Positions 1 through 64,000 of a stretch of 64,000 bases of DNA are shown here, one piece after another. Both the position numbers and the translations under genes were made by a program. The first letter of the stretch is position 1. The number at the start of each line of letters is the position of its first letter. Under the pieces are notes generated by a model, which was not told the DNA's origin, made no database searches, and saw only the letters and a list, made by a program, of their open reading frames with translations. Source of the DNA: Pseudomonadota bacterium (GTDB lineage: Bacteria > Myxococcota > JACRCW01 > JAFGSX01); the NCBI GenBank assembly GCA_043821645.1, contig JBDRCO010000052.1, forward strand, positions 1 through 64,000, given 5' to 3'.

Positions 1-90
1 GCGGCTCCCGGAGCGGGGCAGGTGGCGCGCTGTCCCATTGCGGCGGGCGACGCGGTGCGCGAGGGGCAAATGCTGGTCGAGTTCACCTGA
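1..90 (+). CDS. 3' end of a biotin/lipoyl carrier domain protein (decarboxylase biotin carrier or alpha subunit), partial
   Basis: Frame 1 reads AAPGAGQVARCPIAAGDAVREGQMLVEFT*, the typical C-terminal half of a biotinyl domain (AP..G.V......GD.V..GQ.L). It lies directly upstream of the decarboxylase beta subunit. Confidence 0.75.
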   Translation, partial: AAPGAGQVARCPIAAGDAVREGQMLVEFT

Positions 91-102
91 GGAGCGCCCG
101 TC

Positions 103-1227
103 ATGGAACTGCTGCAGGGCTTCATCGAGAGCGGCGCCGCAGGCCACCTCAGTGTGGGTCACGTGGTCATGATCGTCGTGGGTGTGCTCTTTCTGTGGTT
201 GGCCATCTCTCGCGACTACGAGCCCCTGCTGCTGGTTCCCATCGGTTTTGGCATCCTGGTGGGCAACATACCTCACGCGGCCGGTCTCGGGCTCGGCGTG
301 TACGAGGAGGGCAGCGTCCTGTCCATCCTGTATCGAGGTGTGTCCCAGGGCTACTACCCGCCGCTCATCTTCCTCGGCATCGGCGCCATGACAGACTTCT
401 CGGCCATGCTGTCGTCACCACGCCTGATCCTGCTCGGTGCGGCTGCTCAGGCGGGTATCTTTTTGACCTTCGCCGGCGCCCTGGCTCTGGGTTTCGACCT
501 TCGCCAGGCCGCGGCCATCGGCATCATCGGAGGTGCCGACGGTCCGACCGCGATCTTTTTGGCGTCGCGAATGGCTCCGGACCATCTGGGCGCCATCGCC
601 ATCGCGGCCTATTCCTACATGGCCCTGGTCCCGGTGATCCAGCCGCCCATCATTCGCTTGCTGACGACGAGGACCGAGCGTCTCATCCGCATGCGGCCGA
701 CGCGTCCGGTGAGCACGCGCCTGCGCATCCTGTTCCCGGTGGTGGCCTTTTTGATCACCGGCCTCATCGTGCCGGGCGCGCTCAACCTGCTCGGCATGTT
801 GTTCTTTGGAAACCTCCTCAAGGAATGCGGGGTGACCGAGCGCCTGGCCAAGACCGCTCGCACCGCGTTCATCGACATCGTCACCATCATCCTCGGCTTC
901 GCGGTGGGTACCTCCACCGACGCCACGCGTTTTCTCACCCCGGCCTCGCTCAAGATCTTTGCGCTGGGTGCCGCCGCTTTTGCCGTGGCGACCGCTGCCG
1001 GCGTGCTCGGCGCCAAGCTCATGAACCTGTTCTCGGCCGACAAGATCAACCCCATCATCGGCGCCGCCGGCGTGTCCGCGGTGCCGGACTCCGCGCGCGT
1101 CTGTCAGGTGGTGGGTGCCCGTGAGGATCCGCAGAATTTTTTGATCATGCACGCCATGGCACCCAACGTGGCCGGTGTCATCGGCTCCGCCGTCGCTGCG
1201 GGTGTGTTTCTGGTCGCGCTTCCCTAA
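103..1227 (+). CDS. oadB: Sodium ion-translocating decarboxylase beta subunit (OadB/MmdB/GcdB family)
   Basis: Hallmark motifs EPLLLVPIGFG, PPLIFLGIGAMTDF, IGIIGGADGPT, AYSYMALVP and MAPNVAGVIGSA; GAGGAG RBS upstream. Substrate cannot be assigned from the sequence. Confidence 0.93.
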   Translation: MELLQGFIESGAAGHLSVGHVVMIVVGVLFLWLAISRDYEPLLLVPIGFGILVGNIPHAAGLGLGVYEEGSVLSILYRGVSQGYYPPLIFLGIGAMTDFSAMLSSPRLILLGAAAQAGIFLTFAGALALGFDLRQAAAIGIIGGADGPTAIFLASRMAPDHLGAIAIAAYSYMALVPVIQPPIIRLLTTRTERLIRMRPTRPVSTRLRILFPVVAFLITGLIVPGALNLLGMLFFGNLLKECGVTERLAKTARTAFIDIVTIILGFAVGTSTDATRFLTPASLKIFALGAAAFAVATAAGVLGAKLMNLFSADKINPIIGAAGVSAVPDSARVCQVVGAREDPQNFLIMHAMAPNVAGVIGSAVAAGVFLVALP

Positions 1228-1242
1228 AACGAGGAGACGGGC

Positions 1243-2643
1243 TCAGTCATCGTCCTTGACCTCGAGCACCACGGGCGGCTCTCGCGGATCTTCGGCCAGC
1301 TGCCAGGTCAGAACCGCGAGCGCTGCAACCTGCTGCTGCAGAACCTGCGGGTCTATGGTGTCCAGGGTGTCGGCCGCCGAGTGGTGCAGCTCGAAGTAGC
1401 GAGCCGCGTCCGACTCGAGGCCAATGTTGAGCACCCGGACGTCGCGCAGGGGCAGCAGGTCCACGCCGCCAAAGCCCTCGTCGACCTGTGCCGCACCCAA
1501 ACTCGAGAGCGGGGCGGCCAGCTCGCGGACCCGCACTGTGGCCTCGGCGCCTCCCTCGACGGTGAAGCCCAGGGGTTTGCCCCCGCCTCGATCGGCCTCG
1601 ATGGCCGCGACGTGGCGCTCGGTGCCGTGCTTCTCGGCATACGCATACGCCCCGCGCATGCCGTTCTCCTCGTTGGTGAACAGCACCAGCCGCACCGTCC
1701 GGCGTGGACGCAGGTCCAGGCGCTTCAGCAGGGACAGCACCTCCATGGTGGCTACCACGCCGACACCATTATCATTGGCGCCCGGTGACAGGTCCCAGCT
1801 GTCGAGGTGGGCACCGATCAGCACGATCTCATTTGGTTTTTCGCGACCTCGCCACTCGGCCACGAGGTTGGCCGAAGGCGCATCGGGAGCGGTGGTGGGA
1901 CGTAGCACGAGCTGGATCCGGACCTGGCCATGGCGGCGCACCAGGCGCTCGAGCATGGCTGCATCCTCGACGGTGATCGAGGCCGCGGGAATCTTGGGTG
2001 CCCAGTCGCGATAGAACACGCCGCCGGTGTGCGGGGACTGCAAACTGCGCGACGCGGGTGAGCGCACCAGCACCGCCCTGGCTCCAAGCCTGGCCGCCTC
2101 GGAGGCACCGCGGCTGCGAAAGGCGTACACCGCATCATAGGCCTCGAAGGGTGGCAGCGACGCCGGCCAGTCGTACTGGAACAGCACGATGCTGCCCTGA
2201 GCCTCGGCGCTGCGCGCCTTGAGCTCGTCAAAACTCCGCACGACCACCAGCGGTGCGGTCACACCCCTGGCTGGGGTGGCCACGCTATTTCCCAGCGCCA
2301 CCACGTGCAGGGACCGCTTCAGGGGCGCCACGATGCTGGCGCGCTCCTCACCCCGGCGCCAGACCGGCACCTTCACCGCTTCGCGTCGCACCACGTCGAG
2401 ACCCTCGGCCTGGAGCTCACCCTCGGCCCAGGCGATGGCCCTGCTCAGGCCCTCGGATCCTGCGAGGCGTGGCCCCACGTCGTCGACCAGGACCTCGAGT
2501 CGTTGCATGGCGTGGTTCGTACTCAGGGCTGCCTGGGTCAGCTGGGTCACCGCATCGCCAGCTGGAGCAGAGGAGGGCGCTGCGGGTGATGCGGACGCCA
2601 GGACGGGAAGAAGCAGGCTCAAGGTGGTAAAATGGAGTGACAT
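1243..2643 (-). CDS. Secreted M28 family aminopeptidase (carboxypeptidase Q-like) with PA domain
   Basis: Signal peptide MSLHFTTLSLLLPVLASA; motifs GAHLDSWD, GANDNGVG, FTNEENG, EAD and HHSAADT. Confidence 0.9.
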   Translation of the reverse strand: MSLHFTTLSLLLPVLASASPAAPSSAPAGDAVTQLTQAALSTNHAMQRLEVLVDDVGPRLAGSEGLSRAIAWAEGELQAEGLDVVRREAVKVPVWRRGEERASIVAPLKRSLHVVALGNSVATPARGVTAPLVVVRSFDELKARSAEAQGSIVLFQYDWPASLPPFEAYDAVYAFRSRGASEAARLGARAVLVRSPASRSLQSPHTGGVFYRDWAPKIPAASITVEDAAMLERLVRRHGQVRIQLVLRPTTAPDAPSANLVAEWRGREKPNEIVLIGAHLDSWDLSPGANDNGVGVVATMEVLSLLKRLDLRPRRTVRLVLFTNEENGMRGAYAYAEKHGTERHVAAIEADRGGGKPLGFTVEGGAEATVRVRELAAPLSSLGAAQVDEGFGGVDLLPLRDVRVLNIGLESDAARYFELHHSAADTLDTIDPQVLQQQVAALAVLTWQLAEDPREPPVVLEVKDDD

Positions 2644-2790
2644 GGGCGGACACTGGCACAGGGCCGGCTCCCGCGCATCTGTGGAGCACGCAGCGCAGGA
2701 AGGGTGCGGTCGAGTCCGGAGCGATGCCCAGAGGGGGGAGTAACTCTCTTCAGGCTGCGCGGTGTTGAACGTGGTGAGACCCTCACCGAG

Positions 2791-3606
2791 GTGAACGTGT
2801 CCCTGTTCCTGGCCACTTGTTTGCTTGCTGCAGGGCCCCTGGTCGAGGCCAGCGTGCTCGACCGAGCACTCGACGAGCTGCGCAGCCACGCGGCGGAGGC
2901 CGTGCCGGTGTTGACCCCAGCGCAGCACACGAAACTGGGACGCGGTGAGGTGGTGGCGCTGTATCGCTCACCCGGACCTTCGCAGCCCTGCGGCGCTCTG
3001 GGCCTGGTGGTCCTGGCGCAGCCCCGCGTCGAGCTCTGGCTCGCAGCCCGCGACGACCACGGCGAGGCCATGGCCGATCTCACCACCCATCTGATCGTTC
3101 GAGACCACGACGACGAGGTCAGCTATGGCCACCTGCGCCTGCCCTGGCCCCTCGAGGCACGGCGCTGGCAGGTGCGCGCGCGTGACAACAGGAATCTGGC
3201 CGCGGCGACCGGGGGTCGGGCCTGGGAGCGCCACTGGGACCTGGAGCCCGGTTGCGCAGCGCGCGTCGTGGTCCAGCGGGGGGAGATTTCCGGCGTGAGT
3301 CTCGAGGACTACGATCGAGCCGTCGCGGTCGCGACCAACCATGGAGCCTGGATCGCGGTCGAGCTCGACTCCCGCCACACCCTGCTCGGCTTCTCGGTGA
3401 GCACGCAGGTAGGTGGCTTCATCCCCGACGAGCTGGTGGCGCAGTACTCGGTGCTGCGCATGGATGCGATCCTGCGCGGGGTCGAGGCCCGCGCACACCA
3501 GGTGCATCAGCACTACGTGACCGGACATGCGCTAGTGCGCGGCGGTGATGGCGTGGTCCTCCCGACTTATGCGCCGGCCGGTGTGCCCGACGTGGCGCGG
3601 CGCTAG
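2791..3606 (+). CDS. Exported hypothetical protein, START/SRPBCC-like
   Basis: GTG start after GAG, signal-like N-terminus, LPWPLEARRW motif, and G.W....GGFIPD pattern typical of bacterial START-like proteins. Confidence 0.5.
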   Translation: MNVSLFLATCLLAAGPLVEASVLDRALDELRSHAAEAVPVLTPAQHTKLGRGEVVALYRSPGPSQPCGALGLVVLAQPRVELWLAARDDHGEAMADLTTHLIVRDHDDEVSYGHLRLPWPLEARRWQVRARDNRNLAAATGGRAWERHWDLEPGCAARVVVQRGEISGVSLEDYDRAVAVATNHGAWIAVELDSRHTLLGFSVSTQVGGFIPDELVAQYSVLRMDAILRGVEARAHQVHQHYVTGHALVRGGDGVVLPTYAPAGVPDVARR

Positions 3607-3687
3607 GCCGAGCTGGTGCAGGGGCTCGAGACAGGACGGGATCTGCCCCCTCGAGGCCTGGGTCCGGTGCGCGGCCCGTGGCATCCC

Positions 3688-3716
3688 TTGACCGCTCCAC
3701 GTCGAGGGTCTATGAC
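3688..3716 (+). promoter_or_regulatory. Putative sigma70 promoter for the yidD-like/TPR/coaX/pcnB operon
   Basis: TTGACC-N17-TATGAC just upstream of the ORF at 3725. Confidence 0.45.
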
Positions 3717-3724
3717 CGGAGGCC

Positions 3725-4276
3725 TTGATGCTGCCGCCTCCTGTCGCGGTGGCCCGGACCTGTCTCGCTGCCTGTGCGAGGTCGCGAGCGACGAGGTTCC
3801 TTTTGCTGCTGGTGCTCTCCGTGGCAGCTCTGATCGCCACGGTTCCGCCTGATTTCGGGCCCTTCTCCACCGACGCGGCTCCCGCGGTCGGCCGGCTGGG
3901 GACCGTGCCCGGGAGCGGCCCCTGGGAGGCCTCGGCGCCCATCCTGGGGGAGGTCAGCCTGGCGCAGGCACGCACGAAGATCCCGCGCCGTGCCGGGGGG
4001 AGCAACCCGCTGTACCTGGCCTTCCTGCTGTACAAGTACACCATCTCGGCGACCGACGGTCCGCGCTGCCAGCATTACCCGACCTGCTCCCATTATGGTG
4101 TGCTGGCGGTCCGCAAGCACGGCCTGCTCGGCATCGTGATGACCATCGACCGGCTCTGGCAATCGAGCCAGCCCACGTCTGTGCGTCCGTATCCGGTGGT
4201 GCGGGTCAACGGCGTGCCGCGCTTCTTTGACCCGGTCGAGGCTTCGGACTTCTGGTTCAGCGAGCCCACATCATGA
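3725..4276 (+). CDS. Membrane protein insertion efficiency factor YidD-like protein with N-terminal hydrophobic extension
   Basis: Y...IS..DGPRCQHYPTCSHYG..A..KHG...G...T.DRL matches the YidD/haemolytic domain. Start is uncertain. Confidence 0.75.
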   Translation: MMLPPPVAVARTCLAACARSRATRFLLLLVLSVAALIATVPPDFGPFSTDAAPAVGRLGTVPGSGPWEASAPILGEVSLAQARTKIPRRAGGSNPLYLAFLLYKYTISATDGPRCQHYPTCSHYGVLAVRKHGLLGIVMTIDRLWQSSQPTSVRPYPVVRVNGVPRFFDPVEASDFWFSEPTS

Positions 4277-5313
4277 CCCCATTCCTGACCGTGCTCGTCG
4301 CGCTGCACCTCGCTGCGACGCAGCCTGTTCCTGCCAGCGATGCTGCTGTTCTTGCCGAGGACCCGGGTGTGGCGCAGGCGCTGGAGATGCAACCGGCGAG
4401 CGCTCCGGCGTCGCGGCCCGAGGTCACACCCTTCGTCGATGGCCTGGCGAGCTTCTCGCTGGACTATGGCGACCATCTGTTTCGCGACGGCGACTACTAC
4501 CGGGCCATCGGCGAGTACCGGCGTTACCTCTACCTCACGCGCGGGCTGGGCGACGATGCGCAGCGGGTGGCCCTGGCTATAGGCGAGGCCTACCTGCGCG
4601 CCCGCCAGCTCGATGCCGCGGCGTCGCAGTTCGAGAGCGTGGCGCGTCGGACCCATGGCCAGCAGCGTGGCGTGGCCCTGGTCAGTGCGGCGAGGGCTGC
4701 CCTGCTCGATGACAAGCCCCTGCTGGCCTCGCGCTGGCTGGCAGATGCGCGCGAGCATGCTCAGGGTGATCCCGTTCTCCTCGACGAGGCGATGTTCCTG
4801 CTGGGCTGGGCGCGGCTGGGCGAGCGCGACTACGATGCGGCGCGGGCGGCCTTTGCCGCGATCGCTGCGGGCCAGGGCCCTCGCAAGGCCACAGCGGCAT
4901 CGGTGGTGGCGCAGCTGGACCAGCGTGATCAGCTTGAACAGAAGAACCCCCTGATCGCCGGAGCCCTGTCGCTCATCCCCGGGCTTGGCCACATCTATCT
5001 GGGGCAGTGGGCGGTGGGTGTGGCAGCCCTGAGCTGGAATGCCCTGTTCATCTTCGCCACGGGCTGGTCGATCTACACCGGGGAGTGGGGTGTGGCTGCG
5101 GTGCTGGCTGTGTTCGAACTGAGCTGGTTCTCCGGCACCATGTTCGGCGCCCTCAACGGTGCCTTTCGCCACAACCAGGATGTGGTCGCCAACTGGCAGG
5201 ACGAGATCGTGGGAGGTTTCGGGCGCAGCCGCGAGCTTGGCGACGTGGCCGAGGCGACGGGGCGCCCCGGGGCCCTGCCTCGACTGGTTCCTGGCCTCGT
5301 CGCAGGAGGATGA
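4273..5313 (+). CDS. TPR protein with C-terminal membrane (TM2-like) region
   Basis: Signal peptide; TPR-like repeats (GDYYRAIGEYRRY); C-terminal KNPLIAGALSLIPGLGHIYLG plus TM helices; ATGA overlap with the upstream gene. Confidence 0.7.
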   Translation: MTPFLTVLVALHLAATQPVPASDAAVLAEDPGVAQALEMQPASAPASRPEVTPFVDGLASFSLDYGDHLFRDGDYYRAIGEYRRYLYLTRGLGDDAQRVALAIGEAYLRARQLDAAASQFESVARRTHGQQRGVALVSAARAALLDDKPLLASRWLADAREHAQGDPVLLDEAMFLLGWARLGERDYDAARAAFAAIAAGQGPRKATAASVVAQLDQRDQLEQKNPLIAGALSLIPGLGHIYLGQWAVGVAALSWNALFIFATGWSIYTGEWGVAAVLAVFELSWFSGTMFGALNGAFRHNQDVVANWQDEIVGGFGRSRELGDVAEATGRPGALPRLVPGLVAGG

Positions 5314-5316
5314 AGC

Positions 5317-6087
5317 GTGCTGCTGGTCTGCGACATAGGCAACACCAACACCGTGCTCGGCGTGTTCGAGGCTGATCAGCTGCGCGGTCACTGGCGCCTG
5401 TCCACCGAGCGCAAGCGCACCAGCGACGAGTGGAACCTGTTGCTGCGTCAGCTGCTGGGACTGGCCGGGTTGACCACCGAGCAGCTCCACGCTGCCATCC
5501 TGGCCAGCGTGGTGCCTCCCCTCACCCTCGTCGTAGCCCGAGCACTGCAAGACGTGACCGGGGTCGAGACCGTGGTCGTGGGGCCAGGGGTCAAGACCGG
5601 CATGCCCATCCTGGTCGAGAATCCCAAGGAGGTGGGCGCGGACCGCATCGTGAATGCCGTGGCGGCCTTCGAGCGCCACCAGCAGGCGCTCATCATCGTC
5701 GACCTGGGGACCGCCACCACCTTCGATGCGGTGTCGGCGCGCGGTGAGTACCTGGGCGGCGCCATCGCCCCGGGGATCGCCATCTCCATGGACGCCCTGT
5801 TTCACCACGCGGCCAAGCTGCCCCGCGTGGACTTCGCTCGCCCCGCACACGTGGTCGGGCGCAACACTGTCGAGAGCATGCAATCCGGAATGTTCTTCGG
5901 TTACACCGCGCTGGTCGACGGTCTGGTCGAGCGCATGCGCGGTGAGATGGAAGGACCTGTCAAGATCGTCGCCACCGGGGGCCTGGCCAGGCACATCTCC
6001 CAGGCGTCGCGATCCATCGAGATCGTCGACGAGATGCTGACCCTCGAAGGCCTGCACATCCTCTACCACCGCAACGCCATACCATGA
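5317..6087 (+). CDS. coaX: Type III pantothenate kinase
   Basis: Motifs DIGNTN, EVGADR, VDLGTATTFD, GGAIAPG and ATGG. Confidence 0.95.
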   Translation: MLLVCDIGNTNTVLGVFEADQLRGHWRLSTERKRTSDEWNLLLRQLLGLAGLTTEQLHAAILASVVPPLTLVVARALQDVTGVETVVVGPGVKTGMPILVENPKEVGADRIVNAVAAFERHQQALIIVDLGTATTFDAVSARGEYLGGAIAPGIAISMDALFHHAAKLPRVDFARPAHVVGRNTVESMQSGMFFGYTALVDGLVERMRGEMEGPVKIVATGGLARHISQASRSIEIVDEMLTLEGLHILYHRNAIP

Positions 6088-7394
6088 GCACAGCACCTGA
6101 GTTCTCCATGTCCAGTTCCCCCGTGATCGACGACAGGCCCGAGATCGCTGCCCTCCGCGATCGCATCGACCCCGATGCCCGCGATGTGGTTGCGCGCCTG
6201 CGCGAGGCCGGTCACGAGGCTTACCTCGTCGGCGGCTGCGTTCGCGATCTGCTGCTTGGCCTGCCTCCCAAGGACTTCGACCTTGCCACCAGCGCGCATC
6301 CGTCCGAGATCCGGATGCTGCTGCGCAACTGCAGGCTCATCGGCAGGCGCTTCCGGCTGGCCCACATCTACTTTCGCGGTGGCAAGATCATCGAGACGGC
6401 CACTTTCCGGGCCAATCCTCTCGAGGAGATGGACGAGCCCCCGGCGGATCTGCTGCTCAGCCAGGACAACGTTTTTGGCACGGCCGAACAGGACGCACGC
6501 CGGCGCGACTTCACCGTCAATGGCATGTTCTACGAACCCGAGAGCGGGCGGGTCATCGACTATGTCGGTGGGCTCGAGGACCTGCAGCGGCGAACCCTGC
6601 GCCTCATCGGCGATCCCTCGGTGCGCATCCAGGAAGACCCCGTGCGCATCCTGCGCGCGGCACGTTTCGCGGCCCGGCTCAGCTTCGACGTCGGACCGCG
6701 GACCTACGACGCCATGCGCAGCCACGTGCAGGGTCTGCAGCGCTGTGCCACGGCACGCCTGGTCGAGGAGATACAGCGCCTGGTGCACTGTGGCGCCGCG
6801 CGGCGCGCGGTGGATCTTGCCATCGAGGTGGGAGCGATCGGTGTGCTGCTTCCCGAACTCGGTCAGGCTCTCGAGAGCCGGCCCGAGGCGCGCTCCGCGT
6901 TGATGGCCATGCTCCACAGCTACGACGCAGCTCGGGCCAGGGGCTACCTCGGCTCCAATGCCCTGGCCTGGTCGCTGCTCGTGCTGCCGCTGACCCGCGG
7001 CCTCGAGGAGAGCGAGCAGTTGACGTGGATCCACGATGTTCTCCAGAGCATCGGCGAGCGGCTCAAGACTCCGAAGCGGGACCGCGAGACCGTCGAGACC
7101 CTGGGGACGCTGGTCGCCGAGCTGGGCCGACGTCCCCGCACCGAGCGCGCGGCCCGGGCCCTGGTGCGCCGTGCGGCCTTTGGCGAGGCTCTGGTCCTGC
7201 GGACGCTGGAGCTGCATGCCGCTGGCCAGCCCCTGGGGGAGATCGGAGAATGGAAGGCGATCGCCCGCAACCTCGGGGTCGCCATCGAGGCCCTGCCCGG
7301 CGCGCCGCGTCCCGGGGAACGCGCGGCGGCTCGCAGCAGGTCGCACCGGGGTGGACGGCGTCCTCGGGGCGGGCGCGGAGCTCAGCGTTCCTAG
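6084..7394 (+). CDS. pcnB: Poly(A) polymerase I (PcnB family)
   Basis: VGGCVRDLLLG..PKDFD, the PAP-diagnostic LIGRRFRLAHI, RRDFTVN, EDPVRILRA and an Arg-rich C-tail. Confidence 0.9.
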   Translation: MSTAPEFSMSSSPVIDDRPEIAALRDRIDPDARDVVARLREAGHEAYLVGGCVRDLLLGLPPKDFDLATSAHPSEIRMLLRNCRLIGRRFRLAHIYFRGGKIIETATFRANPLEEMDEPPADLLLSQDNVFGTAEQDARRRDFTVNGMFYEPESGRVIDYVGGLEDLQRRTLRLIGDPSVRIQEDPVRILRAARFAARLSFDVGPRTYDAMRSHVQGLQRCATARLVEEIQRLVHCGAARRAVDLAIEVGAIGVLLPELGQALESRPEARSALMAMLHSYDAARARGYLGSNALAWSLLVLPLTRGLEESEQLTWIHDVLQSIGERLKTPKRDRETVETLGTLVAELGRRPRTERAARALVRRAAFGEALVLRTLELHAAGQPLGEIGEWKAIARNLGVAIEALPGAPRPGERAAARSRSHRGGRRPRGGRGAQRS

Positions 7395-7518
7395 GTCGCT
7401 GCGGGTGCGGCCGGGGTGGAGCCCTTCGAGATTCGTTGTCGCCGATGCGGACGGATGAGCATGGCCGGCACGTTGCCGGCATGCGTGAGGGCGCCCATTG
7501 TCCCTCGAAAGGAATGCG

Positions 7519-8307
7519 ATGTCGCGCCTGCGCCTGGATCGCCCCCTGGCCATCCTCGACCTGGAGACCACCGGTACCAGCCTGGTCGAGGATCGCGTGG
7601 TCGAGATCGCCATCGTCACGCTCTACCCCGACGGGCACCGCGAACGCTGGGTCACCCGGGTCAACCCGGGACGATCCATCCCTGCGGCCTCCAGCGCCAT
7701 CCACGGCATTCGCGACGAGGATGTGCGCGAGTCTCCCCGGTTCGAGCAGATCGCGCCCGAGGTGCTGCGCATGCTCACCGACGTCGACGTCGGGGGCTAC
7801 AACGCGCTTCGCTTCGACTTGCCGCTTCTTCAGAAGGAGTTCGAGCGCGCGGGTGTCGCGCCCCGCGAGCCCCTGCGCCACGTCGTCGACCCCCAGGTCA
7901 TCTTTCACCGCATGGAGCCACGCGACCTGAGTGCGGCGGTACGCCTGTACTGTGGCCATGAGCTGGTCGATGCCCACGGAGCGCTCGCGGACGCCGAGGC
8001 GACCCTGGATGTGCTGCTGGCCCAGGTCGAGCACTACGCCACGTCGCCACGGCAGATCCCGGACACGGTTCCTGGACTCGCCGATCTGAGCCAGCGTCGC
8101 GACGACAACGCCCTGGATCCAGACGGCAAGCTGATCTGGATCGACGACGAAGCTGCGATCGGTTTCGGCAAGTACAAGGGCACCACACTCCGCCGCATGT
8201 TGCTGGACGCACCCGACTACCTGGACTGGATCGTGCGCCGTGACTTCAACGACGAGGTCAAGGCCATCGTCCGCGGAGTGCAGCGAGGCGAGTTTCCCTC
8301 GCGCTGA
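7519..8307 (+). CDS. DEDDh 3'-5' exonuclease (DNA Pol III epsilon-like) with C-terminal FGKYKG domain
   Basis: DLETTG, YN..RFD and HGALAD; C-terminal IGFGKYKG..L......YLDW. Confidence 0.88.
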   Translation: MSRLRLDRPLAILDLETTGTSLVEDRVVEIAIVTLYPDGHRERWVTRVNPGRSIPAASSAIHGIRDEDVRESPRFEQIAPEVLRMLTDVDVGGYNALRFDLPLLQKEFERAGVAPREPLRHVVDPQVIFHRMEPRDLSAAVRLYCGHELVDAHGALADAEATLDVLLAQVEHYATSPRQIPDTVPGLADLSQRRDDNALDPDGKLIWIDDEAAIGFGKYKGTTLRRMLLDAPDYLDWIVRRDFNDEVKAIVRGVQRGEFPSR

Positions 8308-8356
8308 CGAGCGACGGCGGCCTTTTTCGTTTTTTACAGGATGCTGAGGTCCGGGA

Positions 8357-10546
8357 CTACTTGACCTGGGCTGCGTACTTCTTGGCGCGCTCTGCGTACT
8401 CGCCCTCTGGCGCCTGCTCCAGGTAGCGCTGGAATTCCAGGTAGGCCTCGGCGCTGGATTTACGATCCGCCATCAGCGTGAAGCCCAGGTAGAAATGGCC
8501 GTCGGCATTCTTGCCGTCCAGCTCCAGGGCGCTCCGGAAAGCCTCGGTGGCCTTGTTGACTTCGCGCTGCTTGAGGAAGCTCTGGCCCAGCATCACCGCA
8601 GCGCGGCTCATGACGCTCTTGACGTCGCCGAAGGCCTTCTCGATGACGTCGAACTGCTTGAGGACCTCGGGGTGCTTGCCCGCCGTCTGGTAGGTGTCCA
8701 GCAACTCGAGCTGCACGGTCACGTTACCTGAATTCTCCTCGGCGGCCTTCTTGAGCAGGCCGATCGCGTCGTCGTACTTGCGCGCGTTGCGCTTGCTCAC
8801 CGCCTCGGCGACCACGATCTGCACGTTCTCGGAGTCCAGCTTGCGCGCCCGGGCCAGGGCCGCGTCGGCTTCCTCCATCTTGCCGGCCTCGGTAAGAGCT
8901 CGCGCCAGGACCACGTGGGTCGACACGCGATGGGGATCCACCTTGGCGGATTTCTTGAGCAGCTCGATGGCCTCGTCACGCTTGCCCATGAGCAGCATGA
9001 CGCGAGCGGACATGTACAGAACGTCCGCGTCACCGGGATCGCCGTTGCGTGGATCCTGGGCGTCCTTGAGGCTCTGCTCGGCGTCCTCGTTCTTGCTGCG
9101 CAGCCTGGCCACGTAGGCGTCGACGGTCTTGGCGCGACCCCACACCGTGGGTCCGATGCTGGCGCGGCCGACATCCTGGATGGTCTGCCAGTCCTGGTAA
9201 GCCGAGTAGACAGTCTGTGCGATCGGGTTCTCGAGGGCCAGGATGGCGCGCCCGGCCAGGGCATAGGCGTGGTCCGGGCTGGTCTTGATAGCGGCGTCGT
9301 ACTGCGCCCGTGCCAGGGACATCTGCAGCAATCGCCGATAGTACTCGGCGCTCTGGACCTGCGCGCGCACGCTGGTGGGACCGGCCTCGCGCGCCTTCTT
9401 GAGAGCCTCGGCAGCGAGCGTCATGTTGCCATTGGCAATGGCGGCCTGGGCCAGGGCCGCGAAGGTCTGCACCGTGGCATAGCCCTTCTCGGTGAGTTCC
9501 TTGGCCTTGGCCTCGGCGCCCGTGGCGTCGCCGTTGTACAGCGTCGACATGATCTCGGCGGCGTAGCGCCACGAGGTGTTGGATTTCTCCTGGGCCTTCT
9601 TCAGCACCTCCGGGAGCGCGGTGCGGTCATCCTTGATGCCATGTTCGAAACCGCGAACGGCCATGGCGAAGGCCTTGAGACCCAGCGCCAGCTCCTGCTC
9701 GCTGTCGAGCTTGAGAACCTCGTTGAGCTTGTCGACGGCCTCGCCCAGGGTCCGCGCTGTGTCCTTGCTGACCAGAGCCAGGGCCTGGGAATTGAGATCG
9801 TCGATCTTGCGCAGCTCGCGGGCGTGCAAGGCGAACCACAGGAAGAACACGCCCAGCACCGCCACACCGGCCGCGACGATGCCAAGGGTCACCCCCGCGC
9901 CACGCTTCTTGATCGGCTCGAGGCCCTGGTTGGGGTCAAAGGGCTTGCCGTCATACGAGGTCGCCTGGCGCGGGGGAGGCTGCCAGACGTTGACCGGCGC
10001 GGCCGCATGCTGCGCCACGGGTCTGGAGGTCGGACCCGCCTGCTGGGTCGCGGCGGTGGACACCGGGGACATGGCCGGGGCCGTGGGTGCAGGAGCGACG
10101 GGCACGGGTGGGGGAGGGGCCTCCACAACCGGCGCGTAATCGATGCCCTTCTTCTTCAGCGCCTCGGTCGCGTCCTGCGCGTCCTTGTCGATGTCGAGGG
10201 CCTGCTTGTAGATCGCGATCGCCCCGTCGCTGTCGCCCTTCTTGTCGAGGATCTGGCCCTTGACGATCAGGCAGGGCACGTGCTTGGGGTTCGCGCCGAG
10301 CAGGCTCTCGACTTCTTCCAGAGCCTTGGGAATCTTGCCCTGCTGCAGGTAGATGCGCGCCAGCAAGACATGACCGTCGAGGGCGTCCGGATTGGACTTG
10401 ATGCCCTTCTTGCAGACGACCATCGCCTCCATGAAGCGGCCCTGACCCAGGTAGGCCTCGGACAGCGACAGGAAAGCGGCCGACGCGGGATCCTTGGCAA
10501 AGGCCATCTCCAGCGCGGTGATGTCGACTTCTTTGGATTGGCTCAT
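8357..10546 (-). CDS. Bitopic multi-TPR protein (N-terminal TPRs, Pro-rich linker, TM, C-terminal TPRs)
   Basis: TPR repeats on both sides of a PPPPVPVAPAP linker and a single TM (GVTLGIVAAGVAVLGVFFLWFAL). Confidence 0.8.
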   Translation of the reverse strand: MSQSKEVDITALEMAFAKDPASAAFLSLSEAYLGQGRFMEAMVVCKKGIKSNPDALDGHVLLARIYLQQGKIPKALEEVESLLGANPKHVPCLIVKGQILDKKGDSDGAIAIYKQALDIDKDAQDATEALKKKGIDYAPVVEAPPPPVPVAPAPTAPAMSPVSTAATQQAGPTSRPVAQHAAAPVNVWQPPPRQATSYDGKPFDPNQGLEPIKKRGAGVTLGIVAAGVAVLGVFFLWFALHARELRKIDDLNSQALALVSKDTARTLGEAVDKLNEVLKLDSEQELALGLKAFAMAVRGFEHGIKDDRTALPEVLKKAQEKSNTSWRYAAEIMSTLYNGDATGAEAKAKELTEKGYATVQTFAALAQAAIANGNMTLAAEALKKAREAGPTSVRAQVQSAEYYRRLLQMSLARAQYDAAIKTSPDHAYALAGRAILALENPIAQTVYSAYQDWQTIQDVGRASIGPTVWGRAKTVDAYVARLRSKNEDAEQSLKDAQDPRNGDPGDADVLYMSARVMLLMGKRDEAIELLKKSAKVDPHRVSTHVVLARALTEAGKMEEADAALARARKLDSENVQIVVAEAVSKRNARKYDDAIGLLKKAAEENSGNVTVQLELLDTYQTAGKHPEVLKQFDVIEKAFGDVKSVMSRAAVMLGQSFLKQREVNKATEAFRSALELDGKNADGHFYLGFTLMADRKSSAEAYLEFQRYLEQAPEGEYAERAKKYAAQVK

Positions 10547-10745
10547 ATCGGGGGGCATCGACGATCCACTTACTGAAGAGTGCGCAAACAGTCAAATCAT
10601 GAGACGTGCGACCTGGGGTCTTCTGGCCGGAGCCGTGCCGGCCGCGTCGTCGTGACAGAGTGTCTGCGCCCTCCAGTTCTCGTTAAGCCTTCATCAGGTC
10701 CAGCTCCGGGGGAGACCCTCGCGAAAGGCCCCACCCACGGCGGGG

Positions 10746-11510
10746 TCAGCCGACGGTCTTTGTGTCCTTTTTTGCCAGGAAGGGTGTCAGCAGGTCGATG
10801 GGCACCGGGAAGATCGTGGTCGAGTTGTTCTCGCTGGCGACCTCGACCAGGGTCTGCAGGAAGCGCAGCTGCATGGACATGGGGTGATCGGACATGATCC
10901 GGGCGGCGTCGGCCAGCTTCTCGGCGGCCTGCTGCTCGCCCAGGGCCGCGATCACCTTGGATCGTCGTTCGCGCTCGGCCTCGGCCTGCTTGGCCATGGC
11001 GCGCTGCATCTCCTGGGGCAGGTCCACATGCTTGACTTCGACGTCGGAGATCTTGATACCCCAGGGATCGGTCTTGGTGTCGATCTCTTCTTGCAGCTTG
11101 AGGTTGATCTTCTCGCGCTCGGCCAGCAGATCGTCGAGCTCGAACTGCCCGAGGATGGAGCGCAGGGTGGTCTGGGCCAGCTGGCTGGTCGCGTACAGGT
11201 AATTCTCGACCTGCAGGATGGCCTTCGCGGGGTCCATCACCCTGAAGTAGATCACCGCGTTGACCTTCACCGACACGTTGTCACGGGTGATGATGTCCTG
11301 GGGTGGCACATCGCGTGCGACCACGCGCAGGTCCACCACCACCAGGCGATCGACGAAGGGCACGATCCATTTGAGACCAGGCTCCTTGTTCCCGGCATAT
11401 TTGCCGAGCCGGAAAATGACCCCACGCTCGTACTCGTTCACGATGCGCAGACCCGCAAAGATGAATGCCAGCACCACGGCTGCGCCGATCAAGACTCCAG
11501 TAATCTCCAT
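10746..11510 (-). CDS. SPFH/band-7 (slipin/stomatin) family protein
   Basis: [30 protein letters not shown] and QAEAERERR motifs. Confidence 0.93.
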
Positions 11511-11715
11511 CTCCGGCCCTCCAGGGAGAAACGCGCCGCGCGATCTGGCGGCACTCGATCTCCCAATCGAGAAATGGGACGCCGATGTCTAGCGCGCCCA
11601 GCCTGCAGGGAGCAAGCCTCGCGCGGGACCGGGCGGTCGATTTTCTGCCAGGCGCCGTGTCTCGAACCGGGTGCTCGCCACACCACAGTGCCGCGCTGCC
11701 CGAGGGAGCCGGACC

Positions 11716-12129
11716 TCAGCTGTGGCTGGCCGCAGCGCTCTTCTGGGACACGGTGTTTTCGAGCAGCCACTGCCGCAGGCGCCGCTCGTCGCCTGGGGCG
11801 AACTTGCGGAACGCGGAGCCCACGGTGAACAGACCCTGCTTTTCGTCGCACCAGACGGCTTCGGACTGGACCTTGAGCAGCTCCACCTCCTTGCCGTGCG
11901 GGATGTAGAGCAGGATGTTCATGGGCTCGCCCACGTGGATCTCGGAGCCACATTCGAACGAGATGCCACCCGCACTGATGTTGCGGGTGCGCGTGGTGAT
12001 GGACTCGGTGAGCGCCTCCACCTCGACGCGGATCTCGATGGGCATCCGCGCGTAGCGTTTGTGGAAGGGGTGCTTTTCCTTCGCGTCCTTGATCTTGTCC
12101 TTGCCAGATTTGCTGTTCTTGCTCGCCAT
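11716..12129 (-). CDS. Single-domain PilZ protein (c-di-GMP receptor candidate)
   Basis: KRYAR resembles the RxxxR motif and is followed by NISAGG (D/N-x-S-x-x-G); C-terminal G..F. Confidence 0.8.
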   Translation of the reverse strand: MASKNSKSGKDKIKDAKEKHPFHKRYARMPIEIRVEVEALTESITTRTRNISAGGISFECGSEIHVGEPMNILLYIPHGKEVELLKVQSEAVWCDEKQGLFTVGSAFRKFAPGDERRLRQWLLENTVSQKSAAASHS

Positions 12130-12304
12130 GCGTGTCAGTCCAGCCCCGCCTGAAGTTGGACCCCCGTGGTTCACGAAAGACCCCCACCGAGGTGCGTGCG
12201 CCATCCTAGCAGACGCACGCGCGCCCCGCCAACTCCGTCGGGTGACCTGTGTCTATTGCCGGGCTTGCCCCCCCCCGGGGGCCGCCAGATAGACTGCCAG
12301 GCCC

Positions 12305-13618
12305 ATGACCAACTTGCCCCCTGTCCCCATCGCCGTTCGAACGCTGGCCAACGATCTGACCGTCGCCACGGTGCATCTGCCACACCTGCACCTCGGCTAC
12401 GCCGCCCTGTTCGTTCGTGGTGGGCCGCGCTTCGAGGATTCGCGAAGCCACGGCCTGTCCCACTTCTGCGAGCACATGTTGTTCCGGGGTGCGGGGCGCT
12501 TTGGTTCGGCGGTGGAGCTGGCGCGCGCTATCGAGGACGTGGGCGGCCACCTCGACGCGGCGACTTATCGGGACCACCTGGTCTACGCCTCGCTGTTTGC
12601 GCCCCGCGGTCTGGGACGCGTGCTCGAGGTGATTGCGGCGCTGGTGCGGGAGCCGGCCTTTTCCGACATCGAGGTCGAGCGGCGCATCATCCTCGAGGAA
12701 CTCAACGAACTCGAGGACGGACGCGGGCGGGAGATCGATCCGGACAACGTGCTGCGCAGCGTGCAGTTTGGTTCGCACCCGCTGGGCCAGCGGATCGATG
12801 GCTCCCGGCAAGGTCTGCAGCGCTTCTCGCGGCGGGACCTGCGCCGGCATCATGGACGCCACTACGGCGCACGCAACGCGGTGCTCGTGATCGCGGGTCC
12901 GGATGCCCCGGCCTCGATGGCGCGGCAAGCCCGTCGCCACCTGGGCTCCTTGCCGGCGGGCCAGCGCTTGCCCCTGGGCGCGCTGCCCGCACCTGGTGTG
13001 GCCCGTCCAAAGCTCCGCTTCGTCGACGAGGAAGGGAGTCAGACCGATCTGCGGCTCGGCTGGGTGGTGCCAGGTGAGAAGGACGCCCTGGCACCCGTAC
13101 TGGCCATCGCCCGCCGGCTCCTCGACGACGGCGTGAGCTCGCGCTTGCAGGACGAGCTGGTGGAGCAGCGCGGCCTGGCCTACGAGCTGTGGGCAGAGCT
13201 CGACCAGGCTGCGGATATCGGAGTGTTCGACCTCGGTGCGGTGGTGGCGCATCGCAAGGTGGCCAGTACCGTGCGTGCTCTGCTCGAGTCCCTCGCCAGG
13301 CTGGCCCAGGAAGGTCCATCTCCCGATGAGCTCCGCCGGGCCAAGCGCAGGGCCCTGTGGAGCTTCGAGGCTGCGGTCGACGCGCCGCATGCGCTGGCCG
13401 AGTGGGTCGGTCGCGGCCTGCTGTTCGATCTGAACATCGATGTCGCGTGCGCGCGGGCACAGATCCAGGGAGTGCGCGGGGCGCAGGTGCGCGGAGCTCT
13501 GCGACGGCTCCTGGCGCCTTCGTGCGTTCATCTTGTTGCAGTGGGAAAGGTGCGACCGCGCGAGCGCCAGCGCGTCGCGCGCGTCATCGAAGAGGCCGCC
13601 GCGCAGTGGCCAGGGTGA
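12305..13618 (+). CDS. M16 (pitrilysin) family zinc peptidase
   Basis: GLSHFCEHMLFRG (inverted HxxEH), ERRIILEE and RGLAY. Confidence 0.9.
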   Translation: MTNLPPVPIAVRTLANDLTVATVHLPHLHLGYAALFVRGGPRFEDSRSHGLSHFCEHMLFRGAGRFGSAVELARAIEDVGGHLDAATYRDHLVYASLFAPRGLGRVLEVIAALVREPAFSDIEVERRIILEELNELEDGRGREIDPDNVLRSVQFGSHPLGQRIDGSRQGLQRFSRRDLRRHHGRHYGARNAVLVIAGPDAPASMARQARRHLGSLPAGQRLPLGALPAPGVARPKLRFVDEEGSQTDLRLGWVVPGEKDALAPVLAIARRLLDDGVSSRLQDELVEQRGLAYELWAELDQAADIGVFDLGAVVAHRKVASTVRALLESLARLAQEGPSPDELRRAKRRALWSFEAAVDAPHALAEWVGRGLLFDLNIDVACARAQIQGVRGAQVRGALRRLLAPSCVHLVAVGKVRPRERQRVARVIEEAAAQWPG

Positions 13619-15181
13619 TCAGGCCGGTTCGACCTCGTCGCCAGTCGTGTCCTGGTCCGAGATCGCGTCACTGCGGGGCGGTGCCTGCCCGCTCAAGGTC
13701 GGCGCGTGGCCTGGGGTGGCACGGCCAAGCTCTGTGGGAGTGGTGCCGGGGCCTTCCCACCTCATGAGGCGCGCCACGGGAGCCGCCGCTGGTCCGCTCA
13801 CCTCGACGTAGGTGTGCGCCGTGCGGTGGTAGCGCGAGACCCAGTGGCCGGAGTTCACGTAGAAGCGCGACGGAGCAAAGCCGGGAGGGGTGACCTCGGG
13901 ATGCATGCCTGGCTCGTGGCTGTGGCCGAAGCTGACGAAGGGCACGCCCAGCAATCGAGCGATGAGCTGGGCCTTGTCCTCGAGGTGCGCCTCGGCCTCG
14001 AGGGTGCGCAGCCGTCGCAGCACCTCGTGGGTGAGGATGGATGTGAGCAGGACGCCCAGCGCCAGCGCGATGCGCGTCGTCAGGGCCAGGGGCAGCACGG
14101 CAGCCACCAGCAGGCCCAAGCTTGTCAGCATGAGCAGGAGGAAGCGGTCCAGGTAGAAGGCGAGCAGGATGCCCAGGAATCGCTCCGAGACCGGCGTTTC
14201 CTTGAAGGCATCCAGGCGTTCGACCAGGTGCACGGGGAGGCCAGCGCGATCAGCTACCGATGCCAGACGCCGCAGATGGCGCGCCCTGATCCGCGGCCGA
14301 CCCACGGTGTTGCGCCAGCTCTTGCGCGCCAGCACGTCGACCACGAGGCTGACGTAGGCGACGGTGGCGGTGAGAACGCGTGCTGGCGGCTGCAGGACGG
14401 CGAAGCGGAAGAAGTCGAAGAAGCTCCAGTTCTCCATCTCGGCAGCCGGCGCACCGTGGAGCAGCGGCGCGAAGTAGCGGATGGACCAGGACACGTAGGG
14501 CAGGGCCAGCGAGCGCCCCTCGTCCTCCACCGGATCAAGCAGGTCCTTGTAGGAGCAGTGGGGGTCGTACTGGTGTCCGTGCTCCACGTAGACCCGGCCG
14601 GGAACATGGTGGAACCAGGGCTCGAAGCGAACGCGCAGGGCGGCCTCGTCGACGGAACATCCCGCCATTTCGGCCAGGGTTGCGACCACCGCCTCGCGGA
14701 CCTCGGGCCAGTACATCTCCACATCGTGATTGCCGCGAATGATGACGAGCTGGTGCCCGGCTCCGACGAAGCGAGCCAGAGCCTCGAAGATGGGTCGATG
14801 AAAGCCGATGACGCTGCCCAGCTTCCATACCGCGTGTTCGCGCGATGAGTCCAGGCCGAGCCTTTCTTCGCGGGGCGTCAGAGGTCGCGTGCGGTGTAGC
14901 CTGGCTTCGATGGGATTGGGGTGAACCAGCGTGCGCAGGAAGTCAATCCAGTCACCGTTGATGACCAGGACGACAGGTTCCGTCCCACTGCCATGCTGCG
15001 CGTCGATGAAGGAGGAGAACTGCGTGTTGATGGCCTGGATGTGCTCGACGAAGGGCGCATCCCCTTCGCCCACCTCCTCGCCGAGGTGCACGTCGCTGGC
15101 AATGACGATGCGTGGCGCCGAGTTCGCCGCAGGCGCACGTCGGAATCCAAACCAGCCATTCAGCTTGTCCCGCCAGCCCAT
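13619..15181 (-). CDS. Calcineurin-like metallophosphoesterase with inserted transmembrane helices
   Basis: Motifs SDVH, NGDWID, GNHD, EHGH, FGHSH and NSGHW; hydrophobic segments precede the last motif. Confidence 0.8.
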   Translation of the reverse strand: MGWRDKLNGWFGFRRAPAANSAPRIVIASDVHLGEEVGEGDAPFVEHIQAINTQFSSFIDAQHGSGTEPVVLVINGDWIDFLRTLVHPNPIEARLHRTRPLTPREERLGLDSSREHAVWKLGSVIGFHRPIFEALARFVGAGHQLVIIRGNHDVEMYWPEVREAVVATLAEMAGCSVDEAALRVRFEPWFHHVPGRVYVEHGHQYDPHCSYKDLLDPVEDEGRSLALPYVSWSIRYFAPLLHGAPAAEMENWSFFDFFRFAVLQPPARVLTATVAYVSLVVDVLARKSWRNTVGRPRIRARHLRRLASVADRAGLPVHLVERLDAFKETPVSERFLGILLAFYLDRFLLLMLTSLGLLVAAVLPLALTTRIALALGVLLTSILTHEVLRRLRTLEAEAHLEDKAQLIARLLGVPFVSFGHSHEPGMHPEVTPPGFAPSRFYVNSGHWVSRYHRTAHTYVEVSGPAAAPVARLMRWEGPGTTPTELGRATPGHAPTLSGQAPPRSDAISDQDTTGDEVEPA

Positions 15182-15272
15182 GGTGCGAGAGCCTACTGTA
15201 AAAGGTGGTCCGTGCCACTCTGCACTCCGTGCCGGGTGGGGTTCGACCACGCCGGAGCGCCGCGTCGCGAAG

Positions 15273-15302
15273 TTGACACCTGTGGGTCCAAGCCCGTACG
15301 AT
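15273..15302 (+). promoter_or_regulatory. Putative sigma70 promoter for the Ig-like lipoprotein gene
   Basis: TTGACA-N18-TACGAT, about 80 nt upstream of ATG 15381. Confidence 0.55.
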
Positions 15303-15380
15303 GACGCATTATTTCAGGGGTCCACACCTCCGGCGGGAGCGCGTTCTCGCCGGGCTGTCGTGGCCTGGTGGGAGCTTGAC

Positions 15381-18300
15381 ATGAGGCATCGCTGGAACCT
15401 GGGCATTCTGTCGCTGATCGCACCTGTGCTCTTGTGGTCGGGCTGCCCAGAGGAGCCGACAACGCCGCCCGCCACCCGGGGCAGTATCCTGATCAAGGCT
15501 GTCGACGCCAACGGGGACGAGGCGGACGCCATTCCCGCGGATGGTCAAGCCTACCTGACCCTGCAGATCACGGCCAAGGCGCCCGGTGGCGCCGTTGCGG
15601 CCAATACCGAGATCGAGCTACTGACCAACCTGGGTTCCTTTGCCACAGCCCAGCGCTCGGACACCCTGACCGTGACCACCGACGGCGAGGGTCAGGCCTC
15701 GGCACAGTGGGTCTGCGCCAAGCCTGGAAGTGGTGACCCCGAGGATCCAGGTGGTGCGGCCCTGACCGCTCGCAACACCAACGCCGTGGCGAAGATCAAC
15801 CTGTTCTGCGAGGCCCTCGCCAATCTCAGCACCCTCAGCTTCGGCATTGAGGGCGGGGCGACCAACCTGTATGCCGACGGCACGTCCGATCTGGTGTTGC
15901 TGGCGGTGGCGACCGACAGCACCGGCGCCGCCCAGCGCAATGCTCGCATCGAGTTCGAGGTGGTCGACGGCAGTCAACGTCTGGTGAGCTCGACCGGTCT
16001 GGTCAGTCAGACCGCAGGAATGACCAACAACAGCGGCGAGGCTAGGGTGACGGTTCGTGCGCCCGCGACCCCGCAAAGTTTCGATGTGCAGGCGACCTGG
16101 GACTACGATACCGGCAACAACCCTGCCTTCGTCGAGACCGTGACCCTGAGCTTTGGCGAGGACCAGTCCGAGATCAGCCTGACCGCCGACCGCGTGTCCG
16201 CGCCTGCCGATGGCTCGGTGTCGTTCCACTTGACCGCCACAGCCCTGGACAGGGACGGTCAGCCTCTGGCCGACGGCATGGATGTGACGTTCCGGGCCAA
16301 CGAACCCTACGGTTTCGGCAGCCCCGTGTCGCAGCAGACGACCAGCCAGACGGCTGGGGGCGCTGGCGAGGCGACCGCGACACTCAATGCATCCCTGACC
16401 CAGGGGATCGCCCAGCTCACAGCGGAGTTTGAAGCCGCGCCGGGTCAGACCAGGCGGAGCTTGCCGCTGCAGGTCGAGTTTGTGGAACCCGGTCGCCTGA
16501 TCCTTTTGGTGACCGCGACTCCCACGGCTATCTACACCGATGATCTCGAGGTCACGACCATCGACATCCAGGCGGAGCGGGACGGGCAAGCTGTGGGCTC
16601 GCAGAACCTGACCATCAGCCTGAGCGCCCAGGATGCCGCCATGGCCACCTTCGGGGTTCAGGGTGCCAGCACCTCGCTGGCGCAGGTGAGCCGGACCACC
16701 GATAGTCAGGGTGCCGCGACCACCGAGCTTCGCGGCTTCTACTCCGGGGCCGCGGGCACGGTGACCGTGACGGTGAGCACGGTGGATACGCAGAACGCCA
16801 ACATCACGGTGACAGGCGTGGCGACGGTGCTGCTCAAGCGCCACCCCCTGCTGCAGAGTGTCGTGTTCATGGGTGCAGTGCCCGCCATGCTCGGAACGCG
16901 CGGCTCGCCTCGTCCCTCGACCGCCGTGGTGACCTTCCAGGCGCTCGACGACAACAACGTTCCCATGGAAGGCATCAACTTCCGCTTCCTGCGTCCCATC
17001 ACCATCGACCCGACGGTCGTCATCACCACCGTGGGCGGAGGTGACACGGTGGCCAGTGATGCTTCGGGAACGGTCATTGCCTACCTGTCAGCAGGTGTGC
17101 AAGCTCATCCCGTACGCGTCATCGCCGAGGCCACGGACCCCCGCACTGGCCTCACCATCGTGGTGACCTCGGACTCCATCCCCATCACCACCGGGCTGAC
17201 GTCCTGGACCCACAGCTGGTTTGTGTGCGAGCCCAACGGCGCCACCCTGGCTCCACCTGCCTCCCGCACCTGCGAGGCAGTGCTCGCGGACCGGTTCTCG
17301 GAGCGCGTACCCGGTGGTACCACCGTGCAGTTCCGCGTCGAGTCGGGCAACATCACGCCCACCGCGACGGTCACCGGCGACGGGTCGGCAGGAGGTGTCA
17401 GCTACCTCACCGGGACCCCGCCTCCCTCGGATACCCGCGACAAGGACGGAAACCTGGGCACCAGCAACCCGATTGACCGGCTGGTCAACATGCTGGCCTA
17501 CACCCGTGGTGAGGAGCCGTTCACGGACGTCAATGGCAACGGCATCTACGATCCCGGGGAGCCCTTCCTGGACTTCCCGGAGCCCTTCGTCGACAAGCAG
17601 GACAACTGCGAGCGCAACGACGCCACCGATCCCACTGACGAGTACTACGTGGATCCCACCCTTTACCCCGGCAACGTTGCCGATCCCTACGTGGTCCTGC
17701 GCAACACGGATCCCTTCATCGACGGCAACAACGATGGCCACTGGAACGGACCCAACGCCCAGTGGGATGACGACACGCTGCTGTGGTTCCAGGAGCAGAC
17801 GCTCTGGGTCTACGGCGCCGTGGCTTTTGACCTCGTGGATGCGGATTGCGTGGATTCACTGGTGCCGGGGCAGGTCGGCTACCCAGACTACGACAACGCG
17901 GCACACCTCGCCTATCTCCGCCGCTGCGCACCGCAGCAGGACGTGCGCTGGGATACGGGCAGCGGCCAGTGGGTGAGCTGGCCGCATGCGACGCCCTGGC
18001 TCGAGCAGGGTGAGAGCGTGCGCGTGCGCTTCAGGGCCTACGACAGCTTCGAGAACTGCCCGGCTCCAGGCGTTAATGCGACCTACACCTGGTCCGCCGA
18101 GAACGCCGAGGGCAACGGAACCACTCCACTGGGCTTCGAGGCGTGTGGTCTGTATTCCGGGCAGCCGGCCGTGAACCCCGTCACCGGGCACCTGCAGCCC
18201 TACTGCACGGTGTGGGACAACATCGAGGTGGATGCACGCCTCCGGGTGCAGACCTATGGCGTGGGTTCCGTGCCCTACACCGCCTTCTTCGATACCATCC

Positions 18301-18530
18301 GCTCCGGGCGCGGGCAGCCCATCATCCTGACTGTCGGCTTCGGTGGTGTGGACAACGCGGGAGGTGTGGTCGATATCCAGCGCACCAGGGGCTACATCGT
18401 GCCGTGTTCGGATGACCTGGAGTGCGGGGCGACCTTCATTGAAACGGATGCGGGTATGGTCCGCGACCCCAACTCCGCCACCTGCAATCTCCGCACAGGA
18501 TACTGCGAGGGCGGTGGCGCGACACCCTGA
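15381..18530 (+). CDS. Large lipoprotein with tandem bacterial Ig-like (Big_1/invasin-type) domains; putative adhesin
   Basis: Lipobox LWSGC; repeated (P/Y)ADG...L.A.A.D..G and T(D/N)..G.A motifs; EPFTDVNGNGIYDPGEPFLD Ca-binding-like motif; GGAG RBS. Confidence 0.8.
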   Translation: MRHRWNLGILSLIAPVLLWSGCPEEPTTPPATRGSILIKAVDANGDEADAIPADGQAYLTLQITAKAPGGAVAANTEIELLTNLGSFATAQRSDTLTVTTDGEGQASAQWVCAKPGSGDPEDPGGAALTARNTNAVAKINLFCEALANLSTLSFGIEGGATNLYADGTSDLVLLAVATDSTGAAQRNARIEFEVVDGSQRLVSSTGLVSQTAGMTNNSGEARVTVRAPATPQSFDVQATWDYDTGNNPAFVETVTLSFGEDQSEISLTADRVSAPADGSVSFHLTATALDRDGQPLADGMDVTFRANEPYGFGSPVSQQTTSQTAGGAGEATATLNASLTQGIAQLTAEFEAAPGQTRRSLPLQVEFVEPGRLILLVTATPTAIYTDDLEVTTIDIQAERDGQAVGSQNLTISLSAQDAAMATFGVQGASTSLAQVSRTTDSQGAATTELRGFYSGAAGTVTVTVSTVDTQNANITVTGVATVLLKRHPLLQSVVFMGAVPAMLGTRGSPRPSTAVVTFQALDDNNVPMEGINFRFLRPITIDPTVVITTVGGGDTVASDASGTVIAYLSAGVQAHPVRVIAEATDPRTGLTIVVTSDSIPITTGLTSWTHSWFVCEPNGATLAPPASRTCEAVLADRFSERVPGGTTVQFRVESGNITPTATVTGDGSAGGVSYLTGTPPPSDTRDKDGNLGTSNPIDRLVNMLAYTRGEEPFTDVNGNGIYDPGEPFLDFPEPFVDKQDNCERNDATDPTDEYYVDPTLYPGNVADPYVVLRNTDPFIDGNNDGHWNGPNAQWDDDTLLWFQEQTLWVYGAVAFDLVDADCVDSLVPGQVGYPDYDNAAHLAYLRRCAPQQDVRWDTGSGQWVSWPHATPWLEQGESVRVRFRAYDSFENCPAPGVNATYTWSAENAEGNGTTPLGFEACGLYSGQPAVNPVTGHLQPYCTVWDNIEVDARLRVQTYGVGSVPYTAFFDTIRSGRGQPIILTVGFGGVDNAGGVVDIQRTRGYIVPCSDDLECGATFIETDAGMVRDPNSATCNLRTGYCEGGGATP

Positions 18531-18620
18531 CCCGGACGCGCGGGCGCCGGACCAGTCTCCCGCCAGTGTCTCCTCCGACCCATGCGTGACTTGAGCGCAC
18601 CAAACCGCTAGCCTCCGTCC

Positions 18621-19643
18621 ATGCCTGACGCTTTGACGACGAGGGTCCAGCCATACCGCCCCCTCCTTCGACAGGAGGTGCTGGATAGCGCGCGGCGCGT
18701 GGTCGCGGTGGAGACCCGTGCCCTGGAGGCGTTGTCCGAACGACTGGGTGAGAGCTTCGTCGAGGCCACGCAGCGCATCCTCGACTGCCAGGGCCAGGTC
18801 GTGGTCAGCGGCATGGGCAAACCCGGCTTCGTGGCTCAGAAGCTCTCGGCGACCTTCGCCTCGACCGGGACTCCGAGCCTGTACCTGCACCCGGCCGAGG
18901 CCCTGCATGGCGATCTGGGCAGGGTTCGTCCTGACGACGTGGTGTTGACACTGTCCAATTCGGGCCGCACTGACGAGGTCGTGGCCCTGCTCCCGGCGCT
19001 GAGGGAGATCGGGGCGTGCGTGATCGCCCTCACCGGCGCGTCGGGATCACCGCTCACCGAATGTGCCGACGTGGTGATCGACATCGGGGCGGTGACCGAG
19101 GCCTGTCCCCTGGGGCTGGCACCCACGGCGTCGACCACGGCCATGATGGTGCTCGGCGACGCCCTGGCCATGTGTGTCGCCGAGGCCCGCGGGTTCAGCG
19201 TCGAGCAGTTCGCGCGCTTCCACCCTGGAGGCAGCCTGGGCAAGGCGCTGCTCAGGGTGCAGGAGGTGATGAGGCAAGGTCAGCACCTGCCCCTGCTGCC
19301 TCCCGTCGCGGCACTGGCGGATGCCATCGCCGTGATGACCCGCACACCTGGGCATCCGGGGGCAGCGATCATCGCCGACGCCGATGGATGCTTGCAGGGT
19401 ATCTTCACCGACGGAGACCTGAGGCGCCTGGTCGAAAAATCGGGCGACGCTCTGGACCTGCGACAGCCCATCGTGGGCCTGATGGCGCGGACTCCGCTGT
19501 CGGTCCCAGCCCGGGCTCTGATCGGAGAGGGACTCCGCATGTTGCGGGAGCGCGCCATCGACCAGCTGGTGGTCGTCGACGACGACGGGCGGGTCGTGGG
19601 TCTGCTCGACGTGCAGGACCTGCTGGCTGCCCGCATGATTTGA
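18621..19643 (+). CDS. kdsD: Arabinose-5-phosphate isomerase (KpsF/GutQ family; SIS + CBS)
   Basis: GMGKPG, STGTP, HPAEALHGDLG, EACPLGLAPTAST, FHPGG and a C-terminal CBS pair. Confidence 0.92.
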   Translation: MPDALTTRVQPYRPLLRQEVLDSARRVVAVETRALEALSERLGESFVEATQRILDCQGQVVVSGMGKPGFVAQKLSATFASTGTPSLYLHPAEALHGDLGRVRPDDVVLTLSNSGRTDEVVALLPALREIGACVIALTGASGSPLTECADVVIDIGAVTEACPLGLAPTASTTAMMVLGDALAMCVAEARGFSVEQFARFHPGGSLGKALLRVQEVMRQGQHLPLLPPVAALADAIAVMTRTPGHPGAAIIADADGCLQGIFTDGDLRRLVEKSGDALDLRQPIVGLMARTPLSVPARALIGEGLRMLRERAIDQLVVVDDDGRVVGLLDVQDLLAARMI

Positions 19644-19657
19644 CAAGGACCTTCACC

Positions 19658-20359
19658 ATGACCCTGTCGGCTCCGGCAGAGCGCGCAGCGCGTGACCAGA
19701 TCGTCCGGGTGATGCACCGGGTGTGGGAGCGTGGCCTCCTCGCTGCGGGTGACGGCAACGCCTCGATCCGGATCGACGCACGACGCATCGCCATCACGCC
19801 CTCGGGGGTGCTCAAGGCACAGCTCCGGCCCGAGCAGATCATCCTCGTCGACCACCGCGGCCGGCCGCAGGGTGGGAGCGGTCGGGCCACCAGCGAGATC
19901 GCCATGCACCTGGCGGTCTACCAGGCGCGCCCCGACGTGCATGCCGTGCTGCATGCCCACCCGCCAACCGCCATCGCGCTGTCCATCGCGGGCATCTCCC
20001 TGGCCGAATGCGTGCTGCCCGAGGTGATCGTGAGCCTGGGACGCATCCCCACGGCGCGGTACGCGACACCGGGCACCCTGGATGTTCCCGCCAGCATCGA
20101 GGCCGTGATCCGGGATCACAACGCGGTCTTGCTCGAGCGCCATGGCGCCCTGACCTGTGGTCGTGACCTCGATGAGGCCTACGGCAGGCTCGAGGTGGTC
20201 GAGCACTCGGCGCGGATCACCCACCTGGCCCGGCAACTCGGCCCCGTCCCCGTGTTGCCTGCCGACGAGGTGGCACGCATCCGCGAGGCTGCCACGAGTG
20301 CAGGCCTCATCCGCTCCCCCGTCGACTGCGAGCGCTGCGGGGTGTGCCGGCCGCGCTGA
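19658..20359 (+). CDS. Class II aldolase/adducin family protein
   Basis: GDGNAS, TPSG, SE..MH, HAHP and LERHG motifs; ends in CERCGVC. Confidence 0.88.
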   Translation: MTLSAPAERAARDQIVRVMHRVWERGLLAAGDGNASIRIDARRIAITPSGVLKAQLRPEQIILVDHRGRPQGGSGRATSEIAMHLAVYQARPDVHAVLHAHPPTAIALSIAGISLAECVLPEVIVSLGRIPTARYATPGTLDVPASIEAVIRDHNAVLLERHGALTCGRDLDEAYGRLEVVEHSARITHLARQLGPVPVLPADEVARIREAATSAGLIRSPVDCERCGVCRPR

Positions 20360-20455
20360 CGCGAGCGCTGCGGTGGTGTCCGGAAATCGAACTACAGACC
20401 GCTCTCGCCCGCCCTGGAACCCGGGTTTGGTGGATGCCCGCGACGCCACAGGGCT

Positions 20456-21607
20456 CTAATCCGCTACCCTGGCCAGGGCCTGGTCCAGGTCCGCCGTGAT
20501 GTCGTCGACATGCTCGATGCCCACGCTCAGACGAACCAGGCCATCGGTGAGTCCGCGCGCGATGCGCTCGTCCCGGGGCACGTCCACGTGGGTCATGGTG
20601 GCGGGGTGCGTGATCATGGTCTCGACGGAGCCCAGGCTCTCGGCCAGAGAGATCATGTGCACGCTGTTGAGCAGCGAACGGCCTGCGGGAATGCCTCCCT
20701 TGAGTTCGAAGGAGATCATGCCGCTGAAGCCGCCCCTCATCTGCTGGCACGCGACGGCATGTCCCGGATCGTCGTCGAGGCCTGGGTAGGCGACCCGGGC
20801 GACCTTGGGGTGATCGTGCAGGTAGTGCGCGATCTGCAGGGCGTTCTGGGAGTGGCGCGCCATGCGCAGGGCCAGGGTCTTGATGCCGAGCAAGGTGAGC
20901 CAGCAATCCATGGGGCCCGGGATCGCGCCGATGCACTTCTGCAAGAAATGGAAGCGATCGCCCAGGCCCGGCTCGCGGGTGAGCACGACGCCGCCTATGA
21001 GCTGGTTGTGGCCCGACAGGTACTTGCTGGTGGAGTGCAGCACGATGTCGGCACCCCACTCGAAGGGCCTGAGCAGAGCCGGGGTCGCAAAGGTCGAGTC
21101 CACCCCGAGCCAGGCGCCCTGGGCGTGAGCGATCTCGGCCATGGCCGCGAGGTCCGTGACCTTGAGCAGGGGGTTGGTCGGGGTCTCGACCCACAGCAGC
21201 CGGGTGCTGGGCCGCATGGCCTCGCGCACCAACTCGGGCCGCGAGCTGTCGACGTAAGTGAAGCTCAGGCCCTGGTGCACCAGAAGCTGATTGAACAGCC
21301 GGGACACGCCGCCGTAAACGTCGTCGCTGCACACCACGTGGTCGCCGCTCTTGAGCAGCTTGGCCACGGCATCCACTGCGGCCATGCCAGAGGCGAAGCA
21401 CGAGGCATCGCGACCACCCTCGATGGCGGCCAGGTTCTGCTCCAGCACCTTGCGGGTTGGATTCTTCGAGCGTGTGTAATCAAAGCCTCTGTCCTTGCCG
21501 ACCTCCTCGAGCACGTAGGTGGCGGTCTGGTACAGCGGTGGAACGATGGCACCTGTCGAGGGATCGGGCGTAATGCCCGCGCGCACGACCTGGGTCTCGA
21601 ATTTCAT
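20456..21607 (-). CDS. PLP-dependent cystathionine gamma-lyase/synthase
   Basis: [29 protein letters not shown] (PLP lysine), ESLG and RLSVGIE. Confidence 0.92.
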
Positions 21608-22590
21608 GGGGTGTGCTCCGGTACAGGTGCTGTGTCGTCGACAAAGCCCTGGGCTTTCATCCAGTCATCGAGCAAGAACTTGCTCATGTAGTTGCGGATC
21701 GAGTCGGGCAGGATGCACAGGCATTTCTGGCCCGGTTTGAGGTCCTGTGCCGCCTCCAGGGCCGCCACCATCACGGCCCCTGACGAACCGCCCACCAGCA
21801 GACCCTCGTCCCGGATCAGGCGCCGGGCCAGAGTGAACGACTGCTTGTCGTCGGTCTTGACGTAGCGATCGACCAGGCTGTTGTCGAGCACCTCGGGAAA
21901 GAAATCGTAGCCTATGCCCTCGACCTTGTAGGAGAACACCTCCTCGCCACCGCCCAGGATCGAGCCGAAGGGGTCTGCGCCCACGATGCGGATGTCCGGG
22001 ATGGCCTGCTTGAGCCGGCGCGCCACACCCGTGATGGTGCCCCCGGTGCCGACGCCAATGACGACCATGGCCAGGTCCGTGCCGAAGTCTTGCAGGATCT
22101 CCTCGGCTGTTCCCTGCTCGTGAGCCGCCGGATTGTCGGGGTTGGCATACTGGTCTAGAACATGGGCTCTGGGGAGCTCCGTTGCCAGTCTCCTGGCCAC
22201 GCCGATATGGCTCTCGGGGGCGTCCCAGGCCGCCTCGGTCGGGGTGCGCACGATCTCGGCACCCAGGGCTCGCAACACCGACTCCTTCTCGAGGCTCATC
22301 TTCTCGGGCAGGGTGATGATCATACGGTAGCCGCGGACCGCAGCAGCGAGCGCCAGACCGATGCCGGTATTGCCCGAGGTCGGCTCGATGAGGGTGTCGC
22401 CGGGGTGGATGCGTTCCGCCTTCTCGGCCTCGAGCAGCATGCGCACACCGATGCGGTCCTTGAGCGAGCCACCCGGGTTCAAAAACTCGCACTTGGCCCA
22501 CAGTTCACACGGGAGCTCGGCACCGACGCGGTGCAGCCGCACCACGGGCGTTCGTCCCACGGCGTCCAGGATCGACTCGTAGCGTGCCAT
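21604..22590 (-). CDS. Cystathionine beta-synthase catalytic core (CysK/CBS family)
   Basis: [32 protein letters not shown] and [15 protein letters not shown] overlap with the gamma-lyase gene. Confidence 0.88.
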
Positions 22591-22787
22591 CGTGTCCTCT
22601 TCTCTCCACGCGCTCGGCCTGTCGACGGTCCCAGACCGGGCAGAGATCACATGGTCCGGAACACTGAGTGCAGTGTGTGGTCTTGTAGCAAGGAGGCTCT
22701 GGTCGGTCTAGCGTGCGCCAGATGGCGTGCTGACATGGTCTCGCGCGATAGAAGGTACGGACGAGTGCGCTGGAGGCGACCGGCCAG

Positions 22788-22815
22788 AAAAAACAGGCTG
22801 ACCCTGCGCTGCCTG
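22788..22815 (-). terminator. Possible intrinsic terminator downstream of elbB
   Basis: Minus strand CAGGC-N12-GCCTG followed by TTTTTT. Confidence 0.4.
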
Positions 22816-22901
22816 ACCGAGAGCCCGGTCGCGTTCATGAGCAGCTCGCATCTGAGGGTTCAGGTCAGGAGCGCGACCTGGCTTTGACGTCTCGACGCTG
22901 T

Positions 22902-23561
22902 TCAGCGCGCCATGGCCACGATCTTGTCGACCAGTTTCTCGATCCCGATTGCCACGTCGCGTATCCCGGGTCCCAGCATGTAGGCCGGGGTGGTGACCAT
23001 GCGATTGCGGTCATCAACCACGATGTCCTCGACCGGGCAGACCGTGTGCTGTGCGCCACAGGCCTCGATTCCCTGGGAGGTGCCTGGGTCGTTACCTATG
23101 GTCACGTTGAGCGCCACCTCCGAGCCCTTGAAGATCGCGGCCATGGTGGCCGGGGCGATGCATACGGCGCCTATGGGTTTCTTCTGCGCATGCATGGCCT
23201 TGACCAGCCTGGCCACGTCCGGCTGCACCACGGCATCAGCGCCCTTCATGGCGAAGGTGCTCAGGTTCTTGGCGGCGCCAAAGCCACCCGGGAAAATCAC
23301 CGCATCCAGGGTCGACGGGTCGAGTTTCTTGAGGTCCAGGACGTCGCCGCGGGCGATGCGCGCGGATTCGGTGAGCACGTTGCGCTTTTCGCCCGTGGGC
23401 TGCTGGGTCCGGTGATCCACGACGTCGAAGTCCATGTCCGGCGCCAGGCACACGACCTCGACACCCTTGCGCGCCAGGGCGAGCAAGGTGATCACCGACT
23501 CATGAATCTCCGCCCCGTCGAACACCCCGCAGCCCGACAGCACGACTCCGATCTTGACCAT
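22902..23561 (-). CDS. elbB: ElbB/ES1 family glyoxalase (DJ-1/PfpI superfamily)
   Basis: LSGCGVFDGAEIHE, ESARIARG, PGGFGAAKNLS, CIAP and TTPAYM. Confidence 0.92.
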   Translation of the reverse strand: MVKIGVVLSGCGVFDGAEIHESVITLLALARKGVEVVCLAPDMDFDVVDHRTQQPTGEKRNVLTESARIARGDVLDLKKLDPSTLDAVIFPGGFGAAKNLSTFAMKGADAVVQPDVARLVKAMHAQKKPIGAVCIAPATMAAIFKGSEVALNVTIGNDPGTSQGIEACGAQHTVCPVEDIVVDDRNRMVTTPAYMLGPGIRDVAIGIEKLVDKIVAMAR

Positions 23562-23629
23562 GTGCAACCTCCCCGCGCGCCTCGAGCACGCTGTTGACGA
23601 CGTGAATCCAGGATCTAGGTCGGGACAGG

Positions 23630-25012
23630 CTAGATGTCCAGCCCTGCGGCATCCTCGACGGAGGCATCCTCGACATCGGGGCTGCCCGCGTCCTGGCCGA
23701 CGTCTGGTGCCGAGGAGTCCGTCGCTGCGCTGTCGCCAGCACTCGAATCTCCGGAACCCGCGTCGGTCACCGGAGAGGCGATGGGGGGTGCTGTCACCAT
23801 GCGGTTGGCGAGGTCGTTGCAGATGGCCTTGCGAGTTTCGGGCGCGTCGTCCCACACCGCGCAGCGAAAGCCGATGGTCTTGTCCGAGTCAAAGGTACCC
23901 ACCCGCGCGCGCGGGTTGAGCTCGCACCAGGAACTGGCCTTGTAGTGGCCGCCCTTGGTCACGCGCGCCAGGTTGGTGCTGTCGGTGTCACCGACCACGG
24001 GGTTGCACAGCTCGCTGTCCGAGGCGTCACCGAGATCGGCGACCCGTCGCGAGGCGCACATGGGATCACCCAGGGCCCCGGCACAGTCATCCCGGACCGC
24101 GAAGTCGCTGCCGAGGAAGGTCTCGGCTCCCTCGCAGCGCGAGGACAGCGCATCGACCACCCATTCGGCGACGTTGCCCGCGAGATCGCGCACGCCGTCC
24201 GCCGTGGCGAAGCCGGCGCGCGGCTTGTCCCCGTCGAGATTGGCACTCCATCCCTCGCCATAGGTGAGGACGGCAAAGGGGTGCTCGGTGCCCTGCTTGT
24301 AGACCGGGTTGGTGCTCTCGGGCCAGGCCGGGTCGTTGGTGCAGCGCGCGAGCTTCTCCTCGTCGTCGGTGGCGATGCTCTGCACCGCATCCTCGCAGCC
24401 AATGCGAGCCGCGGGCAGGCCTGCTCCCGGCAGGGGAAGGGGTGGCTGTGCGAAGGCGTTTCCGTCGACGGCAGGGCCCACGGCTGCGCGTTCCCACTGC
24501 GCCTCGGTGGGCAGATCCGCGTTGAGCCCGAGGTGACGATAGCGCCAGCGGCAGTAGGTGCGCGCCTCTATCCACGACACGTCGCGGGCGGGCTCCAGAG
24601 CTACTTCCTTGCGCGTGTAGGGGCACACGTCGGAGGCGATCGAGGAGATCATCTCGGCCACCACCGGCGTCTCGGTGTAACAGGCATCCCAGTAGGCGCA
24701 CTCGCCGGCTTGCACGCACTCGAGGTACTCGGCGTTGGTCACCTCGCGGTTCATGATGCGGTAGCCCGTGAGGTAGGCCAGGCGCCAGGGGAACTGTGCC
24801 GGGGCGTCGCTGCAGGTCGCGCTGAAGGTCTGATTGTCCCAGCAGGCCGGCGCTCCGCCGGTGACGAACCAGCCCGTCGCCACGGACACGAAGTCTTTTT
24901 CGGGATCTGCCGGGAGCCGGGTCAAACCCGCCGGACGCAGGCAGGTGCAGTCGCCCAGGCACAGCAGCAGCAGGGCGACGACGAGGACAGGGTGCACAAA
25001 GAGGCGCTTCAT
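23630..25012 (-). CDS. Exported FGE-sulfatase (SUMF1/EgtB/PvdO) domain protein, Cys-rich
   Basis: EVTNAEY, VSW.EA..YC, LPTEAQWERAA, DLAGNVAEW and IGFRC; acidic DAG-rich C-tail. Confidence 0.82.
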   Translation of the reverse strand: MKRLFVHPVLVVALLLLCLGDCTCLRPAGLTRLPADPEKDFVSVATGWFVTGGAPACWDNQTFSATCSDAPAQFPWRLAYLTGYRIMNREVTNAEYLECVQAGECAYWDACYTETPVVAEMISSIASDVCPYTRKEVALEPARDVSWIEARTYCRWRYRHLGLNADLPTEAQWERAAVGPAVDGNAFAQPPLPLPGAGLPAARIGCEDAVQSIATDDEEKLARCTNDPAWPESTNPVYKQGTEHPFAVLTYGEGWSANLDGDKPRAGFATADGVRDLAGNVAEWVVDALSSRCEGAETFLGSDFAVRDDCAGALGDPMCASRRVADLGDASDSELCNPVVGDTDSTNLARVTKGGHYKASSWCELNPRARVGTFDSDKTIGFRCAVWDDAPETRKAICNDLANRMVTAPPIASPVTDAGSGDSSAGDSAATDSSAPDVGQDAGSPDVEDASVEDAAGLDI

Positions 25013-26436
25013 GGCGTCACCTCCTCGATGACGGCAGCCTCGTTGACCAGCTCCGCCGGCAGGTCGTCGCTCGGTTCCCGCAGCTCGTAGATGTCCGAGG
25101 GCTGGATCAGGAGGTCCAGGCCGATGAGACCCACCCCGAGCACGACGCCACTGAGGCCGCCGTACATCCCTACCTGCTGCGCGGTCCAGAAGCCCTCGCT
25201 GTAGGGGCTTCCCTGCACGGTGAAGCCTCCCAGCCCGTAGCTCACCGCGGTGGTGAGGCCGCCGAGGACCAGGGAGGTGCCCGCCACCCAGGTGCCCAGG
25301 GTGGAGACCCAGCCCGTGAGCTCGCCACGTTCACGCAGGTACGCGTTGACCCGGGTCAGCCGTCCGCGCTCGATGGTGACGTCGGCCTGGTACAGGAAAA
25401 ATCCCTGGCGTTGCACCGAGACCTGGTGCTTGCCCTGCTCGACAAGCTTGGTGACGTTGTAGGGCGTGAGTCCCATGATCTGTCCGTCGAGAAACACCTG
25501 CGCGCCGTTGACGTTGCTCTCGATGGCCAGTCCGCCGAAGTTCTTGACCTTCTCAAGGGCATAGGCGAGGTCCCGGGGTCTGTCCTCGGGCATCTCGAAC
25601 TCGCGTTCGATGGTCTGGTAGCCGTTCTTGACCAGCACCAGCTTGTGGGTGCCGGGCTTGAGTCTGATCTCGAGCGGCGACTGACCGAGAAGCTTGCCCA
25701 TCTCGTCGATGTAGATGTCCGCAGCCGCTGGAGCTGTCCGCACGCTCAGCTCGCTCAGGGTCTGGCGCATGCGCGCCTGCAGGGCCGCGATCAGTGCCAC
25801 CACGTCCTGACGATCGCTGGCATCCGGTTCCAGCTCGATGTAGCGCTGGTAGTGGACGATGGCGTTGTCGTAGTCGCCCTGCTTCTCGTAGCACTTGGCG
25901 ATGTTGTAGGTGAAGGCCCCCTTCTGGGCCACGCGGTTGGCGCGCTCGAGCTGGGCGATGGCGTCGGCGTAGCGCCCGGCCCGGTAGTACTCGCGACCCT
26001 TGCGGGCAAGCACGGCCGCTTGCTCCTCGGGTGTGGTGGGTGCCGCATTCTTCTTGAGCTGTTCCCGGTAGTGCGCGATGAGCCCGCGCACCACCTCGGC
26101 ATCGGGCGCGCCCACCGCATCGGCGAGGTAGCGCTCGTAGTACACCACGGCGCTGGAGTAGTCGCCCATGCGCTCGTAGCAGCGCGCGATGTTGAACAGC
26201 AGCGACGGCGAGGAGACCAGCTTGTGCGCGGCCTGCAGCTGGACGATGGCCTGCTCGTAATTGCGGGCCTCGAACAGTTGCCGGCTCTCTTCGAAATGCT
26301 GCTGGGCCCTGGCCTCCGGCGAGTTGGGCGCCGGGGCCGCCGCTTCAGGTGGGGCTGAACCCTCGGTGCCAGGCGTGGAGGTCTGACCCAGGGCTGTGAG
26401 GGCAGCGAGGGCAAGAGACAGCATGCTCGTCGTCAT
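25009..26436 (-). CDS. TPR + PEGA domain protein with C-terminal hydrophobic segments
   Basis: Two similar TPR modules (NIA.CYE..GDY..A...Y.RY) and two PEGA domains (A.IYID...G.SP; AQVFLDG...G.TP). Confidence 0.85.
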   Translation of the reverse strand: MTTSMLSLALAALTALGQTSTPGTEGSAPPEAAAPAPNSPEARAQQHFEESRQLFEARNYEQAIVQLQAAHKLVSSPSLLFNIARCYERMGDYSSAVVYYERYLADAVGAPDAEVVRGLIAHYREQLKKNAAPTTPEEQAAVLARKGREYYRAGRYADAIAQLERANRVAQKGAFTYNIAKCYEKQGDYDNAIVHYQRYIELEPDASDRQDVVALIAALQARMRQTLSELSVRTAPAAADIYIDEMGKLLGQSPLEIRLKPGTHKLVLVKNGYQTIEREFEMPEDRPRDLAYALEKVKNFGGLAIESNVNGAQVFLDGQIMGLTPYNVTKLVEQGKHQVSVQRQGFFLYQADVTIERGRLTRVNAYLRERGELTGWVSTLGTWVAGTSLVLGGLTTAVSYGLGGFTVQGSPYSEGFWTAQQVGMYGGLSGVVLGVGLIGLDLLIQPSDIYELREPSDDLPAELVNEAAVIEEVTP

Positions 26437-26442
26437 GCAGCC

Positions 26443-26471
26443 AAGGTAATGCTCTGCCCCCGGGGTGTCAA
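26443..26471 (-). promoter_or_regulatory. Putative sigma70 promoter giving a leaderless transcript of the TPR-PEGA gene
   Basis: Minus strand TTGACA-N17-TACCTT; only 6 nt separate the -10 box from the ATG at 26436. Confidence 0.6.
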
Positions 26472-26520
26472 TGCGAGGGGCCCGGACCACGCGGGGCGCG
26501 GAATAAAGGGGGACCTGCGC

Positions 26521-28077
26521 CTACTGGCAGCCGCTCTGGTAGGGCACGGGGATCACGCCGCAGGCACAACCCGTATCCGCCGTGGGCTCCGGGTTATCCG
26601 TGAACGCGCGGTCGGGATGCACAGGAATGTCGATGTCGATGGGTGCGGTCTCGGATAGATCGACCAGCGGTGCCACCTGCAGGTCCTCGCTGTTCCAGGC
26701 TCGCCCCACCACATTGTAGCCACGCGCGAGCTTGACCTTCGTGATCAGAGCCCAGGGCCAGGGCAGGGGCGACGCGATGTACCAGACCCCGCGCATGGGG
26801 CAGCTCTCGTCACCGGAGCTCTCGTGCTCGGAAAAGGCGTAGGCGCTGTTGCTGTTGGCGTCGAGGTAGGTCACGAGACTGCCGGTGGCAACGTCCAGCG
26901 GCCCATAGTGCATGATGAAGTCGTCCAAACTCCCCGTGTTCAGGTGATCGGGCAGGCTCAAGGCGTAGGTTCCGCCGGTGGCAGCCACCGATACGATCTC
27001 GGACACGCCGCCCAGGGCGCGGTTGGCCAGCAAGGCCACGCGGCGCTGGACGTTGGTGGTGGCGGGCTGCCCGGTCGGCTGCAGAAACTGCCCGCTGACG
27101 TCGAGGGTCAGGTGCGGGGTCGCGGTGATGGCGAGGGCGATCTCGTCGCCGAGCGCGCGGGGTTCCCCGGCCGGGGCATTGTCATACAGGCCCACCACCA
27201 GGAGGTTCCAGCCAGTGTCGAGCCCAAGGGGCAGGGCCGTGCCCTCGGCGTACACCAGCATCAGGTGCCCTTCTCCGGTGCCACTGGCATAGCTGAGCAG
27301 ATCTCCCATCCCGATGATGTCGTCGCTGTCGTCAAAGCGATCCGGGATGCCCGTGCTCGAGTCGAGGAAGGCAAAGGGCAAGTACATCGCAGCACGGCTG
27401 TCGCCGTTGACCTGGCAGGGGTTGCCCGGGGTCGACACGATCTGGTTGGCCGGGGGACTCTCGGGCACGTCCACGGTGAAGTGCACCACGCTCCGGCTCA
27501 CGCTGGCCAGGTGCGCGGGGATTCCCACCGTGTCGGTGCGCCAGGTCTGGCCCGGTCCACCGCCGTCGATCCCTGAGGCATCGCCGACCCCCCCGTCCTC
27601 GCAGACCACGGGGCCGTTGGCCCAGTCCCAGTCGAAGCGCACGAAGGCCACGCGCACTTCGGACACGTCGCTGGTCCCCAGTTCATCTACCTTGATGCTC
27701 AGGTTGACGGTCACCGGGGTCCCGGCATCTCCTATCGAGGTATCAGGCTGGGTCGCGTCCGCAACGAACAGGTCGGTCAGGGCGGCGTCCAGATTGCCAG
27801 CATCGGCCACGGCGCCGTCGCTGGATGTGGCGTCGAGGCGACCTCCATCGGGTTGGCTGCTGTCTGCTCCGACTGCGTCGGGAGCGCTGCTATCCAGGAC
27901 GGCACTGTCCTGCGCTGGTGCATCCAGGGCCGTTCCGTCCGTGCCGGTGGTGTCCACTCCGATACGGTCCCGGCTCGCGGCATCGCTCTGCGATGGTGGA
28001 GGCTCCCCCCCGCAGTCCCCGCAGCCCAGGAAACCGGTCGTCATTAGAAGTCCAGCCAGCCATGCCAAGCGACGCAT
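26521..28077 (-). CDS. Hypothetical lipoprotein with DA/DS/DG-rich linker and two repeated beta-rich domains
   Basis: GGAGGAGG RBS, lipobox FLGC and a low-complexity Asp-rich N-terminal linker. Confidence 0.7.
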   Translation of the reverse strand: MRRLAWLAGLLMTTGFLGCGDCGGEPPPSQSDAASRDRIGVDTTGTDGTALDAPAQDSAVLDSSAPDAVGADSSQPDGGRLDATSSDGAVADAGNLDAALTDLFVADATQPDTSIGDAGTPVTVNLSIKVDELGTSDVSEVRVAFVRFDWDWANGPVVCEDGGVGDASGIDGGGPGQTWRTDTVGIPAHLASVSRSVVHFTVDVPESPPANQIVSTPGNPCQVNGDSRAAMYLPFAFLDSSTGIPDRFDDSDDIIGMGDLLSYASGTGEGHLMLVYAEGTALPLGLDTGWNLLVVGLYDNAPAGEPRALGDEIALAITATPHLTLDVSGQFLQPTGQPATTNVQRRVALLANRALGGVSEIVSVAATGGTYALSLPDHLNTGSLDDFIMHYGPLDVATGSLVTYLDANSNSAYAFSEHESSGDESCPMRGVWYIASPLPWPWALITKVKLARGYNVVGRAWNSEDLQVAPLVDLSETAPIDIDIPVHPDRAFTDNPEPTADTGCACGVIPVPYQSGCQ

Positions 28078-28200
28078 AGGTCCTCCTCCCACGATGTGCA
28101 TGACGCCCTGCCAGGCGGGGTTCATCCCCACCCGGAACTCAGACACGGCCGAGAGAAATCGGGCAAATAGAATCTCGCACAGGGCCAGATCGGTGGCGTT

Positions 28201-28887
28201 TCATTCCCGGGCCGGGGCGAGCATGTAGCCGCGACCGCGCACGCTCAGGATGACCGCAGGGGTGGCGGGATCTGGCTCGACGAGCTTGCGGAGCCTGGCC
28301 ACGAAGGTGTCGACCGTTCGCGAGGCCGTGCCCTCCGCATAGCCCCACACCTCCTTGAGGAGTTCGTCCCTGCTGATGGCGCGATCCGGATTATCGACGA
28401 AGTAGCGCGCCAGGGCGGCCTCGCGCATGGTCAGGCGCAGCTCGGCCCCATCGCGCAGGGCCACCTGCCGGTCGAGGTCGAACACGGCGCAACCGAGCGA
28501 GAACTGCCCGCCGCTGGTCGCGCGCTGGTACCACTGCACCTGCTTGAGCTTGCCCGTGACCCGCAGCATCAGCTCGCGAAGGCTGAAGGGCTTGTTCACG
28601 TAATCATCGGCACCCAGGCTCAGGCCAGTGACCCTGTCCTCCTCGCCACCACGGGCGGTGAGCACGATGACCGGAAAGCGCACGTCTTCATCGCGCACGC
28701 GGCGCAAGACATCCAGGCCGTCCATGTCGGGCAGACCCAGGTCCAGGATCATGAGGTCATACTGTGAATAGCAGCTCAGGGCCTCGGCGCCGCTGTCCAC
28801 GCAGCTGACCTCGAGTCCCTCGCGCTCCAGGTTGAAGGACAGGCCGCGCGCCAGGTGCTGTTCATCCTCCACGACGAGTATTCGCAC
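28201..28887 (-). CDS. OmpR/PhoB family response regulator
   Basis: VEDE, ILDLGLP, LTAR and GADDYVNKPF; winged-helix SRTVDTFVARLRK and VRGRGY. Confidence 0.93.
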   Translation of the reverse strand: MRILVVEDEQHLARGLSFNLEREGLEVSCVDSGAEALSCYSQYDLMILDLGLPDMDGLDVLRRVRDEDVRFPVIVLTARGGEEDRVTGLSLGADDYVNKPFSLRELMLRVTGKLKQVQWYQRATSGGQFSLGCAVFDLDRQVALRDGAELRLTMREAALARYFVDNPDRAISRDELLKEVWGYAEGTASRTVDTFVARLRKLVEPDPATPAVILSVRGRGYMLAPARE

Positions 28888-28890
28888 ACT

Positions 28891-29865
28891 TCACTCCGCT
28901 CTTGCTGGGATGTGCTCGGGAAAACTCACGGTCACGATGGCTCCGCGGTCGGGTCCCTCGCTGCGAATGTGGATGTCGCCATGCATCGCGCGCACCAGAC
29001 CCTGCACGATGAACAGGCCGAGTCCGGTACCCGCGACGTCGGTGGTATTGGTGGCGCGCGCGAACATCTTGAAGAGGCTTTTGATGTCGGCGGGCCGGAT
29101 GCCCCGTCCCTGGTCACGGACGGTCAACACACCACGTCCGCGCTCCCCCGTCACGGCGATCTCGATGGATTTCTCCGCTGGGGAGTATCGCAGGGCGTTC
29201 TCGACGAGGTTGTTGAGGACGGTGTCCAGAGCCTCGGCGTTGGCCAGCACGGTCACGGCCCTGGTGGCACGGAGTTCGAGGCGTCGGCCCCGGCGGTCCA
29301 GCTGCAACTCGTGGCGGTTCAGGTAGAGCCGGACCTGATCGGTCAGGTCGAGTGGATGCAGGTCGAGGGAGACACCCCGGCGCTCCAGGCGCGAGGCCTC
29401 CAGGATGGCGTCGATGGACACGGCCAGGCGCTCGACGTTGGCCATGATGATGCGGTTGAATTCCTCGCGCTCGCCGGGGCTCAGGTCGTCGTGGGTCTGC
29501 AGGGTCTCCATGTACAGGCGGATCGCGGCCAGGGGCGTGCGCAGCTCGTGGGTCACCGTCGACACGAAGGCGTGGATGGCGCGGTTCTCACTCCAGTAGC
29601 GGGTGAGTGCCACGCTGATGAAGATGAGGGTCACGAACAGCGCGACCAGCAGGGCCACGCCCCAGACCAGAGAACCCCACTCCTTGCCGAAATTGGCCAC
29701 GCGCACCGCCGCGGCAAGCTCGGCCAGGCGGTCGTTGCGGTCGACCACGTAGAGGATCCAGGCCACCAGGGCGGCGATCCAGATGGCCTGGCTGAGGCTG
29801 ATCCAGACCGCCGGGTGCAGCAGGCGACTTCGGTGCGGACGCAGCGTGCCCCTCGTGCCAGACAT
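28891..29865 (-). CDS. Membrane sensor histidine kinase
   Basis: Two TMs; H-box THELRTPL, N-box NLVENALRY, DQGRGI and GTGLGL. Confidence 0.93.
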   Translation of the reverse strand: MSGTRGTLRPHRSRLLHPAVWISLSQAIWIAALVAWILYVVDRNDRLAELAAAVRVANFGKEWGSLVWGVALLVALFVTLIFISVALTRYWSENRAIHAFVSTVTHELRTPLAAIRLYMETLQTHDDLSPGEREEFNRIIMANVERLAVSIDAILEASRLERRGVSLDLHPLDLTDQVRLYLNRHELQLDRRGRRLELRATRAVTVLANAEALDTVLNNLVENALRYSPAEKSIEIAVTGERGRGVLTVRDQGRGIRPADIKSLFKMFARATNTTDVAGTGLGLFIVQGLVRAMHGDIHIRSEGPDRGAIVTVSFPEHIPARAE

Positions 29866-30045
29866 GGGGCGGCACTATCGCAGAGCTCGAGGAGACGGTC
29901 AAAACGGCTTCGCAAGCGCAGGAGCGGAGCGCGGGACGTTTTGCAGAACTTTCACCGTGGGTGGGTTGGGTCTGTGCCAGCCTTCCCGGTGCGTGCAGAA
30001 CGTCGCGGACCGGCCGCCCGGAGACCGCACCAGGAGAGTGCCGCC

Positions 30046-31689
30046 ATGACCCGAATCCTGCTCAGCTCCGTCTTCGGCCCCTACGGTGTCGACGATGCGT
30101 ATGGCCGAAAAGAGAATGTGATGGAGCTGTTTCACAACCAGGTGACGCGCGAGCAGGGCATGTTCAGCCTGCGCTTTCACCATCCCTCGTTCGGCCTGCA
30201 CCTGCTGGCTGCCAACATCGACGCCGATGTCACGGTGCTCGATTTCCCTTCGCAGCAGCGCTTCGTCGAGGAGATCCGCAAGGGGTATGACTACGTGGGC
30301 CTCTCCTTCATCGCGCCCAACGTGGTCAAGGCACAGCGCATGGCCGAGCTGATCCGCGCGCACGCCCCGGCGTCGAAGATCGTGCTCGGTGGCCACGGTA
30401 CCCGCATCCCGGACATTGCCCAGCGTGTCGACGCCGATCACATCTGCTCTGGCGAGGGTGTGCGCTGGTTGCGCCAGCTCCTGGGTGAGGATCCCGATCG
30501 CCCGATCCGCCACCCCACCATCAAATCCGCTTTGTCCAAGCGAATCCTGGGGCTGCCGCGCCCGGTCGAGGCGGCGGTGCTGATCCCCGGCGTGGGTTGC
30601 CCCAATGCCTGCCGGTTCTGTGCGACCAGCCATTTCTTCGACCGCGCGTACACGGCCTACCTCCCGACGGGCGAGGCGCTGCTTGAGGCCTGCCTGCAGG
30701 TCGAGGCCGAGCTGGGGCTCCACGAGTTCTTCATCATGGACGAGAACTTTCTCAAGTATCGCGAACGCGCCGAGCGCTTCGTCGAGCTGCTCGAGCAGCA
30801 CGGCAAGCGCTACCGCTTCAACATCTTCTCCTCGGCAGAGACCATCCGGGAGGTGGGCATCGACTTCATGGTGCGCATGGGCGTCGAGTTCCTGTGGCTC
30901 GGGGTCGAGAGCAAGCACGAGATCTACGAGAAGAACCGGGGCGTGGACTTTCACGCGCTCATCGCCGAGCTGCGGGATCACGGCATCACGGTCCTGGCCA
31001 GCGGCATCCTGTTCCTCGAGCACCACGACCGCGAGACCTTGCAGCAAGACGTGGACTTCATGGTCTCGCTGAATGCCGACCTCGTGCAGTTTATGCAGCT
31101 TGGCCCCATGCCACAGACTGCGCTGTACAAGAAAGTGCGCGACGAGGGAGTGTTGCTCGATGACGTCCCCTACGAGGAGCGTCACGGCCAGGACCGCATC
31201 TGGTTCAAGCACCCGCACTTCGAGCGTGACGAGACCAAGGACCTGCTCCGCCAGGCCTTCGAGCGCGACTACCAGATCAATGGACCGAGCCTGCTGCGCC
31301 TGTTCGAGACCACGGCGCGAGGCGCCCTGCGCATCCCCGGTGACGACGATGTCGCGCGGCGCGCCCGCGAGGCCTTTGCCCGGCGCTGCGTCGAGTACCG
31401 TCCGGTGCTGCGCTGGATGCGGCGTTTTGCGCCGACACCGCGGGCGGCCGATCAGGCCCGCCACGTCGAAGAGATGTACGCCGAGGTGCTCGGACCCGAG
31501 ACCGTTCGCGACCGCGCTTTGAGCATGGCCGCGCTGCCCTTCGTGATCCGGGAGTGGTTCAACGCACGTACCGGGCGCAACATGTACCAGCCCCCGACCG
31601 TCGTCACCAGCTACCCGCAGCCGCTCCCCGCGAAGCGCCGGCTGGCCGTGGGAAACATGGTGCCCGCCACAGCCAGCATCGGGTCTTGA
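30046..31689 (+). CDS. Cobalamin-binding radical SAM protein
   Basis: N-terminal B12-binding-like region (VGLSF, IVLGGHG, GEG); CPNACRFC cluster motif; DENF; AGGAG RBS. Confidence 0.85.
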   Translation: MTRILLSSVFGPYGVDDAYGRKENVMELFHNQVTREQGMFSLRFHHPSFGLHLLAANIDADVTVLDFPSQQRFVEEIRKGYDYVGLSFIAPNVVKAQRMAELIRAHAPASKIVLGGHGTRIPDIAQRVDADHICSGEGVRWLRQLLGEDPDRPIRHPTIKSALSKRILGLPRPVEAAVLIPGVGCPNACRFCATSHFFDRAYTAYLPTGEALLEACLQVEAELGLHEFFIMDENFLKYRERAERFVELLEQHGKRYRFNIFSSAETIREVGIDFMVRMGVEFLWLGVESKHEIYEKNRGVDFHALIAELRDHGITVLASGILFLEHHDRETLQQDVDFMVSLNADLVQFMQLGPMPQTALYKKVRDEGVLLDDVPYEERHGQDRIWFKHPHFERDETKDLLRQAFERDYQINGPSLLRLFETTARGALRIPGDDDVARRAREAFARRCVEYRPVLRWMRRFAPTPRAADQARHVEEMYAEVLGPETVRDRALSMAALPFVIREWFNARTGRNMYQPPTVVTSYPQPLPAKRRLAVGNMVPATASIGS

Positions 31690-31701
31690 GTTTCCTTCAG
31701 C

Positions 31702-33147
31702 TCATCTCACCCACAGCGCCCGGCTCACCAGGGCGAGCAGCGTGGTCAGCTCCAGCCGCCCAAGAATCATGAGCACGGTCAGGACGAGCTTGCCGGCCGG
31801 TGGCACAAAGGCGTAGTTCTCGATCGATCCCACGCGCCCGAGACCAGGACCTATGTTGCCCAGGGTCGCGGCCACCGAGGTCACGGCGGTGATCAGGTCC
31901 AGGCCCAGTGCGGCCATGCACACGCTTCCGAGCACGAAGAGCATGATGAACAGTCCGAAGAAGGCCAGGATGCCGCGCACCACTCCCTCGGGAATGACGT
32001 GCTCGCCGAGACGCAGTCGCACCACCCCCTGTGGGTGAAAGGTTCGAACCACCTCGGCCCAGGCGGCCTTCCACACCACAACGATGCGCGAGACCTTGAT
32101 GCCTCCAGCGGTGCTGCCCGCGGATGCTCCGACGAACATCAGCGCCACCAGGATGATCTTGCTCATGGCCGGATAGGTGTCGAAGTTGTCGGTGCCGAAG
32201 CCGGTGGTGGTCACGATGGACACCGTCTGAAAGACCGCGGCGCGAATGGTGTCGTGCCAGGAGGCATGGCGCCCCCAGATGTCGACGGTGATGAGCACAC
32301 TGGCCACGGCTGTCAGGGCCAGGTAGGTGCGCAGCTCGACGTCGCGCCGGGCCGGGATCCACCTGCCCCGCAGCACGGCGAAGTAGAGCGAGAAGTTCAC
32401 GCCGGCGGCCAGCATGAAGACCACGATGACCCACTCGGCAGCGGGATTCTGAAAGGCGGCCACGCTGGCATTGCGCGTCGAGAAGCCGCCGGTGGCCATG
32501 GTGGCGAAAGCGTGGTTGACCGCCTCGAAGAGATCCAGTCCACAGGCCCACAGCGCGAGGGTCTCGATGACCGTGAGGCCCAGGTAGATACGCCACAGCA
32601 CGCTGGAGGTCTCGCGGATCTTGGGTCGTAGCCCCTCGGTGATGGGTCCAGGAACCTCGGCGCCGAACAGCCGTCGCGCGCCGACCCCGAGCTGCGGAAA
32701 GATCGCCACGAACAGCACGATGATGCCCATGCCGCCCAGCCAGTGGGTCATCGAGCGCCACAACAGCAGGGCGTGGCTGAGCTTCTCGATGTCGACCAGG
32801 ATGGTGGCGCCCGTCGTGGTGAAGCCCGAAGCCGCTTCGAAGGTCGAATCCACCAGGCTGTCGACGGATCCATCCAGCAAGAAGGGCAAACCACCCAGGA
32901 CCGCGATGGCGATCCAGCTCAGTCCGACCACTGCGACAGCCTCGCGCCTGTAGACCGTGGGCGGCCTGCCCCGCGCCCACCAGCGCAGACCACCGGCGAT
33001 GCCCCCGGTGAGGGCCACGCTGCCCAGGAGTGCCCACAGGCTGTGATGTTCGCCGTACGCTGCCGCCACGGCGGCGGGCACCCCCATGGCCGCCGCGGTG
33101 ATCGCCAGGAGCAAACTCATCAGGTAGGCGACAGTTTTCAGGTGCAC
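31702..33147 (-). CDS. trkH: Trk potassium uptake membrane protein
   Basis: SGFTTTG, WLGGMGI, ATGGF, TTTGF, GSTAGGIK, LGNIGPG and GRLE. Confidence 0.95.
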   Translation of the reverse strand: MHLKTVAYLMSLLLAITAAAMGVPAAVAAAYGEHHSLWALLGSVALTGGIAGGLRWWARGRPPTVYRREAVAVVGLSWIAIAVLGGLPFLLDGSVDSLVDSTFEAASGFTTTGATILVDIEKLSHALLLWRSMTHWLGGMGIIVLFVAIFPQLGVGARRLFGAEVPGPITEGLRPKIRETSSVLWRIYLGLTVIETLALWACGLDLFEAVNHAFATMATGGFSTRNASVAAFQNPAAEWVIVVFMLAAGVNFSLYFAVLRGRWIPARRDVELRTYLALTAVASVLITVDIWGRHASWHDTIRAAVFQTVSIVTTTGFGTDNFDTYPAMSKIILVALMFVGASAGSTAGGIKVSRIVVVWKAAWAEVVRTFHPQGVVRLRLGEHVIPEGVVRGILAFFGLFIMLFVLGSVCMAALGLDLITAVTSVAATLGNIGPGLGRVGSIENYAFVPPAGKLVLTVLMILGRLELTTLLALVSRALWVR

Positions 33148-33156
33148 GCTGCGACC

Positions 33157-34512
33157 TCAGCCTATGAACCAGTGACGCTCACCGAATAGACGGGTCACTT
33201 CGTCACGCACCTTTGGGAGTGCGAATACCACCACCAGATCGTCTGGCTGGATGGCGTCGTCGCCGGAGGGAACGAAGGCGTCGTCGTTGCGGGCCACGGC
33301 GCCGATGATGGCGCCGCGCGGGAAGTCGAGTTTTTTAAGTGGCGTCCCGATGATGCGGCTACGTCCCTGCGCGCGGAATTCCAGCACCTCGCCCTTGCCA
33401 CCTTCGAGCAGAGAGATGCTGACCAGCTCGCTGGGGCGGACATAGCGCAGGATCTGGTTGGCGACGAGGAGCCAGGGGCAGATGGTGGCGTCGATGCCCA
33501 GGCGCCTGTAGATGGCCGTGTACTCGGTCTTTTGCACCAGGGCCACAGTGCGGCGCGCCTTGAGTTGCCGGGCCAGCAGCGTCGATAGCAGGTTCAGGTC
33601 GTCCTCCCGGGTCAGCGCCGCGAACAGGTCGGCGTTCTCGATGCCCTCCTCCTTGAGGAGATCGCCGTCGGTGGCGTCGCCCTGCACCACATTGACCGCG
33701 ACGTCCTCGGCCAGCTGGCTGCACGCCTCCGGGTCCTTGTCGATGACCGTGACCCTGGCCTTTTCACCGCGAAGGCCGCGGATCACGCTGCGCGCCAGCA
33801 TGCCTGCGCCGACCAGGATGATGTGGCGGTTGTCGGCCAGGCGCTTTTTACCAAAAATGGATTCGATCTTCTTGATGACGTCGGTCCGGCCGATGATGAA
33901 GGCCTCGTCGCCCTCGTGGAGCATGTCGTTGCCGGTGGGGATGAGCAGCTCGTCATCTCGCAGCAGGGCTGCGATGAGCGCGCCTCGCGGCAGGCGCAGG
34001 TCCTTGAGTGGTCGCTTGGTCGGCGTCGTGCCCTCCTGGACCGCAAGCTGGATCATCTCGACGCGGTTCTGGGCAAAACGCTCGATGGCCACGGCGCCTC
34101 GCGAGCGCACGACCTGGGTCAGCTCCGCGGCGGTCAGGATCTCGGGGCACACCACCAGATCCACGCCCAGTACGTCGGTCGAGAAGCCAACTGCGAGGTC
34201 CACGTGATCCGGATCGCTGGTGCGCGCCACCGCCGTGCGCACCCCCAGCTGCTTGGCCATGATGGCGCAAAGCAGGTTCACCTCATCATTGTTGCTGACC
34301 GCGATCACTAGGTCGGCGTTCGCCACCCCGACCTCGCGCAGGACCCGGGTCGAGGCCCCGCTTCCAGTGTAGGTCATCACGTCAATGGACTCGGAGATCT
34401 TGGCGATGCGCTCGGCGTCACGATCGATCACAGTGACATCATGGCTCTCGCGCACGAGGTGGCGCGCCACGCTGGTCCCGACCTCCCCGGCGCCGACGAT
34501 GATGATGTTCAT
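33157..34512 (-). CDS. trkA: Trk potassium uptake NAD-binding subunit
   Basis: Duplicated RCK_N/RCK_C with IVGAGEVG; adjacent to trkH. Confidence 0.94.
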   Translation of the reverse strand: MNIIIVGAGEVGTSVARHLVRESHDVTVIDRDAERIAKISESIDVMTYTGSGASTRVLREVGVANADLVIAVSNNDEVNLLCAIMAKQLGVRTAVARTSDPDHVDLAVGFSTDVLGVDLVVCPEILTAAELTQVVRSRGAVAIERFAQNRVEMIQLAVQEGTTPTKRPLKDLRLPRGALIAALLRDDELLIPTGNDMLHEGDEAFIIGRTDVIKKIESIFGKKRLADNRHIILVGAGMLARSVIRGLRGEKARVTVIDKDPEACSQLAEDVAVNVVQGDATDGDLLKEEGIENADLFAALTREDDLNLLSTLLARQLKARRTVALVQKTEYTAIYRRLGIDATICPWLLVANQILRYVRPSELVSISLLEGGKGEVLEFRAQGRSRIIGTPLKKLDFPRGAIIGAVARNDDAFVPSGDDAIQPDDLVVVFALPKVRDEVTRLFGERHWFIG

Positions 34513-34630
34513 GGGCGCGCTTTATAGCCCGGGTCGGTGGACCCGTCGAGCCGCGTGGTGGCGCCCATCGCTCGCGTTGTCAAGCGCCAGGGCCTCTGCT
34601 AGGGAACAGGTTCCTTTCGCCGAGGTCCAC

Positions 34631-35275
34631 ATGGGTCAGCTCATCGATCGCGAGAACTTCGAACGCGGCATTCGTCGCAGCCAGTTCCTGGTCAAGACAG
34701 GGCAGGTGCTCAGCCCGGCAGCACTGGAGCTCGCGCGAGAACGTGGCATCGAGATCGTGCGCGAGGGCACCGGACGGCAATTGATGCCGAGGCAGGCCCA
34801 GGAGATCGAAAGCCTCAGCGAGCGCATCCTCAAGCGTTTCGTCGAAGCCGGCATGACACCGGGACCCGAGCTCATCGACGCCGTCGCTGCCGAGGTGGCA
34901 GCCATCGCCCGGGGAGACAAACCTGCCGAGGTTCCCGGGACGCATCAGGATAGCCAGATGGCCGGCTGCTTGACCTGTGGTGCGCAGCGTGTGGAATCCG
35001 GGCGCGAGCGTGTGGTGGTCACGTCGGCGGGGCGCAACACCTTTGGCATCGTGGCGGGGCTCGCCTCGGCCATCGCCGAAGCTCAGGCTGACATCCTTGA
35101 CCTGTCACAGACCCTGGTCGGCGACTACTTCACGATGATCATCGTCGTCGATATCGCACATGCCAGTCAGCCCTTCGAAGGTTTTCGCGAACGCCTGGCG
35201 GCGGTGGGTGCGCGCCTCGGCGTGCATGTCGCGGTGATGCACGACGAACTGTTGAGGTCCATGCACCGTGTCTGA
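34631..35275 (+). CDS. ACT-domain protein (UPF0237-like) with ~120-aa N-terminal extension
   Basis: C-terminal VVVT..GRN..GIVA, DILDLSQTL...YFTMI and MHRV end typical of UPF0237; GAGG RBS before ATG 34631. Confidence 0.8.
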   Translation: MGQLIDRENFERGIRRSQFLVKTGQVLSPAALELARERGIEIVREGTGRQLMPRQAQEIESLSERILKRFVEAGMTPGPELIDAVAAEVAAIARGDKPAEVPGTHQDSQMAGCLTCGAQRVESGRERVVVTSAGRNTFGIVAGLASAIAEAQADILDLSQTLVGDYFTMIIVVDIAHASQPFEGFRERLAAVGARLGVHVAVMHDELLRSMHRV

Positions 35276-35690
35276 GCGAGCCGCTCGCCGCATCCGGCCT
35301 GCCCTTCTCGGTGCCGTGCTCCTGGGGTCCAGCCTGACAGCCTGCGACGGTGACACCGTGGCCGAACTACAGGGGCGCTGGGTCGCCGAGCGCGTGCTGT
35401 ACGACGTGGCCGGAGGGGATGCATTCAAGGCTGTCAGCGACCGCCTGGGTGACATCGCCCTGGCCTTCGAGGGAGACCGCGTCGAGCTCTCCTTTCTGGG
35501 CACGCACTCCACGCACGAGTTCTCGGTCGAGAAACGCTGGCGTGGGGATCACGTTCTGCACCTCTACCAGGTGGGGTCGCTCCGCTTCGTCGATCTCAAG
35601 ATCGCGTTAATTAAGGGTGGGCGCCTGCGGGTCGACCTGCCAGGCCCAGAGGGATCCCGGATCACTGGCTTCGTGTACCGCCGACCATGA
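35268..35690 (+). CDS. Small hypothetical lipoprotein (lipocalin-like beta fold possible)
   Basis: Lipobox LTAC, L.G.W motif, overlaps the ACT gene stop. Confidence 0.55.
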   Translation: MSERAARRIRPALLGAVLLGSSLTACDGDTVAELQGRWVAERVLYDVAGGDAFKAVSDRLGDIALAFEGDRVELSFLGTHSTHEFSVEKRWRGDHVLHLYQVGSLRFVDLKIALIKGGRLRVDLPGPEGSRITGFVYRRP

Positions 35691-35700
35691 GCAGCTCCCG

Positions 35701-37449
35701 CTAGCTTACACGCTGAACGCTGGCCCGCTCGAAGGTCGCCAGGTCCGCGAACAGGGGCGCAAAGCCACCGCTGTTCGCCTCGGCGAGCGGAAACAGCAGG
35801 CGTGCCCGGGATACGGCCTGGAGTTCCTCGACAAGAGCGCGATGGGCGAGCAGGGCCCCGGTCCCTGGCGCGAAGAGTGCCCGCAGCCCCATGACATGAC
35901 TGTGGAAGCGCAGGATGCCCAGTTCTCCGGTGGTCCGGCGCACGTAGATGTCGGTGATCACCACGTTCTCGCGCTGCTCGTAGCCCAGCGTCAGCTCGGC
36001 CACGATACCCAGGGCAATGGCGACGACGTTCTCCAGGGGCAACACAAAGGCTGCCACGCCCTCGCCAGTACACAGCAGGCCCGCCGGGTCACGTCCGATG
36101 AAGCTGCAGCAGCGCACCTGCGGCAACACATGATCCGGACCCGGGGGGGGCGGCACGATGGCCTTCGAGCCAGGCAAGGGGGACCCGGTGACGACGGGCG
36201 CTGCCTGTAGCGTGCCATAGAGCGAGGCCAGGTGGGGATCTGCCTGGACCAGGGCCGTGGCAATGCGCGGTCGAACCGAGGCCAGATCGAGATGATCGCG
36301 GTACTGGAACAGGTAGTCGCTGACCGCACCCGAGTCGTCCAGTCCAATGCAACGATCGAGCAGCCACTCGAACCAGCGCGTGGCGTCGCTTCGATCGTCC
36401 GCGGCGAGGGCGGTGTCGATGAGACCCAGGGCGGCGGCGACGTTTCGCTGATCGCGATGCAGTGCGTCGTGGAAAGCCAGGCGCGCGGTGCCAAGTTCAC
36501 CATGGGCCAGGGCCTCGCGTCCGCGCACCACCGAGGGATCCTCCGGCGACACCTCGAGGGCGGCGGCGAGCGCGGCGGCGGGTCCCAGGCGCTGCTCCAG
36601 GCCGGTTCGCGCCACCACGATCGCGAACAGCGCCCCGAAGCCAAAGCCACCCACGTGGGCGGCAAATGCCACGTTGCTCTGCTCTCCGCGAAACAGCAGG
36701 TACAGGACGTCCTGGCCAAAGAAGAACACGCCCCAGACCCAGGCCGGCAGGCTGAACGAACCCGCACGGATCAGGATCCAGTAAAAGAACCGGACCCGGC
36801 GCCGCGCGAAGCGAAAGCAGAAAGCACCCACGCAGGCCGAGATGGCTCCCGATGCGCCGATGAGGGGCAGACCCGGCGAGGGCGTCATCGCCGCGTGGAG
36901 TCCGCCCGCCGCCACACCACCGAGGAGGTAGAGCAGAGCGAACAGCAGGATCCCCCACACCTCCTCGAGAAACGGCCCGGCCACGAGGGCAAACAGCACC
37001 ATGTTGCCCACGAGATGCCACACGTCGGCATGCACGAAGAGGTGGCTGACCCAGCCGACCTGCAGCAGACCTTCGGCAGGGATCAGCCCCCAGCGCCGGG
37101 CGTTCTGATCCATCGAACGCCTCAGCACCTGGCATCGCGCGTCGAGGAGCTGTTGCTCGTCGCGTTGCAGCGTTGGTCCCGGAGATTCGGCACGGGCGTG
37201 CAGCGTCTCCACCCGATCGCGCAGGTGCGCGGGCAGCATGGCACTCACGTCGTCGGGGAGATCGAGGTACTGCCGCTGGTCCCAGTAGCCAAGGATCTCC
37301 TCGAGCTGCGAGGAGGCCACCCGGGGGTCCGCATCGCCCTGCCGGAGGGCGCCCCCGACATGCACCAGCACGCTCACCAGCAGCACGATGATGGAGACCA
37401 GAGGTATACGTCGCAGCCACCCGTCGTCGAGGCCGTAGGGGAAGATCAT
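35701..37449 (-). CDS. Rhomboid family intramembrane serine protease with C-terminal TPR/soluble domain
   Basis: HLFVHADVWHLVGNM, catalytic GASG and AHVGG; ATG 37449 overlaps the upstream stop. Confidence 0.88.
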   Translation of the reverse strand: MIFPYGLDDGWLRRIPLVSIIVLLVSVLVHVGGALRQGDADPRVASSQLEEILGYWDQRQYLDLPDDVSAMLPAHLRDRVETLHARAESPGPTLQRDEQQLLDARCQVLRRSMDQNARRWGLIPAEGLLQVGWVSHLFVHADVWHLVGNMVLFALVAGPFLEEVWGILLFALLYLLGGVAAGGLHAAMTPSPGLPLIGASGAISACVGAFCFRFARRRVRFFYWILIRAGSFSLPAWVWGVFFFGQDVLYLLFRGEQSNVAFAAHVGGFGFGALFAIVVARTGLEQRLGPAAALAAALEVSPEDPSVVRGREALAHGELGTARLAFHDALHRDQRNVAAALGLIDTALAADDRSDATRWFEWLLDRCIGLDDSGAVSDYLFQYRDHLDLASVRPRIATALVQADPHLASLYGTLQAAPVVTGSPLPGSKAIVPPPPGPDHVLPQVRCCSFIGRDPAGLLCTGEGVAAFVLPLENVVAIALGIVAELTLGYEQRENVVITDIYVRRTTGELGILRFHSHVMGLRALFAPGTGALLAHRALVEELQAVSRARLLFPLAEANSGGFAPLFADLATFERASVQRVS

Positions 37450-38762
37450 GGCGCGCTCCCGCGGTTCGTGGGCACCGCGATCCGCGGTCTGACCTCCTCC
37501 ACTTCGACTTGGGCGCGTCCCGCATCGGTCAGGAAAAGCATGCGAATGTTGACCGCCAGGAGAACGACGAGGAGTGCGGTCAGGGCTCGGATATCGACAC
37601 CGAAAGCACGCCCCACCGCCAGCAGAGCGATCACCTGTCCCGCCACTGCACCCATCTTGAGCCAGAAAACCAGACCGGCGCGCGGCCGTGCTGCGACGTC
37701 GGCCGCTCCCCCCGGCTGGAATGCGGTGGCGCAGGAATCGCACCAGGGTCGCAGGTTGATCCGGAAGTGGTGGCAGGCATCGCACAGTGGCCGACCACAG
37801 GACACGCAGCGCTGCCGCGAGTTCAGTTGGTGGTCCGGACAGGGCAAGCCGACGGCGACCGCACTGCGGTCCTCGTGCGCCGCCGGCAGCCCGGACGCCG
37901 TGCCCCGTGTGCCCCCGCCGATCACCAGCAGCGGTCGGCGAGGTGAGGCCAGCTCTGGTGTGTCCGCAGCCGCAGTGGAGGGGAGAGGTGACGCCGTCTC
38001 GGCACTCTGTCCCGGCTGTCGCTCCCCTAGAGAGCCTGGTGCAGGCGCACCCGTCGCGGCATCGGACGCCAGCTGGAGACGGGGGTTGGACGCCAGCTCC
38101 AGCTCGAAATCGCGGTGCCCGCGACCTTCTGTCACCAGCTGTGGCGGCAGTGCCGCGCGTTCCAGGTCGAGTTCAAGGCTCTTCTCGACGCGAACCAGAG
38201 GGTGCTCGCCATCCCCGGAATAATCGAGCCTGCGGAGTTCGCCGCTGACCATGGCCGCAGGAGGCTCCTGTGTGTGCGCGCTGGTCTCGGACTCGACAGG
38301 GCGCTGCGGCCGAAGCGGAACCGGTTGCAGCGCCGGTTCGGTGGCCTGGTATCTCGGATCAGCGGCGGGCAGCGGCGGGGGTGGGATGCGCGTCACGGGT
38401 CGGGCGGCGGACGGTGGTAGCGTGTCTATCCCCGAGATCGGTGCCGGTGTCCGCGGTCGTGTCACCTCCTCGCCAAGGGCCGGCACCTGCGTACGCGTTG
38501 CGCTGAGCACCTCGACCAGTTGATCGGCGCGCGACAGGTCGCCCGCCGTCGGATCGGTGAGATCCACGGTGGTGTCCTCGTCACCGAACACCACTCCCGT
38601 CCTGGGAACGGCAAAGGGATCCCCCGCACCTGGCGGCACAGAGATCGGTGCCGGGCGGATGGTGACGCCGGTGATCTCCACCAGCGGCACACCGCAGGTA
38701 TCGCACACACCGCTCCCTCCAAAGGCGTAGCTCTGCATGCAGCGCGGGCACTGTCGCGGCAC
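37446..38762 (-). CDS. Hypothetical membrane protein: N-terminal zinc ribbon, disordered linker, B-box-like zinc finger, 2 TMs
   Basis: CPRC..CDTC at the N-terminus; CPDH...CVSC...CDAC...WCDSC; two C-terminal hydrophobic helices. Confidence 0.65.
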
Positions 38763-38839
38763 CAGGACCTCCGGGGAACGACGTCCCAGGATAACCCCAC
38801 GCTGACGGGGGCAGCAACGCGACGACCTGGTGATGGAGA

Positions 38840-38868
38840 TTGCCCGGGCACCGATGCACCGTTAGTCT
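38840..38868 (+). promoter_or_regulatory. Putative sigma70 promoter for the UPF0210-yjbQ genes
   Basis: TTGCCC-N17-TAGTCT, about 48 nt upstream of ATG 38916. Confidence 0.45.
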
Positions 38869-38915
38869 GCGACGCCATCGATTCCCGGGTGACCCCGGAG
38901 AATGAGGGAGCGTGC

Positions 38916-40307
38916 ATGTTCTGGCAACACGGGGAAGTGCTCGAGACCTTGCGGATGATAGAGGTTGAGAGCCTGGACATCCGCACAGTGACCATGGGGA
39001 TCTCGCTGCGCGGTGCCGCCTGTGACGACGCCGGGCGGCTGTGCGACCGCATCTACGACACCGTGGTGCGGCGGGCGTCAAAGCTCAAGGCCACGGTGCA
39101 ACAGGTGCAGGCCGAGCTCGGGGTGCCCATCGTCAACTGCCGTGTGTCGGTCACACCCGTGGCCATCGTCAGCGAGGGGGTCGAGCCCACACCCGACGCT
39201 CTGGTTGCGGTCGCCCGCACCCTGGATCGTGCTGCCCAGGAGGTGGGGGTCGACTACATCGCGGGTTTCACCGCCCTGGTCGAGAAGGGATCCACACCAG
39301 GGGACCGCGCTCTCATCGATGCCATCCCCGAGGCCATTGCCTCGACCCAGCGTGTGTGCGCCTCGGTCAACCTGGCGTCGAGCCAGGCGGGCATCAACAT
39401 GGACGCTGTGCGGCGCATGGGGCAGGTCATCCTGGATCTGGCCAACCGCACCGCGGATCGCGATGGCATCGGCTGCGCCAAGCTCGTGGTTTTCGCCAAC
39501 GCGGTCAGTGACAACCCCTTCATCGCGGGCGCCTTTCACGGCGTGGGCGAGGCCGAGAACGTGATCAACGTCGGCGTGTCGGGTCCCGGCGTGGTGCTCG
39601 CCGCGCTCAAGCGCCTGCGTGCCCAGACCCCGGAGAGCGCCATCGACTTCTCGCTGCTCGCCGAGACCATCAAGCGCATGGCCTTCAAGGTCACCCGCGC
39701 CGGAGAGCTTGTCGGCAGAGAAGTGGTGCGCCGTCTGGGGCCACCCCTGTGCTTCGGTGTGGTCGACCTGTCCCTGGCACCGACGCCGGCTGTGGGCGAC
39801 TCGGTGGCCGAGATCATCGAGTTGCTGGGTCTCGAGTGCATCGGTGCGCCCGGAACCACGGCGGCCCTGGCTCTGCTCACGGACGCCGTCAAGCGCGGCG
39901 GCATGATGGCATCGTCGTCGGTGGGCGGCCTGTCGGGGGCATTCATCCCGCTCAGCGAGGACGCCGCCATGGCGCGCGCAGCCGAAGTCGGGGCATTGAC
40001 CATCGAGAAGCTCGAGGCGATGACGGCCATCTGCTCGGTGGGCCTGGACATGGTCACCATCCCTGGTGACACACCGGCGACCACCATCTCCGGCATCATC
40101 GCCGACGAGTGCGCCATCGGTGTGATGAACCACAAGACCACGGCCTGCCGGTTGATCCCGGTACCCGGAAAGAAAGCGGGCGAGCGCGCGGTCTTTGGAG
40201 GCCTGCTCGGCGAGTCACCGGTGATGCCGGTCAACACGTTCTCATCGGCAGGCTTCGTGCGCATTCCGGGTCGCATTCCGGCACCCCTCCACGCCCTGCG
40301 CAACTGA
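38916..40307 (+). CDS. PFL-like family protein (UPF0210/DUF711)
   Basis: [24 protein letters not shown]...[33 protein letters not shown] and PAP...LRN end. Confidence 0.9.
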
Positions 40308-40341
40308 AGGGAGCACAGCTCCCATCGTCGAGGGAGACCTC

Positions 40342-40761
40342 ATGCCTCGCTTCGAGTTGATGTATCGCACCACCACCGGCACCGATCTCCTCGATGTCAC
40401 GGACGACGTGCAAGGTTGCGTGCGCGAGGCTGGCGTCGCCGAGGGTCTGGTTGCGTGTTTTGTACCCGGCTCCACAGCCGCCTTGACCACCATCGAATAC
40501 GAAAGTGGCGCCCTCGAGGACCTGCAGCGCGCCCTCGAACAGCTGGCACCGGTCGATGGCCGATACGCCCACAATGCCCGCTGGCACGACGGCAACGGCT
40601 ACAGTCATCTGCGCGCGGCCCTGCTCGGTCCGTCGCTGAGCGTGCCCGTCGCCGGCGGGCAGCTCGAGCTCGGCACCTGGCAGCAGATCCTGCTGTGCGA
40701 CTTCGACAACAAGCCCAGGCAGCGGCGGCTGGTTGTTCGGGTACTGGGCGATCCGGCCTGA
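40342..40761 (+). CDS. yjbQ: YjbQ family (UPF0047) protein
   Basis: GSTAALTTIEYE, NG.SHLRA and LGTWQQI...DFD. Confidence 0.9.
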   Translation: MPRFELMYRTTTGTDLLDVTDDVQGCVREAGVAEGLVACFVPGSTAALTTIEYESGALEDLQRALEQLAPVDGRYAHNARWHDGNGYSHLRAALLGPSLSVPVAGGQLELGTWQQILLCDFDNKPRQRRLVVRVLGDPA

Positions 40762-40772
40762 GGACCCAGGGA

Positions 40773-42464
40773 TCAGGCTCGACGCTGCAAGATGGTTTCA
40801 TGGCGGCGACGCAGGACACCCAGCATCAACAGTCCCAGCACGAGGGTCGCAGGTGTCGTCCGGGTCGCCTGGTGGCACTGGCACCCAGCCTCGGGCACGA
40901 CCTCGAGGACGTCGAGGCTGGTGGTTTGGGCTCCGCATTCCAGGCCCAGGGAAAGATCCCGCGCACCTGGTGTCGCCCCGGCGTCAACGCGGATGGTCGC
41001 CCGCAGCTCGGTGTCCGACAGGCGCTCGACGTCGACGACCCGGGCACCGGTCCCTGACAACGCGAGTACCATCTCCTGGTCAGACCAGAAGCCCTGGCCC
41101 TGGATGGTGAGGGTGGTGTCCTGGCCTGGCGTCAGGGTCGACGGACTGGACGAACTCAGGCTGGGTTCCGCGCAGTTCAGCATGGCGAGGTCCAGGGTGA
41201 ACTCGCCTCCCTGCACCCGGAAGCTCTCTGGGTCGGGCTCCTCGCTCCCCAGGTTGGCGACCGCCACCACCACGCGCTGAAGCAGGTCGACGTCCTCGAT
41301 GAGTACCTGGCCATGTCCCTGGGCATCGACGTCGACAGGCAGGGCCTGGTTGGGGGGATGGCCCAGGGTGAGCAACTGCGGCCGCCACTGCATCTGTGGA
41401 TCACCGTCGAAGCGAACCCGCAACACGTGCTGGGCAGGCGCCCCGGCGAGGTCGAGGCTCAGGAAGCTGGTACCCAGGATCTGCGGGGCCCGGTGCGGCG
41501 CCAGCTTGGACAGGGGCAGCTGGTCCAGCGCGAGGTCGGTGTCGATCGCGACCTCGGCACCTCGCCACTGAGCTGCTCCCCGGATGTGCTTGCCGTCGTC
41601 GTTGCGACCGATGAAGTAGCGGGCCTCGGAGAAGCGCGTAAAGGCGTCCGCGAAGACCACAGCTTCCTCGGCCAGGACCGTGGTCATGGCGTCGATGAGA
41701 TCCGGTTCATTCGGAGCCGTGGTGTAGGGCAGCCCGTCGCGGTCGAACAGAACCTCGCCAGGCTGGGCCGTGGCGTCCCAGATGCGGGCAAGCAGTCGCC
41801 CGTCACCAGCGCCGTAGGTCTGATCCAAGAAGTACGAGAACAGGCTGGCGCCGTAGTGGTAGTAGCTGCCCCAGTCGACATAGAACAGGGGACGCTCGGG
41901 CTCGCGCTGGAAGTCAGCAAAAACAGTGTCGAGGAAGCTGTCCTCTGGATAGAGGGTCGTCGTCACAGCGACCGTGATCTGCTCGAAGGCGAAGTTGCTG
42001 TCGGTGCATTCGACGGCGAACTGGCAAGCATGGTTGAACTCGTGGGCGAGCAGGTTGGGGAGGTACCACGACGGCATGCTATCGCTGACAAGGGTGATGG
42101 CAGCGCAGTCGGTTCGCGGTGTGCCGGGAATGTCGCCCAGAGCCACCACATGGCCCGCGATGTTGGAGTCGCGCACCAGGTAGATGCGCATGCCGGGGAC
42201 AGGCGCGCCCTGGTCGTCAACGGTGACAGGCACTGCGAAGCCCATGCCATCGATCTCGGCGGTCCACGCCGCCTCGGCTGCGTCGAGCATGTGCTGGGCC
42301 AGGGCCGCGTTGTCCTGCGTGTTGTAGTAGACGCGCAGAGGGCGCTGGCTCGACTCCACGAAACCCACGGATTCGGGCACCTGGGCGCGGGCAGGCACAC
42401 TGGATGCGACCAGGGCCATCGTACTCAGGACTGGCAGGATGCTGTTTCGCAGGGCGGCTCGCAT
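40773..42464 (-). CDS. Secreted zinc metalloprotease (MXAN_6640-like) with Ig-like domain and MYXO-CTERM tail
   Basis: Signal peptide; HEFNH (HExxH); IPT-like PSTLTPGQDTTLTIQGQGF; C-terminal GCQC...LVLGLLMLGVLRRR. Confidence 0.82.
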   Translation of the reverse strand: MRAALRNSILPVLSTMALVASSVPARAQVPESVGFVESSQRPLRVYYNTQDNAALAQHMLDAAEAAWTAEIDGMGFAVPVTVDDQGAPVPGMRIYLVRDSNIAGHVVALGDIPGTPRTDCAAITLVSDSMPSWYLPNLLAHEFNHACQFAVECTDSNFAFEQITVAVTTTLYPEDSFLDTVFADFQREPERPLFYVDWGSYYHYGASLFSYFLDQTYGAGDGRLLARIWDATAQPGEVLFDRDGLPYTTAPNEPDLIDAMTTVLAEEAVVFADAFTRFSEARYFIGRNDDGKHIRGAAQWRGAEVAIDTDLALDQLPLSKLAPHRAPQILGTSFLSLDLAGAPAQHVLRVRFDGDPQMQWRPQLLTLGHPPNQALPVDVDAQGHGQVLIEDVDLLQRVVVAVANLGSEEPDPESFRVQGGEFTLDLAMLNCAEPSLSSSSPSTLTPGQDTTLTIQGQGFWSDQEMVLALSGTGARVVDVERLSDTELRATIRVDAGATPGARDLSLGLECGAQTTSLDVLEVVPEAGCQCHQATRTTPATLVLGLLMLGVLRRRHETILQRRA

Positions 42465-42585
42465 GATGACCTCCTTGGGGGGCACGCCCGGTGGTCCCGC
42501 GGCGCGGTCACAGCGCGTCCAGGCCGGCACCTGCAGCCGGTCCGCACCCGTCGAGAAGGACCTGAGCGTGTTGCCAGGGAGAGAG

Positions 42586-42601
42586 AGCAAGGGCGGTGCC
42601 A
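42586..42601 (-). promoter_or_regulatory. Sigma54 (RpoN) -24/-12 promoter for the MYXO-CTERM metalloprotease
   Basis: Minus strand TGGCAC-CGCCC-TTGCT matches TGGCAC-N5-TTGC(A/T), about 120 nt upstream of the ATG. Confidence 0.7.
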
Positions 42602-42755
42602 GCACTGGTTCGGCGTGACCGGGGCGCGTCCTGACGGAGCAGGACCCTTCGAGGGCAGGTTTGACCGCCAGGTCAGACGGACGATTTGAGCCACAGGTTG
42701 GCGTATAAGCGCCGCCACACCCTCACAGATCCGCAGCGGTGTTCAGTGAACCGCG

Positions 42756-43637
42756 TCAGCGGGCCATCAGGGGGTCGACCTTCTTGTCCCTGGGGATGAA
42801 CTCGCTGAGATAGTGATTCGAGTGGTACACGGTGAACAGCTTCTCGAAGAACAGCGCCACCGCGAACAACGCCACCGCGAACTCCGCACCCGCCTCACCA
42901 CGGATCATCGACGACACCGAGACCAGGAGCAGGATGATGATCCAGCCCTCGGCCAGCACGTCGAGCACGCCGAGACCGGTGTGGCGCGTGTAGAAGTAGC
43001 CACCGCCCGGGAACAGCAGGGACAGGCGCAGGGCCTCCTTCTTGTTCTTGAATTCGAGCTGGCAGCCCGGGCACCGGACCAGGCCGGCCTCGAGGGCATG
43101 GCCGCAGCGCGGGCAGAGGTGCCGGCGACCCACCGGCGCAGCCACCGGCGCCACCGACGACAGGCGCGGTATCAGCGCCTTGAGCTGGGCGCGTTCCTTG
43201 CCGTGCACGTAGTAGAAGCGCTCGGTCTTGCCGGTGCGGTATTTGAGCTCGAACCGACCCCAGCCGAGCTTGATCTTCTCGCAGTCCCCCCAGCGGACCT
43301 GGGCGATGCTGTCGCGCCAGCCGTAGTTCGTGGTGGTGGGGACGTGGATCATGCGACGGTCGGTGAACACCAGCAGCGCGCGCTTGATGTAGTAGATCAT
43401 CCAGCCGCTGGTGTACTGCTCCCAGAAGGTCATCGGTGAGCAGGCGGTGGTGACGAGCAGCACCTTCTCCTCGGGCTCCAGAAATCGAGGCAGGTAGCTT
43501 GACAGCTTGCCCAGCAACTCGCGCTGGCGCTTCTCGAACCCCTTCTTGGGATTGCCCTTCTTGTCGACGAAGGCCACGCTGGTGTCGACGAGAATGCCGT
43601 CAATGAGCTGCACGGCGGCAGCGGGCGAGGTGCTCAT
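42756..43637 (-). CDS. Hypothetical membrane protein (PH-like N-terminus, double zinc ribbon, TMs)
   Basis: LLVFTDRRMI (bacterial PH-like), CPRC/CPGC, LSLLFPGGGYFY and TM helices. Confidence 0.65.
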   Translation of the reverse strand: MSTSPAAAVQLIDGILVDTSVAFVDKKGNPKKGFEKRQRELLGKLSSYLPRFLEPEEKVLLVTTACSPMTFWEQYTSGWMIYYIKRALLVFTDRRMIHVPTTTNYGWRDSIAQVRWGDCEKIKLGWGRFELKYRTGKTERFYYVHGKERAQLKALIPRLSSVAPVAAPVGRRHLCPRCGHALEAGLVRCPGCQLEFKNKKEALRLSLLFPGGGYFYTRHTGLGVLDVLAEGWIIILLLVSVSSMIRGEAGAEFAVALFAVALFFEKLFTVYHSNHYLSEFIPRDKKVDPLMAR

Positions 43638-43709
43638 CCCTGTACCTCTGTGGATGTCTGGTGGGGGGAGAATAATGCGAGCGGGTGCCGCACACCAGGC
43701 CTGGAGCGC

Positions 43710-45803
<2,094 letters not shown>

Positions 45804-46060
45804 CGCTTCAATCCTCGGTGGAGTCCTCGCGAACGCACGGCGATCCGGGTCATTCCGGCAGCTTGCCGGTTCGCGAGGGGGCCCAACAAAACCTGGCCAG
45901 GTGGCGCTGTCAAGCCCGCACCATCCGAACGGAGTGCTCCACGACCCTTGTCCAGCAGGAGCCCGGGTGTCGGGCTGCACGCCGCGGGTCGCCACCTGCC
46001 GCCAAAAACGCTATACGGCAGCACTCGCCCGATGTTCAACGCGACTGCAAGGAGGAACTC

Positions 46061-47260
46061 ATGTCGTCGAGCAAGGTGGTGATCGTCGAAGCCCTGCGAA
46101 CCCCCATCGGTGCCATCGGCGGCGGCCTGGCCAGCCTGCAGGCGCGCGAGCTGGCAACCCGCATCATCCGCGCGCTGCTCGAGCGCAGCGGCCTCAAGCC
46201 CGAGCTGGTCGAGTACACCTGCATGGGATGGGTGATGCAGGATCCGCGCTCACCCAACCTGGCCAAGGTCGCGGCCGAGTTCGCGGGCGTGCCCAACACC
46301 TCACCGGGCACCACCTTTCACGAGAACTGCGCCTCGGGAGGCGCCGCCATCCACAGTCTGGCCCGGCGCATCAAGCTGGGCGAGGTCAAGCTGGGAATCG
46401 CCGGTGGCGTCGAGAGCATGAGCAACGTGGCGCGCTATCTCTATGCGGGTCGTACCAAGGGTCAGCTCTACGGTGACATGACCCTGGTCGACGGCCTGTT
46501 CGGCGCTCTCACCGACAGCAATGTTGGCAAGGACGGGGAACTGATGGGGCTGATGACCGAGCGCCTCGTCGACAAGTACGGTGTGACGAGGGAAGAACAA
46601 GATCAGGTCGCCCTGCGCAGTCACCAGAATGCACTCAAGGCCTGGGACGAGGGCGCCTTTGCAGACTACGTGGTGCCCGTCGAGCTGACCCAGAAGAAGG
46701 GCGATCCCGTCGTCGTTCAGAAGGACGAGGGTCCCAGGGCCATCACGATGGAACAGCTCGCCAAGGCAAGGCCCTATTTCAAGCCCGACGGAGGTACCAT
46801 CACCAGCCTCAACGCCAGCAGCCTCAACGATGGTGCGGCCGCGCTGATCCTGGCCGACGAGGACTACGCCAGGAGCCAGGGCCTGACGCCGCTGGCGGAG
46901 CTGCACAGCTTTCACAACGTTGGTGTGCCCCGCGAGCTCATGGGCGAGGGCGCTTTCAAGGTGGTGCCGCCCCTGCTCGAGAAGAACAAGCTGTCCCTCG
47001 GCGACGTGGACCTGTTCGAACTCAACGAGGCCTTCGCCGCGGTGCTTGCGGCGGCCTTCCACGATCTCAAGGATCTGCCCGTCGACAGGACCAATCCCTG
47101 GGGCAGTGGCATCTCGCTCGGACACCCGGTGGGTTGCACCGGCGCGCGCCAGGTCGTGGACATGGTCCACCAGCTGCGTCGCCGCGACAAGCAGGTCGGG
47201 CTGACCAGCCGCTGCGTTGGTGGTGGCATCGGTTCGGCCGAGCTGCTGTTCCGCATGTGA
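46061..47260 (+). CDS. Acetyl-CoA C-acyltransferase (thiolase)
   Basis: RTPIG, catalytic C in NCASG, GGVESMS, NEAF, GHPVG and CVGGG; AGGAGG RBS. Confidence 0.93.
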   Translation: MSSSKVVIVEALRTPIGAIGGGLASLQARELATRIIRALLERSGLKPELVEYTCMGWVMQDPRSPNLAKVAAEFAGVPNTSPGTTFHENCASGGAAIHSLARRIKLGEVKLGIAGGVESMSNVARYLYAGRTKGQLYGDMTLVDGLFGALTDSNVGKDGELMGLMTERLVDKYGVTREEQDQVALRSHQNALKAWDEGAFADYVVPVELTQKKGDPVVVQKDEGPRAITMEQLAKARPYFKPDGGTITSLNASSLNDGAAALILADEDYARSQGLTPLAELHSFHNVGVPRELMGEGAFKVVPPLLEKNKLSLGDVDLFELNEAFAAVLAAAFHDLKDLPVDRTNPWGSGISLGHPVGCTGARQVVDMVHQLRRRDKQVGLTSRCVGGGIGSAELLFRM

Positions 47261-47264
47261 CGCC

Positions 47265-47915
47265 ATGCCGGAGCGCGATCCCCGCCGCCAGTTTCTCGAG
47301 CGCATGACGGTGTTTCCGTCGGGCGAGGCCATGCTCGAGGGTCTGTTTCATACCGGCGACCGCACGCCACCCTGTCTTGTCGCGCCGCCCCACCCGCAGC
47401 TCGGTGGCAGCATGGACTCGCCGGTCTGCGCGGAGCTGTGCTGGACCCTGAGCCAGCAACGCTTGCCCACCCTGCGCTTCAACTATCAGGGGGTGGGAGC
47501 CTCGACCGGGCAGTCCCACGGCGACCAGCGTGACGTCGAGGATCTGCGTGCAGCACTCGGTCAGCTGCGCGAGACCACGGCGGTCAACGAGGTGGCCGTG
47601 GTGGGCTACTCCTTTGGCGCTTTTCTGGCTGCCCAGCTCGCACAGCGCGATCACCTGCTCGCGGCCTGCGTGCTGGTGGCACCGCCCGGGGCACTCTTCC
47701 CCTTTGACTGGGAGGCCCTGGGGCGCGCCACGTGCCCTGTTCTCGTACTGCTGGCCGAACACGACGTGTACTGCGACGCCACCGTGGCGACGAAGATGGC
47801 CCAGGCCGCGGGCCTGACCGTGCGCACCATCCGCAACGCGGATCACTTCTTCAGCCGGGGCCTGTTCGAGGTGGGCAGGCTCACTGCCGAGGTACTGAGC
47901 GAGAGTGCCGGCTGA
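47265..47915 (+). CDS. Alpha/beta fold hydrolase
   Basis: PHP..GGSMD, RFN.QGVG.S.G, GYSFG nucleophile and ADHFF. Confidence 0.88.
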   Translation: MPERDPRRQFLERMTVFPSGEAMLEGLFHTGDRTPPCLVAPPHPQLGGSMDSPVCAELCWTLSQQRLPTLRFNYQGVGASTGQSHGDQRDVEDLRAALGQLRETTAVNEVAVVGYSFGAFLAAQLAQRDHLLAACVLVAPPGALFPFDWEALGRATCPVLVLLAEHDVYCDATVATKMAQAAGLTVRTIRNADHFFSRGLFEVGRLTAEVLSESAG

Positions 47916-47995
47916 CCACCCGGGGCGTCGCCTTCTTGACCGCGCTGGCTCTGGCCAGGTCTTAAGTGGGCTCTCGCGCCTCGACGAGAATCCCT

Positions 47996-48187
47996 CTAGC
48001 GCGAGGGGGGCGTGGCCGGCGTCGGGATCACGTCGGCGGGGCGCTTCTCGGCGGACTTCTTGCCGAGCTTGGCGAGCAGCGCGTCCTGGCCGCCGTATGC
48101 GAGGTCTGCACGATCTTGTGCCTCGAAGCTGGTGAAGCGCCCCAGGGGTTTGCGGGTGGCAGCGACGCGGGGCTCGGTGAAAAGCAT
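47996..48187 (-). CDS. Small hypothetical protein (63 aa)
   Basis: GAGG 6 nt before the ATG, GC3-rich codons like neighbouring genes, fills an otherwise empty gap. Confidence 0.5.
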   Translation of the reverse strand: MLFTEPRVAATRKPLGRFTSFEAQDRADLAYGGQDALLAKLGKKSAEKRPADVIPTPATPPSR

Positions 48188-48378
48188 GTCAGACCTCGCA
48201 CAGGTGTTTGGCACTGGGTCCATGCGCACGCGATATATTACACTCCGGGTTGCGCAGGCGAGACAGAGAATACTGCGGAGCGACGAAGGGAGCGGTGTGC
48301 TGGTCAGGCCGGAGCCCTGTCGAAACCACCTCCTGGTGGTGGGTGCTGGCTGCCAGATCCTCGGAAAGGGCATCCCAC

Positions 48379-50244
48379 ATGCGTATTCTTGTTATTGAGA
48401 ACATCGAGGCCTCCGCGCAGTGGCTGCGCACGGTGCTCACGGCGCAGCACTGTGAGGTCATTGTTCAGGCCGATGCCGGGACCGCCATCGGGAACGTCGT
48501 GGGGGGAGCATTCGATCTGGTCGTGGCAGATTCCATGCTGCCCGGGCTGCGCGGCGAAGATGTGATCGAACGCCTGCGCACACTGGGGACATTAGTACCG
48601 ATCATCCTGCTGTTTCCCCTCGTCGGTGCAGCGCCGCAGCTGCCCCCGGGCGTTGTGGCCCTGGAAAGACCTTTCTCACGCCAGCAGCTGCTCGACACCG
48701 TGCAGCGTGTCGTCAGCGGTGTTGCTGCCGCCGAGGATGGGGTGGTGGAGGCACTCCCCGACCAGCTCCCCGAGGCCCTACTGCAGCTCGCCCGTCGCGG
48801 TGTCAGCGGCGTGCTGCAGGTCACCCACGAGGCGTCCCAGCGTCGGGTCACCATGCGCGGCGGCGTGCCTACCTATGTGTGGGCCGAGTACTCCAGCGAC
48901 AATTTCGGGCGTTTCCTGGTGCGGCGGAAGGTGATCACCGAGGAGGTTCTCGAGCAGAGTCACGCTGCCATGGTGAGCAAGGGGGTCGCCCAGGGTGAGG
49001 CCTTGATCCTGCTCGGAATCCTGCAGCAGGCCCAGCTCTACGCGCTGCTCAAGGCCTATCATCGCGAGCGGCTGCTGACGATGTTCACCTGGCCCTCACC
49101 CTCCCTGGAATTTGCCGAGGGCCGGGAGATTCCACGTGGTGAGCCTGTGTATGCCATCGATCCCATCCCGCTGGTGTTCGAAGGCTACCAGCGGCATGGC
49201 AGCACCGACGATCTGTTCCACTGGCCCGAGAAGCACGGGGACAGCTATGTGCGGCGCTGCCCCAACTTCGATGTGTACTTCCCGATGCTCCAGTCGCAGT
49301 GGCCGCGCTTGCCCCTGACGCAGCTGACCGCCGGCGGTGAGCCTTTGCACATGATCCTTCGCGCCCTGCCCGTCGACGTGATCTTCGCGGTACGCACCCT
49401 GAGCGCCCTGATCAGTCTCGAGATGATCGAGCTGGTCGACGCGCCCGTGGCCGAGTCCTCCGAGGTTTTTGTCATCGAGGTCGAGGACAGCCAGATCATC
49501 GGCGAGTACAACCTGGATCGGGGCCGTGGTGATTTCGACGTCGATCTGGATGAACAGATCGATCCCCGGGTCAACCAGGTCTTCGAGACCTACCTGTCCC
49601 TGCAGTTTGTTTCCTACTACGAGCTGCTCGCGGTGCCTGCCAATGCCACGGCCAGCATCGTGGCGACGGCGTACGAAAGTTTACGTGGCCACTACGAGGA
49701 GCTGCTGGAGGGTCTGGGATCGCAGCCCGAGGCCGTGGCCAAGGCGCAGGAGATCCTGGTGCACCTGCAGTTCGCGTGGGCCGTGCTCAACCAGCCCGAT
49801 ACGCGTCTGGCCTACGACAAGAAGCTGCTCGAAAAGCAGAACGCGACGGTGAAGCGTCGAGCCAGCCTCGGGGCCGAGGCGCGTTTCAAAAGTGGGCTTC
49901 ACGCGCTGCGCGCAGGGCGTTTCCAGGTGGCCCGGATCGAGTTCGAGGCCGCCCGGGCCCTGCGTGCAGGCGATGCCCTGTGCAACCTGTACACCTTGTG
50001 GGCCAGCTACCTTCAGCAACGCGAGGCCGTGCGCAAGATGGGTGAACTCCGCCGCGATCTCGACGCGCAGGCGCGCTTGCTCGGAGACGCCGAAGGCTAC
50101 GCCTTCCACGCCTGGATCTGCCTCGACCTGGGCTTCGTGGACAATGCCCGCCAGGCCGCGGCCCAGGCTCTCAACATCGATGAGGCCAGCGTCGAGGCCA
50201 ACAACGTGTGGCGTGCTCTCGAGGACCTCGAGAAGGCCACCTGA
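48379..50244 (+). CDS. Atypical receiver + DUF4388-like + J-domain-like + TPR protein
   Basis: REC-like N-terminus (FDLVVAD.MLPG); SGVL.V...G.P, FG.FL and L..MFTW (DUF4388-like); YYELLAV...A...I..AY...L..PDTR..YD (J-like); C-terminal TPRs. Confidence 0.75.
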   Translation: MRILVIENIEASAQWLRTVLTAQHCEVIVQADAGTAIGNVVGGAFDLVVADSMLPGLRGEDVIERLRTLGTLVPIILLFPLVGAAPQLPPGVVALERPFSRQQLLDTVQRVVSGVAAAEDGVVEALPDQLPEALLQLARRGVSGVLQVTHEASQRRVTMRGGVPTYVWAEYSSDNFGRFLVRRKVITEEVLEQSHAAMVSKGVAQGEALILLGILQQAQLYALLKAYHRERLLTMFTWPSPSLEFAEGREIPRGEPVYAIDPIPLVFEGYQRHGSTDDLFHWPEKHGDSYVRRCPNFDVYFPMLQSQWPRLPLTQLTAGGEPLHMILRALPVDVIFAVRTLSALISLEMIELVDAPVAESSEVFVIEVEDSQIIGEYNLDRGRGDFDVDLDEQIDPRVNQVFETYLSLQFVSYYELLAVPANATASIVATAYESLRGHYEELLEGLGSQPEAVAKAQEILVHLQFAWAVLNQPDTRLAYDKKLLEKQNATVKRRASLGAEARFKSGLHALRAGRFQVARIEFEAARALRAGDALCNLYTLWASYLQQREAVRKMGELRRDLDAQARLLGDAEGYAFHAWICLDLGFVDNARQAAAQALNIDEASVEANNVWRALEDLEKAT

Positions 50245-50378
50245 CCGGAGCGTGACGGAACGCGCATCGGCGCTCCACCTTTGAGCCATCGCATGGTAGG
50301 CACTGCCGGCGGGTTCAGCCGACAGCCCGCGATCACCGACTGCCGGGGCGCGCCACCTGCGCCCCAACGAGGGCAACC

Positions 50379-51890
50379 ATGGAAGCCATCCTGAAGGAGC
50401 TGGGAATTGCCAAGATCAACTCGGGCGCCTGCGGCGAACGCTGGATCGAGAAGCCCGGCGGCCGCGAGCTGAAAAGCATCAATCCCACCACCGGCGAGAC
50501 CATCGCCACCATTCTTCAGGCCAGCCGGGACGACTACGAGAAGGTCATGGCCGATGCCGTCCAGGCCTTCGAGACCTGGCGCATGTGGCCGGCTCCTCGC
50601 CGCGGCGAGGTGGTGCGCCAGATTGGCCATGCCCTGCGCGAGAAGAAGGATGCCCTGGCCGCACTGGTCTCCCTCGAGATGGGCAAGATCAAGGCCGAGG
50701 GCCTGGGTGAGGTCCAGGAGATGATCGACATCTGCGACTTCGCCGTGGGCCTGTCGCGCCAGCTCTATGGCCTGGCCATGCACTCCGAAAGGCCCATGCA
50801 CCGCATGTACGAGCAGTGGCACCCCCTGGGCGTGGTCGGGATCATCAGTGCCTTCAATTTCCCGGTGGCCGTGTGGTCCTGGAACGCAGCCATCGCGGCG
50901 GTGTGCGGCGATAGCATGATCTGGAAGCCGTCGTCGGACACACCCCTGACCGCGCTCGCGGTGCAGAAGATCGTGCAGCCCGTGCTCGAGCGCAATGGCT
51001 GCGCCGGGATCATGACCCTGGTGATCGGCAAGGGCAGCGAGATAGGCGAGACCCTGATCAACGACCCCCGCATTCCGCTCATCTCGGCCACCGGCTCCAA
51101 CACGATGGGCGAGCGTATCGCCAAAGCCGTGGCGTCGAGATTCACCCGCCTCATCCTCGAGCTCGGCGGCAACAATGCCATCACCGTGATGGACGATGCC
51201 GACCTGGACCTGGTGACCCGGGCCGTGCTGTTCGCTGCCATTGGCACCTCGGGTCAGCGCTGCACCTCGCTGCGCCGGCTGATCGTGCAAAAGGGTGTCG
51301 CCCCCGAGCTGACACGGCGCTTGCTGGCCGGTTACAAGCAGGTGCGCATCGGTGATCCCCTCGACGACAAGACCCTGATGGGGCCACTGGTCAACGAGGC
51401 GGCGGTGGCCGACATGATGGCTGCTCTTGACGTCATCCAGAAGCAGGGCGGCGAGATCCTGTGCGGCGGGAATAAGATAGACCGTCCTGGTTTCTTCGTC
51501 GAGCCTGCCATCGTCAAGGCCCGGGCAGACATGCCCATCGTGCAGGAGGAGACCTTCGCGCCCGTGCTGTACATCATCGAGTGCGAGGACCTCGAGGATG
51601 CCATCCGCATCCAGAATGGCGTGCCCCAGGGTCTGTCGTCGGCAATCTTCACGCGCAATCTGCTGGCCGCCGAGACCTTCCTGAGCGCCCGCGGGTCCGA
51701 CTGCGGCATCGCCAACGTCAACATCGGCACCTCGGGCGCCGAGATCGGTGGTGCCTTCGGTGGCGAGAAGGCCACCGGGGGTGGTCGCGAGGCGGGCAGC
51801 GACAGCTGGAAGCAGTACATGCGACGCCAGACCTGCACCATCAACTGGTCCAGCGATCTGCCCCTGGCGCAGGGATTGACGTTCGGTTGA
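50379..51890 (+). CDS. Aldehyde dehydrogenase family 7 (aminoadipate-semialdehyde/P6C dehydrogenase-like)
   Basis: PAPRRGE, AFNFP, LELGGNN, GQRCT, EETFAP and GAEIGGAFGGEK.TGGGRE. Confidence 0.92.
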   Translation: MEAILKELGIAKINSGACGERWIEKPGGRELKSINPTTGETIATILQASRDDYEKVMADAVQAFETWRMWPAPRRGEVVRQIGHALREKKDALAALVSLEMGKIKAEGLGEVQEMIDICDFAVGLSRQLYGLAMHSERPMHRMYEQWHPLGVVGIISAFNFPVAVWSWNAAIAAVCGDSMIWKPSSDTPLTALAVQKIVQPVLERNGCAGIMTLVIGKGSEIGETLINDPRIPLISATGSNTMGERIAKAVASRFTRLILELGGNNAITVMDDADLDLVTRAVLFAAIGTSGQRCTSLRRLIVQKGVAPELTRRLLAGYKQVRIGDPLDDKTLMGPLVNEAAVADMMAALDVIQKQGGEILCGGNKIDRPGFFVEPAIVKARADMPIVQEETFAPVLYIIECEDLEDAIRIQNGVPQGLSSAIFTRNLLAAETFLSARGSDCGIANVNIGTSGAEIGGAFGGEKATGGGREAGSDSWKQYMRRQTCTINWSSDLPLAQGLTFG

Positions 51891-51926
51891 GCTTTCGAGC
51901 GGGCGCGCTGCGCACCCCCGGGCAGG

Positions 51927-52949
51927 TCACTTCTTCTCTTCGACCAGGGCCACCGAGCATGCCGAGACCTTGCCGTCTGCCTCGACGGTGAGGGTGTAAC
52001 GCACCTTGTCCGGCACCAGCACGAGTTCGACCGCCGTGGCCTCGCCTTCGGCGCGGGAGAAGCGCCACTTGTTGGCCACCTCGCACACGCAGCGCTCGAG
52101 CCCGGCCTGGTCGACACTGCGCTGGCGGCGCTGGCCCAGGCGCTCGCGACAGTGACCGAGCTGGAAGTCGCGGGTTGTGGCGACCCGGGCCAGGTCTGCA
52201 GCCCGGTTTGCCACCGCCGGGCGATCCGGCGCGCTGCTCGGGCCCACTCCGGGGGACTTGTGCTGGACGTCAACCAGCGAGGAGCGTCCCGCCTCGACGT
52301 CGAGGAAACAGCCCCGGGCGTACAGCGATCGCTGCGTGTCATTGTGTAGGAGGTCCGACGGCGGAACGAAGGCGGCACCTGCCATGTCGACCGCGGTGCT
52401 GGCGCAGCTGCAGACCACATCCTTCATCGACTTCTGATCCAGTGGCTTTGGCAGGCTGGGCTGGCTGTGCAGCATCGCCGCCGAGGGATGATCCGCGGGC
52501 AGCGCATTGAGGGTGTCGAAGAGCTCACCCAGGGGCTGGCAGGCCAGAGCCATCGTCTCGAAGCGCAGTCGGTCCAATCCCTCGATCCTGTTGACCGGGC
52601 TGTAGTCCGCCACCGCCTGTCCCAGCGCGAGGGCCGCCAGGGACAACTCGACACGCTTGCGCGTGGCCTTGTCCCGGGCCTTTTCTTCCGTCGCCCCGAC
52701 GTCGAGAGCCTTGGCCGCTTGATGCAGCATGAGGATCTGGCAACGGTACGCTGCCACGTCGTACCCCTTGAGGACGCGGCGCGTGCATTCCGGAGCCTTC
52801 TTGGTCAGCTCCTCGACAGCGACCTGGGGCTGTTGCCGCGCCAGCTGCGCGGCCCGGGTCTCCTTGCGCAGAACGCGATCCGTGGCCTGGCTGGGGACCG
52901 CCAGAGTTGGCAAGGCGAGGAGCACGAGACTGGCAGTGACGCGGTGCAT
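51927..52949 (-). CDS. Exported Cys-containing hypothetical protein with AgmX/TonB-C-like C-terminus
   Basis: Signal peptide MHRVTASLVLLALPTLA; C-terminal L.HC.ER...CVC.....WRF pattern. Confidence 0.55.
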   Translation of the reverse strand: MHRVTASLVLLALPTLAVPSQATDRVLRKETRAAQLARQQPQVAVEELTKKAPECTRRVLKGYDVAAYRCQILMLHQAAKALDVGATEEKARDKATRKRVELSLAALALGQAVADYSPVNRIEGLDRLRFETMALACQPLGELFDTLNALPADHPSAAMLHSQPSLPKPLDQKSMKDVVCSCASTAVDMAGAAFVPPSDLLHNDTQRSLYARGCFLDVEAGRSSLVDVQHKSPGVGPSSAPDRPAVANRAADLARVATTRDFQLGHCRERLGQRRQRSVDQAGLERCVCEVANKWRFSRAEGEATAVELVLVPDKVRYTLTVEADGKVSACSVALVEEKK

Positions 52950-53093
52950 GCAAGACACCCCGGTTCGGATGTGATAAAAATTACAGAGCTGATTTTGACA
53001 CATACCGAGCTCCTCGGGTACCCCCGCCTCCTTCACAGCACAGGCAGTCAGAAAAACAGTGCGGTGTCGGGGTGATGGCGACGGGGCACGAAC

Positions 53094-53122
53094 TTGACGG
53101 GTCACTGGCGCTGACGTACCTT
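53094..53122 (+). promoter_or_regulatory. Putative sigma70 promoter for the TPR-ExeA operon
   Basis: TTGACG-N17-TACCTT. Confidence 0.6.
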
Positions 53123-53134
53123 CGATTTGAATGG

Positions 53135-53337
53135 GCGGTGCCTGCCCCCGTTTTGGGGCCTGCACCTCTGGTCGAGAAGAGGGCACTGGGTCGCGAGCAG
53201 ATCAGCTCGCCAGACCAGTGTTATGCGATTCCGTGCGGTAGAGGCACCGCGTCCTGGCATCACACGCTCCTGGCGTGGGTGAGGATCTGCGGCGCGACGT
53301 TGCTTGCCGGGGGAGCGAGCGCGCTGTCTCCGCACGG
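53135..53337 (+). other. Candidate structured RNA leader (unassigned family)
   Basis: GCGGTGCCT/AGGCACCGC closing helix with three nested hairpins, plus a CCGTGCGG/CCGCACGG long-range pairing. Confidence 0.4.
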
Positions 53338-53358
53338 GGTCATCACGGAAGGGCGCCG

Positions 53359-56300
53359 GTGACGGTCAACAAGAACAAGATCATCGCAGCCGCCCAGAAG
53401 TTCCAGCAGAAGGGGCAGCTCGACAAAGCGATCAAGGAGCTGCAGCGCCTTGTGGACGACGACCCCAAGGACGTCCGCACGCTCCTCAAGATCGGCGATC
53501 TGTATTCGAAGAAGGGGGATCGCAAGGACGCCACGTCGACCTACCTGCGCGTGGCCGAGTTCTATAGCCAGCAGGGTTTCTTTCTCAAGGCCGTCGCCGT
53601 CTACAAGCAGATCCTGCGCGTTGACCAGGGCATCACCGAGGTCAATCTCAAGCTGGCGGAGCTGTACAACCAGCTTGGTCTCATCTCCGACGCCATGACC
53701 CAGTTCCAGCAGGTCGTGGCCACCTACGAGCGCCAGGGGCAGACCCACGAATCGCTGATGGTGCTGCGCAAGATGGTCGAGCTCGACCCCGACAACATTG
53801 CCAGCCGCATCAAGCTGGCGGAGCTGTGCTCGTCGCAGGGTCTCATGGCGGACGCGGTGCGCGAGTTCGAGGCGGCGGCGGCCTACCTCAAGGAGCAGCA
53901 GCGGCAGGACGACTGGATCAAGGTGGCCGAGCGCCTGGTGTTCCACGACGCTTCGCGCCTCGACGTGCTCAAAGAACTGGCGACCCTGTACCTGCAGCGC
54001 GGGGACACCAAGCGCGCGCTGGCCAAGCTCCAGATCTGCTTCAAGACCTCCTCGCGTGACCTGGAGACCCTGGGGCTGCTGGCCGGGGCTTTCGGCGCGC
54101 TGGGCCAGACCGTCAAGTCCGTCTCCGTGTACAAGGAGATGGCCAAGATCCACGAGGAGGAGGGCCAGAGCGCGGACGCGGCTCAGGTCTGGGACACCAT
54201 TGGCCAGATGGCGCCGGACGACGTGGACTACCTGGCGCGCCAAGGCGCAAGCAGCCATCCAGGTTTCGAACCAGCAGCACCTCTGTCTTTTCCGTCGTTC
54301 CCACCGACCCACGCTGGTGAGACCCCGGGCCAGCCACCGAGCTTGGTCCCGGTCCCGCTGGCTCCCGCGCAGATCGCTCCGGCGGCAAGCGGGTCGCCCA
54401 CCGGCATCGCCGAGCAGGCAGCCAAGCTGCTGAGCGAGACGGACGTCTACGTCAAGTATGGGCTCAAGGACCGGGCCGTCGACCATCTGCGCAAGATCTT
54501 CGAACTCGACCCGAACTTCGAGCCGGCCTACGTCAAGCAGAAGAGCATCGCACTGGCGATGGGGGATCGCGCCCTGGCCGCGCGTGCCGTCGAGAACCTG
54601 GTTCGCATCGCGATGACGCGTGACGACGTGGATGCGGCCGCAGGCTACGTCGGCGAACTCGAGGGATTCCTGCCCGGCTATGCGGGTCTGCCGGCACTGC
54701 GCGGAGCACTCCGGGGCGGCCCCTTGCCCAGCTCGGCGGCCGGGGGTGGCGACGACTTCGATGAGGTGTCGGTGGACATCACCCTCGGCACCGAGGACGA
54801 GGCGCAGGAGGTCGAGGCCGCGGCGGTCGAAGAGTCCGAGGACGCGTTCCAGCCCGTCGCCACGGGGGACATTCTCGATCTTTCTGCCGCCGATGCGCTG
54901 GATGACGATGCGTCGGCTGCCCTGCTGGCGGCGACCGTGGACGCGGACGCGCTGTACCAGATGGAGGAGCTCGAGACCGCAGCGGCGGCGTACGGTGATG
55001 ACGACGAGCCGGTCTTCGGTCGTTCGACGGACGACCTCCTGGAGCAGGTCGCGGGCATGGCGGACGAGGCGGTGCAGAGCGTCGTCACCGAGGACCTGGA
55101 CGAGCTGGTGGGAGAGGAGCCTGCACTGGGCATCCCGGTTGCCAGCCTTGATGTCGAGCAGGAGGTCGCGGACGATCTCATCCTCGGTGCCCAGGACAGC
55201 GATGGATCTGCGCTCCTGCAGGAGATCGAGGACGATGTCGAGGACTTCGAGGAAGTCCTGCCCACGACCATGATGTCGGCCTCCGAGATGGCCGCGATGC
55301 GCGCGACCTATGGCGTACCGAAATCCGACAGCGCCCCTGCAGCACCCGCGATACCCTTCGTGGCGGCCGAACCGGAGCTGCTGGACGACGACATTGCCGG
55401 GGTGACGGACGACCTGGTGCTCGGAGCTGAAGACGAGGGTGCCATCGTCGAGGACAGCGAGGTCGAGTTGCTCGACGAGGCTGGCGGCATTCTCGATCAC
55501 AGACAGGACGTCCTCGCCGCGAGCGGGCTTCTCGGTAGCCATGATCTCCCCACGGACGACAACCTGGACACAGACGATGCCCTGCTGGGCGGGGACGGCG
55601 ACATCCTGGAGGCTGATGCCGCGTTGCTTGATGCCGGCGGTGGGCTGGACAGCTTCTCGGATGCCGGTTCCTTGTTTGCGGGAGAGGCTGGATCGCTCGA
55701 CGCGGACGCCGGGCTTCTGGATGCCGACGATGCCATCCTGGGCGCTGACGACGCCATCCTGGGCGCTGCGGATGCCATCCTGGGACCTGACGACGAAGTG
55801 TACGAGGACGATCTCGACCGCGTGCCCGACGACCCAGCCATGTCGCTCTCGGACGACGTCGTGGCCACCGCGATGGTCGTCAACGCCTCGGATCTCTATC
55901 TGGCGGATGCGGCTGCAGACCGGGAGCACGCGCCGCACCAGGAGCCTGAGCAGAGCGCCTTTGCCGAGGTCTGGAGCACCGACCCGGGCCCGCCTCAGCT
56001 CCCCGCGCCGGTCTTCGACGAGATCGAGGACACCGTTCCACCCGTCAGCAGTTCCGGATCGGATGCCTGGGCGGCACCCGACCACGTGGGAGCAGCGGAT
56101 GCTCTCCTGGCTGATGACGAGCTGCCGGCTGGTGCCAGGTCCGTTCCCAGCAGCGGGGTCGAGGACGAGGCTTTCATCCCCACGACGCAGTTCAAGGCAC
56201 CCACCGACCAGCTGGCCGGTCTGGATCTGGCCGACGACGAGCAGGGTGCCTTCGGCGGCGACGCACCGAGCCCCGAGGTGCAGCTGCAGCAGGCGATCGC

Positions 56301-57348
56301 CAGGGCCTCGGATCCCTTCCAGGACAGCGTCGAGGAAGAGGTCGGGATCGGAACCGCCACCGAGATCATGGGTCTCTCCGACACCGAACTGGAGGAGATC
56401 CGGGCTTTTGCTACCGGGGCGCCGCAGCGCCTGTCGACGTCGCTGGCCAGGAAGGGCCTCCCCGCCGTGGCGACACCCGTGGAGTCCGTGCCCGACGTCC
56501 CCAATGTCTTCGACGAGGCTGCAGTCACCGATCCGGGTTCCTCTCCCGTGGTCCCGCCAGATCCCGATGACGAGAGCGATCCTGCCCAGGAATTCTTCGC
56601 GGACGAGCTGGGGGAGGCGGACTTCTTCGTGCGCCAGGGCCTGCTCGACGAGGCTCGCGACATCCTGCACGCCATCCTCGAGGACGTCCCGGAGTCACGG
56701 AAGGCCCGAGCGTTGCTGGATCGCATCGGTGCCCTCGAGTCCGGGGACAATGGCGAGGCGTCGGAGAGCGCCGGGGAGGGGGCCTTTGACCTCGCCTCCG
56801 AGCTGCTCAGCGAACTCGAGGACCTGGGTGTTCCAGACGCCCCCTCCGAGGACTTCCAGTACTCCGTCGAAGAGGTGTTCAGCGAGTTCAAGCGCGGTGT
56901 CGAGAAGTCGGTCAGTTCCGACGACGCGGATACCCACTACGACCTCGGTATCGCCTACAAGGAGATGGGCCTGGTCGAGGACTCGATTCACGAGTTCGAG
57001 ATCGCTACCCAGGGCGCAGGGCGGAAGGCCGACGCGCTGTACATGATGGGCCTGTGCGAGGTCGAGCTGGGCCGCCATGCCAGCGCGGTCAAGCGCTTCA
57101 AGGACGCCATGCACGTCGAGAACATCAACCCGGGTCAGAAGCTGGCGGTGATGTTCGAACTTGGCGTTGCCCACCAATCCCTGGGTCAGAGCGACGAGGC
57201 GCTGCACATCCTGGAGAAGGTGTTCAAGAAGAACCCCAAGTTCAAGGATGTGGCCGAACGTGTACAGACCCTGGGCGGGGGCGACGGAGGCGCCACCTCA
57301 GGGACCCGAGCATCCGTAAAAAAAGGTAAAAATATCAGTTATTTGTAG
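53359..57348 (+). CDS. Very large cytoplasmic TPR protein with long acidic low-complexity linker (FimV-like architecture)
   Basis: N-terminal TPR array, an Asp/Glu-rich centre of several hundred residues, EADFFVRQGL motif, THYDLGIAYKEMGL and C-terminal TPRs; GTG start. Confidence 0.85.
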   Translation: MTVNKNKIIAAAQKFQQKGQLDKAIKELQRLVDDDPKDVRTLLKIGDLYSKKGDRKDATSTYLRVAEFYSQQGFFLKAVAVYKQILRVDQGITEVNLKLAELYNQLGLISDAMTQFQQVVATYERQGQTHESLMVLRKMVELDPDNIASRIKLAELCSSQGLMADAVREFEAAAAYLKEQQRQDDWIKVAERLVFHDASRLDVLKELATLYLQRGDTKRALAKLQICFKTSSRDLETLGLLAGAFGALGQTVKSVSVYKEMAKIHEEEGQSADAAQVWDTIGQMAPDDVDYLARQGASSHPGFEPAAPLSFPSFPPTHAGETPGQPPSLVPVPLAPAQIAPAASGSPTGIAEQAAKLLSETDVYVKYGLKDRAVDHLRKIFELDPNFEPAYVKQKSIALAMGDRALAARAVENLVRIAMTRDDVDAAAGYVGELEGFLPGYAGLPALRGALRGGPLPSSAAGGGDDFDEVSVDITLGTEDEAQEVEAAAVEESEDAFQPVATGDILDLSAADALDDDASAALLAATVDADALYQMEELETAAAAYGDDDEPVFGRSTDDLLEQVAGMADEAVQSVVTEDLDELVGEEPALGIPVASLDVEQEVADDLILGAQDSDGSALLQEIEDDVEDFEEVLPTTMMSASEMAAMRATYGVPKSDSAPAAPAIPFVAAEPELLDDDIAGVTDDLVLGAEDEGAIVEDSEVELLDEAGGILDHRQDVLAASGLLGSHDLPTDDNLDTDDALLGGDGDILEADAALLDAGGGLDSFSDAGSLFAGEAGSLDADAGLLDADDAILGADDAILGAADAILGPDDEVYEDDLDRVPDDPAMSLSDDVVATAMVVNASDLYLADAAADREHAPHQEPEQSAFAEVWSTDPGPPQLPAPVFDEIEDTVPPVSSSGSDAWAAPDHVGAADALLADDELPAGARSVPSSGVEDEAFIPTTQFKAPTDQLAGLDLADDEQGAFGGDAPSPEVQLQQAIARASDPFQDSVEEEVGIGTATEIMGLSDTELEEIRAFATGAPQRLSTSLARKGLPAVATPVESVPDVPNVFDEAAVTDPGSSPVVPPDPDDESDPAQEFFADELGEADFFVRQGLLDEARDILHAILEDVPESRKARALLDRIGALESGDNGEASESAGEGAFDLASELLSELEDLGVPDAPSEDFQYSVEEVFSEFKRGVEKSVSSDDADTHYDLGIAYKEMGLVEDSIHEFEIATQGAGRKADALYMMGLCEVELGRHASAVKRFKDAMHVENINPGQKLAVMFELGVAHQSLGQSDEALHILEKVFKKNPKFKDVAERVQTLGGGDGGATSGTRASVKKGKNISYL
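55564..55800 (+). repeat. Intragenic 21-bp (7-aa) tandem repeat
   Basis: Near-identical units at 55720, 55741 and 55762 (e.g. ggcgctgacgacgccatcctg) within about 11 degenerate heptads such as LGADDAI. Confidence 0.75.
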
Positions 57349-57375
57349 TTGGAGCACGTTCGGCGGAAACAAAGC

Positions 57376-58317
57376 ATGCGCTACCTCGAGCACTTCGAGC
57401 TGACCCAGGAGCCGTTCTCCAACGCGCCGGTCAGCCGCTTCTACTACAACAGCACCCAGCACCAGCAGGCGCTGACGAGGTTGATGTACGCCGTCGAGAG
57501 CATGAAGGGCCTGGCCTTGCTGGTGGGCCGCATCGGCGCTGGCAAGACCACCCTGGCCCGACGCATGCTCGACAGCCTGCCGGACCAGGAGTACGAGGCC
57601 GCCCTGCTGGTCATCGTGCACTCTGGCATCACTGCCAACTGGTTGCTCAAGCGCATCGCGGGCCAGCTCGGAGTGGTCAATCCCCACAACGAGAAGCTCG
57701 CCCTGCTGTCGCAGCTCTACCAGCGGCTGGTTCAGATCTATGAGTCGGGCAAGAAGGCGGTGCTGCTCATCGACGAGGCTCAGATGCTGCAGACCCGGGA
57801 ACTGATGGAGGAGTTCCGGGGGCTGCTGAACCTCGAGGTGCCAGAGCGCAAGCTCATCACCTTCGTGTTCTTCGGCTTGCCCGAGATCGAGGACAATTTG
57901 CGCCTGGACCCTCCGCTGGCGCAGCGCGTGGCCCTGCGGCACGTGCTGGAAACCTTCGACCGGGGGGACACCGAGAGCTACATCAAGCACAGGCTTCGCC
58001 TCGCTGGCGCCAAGCAGATGCTGTTTGACGACGGGGCCATCGACGCGGTCCATGGGGCCGTGCGTGGTGTGCCGCGTCTCATCAACACCCTGTGCGACAA
58101 CGCGTTGCTGGAGACCTACCTGGCGCGCCAGCCCACGGTCAGCCGCGCCATGGTCGAGGTCGCCGCCCGAACGCTCAATCTCGATGCTGAGGGCTTCTCG
58201 GATCTGCCTGCCACGCCGCGCCTGTCCCAGGCCGCCCCCCTGCGCGCTGCGCCGCGACAGCGACGGCGGGTGGCCCTGTCGGACATTGACGCCTTGCTCG
58301 AGGGGCTCAAGTCCTAG
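57376..58317 (+). CDS. ExeA/GspA family AAA ATPase
   Basis: Y..HF.L...PF, Walker A GRIGAGKTT, Walker B LLIDEAQ, YIKHRL and GVPRLIN.LCD. Confidence 0.9.
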   Translation: MRYLEHFELTQEPFSNAPVSRFYYNSTQHQQALTRLMYAVESMKGLALLVGRIGAGKTTLARRMLDSLPDQEYEAALLVIVHSGITANWLLKRIAGQLGVVNPHNEKLALLSQLYQRLVQIYESGKKAVLLIDEAQMLQTRELMEEFRGLLNLEVPERKLITFVFFGLPEIEDNLRLDPPLAQRVALRHVLETFDRGDTESYIKHRLRLAGAKQMLFDDGAIDAVHGAVRGVPRLINTLCDNALLETYLARQPTVSRAMVEVAARTLNLDAEGFSDLPATPRLSQAAPLRAAPRQRRRVALSDIDALLEGLKS

Positions 58318-58330
58318 GCCGCACCCCTGT

Positions 58331-59554
58331 TCAAGGGGAGGTGCCGTGGCCGGCTGCTCCGCTCGCTGGCCGCGGCCCGGAGGGCGGAAGCGGCAGGGCG
58401 CCGCGCAGCTTGTCCAGCCAACCTCTCATGGCGCCACCGAGGTCGGGGAGCACGGGAGCCGCCGCGCTGCCAGGCGCACCTGCATCGAGTCCAAACATCT
58501 GCAGCACACCGCCGAGGGCGAGAGCCGAGGCCAGCGCCACGGCCGTCATCGCCAGCGCATTGGGCTGCTCGAGATCCCGCGCCAGCCGCGCCAGGTCCGC
58601 GGGCCTGGCCACCGACCGGGCACGGAGCAGGTGCTCGTCGCGCGTCAGTTGCATGCTCGTCGCGAGCGCACGCAGGTGCTCGGGCAGTGCGGCCCCCGCG
58701 CCTCCCTGCAGGTTCTTGCCCAGGCTCCGGCTGCGAAGTTCCAGGGCATCCAGACCCGCCGGGCTCGACGGCCCCAGGACCAGCTCGACACGGAGGTCCT
58801 GTTCTCCCTCCGCGTCCAGCGTCAAGGCCGCGGCCTCGAGCCTGTCCGCGTCACCCGTGGCGATCTCGCCCAGGGAGGCCTGTCCCGCGGGGTTCACACG
58901 CATGGCCAGTGCAGCGTGCCGCCGCCCCACGCGATCCAGCCACCGCTCCCAGACCTCCGAGGCCTCGAGGTTTCCGCTGCCGTCGCGCGCTCGTTCCAGG
59001 GCCCGTCGCACGTCGGTCTCGGTGCCCTGCAGCAGCACCGAGCGGCCGACCACTGCCACGGCTTCTCGCGAGGCGCCGTGGACCAGGATGAGCGGGCCTT
59101 CGGCGTCGCCCTGCGGGGTGTAGCCCCGGGGCTCGAGGGCAGCGCGCACCCGCGCGGGAATGAAACGACCGCGGGTGACCACCAGGGGAACCGTGCTGCC
59201 GCGAGCCTGCAGCCACATCACCTGCAACACATCCCGCCGCGGATTCACGTCGAGGGCCGCTGCCACCGCATCGACCCTCTTCTGCAGGGCGCCACCACTG
59301 AACACCGGTGCCAGGCGGGACGCCTGGGGTCGGCACAGGTCCAGTAAAACCAGCACCCGGGCGTCCTCCGGAGCGTATTCGATCAGAGGCGTGCCAAAGG
59401 GCCACAGACGCCACCACAGATAGCGCGCACCCAGCCCCAGATGGCCCGTGTAGGTGGCGCCGGCAAGGATCAGCACGAGACCCAGGGTGAACCAGCGCAG
59501 CACCGGCCGAAACGGCAGGGTGAGCAGACGGACGGCGAAGGAACGCTGTGCCAC
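58331..59554 (-). CDS. Hypothetical membrane-anchored protein
   Basis: GGAGG RBS 6 nt before GTG; N-terminal TM and a C-terminal hydrophobic segment. Confidence 0.6.
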   Translation of the reverse strand: MAQRSFAVRLLTLPFRPVLRWFTLGLVLILAGATYTGHLGLGARYLWWRLWPFGTPLIEYAPEDARVLVLLDLCRPQASRLAPVFSGGALQKRVDAVAAALDVNPRRDVLQVMWLQARGSTVPLVVTRGRFIPARVRAALEPRGYTPQGDAEGPLILVHGASREAVAVVGRSVLLQGTETDVRRALERARDGSGNLEASEVWERWLDRVGRRHAALAMRVNPAGQASLGEIATGDADRLEAAALTLDAEGEQDLRVELVLGPSSPAGLDALELRSRSLGKNLQGGAGAALPEHLRALATSMQLTRDEHLLRARSVARPADLARLARDLEQPNALAMTAVALASALALGGVLQMFGLDAGAPGSAAAPVLPDLGGAMRGWLDKLRGALPLPPSGPRPASGAAGHGTSP

Positions 59555-59659
59555 GGTACACCTCCGGCAACGCGGGCGGATAATCCCACACCCTGGCAAC
59601 GCATGCATCCTTCGTACGATCTGCGCTCGTCCTCGACGGAATCAAGGCCCCGGGCAGTC

Positions 59660-59688
59660 TTGACGCCCGCAATTCGACAGCATAGGTT
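59660..59688 (+). promoter_or_regulatory. Putative sigma70 promoter for the skp-lpx operon
   Basis: TTGACG-N17-TAGGTT, about 90 nt upstream of skp. Confidence 0.55.
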
Positions 59689-59778
59689 CAGCGCGCCGCG
59701 CTCGATGGTGAAGACGGGCGTGAACAAGTTGCGACGCTGCTGCGTCCCCTGCACAACACGATTTTGCCTGGAGAGAGC

Positions 59779-60348
59779 ATGACACCCCGACACCTCGCGC
59801 TCGTCCTGGCCAGCCTGATGCTGGGCCAGCTCGCCTGGGCCCAGACACCCAAGATCGCCACGGTCGACATGATGCGTGCCTTCACCGAGGTCGAAGAAGG
59901 GCGCAAGGGTCTCAAGGACCTTGAAAAGTTCAAGGATGACAAACAGCGCATGCTGGACGAGAAGCAGAACACCCTCAAGGCTGCCAAGGAGGACCTGGAT
60001 CGCCAGGGCATGCTGATCAAGCCAGAGGTCAAGCAGCAGAAGCTCGAGGATCTGCAGCGGCAGCTGGTCGAGACGCAGCAGGTGTTCATGAACATGCAGC
60101 AGGAGTTGAGCAAGAAGGAGATGGAGTTCAAGGTCTCGATCTCCCGCAAGCTGCAGGTGGTGATCCAGGAGATCGCCGAGCGGGAGGGCTACACCCTCGT
60201 GCTCGACTCGACCATGGGTGGGCCCGTGATCTACGGCCGTGCCGCGGACGACATCACCAGCGAGGTGATCCGCGCCTTCAACAAGCGCAACGTGGCCCCA
60301 ACGGCCAAACCCAAGAAGAAGGCCGACAAGGCCGCGGAGGGTCAGTGA
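59779..60348 (+). CDS. skp: OmpH/Skp periplasmic chaperone
   Basis: Signal peptide, KIATVD, coiled coil, IA..EGY.LVLD and DIT..VI. Confidence 0.9.
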   Translation: MTPRHLALVLASLMLGQLAWAQTPKIATVDMMRAFTEVEEGRKGLKDLEKFKDDKQRMLDEKQNTLKAAKEDLDRQGMLIKPEVKQQKLEDLQRQLVETQQVFMNMQQELSKKEMEFKVSISRKLQVVIQEIAEREGYTLVLDSTMGGPVIYGRAADDITSEVIRAFNKRNVAPTAKPKKKADKAAEGQ

Positions 60349-60403
60349 GGCACGCCGAGCTGCGTGTGCCACTGCTGCCGGACCGGGAGAGGGGACGGAT
60401 CGC

Positions 60404-61489
60404 ATGAGGCTGGGTGATATCGCCAGCGCCCTCGGAGGTCGCCTGCTCGGTGACGCCGAGGTGGACATCGAGCGCGCCGCCAGCCTGGAAAGCGCCGACG
60501 CCCACTGCCTGGCCATCCTGGCCAATCCCCGCTATCGCGCGCGCGCCATGCAGACGCGAGCCGCTGCCCTGGTCATGAGCGAGAGCATGGCCGCGGATCA
60601 CGCGCACGAGTTTCCCTGTCCGGTCATCGCCGTGACCAATCCCCTGCTCGCCATGGCCGAGGCCGTGCGCCTGCTGTGGAGCCCGCCGCAGCGCGAGATC
60701 GGGATCAGTGAGCTGGCCTACGTGCATCCCGAGGCCGAGCTCGGCGACAACGTGGCCATCATGCCCTTTGCCCACGTCGGGCGGGCGCGCATAGGCGCCG
60801 GAAGCCGGATCTTTCCCTACGCTTTTGTCGACGACGAGGTGGTCCTGGGGTCTGGATGCGAGATCCGGCCTGGCTGTGTGCTCATGTACGGCACGCGACT
60901 GGGCGATCGGGTGATCCTGCAGCCAGGGGCGGTGCTCGGGGCCGACGGCTTTGGCTACGCTTCCGACGGTGTGCACCACGCCAAGATTCCGCAGATCGGT
61001 CACGTCGAGATCGGTGACGACGTCGAGATAGGCGCCCTGACGGCCATCGATCGCGGCAGCATGGATCCCACCCGGGTTGGCCGCGGCAGCAAGTTCGACA
61101 ACCTGGTGCAGATCGGTCACAACGTGCAGATCGGCCAGGATGTGATCCTGGTGTCCCAGGTTGGCATCGCGGGCTCGACCACGGTCAAGGACCGCGCGGT
61201 GATCGCGGGCAAGGTCGGGATCAAGGACCACGTGACCATCGGCGAGGACGCGCGCATCGGCGCATTCTCGGCGGTGGGCACGGACATTCCCGACCAGGGT
61301 GCGTACTCGGGAATCCCTGCCATGCCGCACGGCGCGTGGTTGCGCATCGCCCTGCACCTGAAGAATCTCGAGAAGACCGTGCGTCGCCTGCGCGAGGTCG
61401 AGCGACGGCTCGATCGAATGGAGGCGCAGGGCGGCGACAGCCTGGAAACGGGCTCGCCGGTGCCGCCCGCGGAGGTGTTGACACCATGA
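60404..61489 (+). CDS. lpxD: UDP-3-O-(3-hydroxyacyl)glucosamine N-acyltransferase
   Basis: Hexapeptide repeats; GADGFGY, KIPQIG, IDRG and DNLVQIGHN. Confidence 0.95.
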   Translation: MRLGDIASALGGRLLGDAEVDIERAASLESADAHCLAILANPRYRARAMQTRAAALVMSESMAADHAHEFPCPVIAVTNPLLAMAEAVRLLWSPPQREIGISELAYVHPEAELGDNVAIMPFAHVGRARIGAGSRIFPYAFVDDEVVLGSGCEIRPGCVLMYGTRLGDRVILQPGAVLGADGFGYASDGVHHAKIPQIGHVEIGDDVEIGALTAIDRGSMDPTRVGRGSKFDNLVQIGHNVQIGQDVILVSQVGIAGSTTVKDRAVIAGKVGIKDHVTIGEDARIGAFSAVGTDIPDQGAYSGIPAMPHGAWLRIALHLKNLEKTVRRLREVERRLDRMEAQGGDSLETGSPVPPAEVLTP

Positions 61490-62307
61490 CCACCATTCAT
61501 GCCACTGCCATCGTCGACAGTGGCGCCGAGATAGACCCCAGCGCCGAGATCGGCCCCTACTGCGTCATCGGGCCTCACGTGAAGATCGGTGCCGGCTGCC
61601 GCATCGGTCCTCACGCCGTGGTCCGCGGCTACACCACCCTGGGCACGGGTGTTCGCGTGTTCCAGTTCGCGTCGGTGGGCGAGGACCCTCAGGACCTCAA
61701 GTTCAAGGGAGAGGCCGGTCGGCTGGAGGTGGGGGAACGCACCGTGATCCGCGAGGGCGCGACCCTGCACGTGGGGACGGTCGACGGCGGATTGCTCACC
61801 CGGGTCGGCTCGGGCTGTCTGTTCATGGCGTACTCCCACGTGGCGCACGACTGCATTGTCGGTAACAACATCATCATGGCCAACTGCTCGGCCCTGGCGG
61901 GTCACGTCACCGTCGAGGACAACGCGATCTTCAGCGGCCACGTCGGTGTGCACCAGTTCACCCGCGTCGGCATGCACGCCATGGTGTCGGCCGGCGGCGT
62001 GGTGACCAAGGACCTGGCGCCCTTCTGCGTGGCCCAGGGCGACCGTGCGGGGGTGGTGGGCATCAACGTCATAGGGCTCAGGCGCCACGGCTTCGATGCG
62101 GCGCGCATCCGCGCCATCAAGCAGGCTTTCCGGACCTTGTTTCGCGAGGGGCGCCAGCTCAGCGACGCCCTGGTCACCCTGGAACGCGACCTGGCACCCA
62201 GCTCTGCCGACGTTGCCCACATGATCGCCTTCGCGCGAGGCACCAAGCGTGGTCTGTGCTCGGCCCGCCATCGCCACGGCTCCGATGACGAGAGCGTCGA
62301 CGCATAA
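61486..62307 (+). CDS. lpxA: Acyl-ACP--UDP-N-acetylglucosamine O-acyltransferase
   Basis: IHATAIV, PQDLKFKGE, HVAHDC, LAGHV, HQF and N.IGL.R.GF. Confidence 0.95.
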   Translation: MTTIHATAIVDSGAEIDPSAEIGPYCVIGPHVKIGAGCRIGPHAVVRGYTTLGTGVRVFQFASVGEDPQDLKFKGEAGRLEVGERTVIREGATLHVGTVDGGLLTRVGSGCLFMAYSHVAHDCIVGNNIIMANCSALAGHVTVEDNAIFSGHVGVHQFTRVGMHAMVSAGGVVTKDLAPFCVAQGDRAGVVGINVIGLRRHGFDAARIRAIKQAFRTLFREGRQLSDALVTLERDLAPSSADVAHMIAFARGTKRGLCSARHRHGSDDESVDA

Positions 62308-63154
62308 CACCGCCCCCCTGGGGATCCTCGCCGGCAACGGCGTGCTACCGGGTATGGTGGCGCGGGGCGCGCGTGCCCTCGGGCGGCCCGTGGTGGTGGC
62401 CGGCCTCAAGGGCGAGGTGGATCTGGCCCTGCGCGACGAGGTGGAGCTGTTCCGCGAGGTGCCCATCGGCAGTCTGGGCGCGGTGCTCAAGACTTTTCAC
62501 GACGGCGGAGCGCGCGAGGCGGTGATGGTGGGCGGCGTGAGCAAGCGCCGCCTGTTCAGCCGCGTCCGCCCGGACCGGCTGGCCGCCAAGCTGCTACTGC
62601 GTCTGCGTCACTTCAAGGACGATCACGCCCTGCGCGCCCTGGCGGATCTCCTCGCCGAGCACGGCGTCCAGGTGGTGGACGCCAGCGCCTTCGTTCCCGA
62701 CGCGCTGGCCCCGGTGGGGGTGATGACCAGGCGCCAGCCCAGCGAGGGGGAGTGGCAGGACATCCGCTTCGGTTTCGATGTGTTGCGTGACCTGGCCCCC
62801 GTCGACGTCGGGCAAACCGTGGTGGTGCGCTCCGGCGTCATCCTGGCGGTCGAGGCCATCGAGGGAACGGATGCCTGTATCCGTCGTGGCGCCGAACTGG
62901 GCAAGGGGCGGTCCGTGATCACGCGCGGTGGCGCCGTGGTGTGCAAGCGGGTCAAGCCGCACCAGGACAGGCGCTTCGATCTTCCGGCGGTGGGGCCGCG
63001 CACCGTCGAGGTCTGTGCCGAGGTCGGCGTCCAGGTCCTGGCCGTGGAGGCGGGAGGCACCTTGATGCTCGACCGCGTCGCTCTGCAGCAGCAGGCAGAT
63101 CGGTCCCGGCTGACCCTGGTCGGCGTCGACGTCGGCGAGGGGGGAGCCGCATGA
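62285..63154 (+). CDS. lpxI: UDP-2,3-diacylglucosamine pyrophosphatase LpxI (DUF1009)
   Basis: GILAG.G.LP, DVGQTVVV, AVEAIEGTD and KP.QD.RFDLP.VG. Start is uncertain. Confidence 0.9.
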   Translation: MTRASTHNTAPLGILAGNGVLPGMVARGARALGRPVVVAGLKGEVDLALRDEVELFREVPIGSLGAVLKTFHDGGAREAVMVGGVSKRRLFSRVRPDRLAAKLLLRLRHFKDDHALRALADLLAEHGVQVVDASAFVPDALAPVGVMTRRQPSEGEWQDIRFGFDVLRDLAPVDVGQTVVVRSGVILAVEAIEGTDACIRRGAELGKGRSVITRGGAVVCKRVKPHQDRRFDLPAVGPRTVEVCAEVGVQVLAVEAGGTLMLDRVALQQQADRSRLTLVGVDVGEGGAA

Positions 63155-64000
63155 GCGAGATCGGGCCGACCTTTCTCATCGTGGCCTGCGAGGCCTCGGC
63201 GGACCTGCACGGAGCGCGCGTCATCGAGGCGGTTCGCCAGCGCTTGCCCGGGGCGCGCTTCGTCGGTGTCGGGGGAGACGCCTGCGAGGCCGCCGGCGCC
63301 ATCCTGGTGGCCCATGCCCGCGAGCTGGGTCTCATGGGCTTCAGTGATGTGATTTTCGCCCTGCCGCGGGTGCTGCGCATCCTGCGTCGCGTCGTCGACA
63401 CCGCCGAGGTCGAGCAAGTGAGCGCGGCCCTGCTCATCGATGCGCCGGACTTCAACCTGCGGGTGGCGCGCCGCCTGGCCCCCAGTGGTGTCCCGGTGGT
63501 CTACTTCATCAGCCCCAAGCTATGGGCCACCCGGCAGGGCCGCTCCGAGCTGGTCAAGCGCTTCGTGCGGCGCATGCTGGTGATCTTCCCCTTCGAGGTC
63601 GAGTTCTACCGTCAGCGCGGGGTCCAGGCCGAGTACGTGGGCAATCCCGTGGTCGAGCAAATGGCGGATCGCTATGACCGCGCGTCGGCTCGAGCCCTGC
63701 TCGGCGTCGGGCCCGACGAGAAGATGGTTGCGATGCTCCCCGGGAGCCGGCGGGGTGAGATCCGGCGCATCGCGCCGGCGCTGGGTGAGGCCGCGCGCGT
63801 GCTGCAGCAGGATGGCGTGCGCATCCTGGTGCCGCGCGCCCCCACTGTCGAGCGGGACCTGCTGGAGAAGGCCCTGGGCAACGCGCCCGTCGAGATCGTG
63901 GAGGGCAAGGCGCGCGAGGTGCTGGCGGCTGCGGACGCGGCGGCGGTGGCGGCGGGTACCGCGACCCTCGAGGCCGCCATGGTCGATGTGCCCACGGTCA
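63151..64000 (+). CDS. lpxB: Lipid-A-disaccharide synthase (partial, runs off the window)
   Basis: Translated by hand from ATG 63151: IVACEASADLHGA, IDAPDFNLRVA, YFISPKLWA, IFPFE, YVGNP, LPGSR..E and GTATLEAA. Confidence 0.93.
   Translation, partial: MSEIGPTFLIVACEASADLHGARVIEAVRQRLPGARFVGVGGDACEAAGAILVAHARELGLMGFSDVIFALPRVLRILRRVVDTAEVEQVSAALLIDAPDFNLRVARRLAPSGVPVVYFISPKLWATRQGRSELVKRFVRRMLVIFPFEVEFYRQRGVQAEYVGNPVVEQMADRYDRASARALLGVGPDEKMVAMLPGSRRGEIRRIAPALGEAARVLQQDGVRILVPRAPTVERDLLEKALGNAPVEIVEGKAREVLAAADAAAVAAGTATLEAAMVDVPTV

Follow-up and report, generated by a model that had tools for sequence, protein, structure and literature searches.

Among microcompartments (BMCs), the HO shell serves as the principal model for structure and engineering, and the available text of Sutter et al. 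2021 (PMC8217296) calls its native job enigmatic and states as open the reason for the many pentamer paralogs per shell. That text assigns to HO three BMC-P, no catalogued linker protein and no signature enzyme, and it also describes, in FRAG4, an ACT protein whose N-terminus is BMC-specific, together with an ACT profile for ACI/MIC3 and an EutQ-like extension on the malate dehydrogenase of MIC1/MIC2. EutQ residues 1–99 comprise H1/H2, a linker and H3/H4, with H1/H2 engaging the shell and H3/H4 binding cargo peptides, and this segment is enough to target GFP (PMC12487888, excerpts). Removal of the first 100 EutQ residues abolishes EutQ–EutM binding (PMC4827028, excerpts).

The pair named GlyXS–GlyXL (PF13740 plus PF05167; 1ZPV, 2HA9) supports glycine synthesis by genetic rescue in other organisms, with glyoxylate as the predicted GlyXL product; the word "microcompartment" is absent from the main text of that paper (PMC13759103, excerpts). 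The DUF711 family, to which GlyXL belongs, has the RNR/PFL fold without the radical glycine (PMC4390871, excerpts). Neither PF05167 nor DUF711 gives a match in the text supplements of PMC8217296, whose locus diagrams are images outside that search and may bear on novelty, and none is found in the PMC9052549 supplement or the PMC10690189 text. Literature searches, whose coverage took in few subscription papers, turned up no publication that connects DUF711/GlyXL with microcompartments.

The locus described here shares both families and the invariant pocket-numbered residues with the GlyXS–GlyXL pair of PMC13759103 (excerpts), but differs in that GlyXS has 214 aa rather than ~90, that the two genes lie 3.6 kb apart with three ORFs between them, one on the same strand and two on the opposite strand, and that the genome has glyA. 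A BMC-specific N-terminal part on an ACT protein and an EutQ-like extension are already described for FRAG4/ACI/MIC3 and MIC1/MIC2, whereas the available text (PMC8217296) links none of these to DUF711, myxobacteria, the pentamer quartet or the full EutQ-1–99 layout. What the sequence points to is a GlyXS that carries a complete EutQ-type linker, in association with a separate clade of four pentamers within HO-type compartments.

Layout of the extended GlyXS

The window, meaning the whole 64-kb stretch of DNA analysed, carries the following features of the pair.

34622..34625, + strand: RBS-like GAGG ahead of the ATG; start common to 7 close homologs
34631..35275, + strand: extended GlyXS (UPF0237 ACT) gene, 214 aa (ORF, PF13740, NF001220)
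34631..34765, + strand: residues 1–45, EutQ-H1/H2-like (PduM-C-like) small alpha/beta domain, predicted shell binder (model, profiles)
34790..34846, + strand: residues 54–72, first amphipathic helix, EutQ-H3-like and encapsulation-peptide-like (model, peptide matrix)
34865..34909, + strand: residues 79–93, second helix, EutQ-H4-like (model, profile alignment)
34910..34963, + strand: residues 94–111, tether, poorly conserved and low-confidence (alignment, model)
34967..34978, + strand: residues 113–116, CxxC at the start of the helix before ACT, present in a minority of homologs (alignment)
35009..35272, + strand: ACT domain, PF13740, with NF001220 above cut-off (profile scans)
38916..40307, + strand: GlyXL (DUF711/UPF0210), 463 aa, no terminal extension

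The first-pass annotation described a UPF0237 ACT protein of 214 aa where about 90 aa is usual, and this description holds. NF001220, a 90-position UPF0237-type model, covers GlyXS residues 126–214 at 84.6 bits against a cut-off of 74, while PF13740 scores the ACT domain at 35.1 bits against a cut-off of 23; both GlyXS and GlyXL lie above NCBIfam equivalog cut-offs. A homolog search limited to proteins of 117–375 aa gave 40 matches among 6835 candidates, and the 7 close homologs, 59–79% identical over the full length, share the same start residue. Because the ACT model has only 90 positions and the structure nearest to the GlyXS ACT domain, 1ZPV, is a chain of 84–88 residues, the extension of ~125 residues is real.

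In an alignment-based model, residues 1–45 adopt a compact beta-alpha-beta-beta-alpha-beta unit with pLDDT >90, helices 54–72 and 79–93 follow at pLDDT ~70, and a low-confidence stretch (residues 100–117) overlaps a CLTC-bearing helix (112–122), and the ACT fold follows. A single-sequence fold of residues 1–99 came out all-helical, with N-domain pLDDT of 53–64, and the alignment-based model is preferred. The CLTC motif reported just before the ACT domain is present, at residues 113–116, but CxxC occurs in only 14/39 aligned homologs and 35/80 loci (best 80 of 193 relatives); this lineage-limited motif would be no more than an auxiliary site for metal or redox chemistry. Foldseek and VIA searches with the whole GlyXS model return ACT-like matches only, a PDB sequence search with the N-domain profile gives nothing below E 0.2, and Atlas feature searches with GlyXS are blank. 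Matches to E3_binding (E 0.01) and NrtR_WHD (E 0.004–0.05) are sub-cut-off and partial and were set aside.

No Rfam family matches at 33000–41000, and there is thus no glycine riboswitch; no promoter or terminator consensus was found. Upstream, a divergent trkA–trkH potassium uptake pair occupies window positions 31702–34512, with no sign of a link to GlyXS.

Likeness of the extension to the EutQ N-terminus

Analysis reveals that GlyXS residues 1–93 align end to end with EutQ 1–101. A profile of 55 ACT extensions scores E. coli EutQ 2–101 at 15.2 bits, above 2000/2000 shuffles and 3000/3000 decoys. With a profile built from 131 segments of non-ACT carriers, EutQ reaches 24.6, the best decoy scoring 12.3. 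Taken alone, neither sub-profile raises E. coli EutQ above chance, the score being reached by 70/2000 shuffles for the N-domain and 488/2000 for the helices, and pairwise profile comparisons of the extension with EutQ are weak (E 0.015 and 0.0066; hhalign probabilities of 3–6%). GlyXS itself (P0001) has no match to the curated EutQ model. One homolog (L226), whose gene directly follows BMC-T and precedes DUF711, matches the NCBIfam EutQ model NF012001 (1–79/1–83, E 5e-6) and also PduM (E 0.0016). Atlas neighbours of GlyXS 1–100 fall in PduO-type, RpiB, EutQ, flavoprotein, PduM-like and malate dehydrogenase clusters at TM 0.39–0.47. The predicted similarity between the extension and EutQ is remote but consistent across methods.

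The distribution of the N-domain points in the same direction. The N-domain profile gave 249 matches among 1.84 billion representatives, and the best 150 of 249 were used; of these, 147 were scanned for families, the omissions being two long repeat proteins and a sequence already in the alignment. Among the matches listed, 106 carriers are without a family, 14 are ACT proteins and 27 are other proteins, and 24/27 of these non-ACT carriers belong to families catalogued in BMC loci: RpiB (15), flavoprotein (3), PduM-like (2), and EutQ, EutN, class II aldolase and Fe-ADH (1 each), with the carriers assigned from sequence family alone and with RpiB, flavoprotein, aldolase and Fe-ADH not BMC-specific as families. 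PDU_like is matched by 10/17 N-domain sequences (best E 1.3e-4). The earlier suggestion that the start of the extension recalls EutQ and other BMC-locus proteins is supported both by the alignment and by these relatives, which fall mostly in families of microcompartment loci and do not point to an unrelated globular domain. This genome holds no second N-domain carrier, and an EutQ-N search of plasmids returned only near-identical enterobacterial copies. One metagenomic protein (P0132) has the N-domain fused to a partial BMC-P domain, possibly as a frameshift artefact. Separately, residues 6–92 of E. coli EutQ (L187:8303-9004) match positions 2–88 of NF007991, labelled EutA, which suggests another carrier of the module.

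Relative to EutQ 1–99 of Salmonella, GlyXS presents the same small H1/H2 domain, linker and H3/H4 pair in the same order and spacing, likewise fused ahead of a C-terminal domain, but it has a shorter H2–H3 linker, no eut genes nearby and ~20% identity. The EutQ cupin PF06249 is absent from the GlyXS C-terminus, where ACT stands instead, so GlyXS is not an EutQ; in predicted working it resembles only the EutQ N-terminus.

The two helices had been described in the first-pass annotation as matching the encapsulation-peptide pattern. GlyXS has the layout of such a peptide, an amphipathic helix of 15–20 residues borne on a tether of low conservation, with an amphipathic moment of 0.64 for residues 58–72 and 0.31 for residues 79–93. 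On a matrix built from 30 N-terminal peptides of microcompartment aldehyde dehydrogenases in the loci, selected by a self-written pattern, the first helix reaches p=0.002 against 4000 genome windows (1/200 shuffles), a modest score of 4.6 bits, and 23/39 homologs reach p<0.01 and 32/39 p<0.05. The GlyXS helices share the hydrophobic spacing of the HO aldehyde-dehydrogenase peptides but are paired, internal and positioned behind a folded domain. The peptide likeness stands for the first helix, while the pair is better read as EutQ-type H3/H4.

Homologs differ in extension architecture: N-domain plus two helices, the helix pair alone, a single helix, or the N-domain alone. We consider it very unlikely that the helices act as two independent encapsulation peptides beside an incidental N-domain. 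That reading draws on the observation that both helices score on the dehydrogenase peptide profile, in different homologs, and on the myxobacterial-type loci (from the best 80 of 193 relatives), of which 27/59 have the N-domain and 32/59 give no N-domain match, some with a single helix. It is opposed by the collinearity with EutQ H1–H4, including the spacing, and by three ACT homologs (P0067, P0149, P0173, one labelled Planctomycetota) that have the N-domain without the helix pair, which indicates that the N-domain travels as a module of its own. The N-domain and two helices are better read as one putative EutQ-1–99-like module than as a domain with two separate encapsulation peptides.

Shell genes in this genome and in its relatives

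Profile scans of the whole assembly place all shell-gene matches on other contigs, in agreement with the first-pass statement that the window holds none. Six BMC-P genes are present, all without internal stops, at two sites.

C23:108856-110094: four tandem BMC-P (quartet; L002, L004-L006, L231), each in a separate clade according to position, distinct from the HO triplet
C132:6162-7410: HO type I satellite, two BMC-P plus a class II aldolase, PF00596 (L001, L003)

In a quick tree of 98 BMC-P, the C23 genes fall outside the HO triplet and group with positions 1–4 of the ACT-linked quartet (SH-aLRT 99, 92, 99 and 97); the C132 pair falls with HO satellite pairs. The quartet is flanked by genes that we take from their sequence to be recA-like on one side and thyA/folA-like on the other. 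The three contigs bearing GlyXS–GlyXL, the quartet and the satellite have a composition ordinary for the assembly, and ACT, GlyXL and quartet do not form one operon here. Relative to HO-type BMC type I as described in the available text of Sutter et al. 2021 (PMC8217296), the satellite of two BMC-P and PF00596 aldolase is the same, whereas the four-gene pentamer clade goes beyond the catalogued three and the main locus was not found in the assembly.

Specifically, no BMC-H, BMC-T or acylating (BMC) aldehyde dehydrogenase was found by three methods in the assembly (94.7% complete, 140 contigs), nor was the third triplet BMC-P of the HO type. The proposal of a BMC-targeted adaptor whose compartment is encoded elsewhere is accordingly matched in its pentamers (PF03319) on other contigs, but not by any PF00936 hexamer or trimer gene or BMC dehydrogenase. 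The six pentamers correspond to the seven of relatives minus the one that adjoins BMC-H there, and a BMC-H-level match is also missing in 4/52 comparable draft genomes. The missing genes share a single few-kb locus in some relatives, with the trimer separate in others; gene order compared with a relative, G001, gave no position for the missing main shell locus. In that relative (L073:4134-6147), BMC-T and a PduS/RnfC-like gene lie by a glycogen-synthase-like gene and are absent from that site here.

An assembly gap is the likely explanation for the missing main shell locus. The competing reading, in which the family is BMC-linked but the compartment has decayed here, with hexamer, trimer and dehydrogenase lost and a cytosolic GlyXS–GlyXL bearing a left-over tag, appears unlikely. 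Absence of PF00936 and acylating dehydrogenase from an assembly of this completeness, the broken-up operon, and the decay of the system seen in genomes G423 and G430 speak for it. On the other side are the six stop-free pentamer frames and the aldolase that remain, the module itself, 59–78% identical among close homologs, and the drafts that lack BMC-H equally; moreover, G423 and G430 miss pentamers and helix, which is the opposite pattern. A pentamer-only shell in this organism was also considered and is rated low, all 52 tested extended-ACT genomes having hexamer-family genes.

The physical linkage of extended ACT genes to shell genes is seen in relatives from GTDB genomes, of which the best 80 of 193 were kept, a selection that favours extended ACT. 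By an ACT score >100 bits, 59/80 loci were grouped as myxobacterial-type, 15 of those with other or vague titles. In this selection DUF711 follows the ACT gene in 79/80 loci, and BMC-P of the conserved four-gene cluster lies upstream of ACT–DUF711 in 28/59 myxobacterial-type loci, directly adjacent in 20. BMC-H is found at none of the 80 ACT loci; relatives have a T-H-P-dehydrogenase main HO locus elsewhere. No conserved enzyme neighbour besides GlyXL stood out, the commonest others occurring in <=16 loci.

Many loci have, immediately ahead of the quartet, a Lys-rich ORF of 112–155 aa without a Pfam match, clustering with the pentamers, as at the following positions.

L079:6442-6813: Lys-rich ORF
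L090:5279-5635: Lys-rich ORF
L114:8262-8726: Lys-rich ORF
L095:8169-8507: Lys-rich ORF

This ORF remains where the quartet is missing, and it has no match in this genome. In loci L117 and L127 a helix-less ACT follows immediately on the gene that stands ahead of the quartet in L114; neither genome has BMC-P or a BMC dehydrogenase, and each has a single BMC-H. The DUF711 match is split over two frames in L117:10356-11607 and L126:10527-11814, which in L117 coincides with the absence of the pentamers.

Co-occurrence was followed in several sets of genomes, whose counts overstate independence because related genomes are not independent. In an unbiased sample of 60 phylum relatives, four genomes have ACT, the very four that have DUF711, and each carries both shell families; PF00936 is present in 4/4 of these against 26/56 others (p=0.11, not significant alone). 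GlyXL is missing from 22/26 BMC-P-bearing relatives and is hence an add-on module, not a core HO enzyme. Among 401 phylum genomes, 12 have the extended ACT, the 11 besides this genome coming from only three families and all carrying PF00936, and the fourth quartet gene occurs in 4/401, all among those 12. The shell test set of 57 genomes covers 50/80 loci (39/59 myxobacterial-type, 8/18 Ignavibacteria/Bacteroidota-titled, 3/3 short) and 7 others. In this set both PF00936 and PF03319 are present in 52/52 genomes with an extended, targeting-helix ACT, BMC-P is present in 1/5 helix-less ACT genomes, and exactly seven BMC-P, including the extra four-gene clade, occur in 25/57. Two of the genomes, G423 and G430, lack all three of quartet, BMC aldehyde dehydrogenase and ACT helix. 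A second phylum, that of G444, comprises 251 genomes, from which two divergent and one sub-threshold GlyXL matches were dropped; PF00936 is present in 28/29 GlyXL genomes there against 27/222 others, and 22/22 ACT genes located no more than 1.5 kb away have a pair of helices on visual inspection. A search for shorter homologs yielded 7 proteins, several apparently fragments, and no control was drawn from them.

Collectively, these counts and the upstream pentamers show the extension co-occurring with BMC loci, a pattern for which the first-pass annotation proposed a test. The other half of that test, shell genes missing beside short ACT, is covered by 5 helix-less genomes, with G440 combining shell genes and a short ACT, and G475 is an exception on the extended side, with no PF00936 match. 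It is most improbable that the extension is an oligomerisation part or a part binding some unrelated partner, with shell co-occurrence reflecting shared ancestry. Amphipathic helix pairs are common, Atlas structure matches for GlyXS residues 48–125 are generic helix pairs from unrelated families, and the genomes are not independent. These points are countered by the physical linkage to pentamer or trimer genes, the recurrence of the pattern in the second phylum, the coupled absence in G423 and G430, and the controls, scored for DUF711 and shell genes, in which DUF711 occurs in 5/14 genomes, none of these 5 with shell genes.

GlyXL and the proposed adaptor role

GlyXL carries no extension or targeting tail, here or in any full-length locus listed. 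Its residues Arg23, Arg76, Glu348 and Arg412 are invariant in 41/41 aligned GlyXL and match the pocket residues of PMC13759103 (excerpts) by numbering, not by alignment, from which we infer the correspondence. An aldehyde-forming enzyme, as GlyXL is predicted to be, would fit a metabolosome.

We favour the reading in which GlyXS serves as a shell–cargo adaptor that probably loads untagged GlyXL into an HO-type microcompartment. Residues 1–45 would bind the hexamer or trimer tiles of the shell, while helices 54–93 may bundle with the peptide on the compartment aldehyde dehydrogenase or with other core helices. The ACT dimer would bind, and perhaps regulate, GlyXL, so that N-domain, helix pair and ACT dimer together could pull GlyXL into the core. 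There the shell may confine an aldehyde made or used by GlyXL beside the dehydrogenase and the class II aldolase. Should this hold, the EutQ linker mechanism would be seen also in a transferable module, one that brings in an enzyme without a tag of its own by way of the enzyme's regulatory subunit. GlyXL would be a candidate aldehyde-forming cargo for HO, and the dehydrogenase and aldolase would constrain its chemistry.

A different role for the same module, docking GlyXS as a structural or regulatory factor such as an EutQ-like assembly bridge or an amino-acid sensor, with GlyXL outside or loosely attached, seems improbable. The EutQ N-terminus is needed for assembly itself (PMC12487888, excerpts), HO loci are without a catalogued linker protein, ACT domains commonly bind amino acids, and GlyXS–GlyXL binding is not reported in the section of PMC13759103 covered. 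Set against this, 22/26 HO-type genomes are without GlyXS, and assembly therefore cannot depend on it; in addition, DUF711 follows ACT in nearly all of the best 80 loci, and one-helix variants look like plain cargo tags.

The adaptor reading bears further on how the pentamers are shared out. In eight genomes (G417, G419, G421, G424, G426, G431, G432, G434) the only pentamers found are the four beside GlyXS–GlyXL; hexamer-family genes are present, and the main loci inspected in this group contain T, H and dehydrogenase and no pentamer. From this gene content, the shell in those eight genomes could be capped solely by the GlyX-operon pentamers. GlyXL may define, as signature enzyme, a metabolosome subtype not described before whose vertices use a dedicated set of four pentamers, though we hold this doubtful; such a subtype would be a glyoxylate-handling organelle, its cargo loaded by its own regulatory subunit.

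The main loci L169-L171 and L173, of genomes G431, G432, G421 and G434, contain BMC-T, BMC-H and dehydrogenase, no BMC-P, and are interrupted by unrelated genes; the quartet supplies the only pentamers found in these four. In two of the main loci a class V aminotransferase, presumably SerC and with a conceivable link to glyoxylate transamination, follows BMC-T (L170:16444-17556 and L171:13278-14354).
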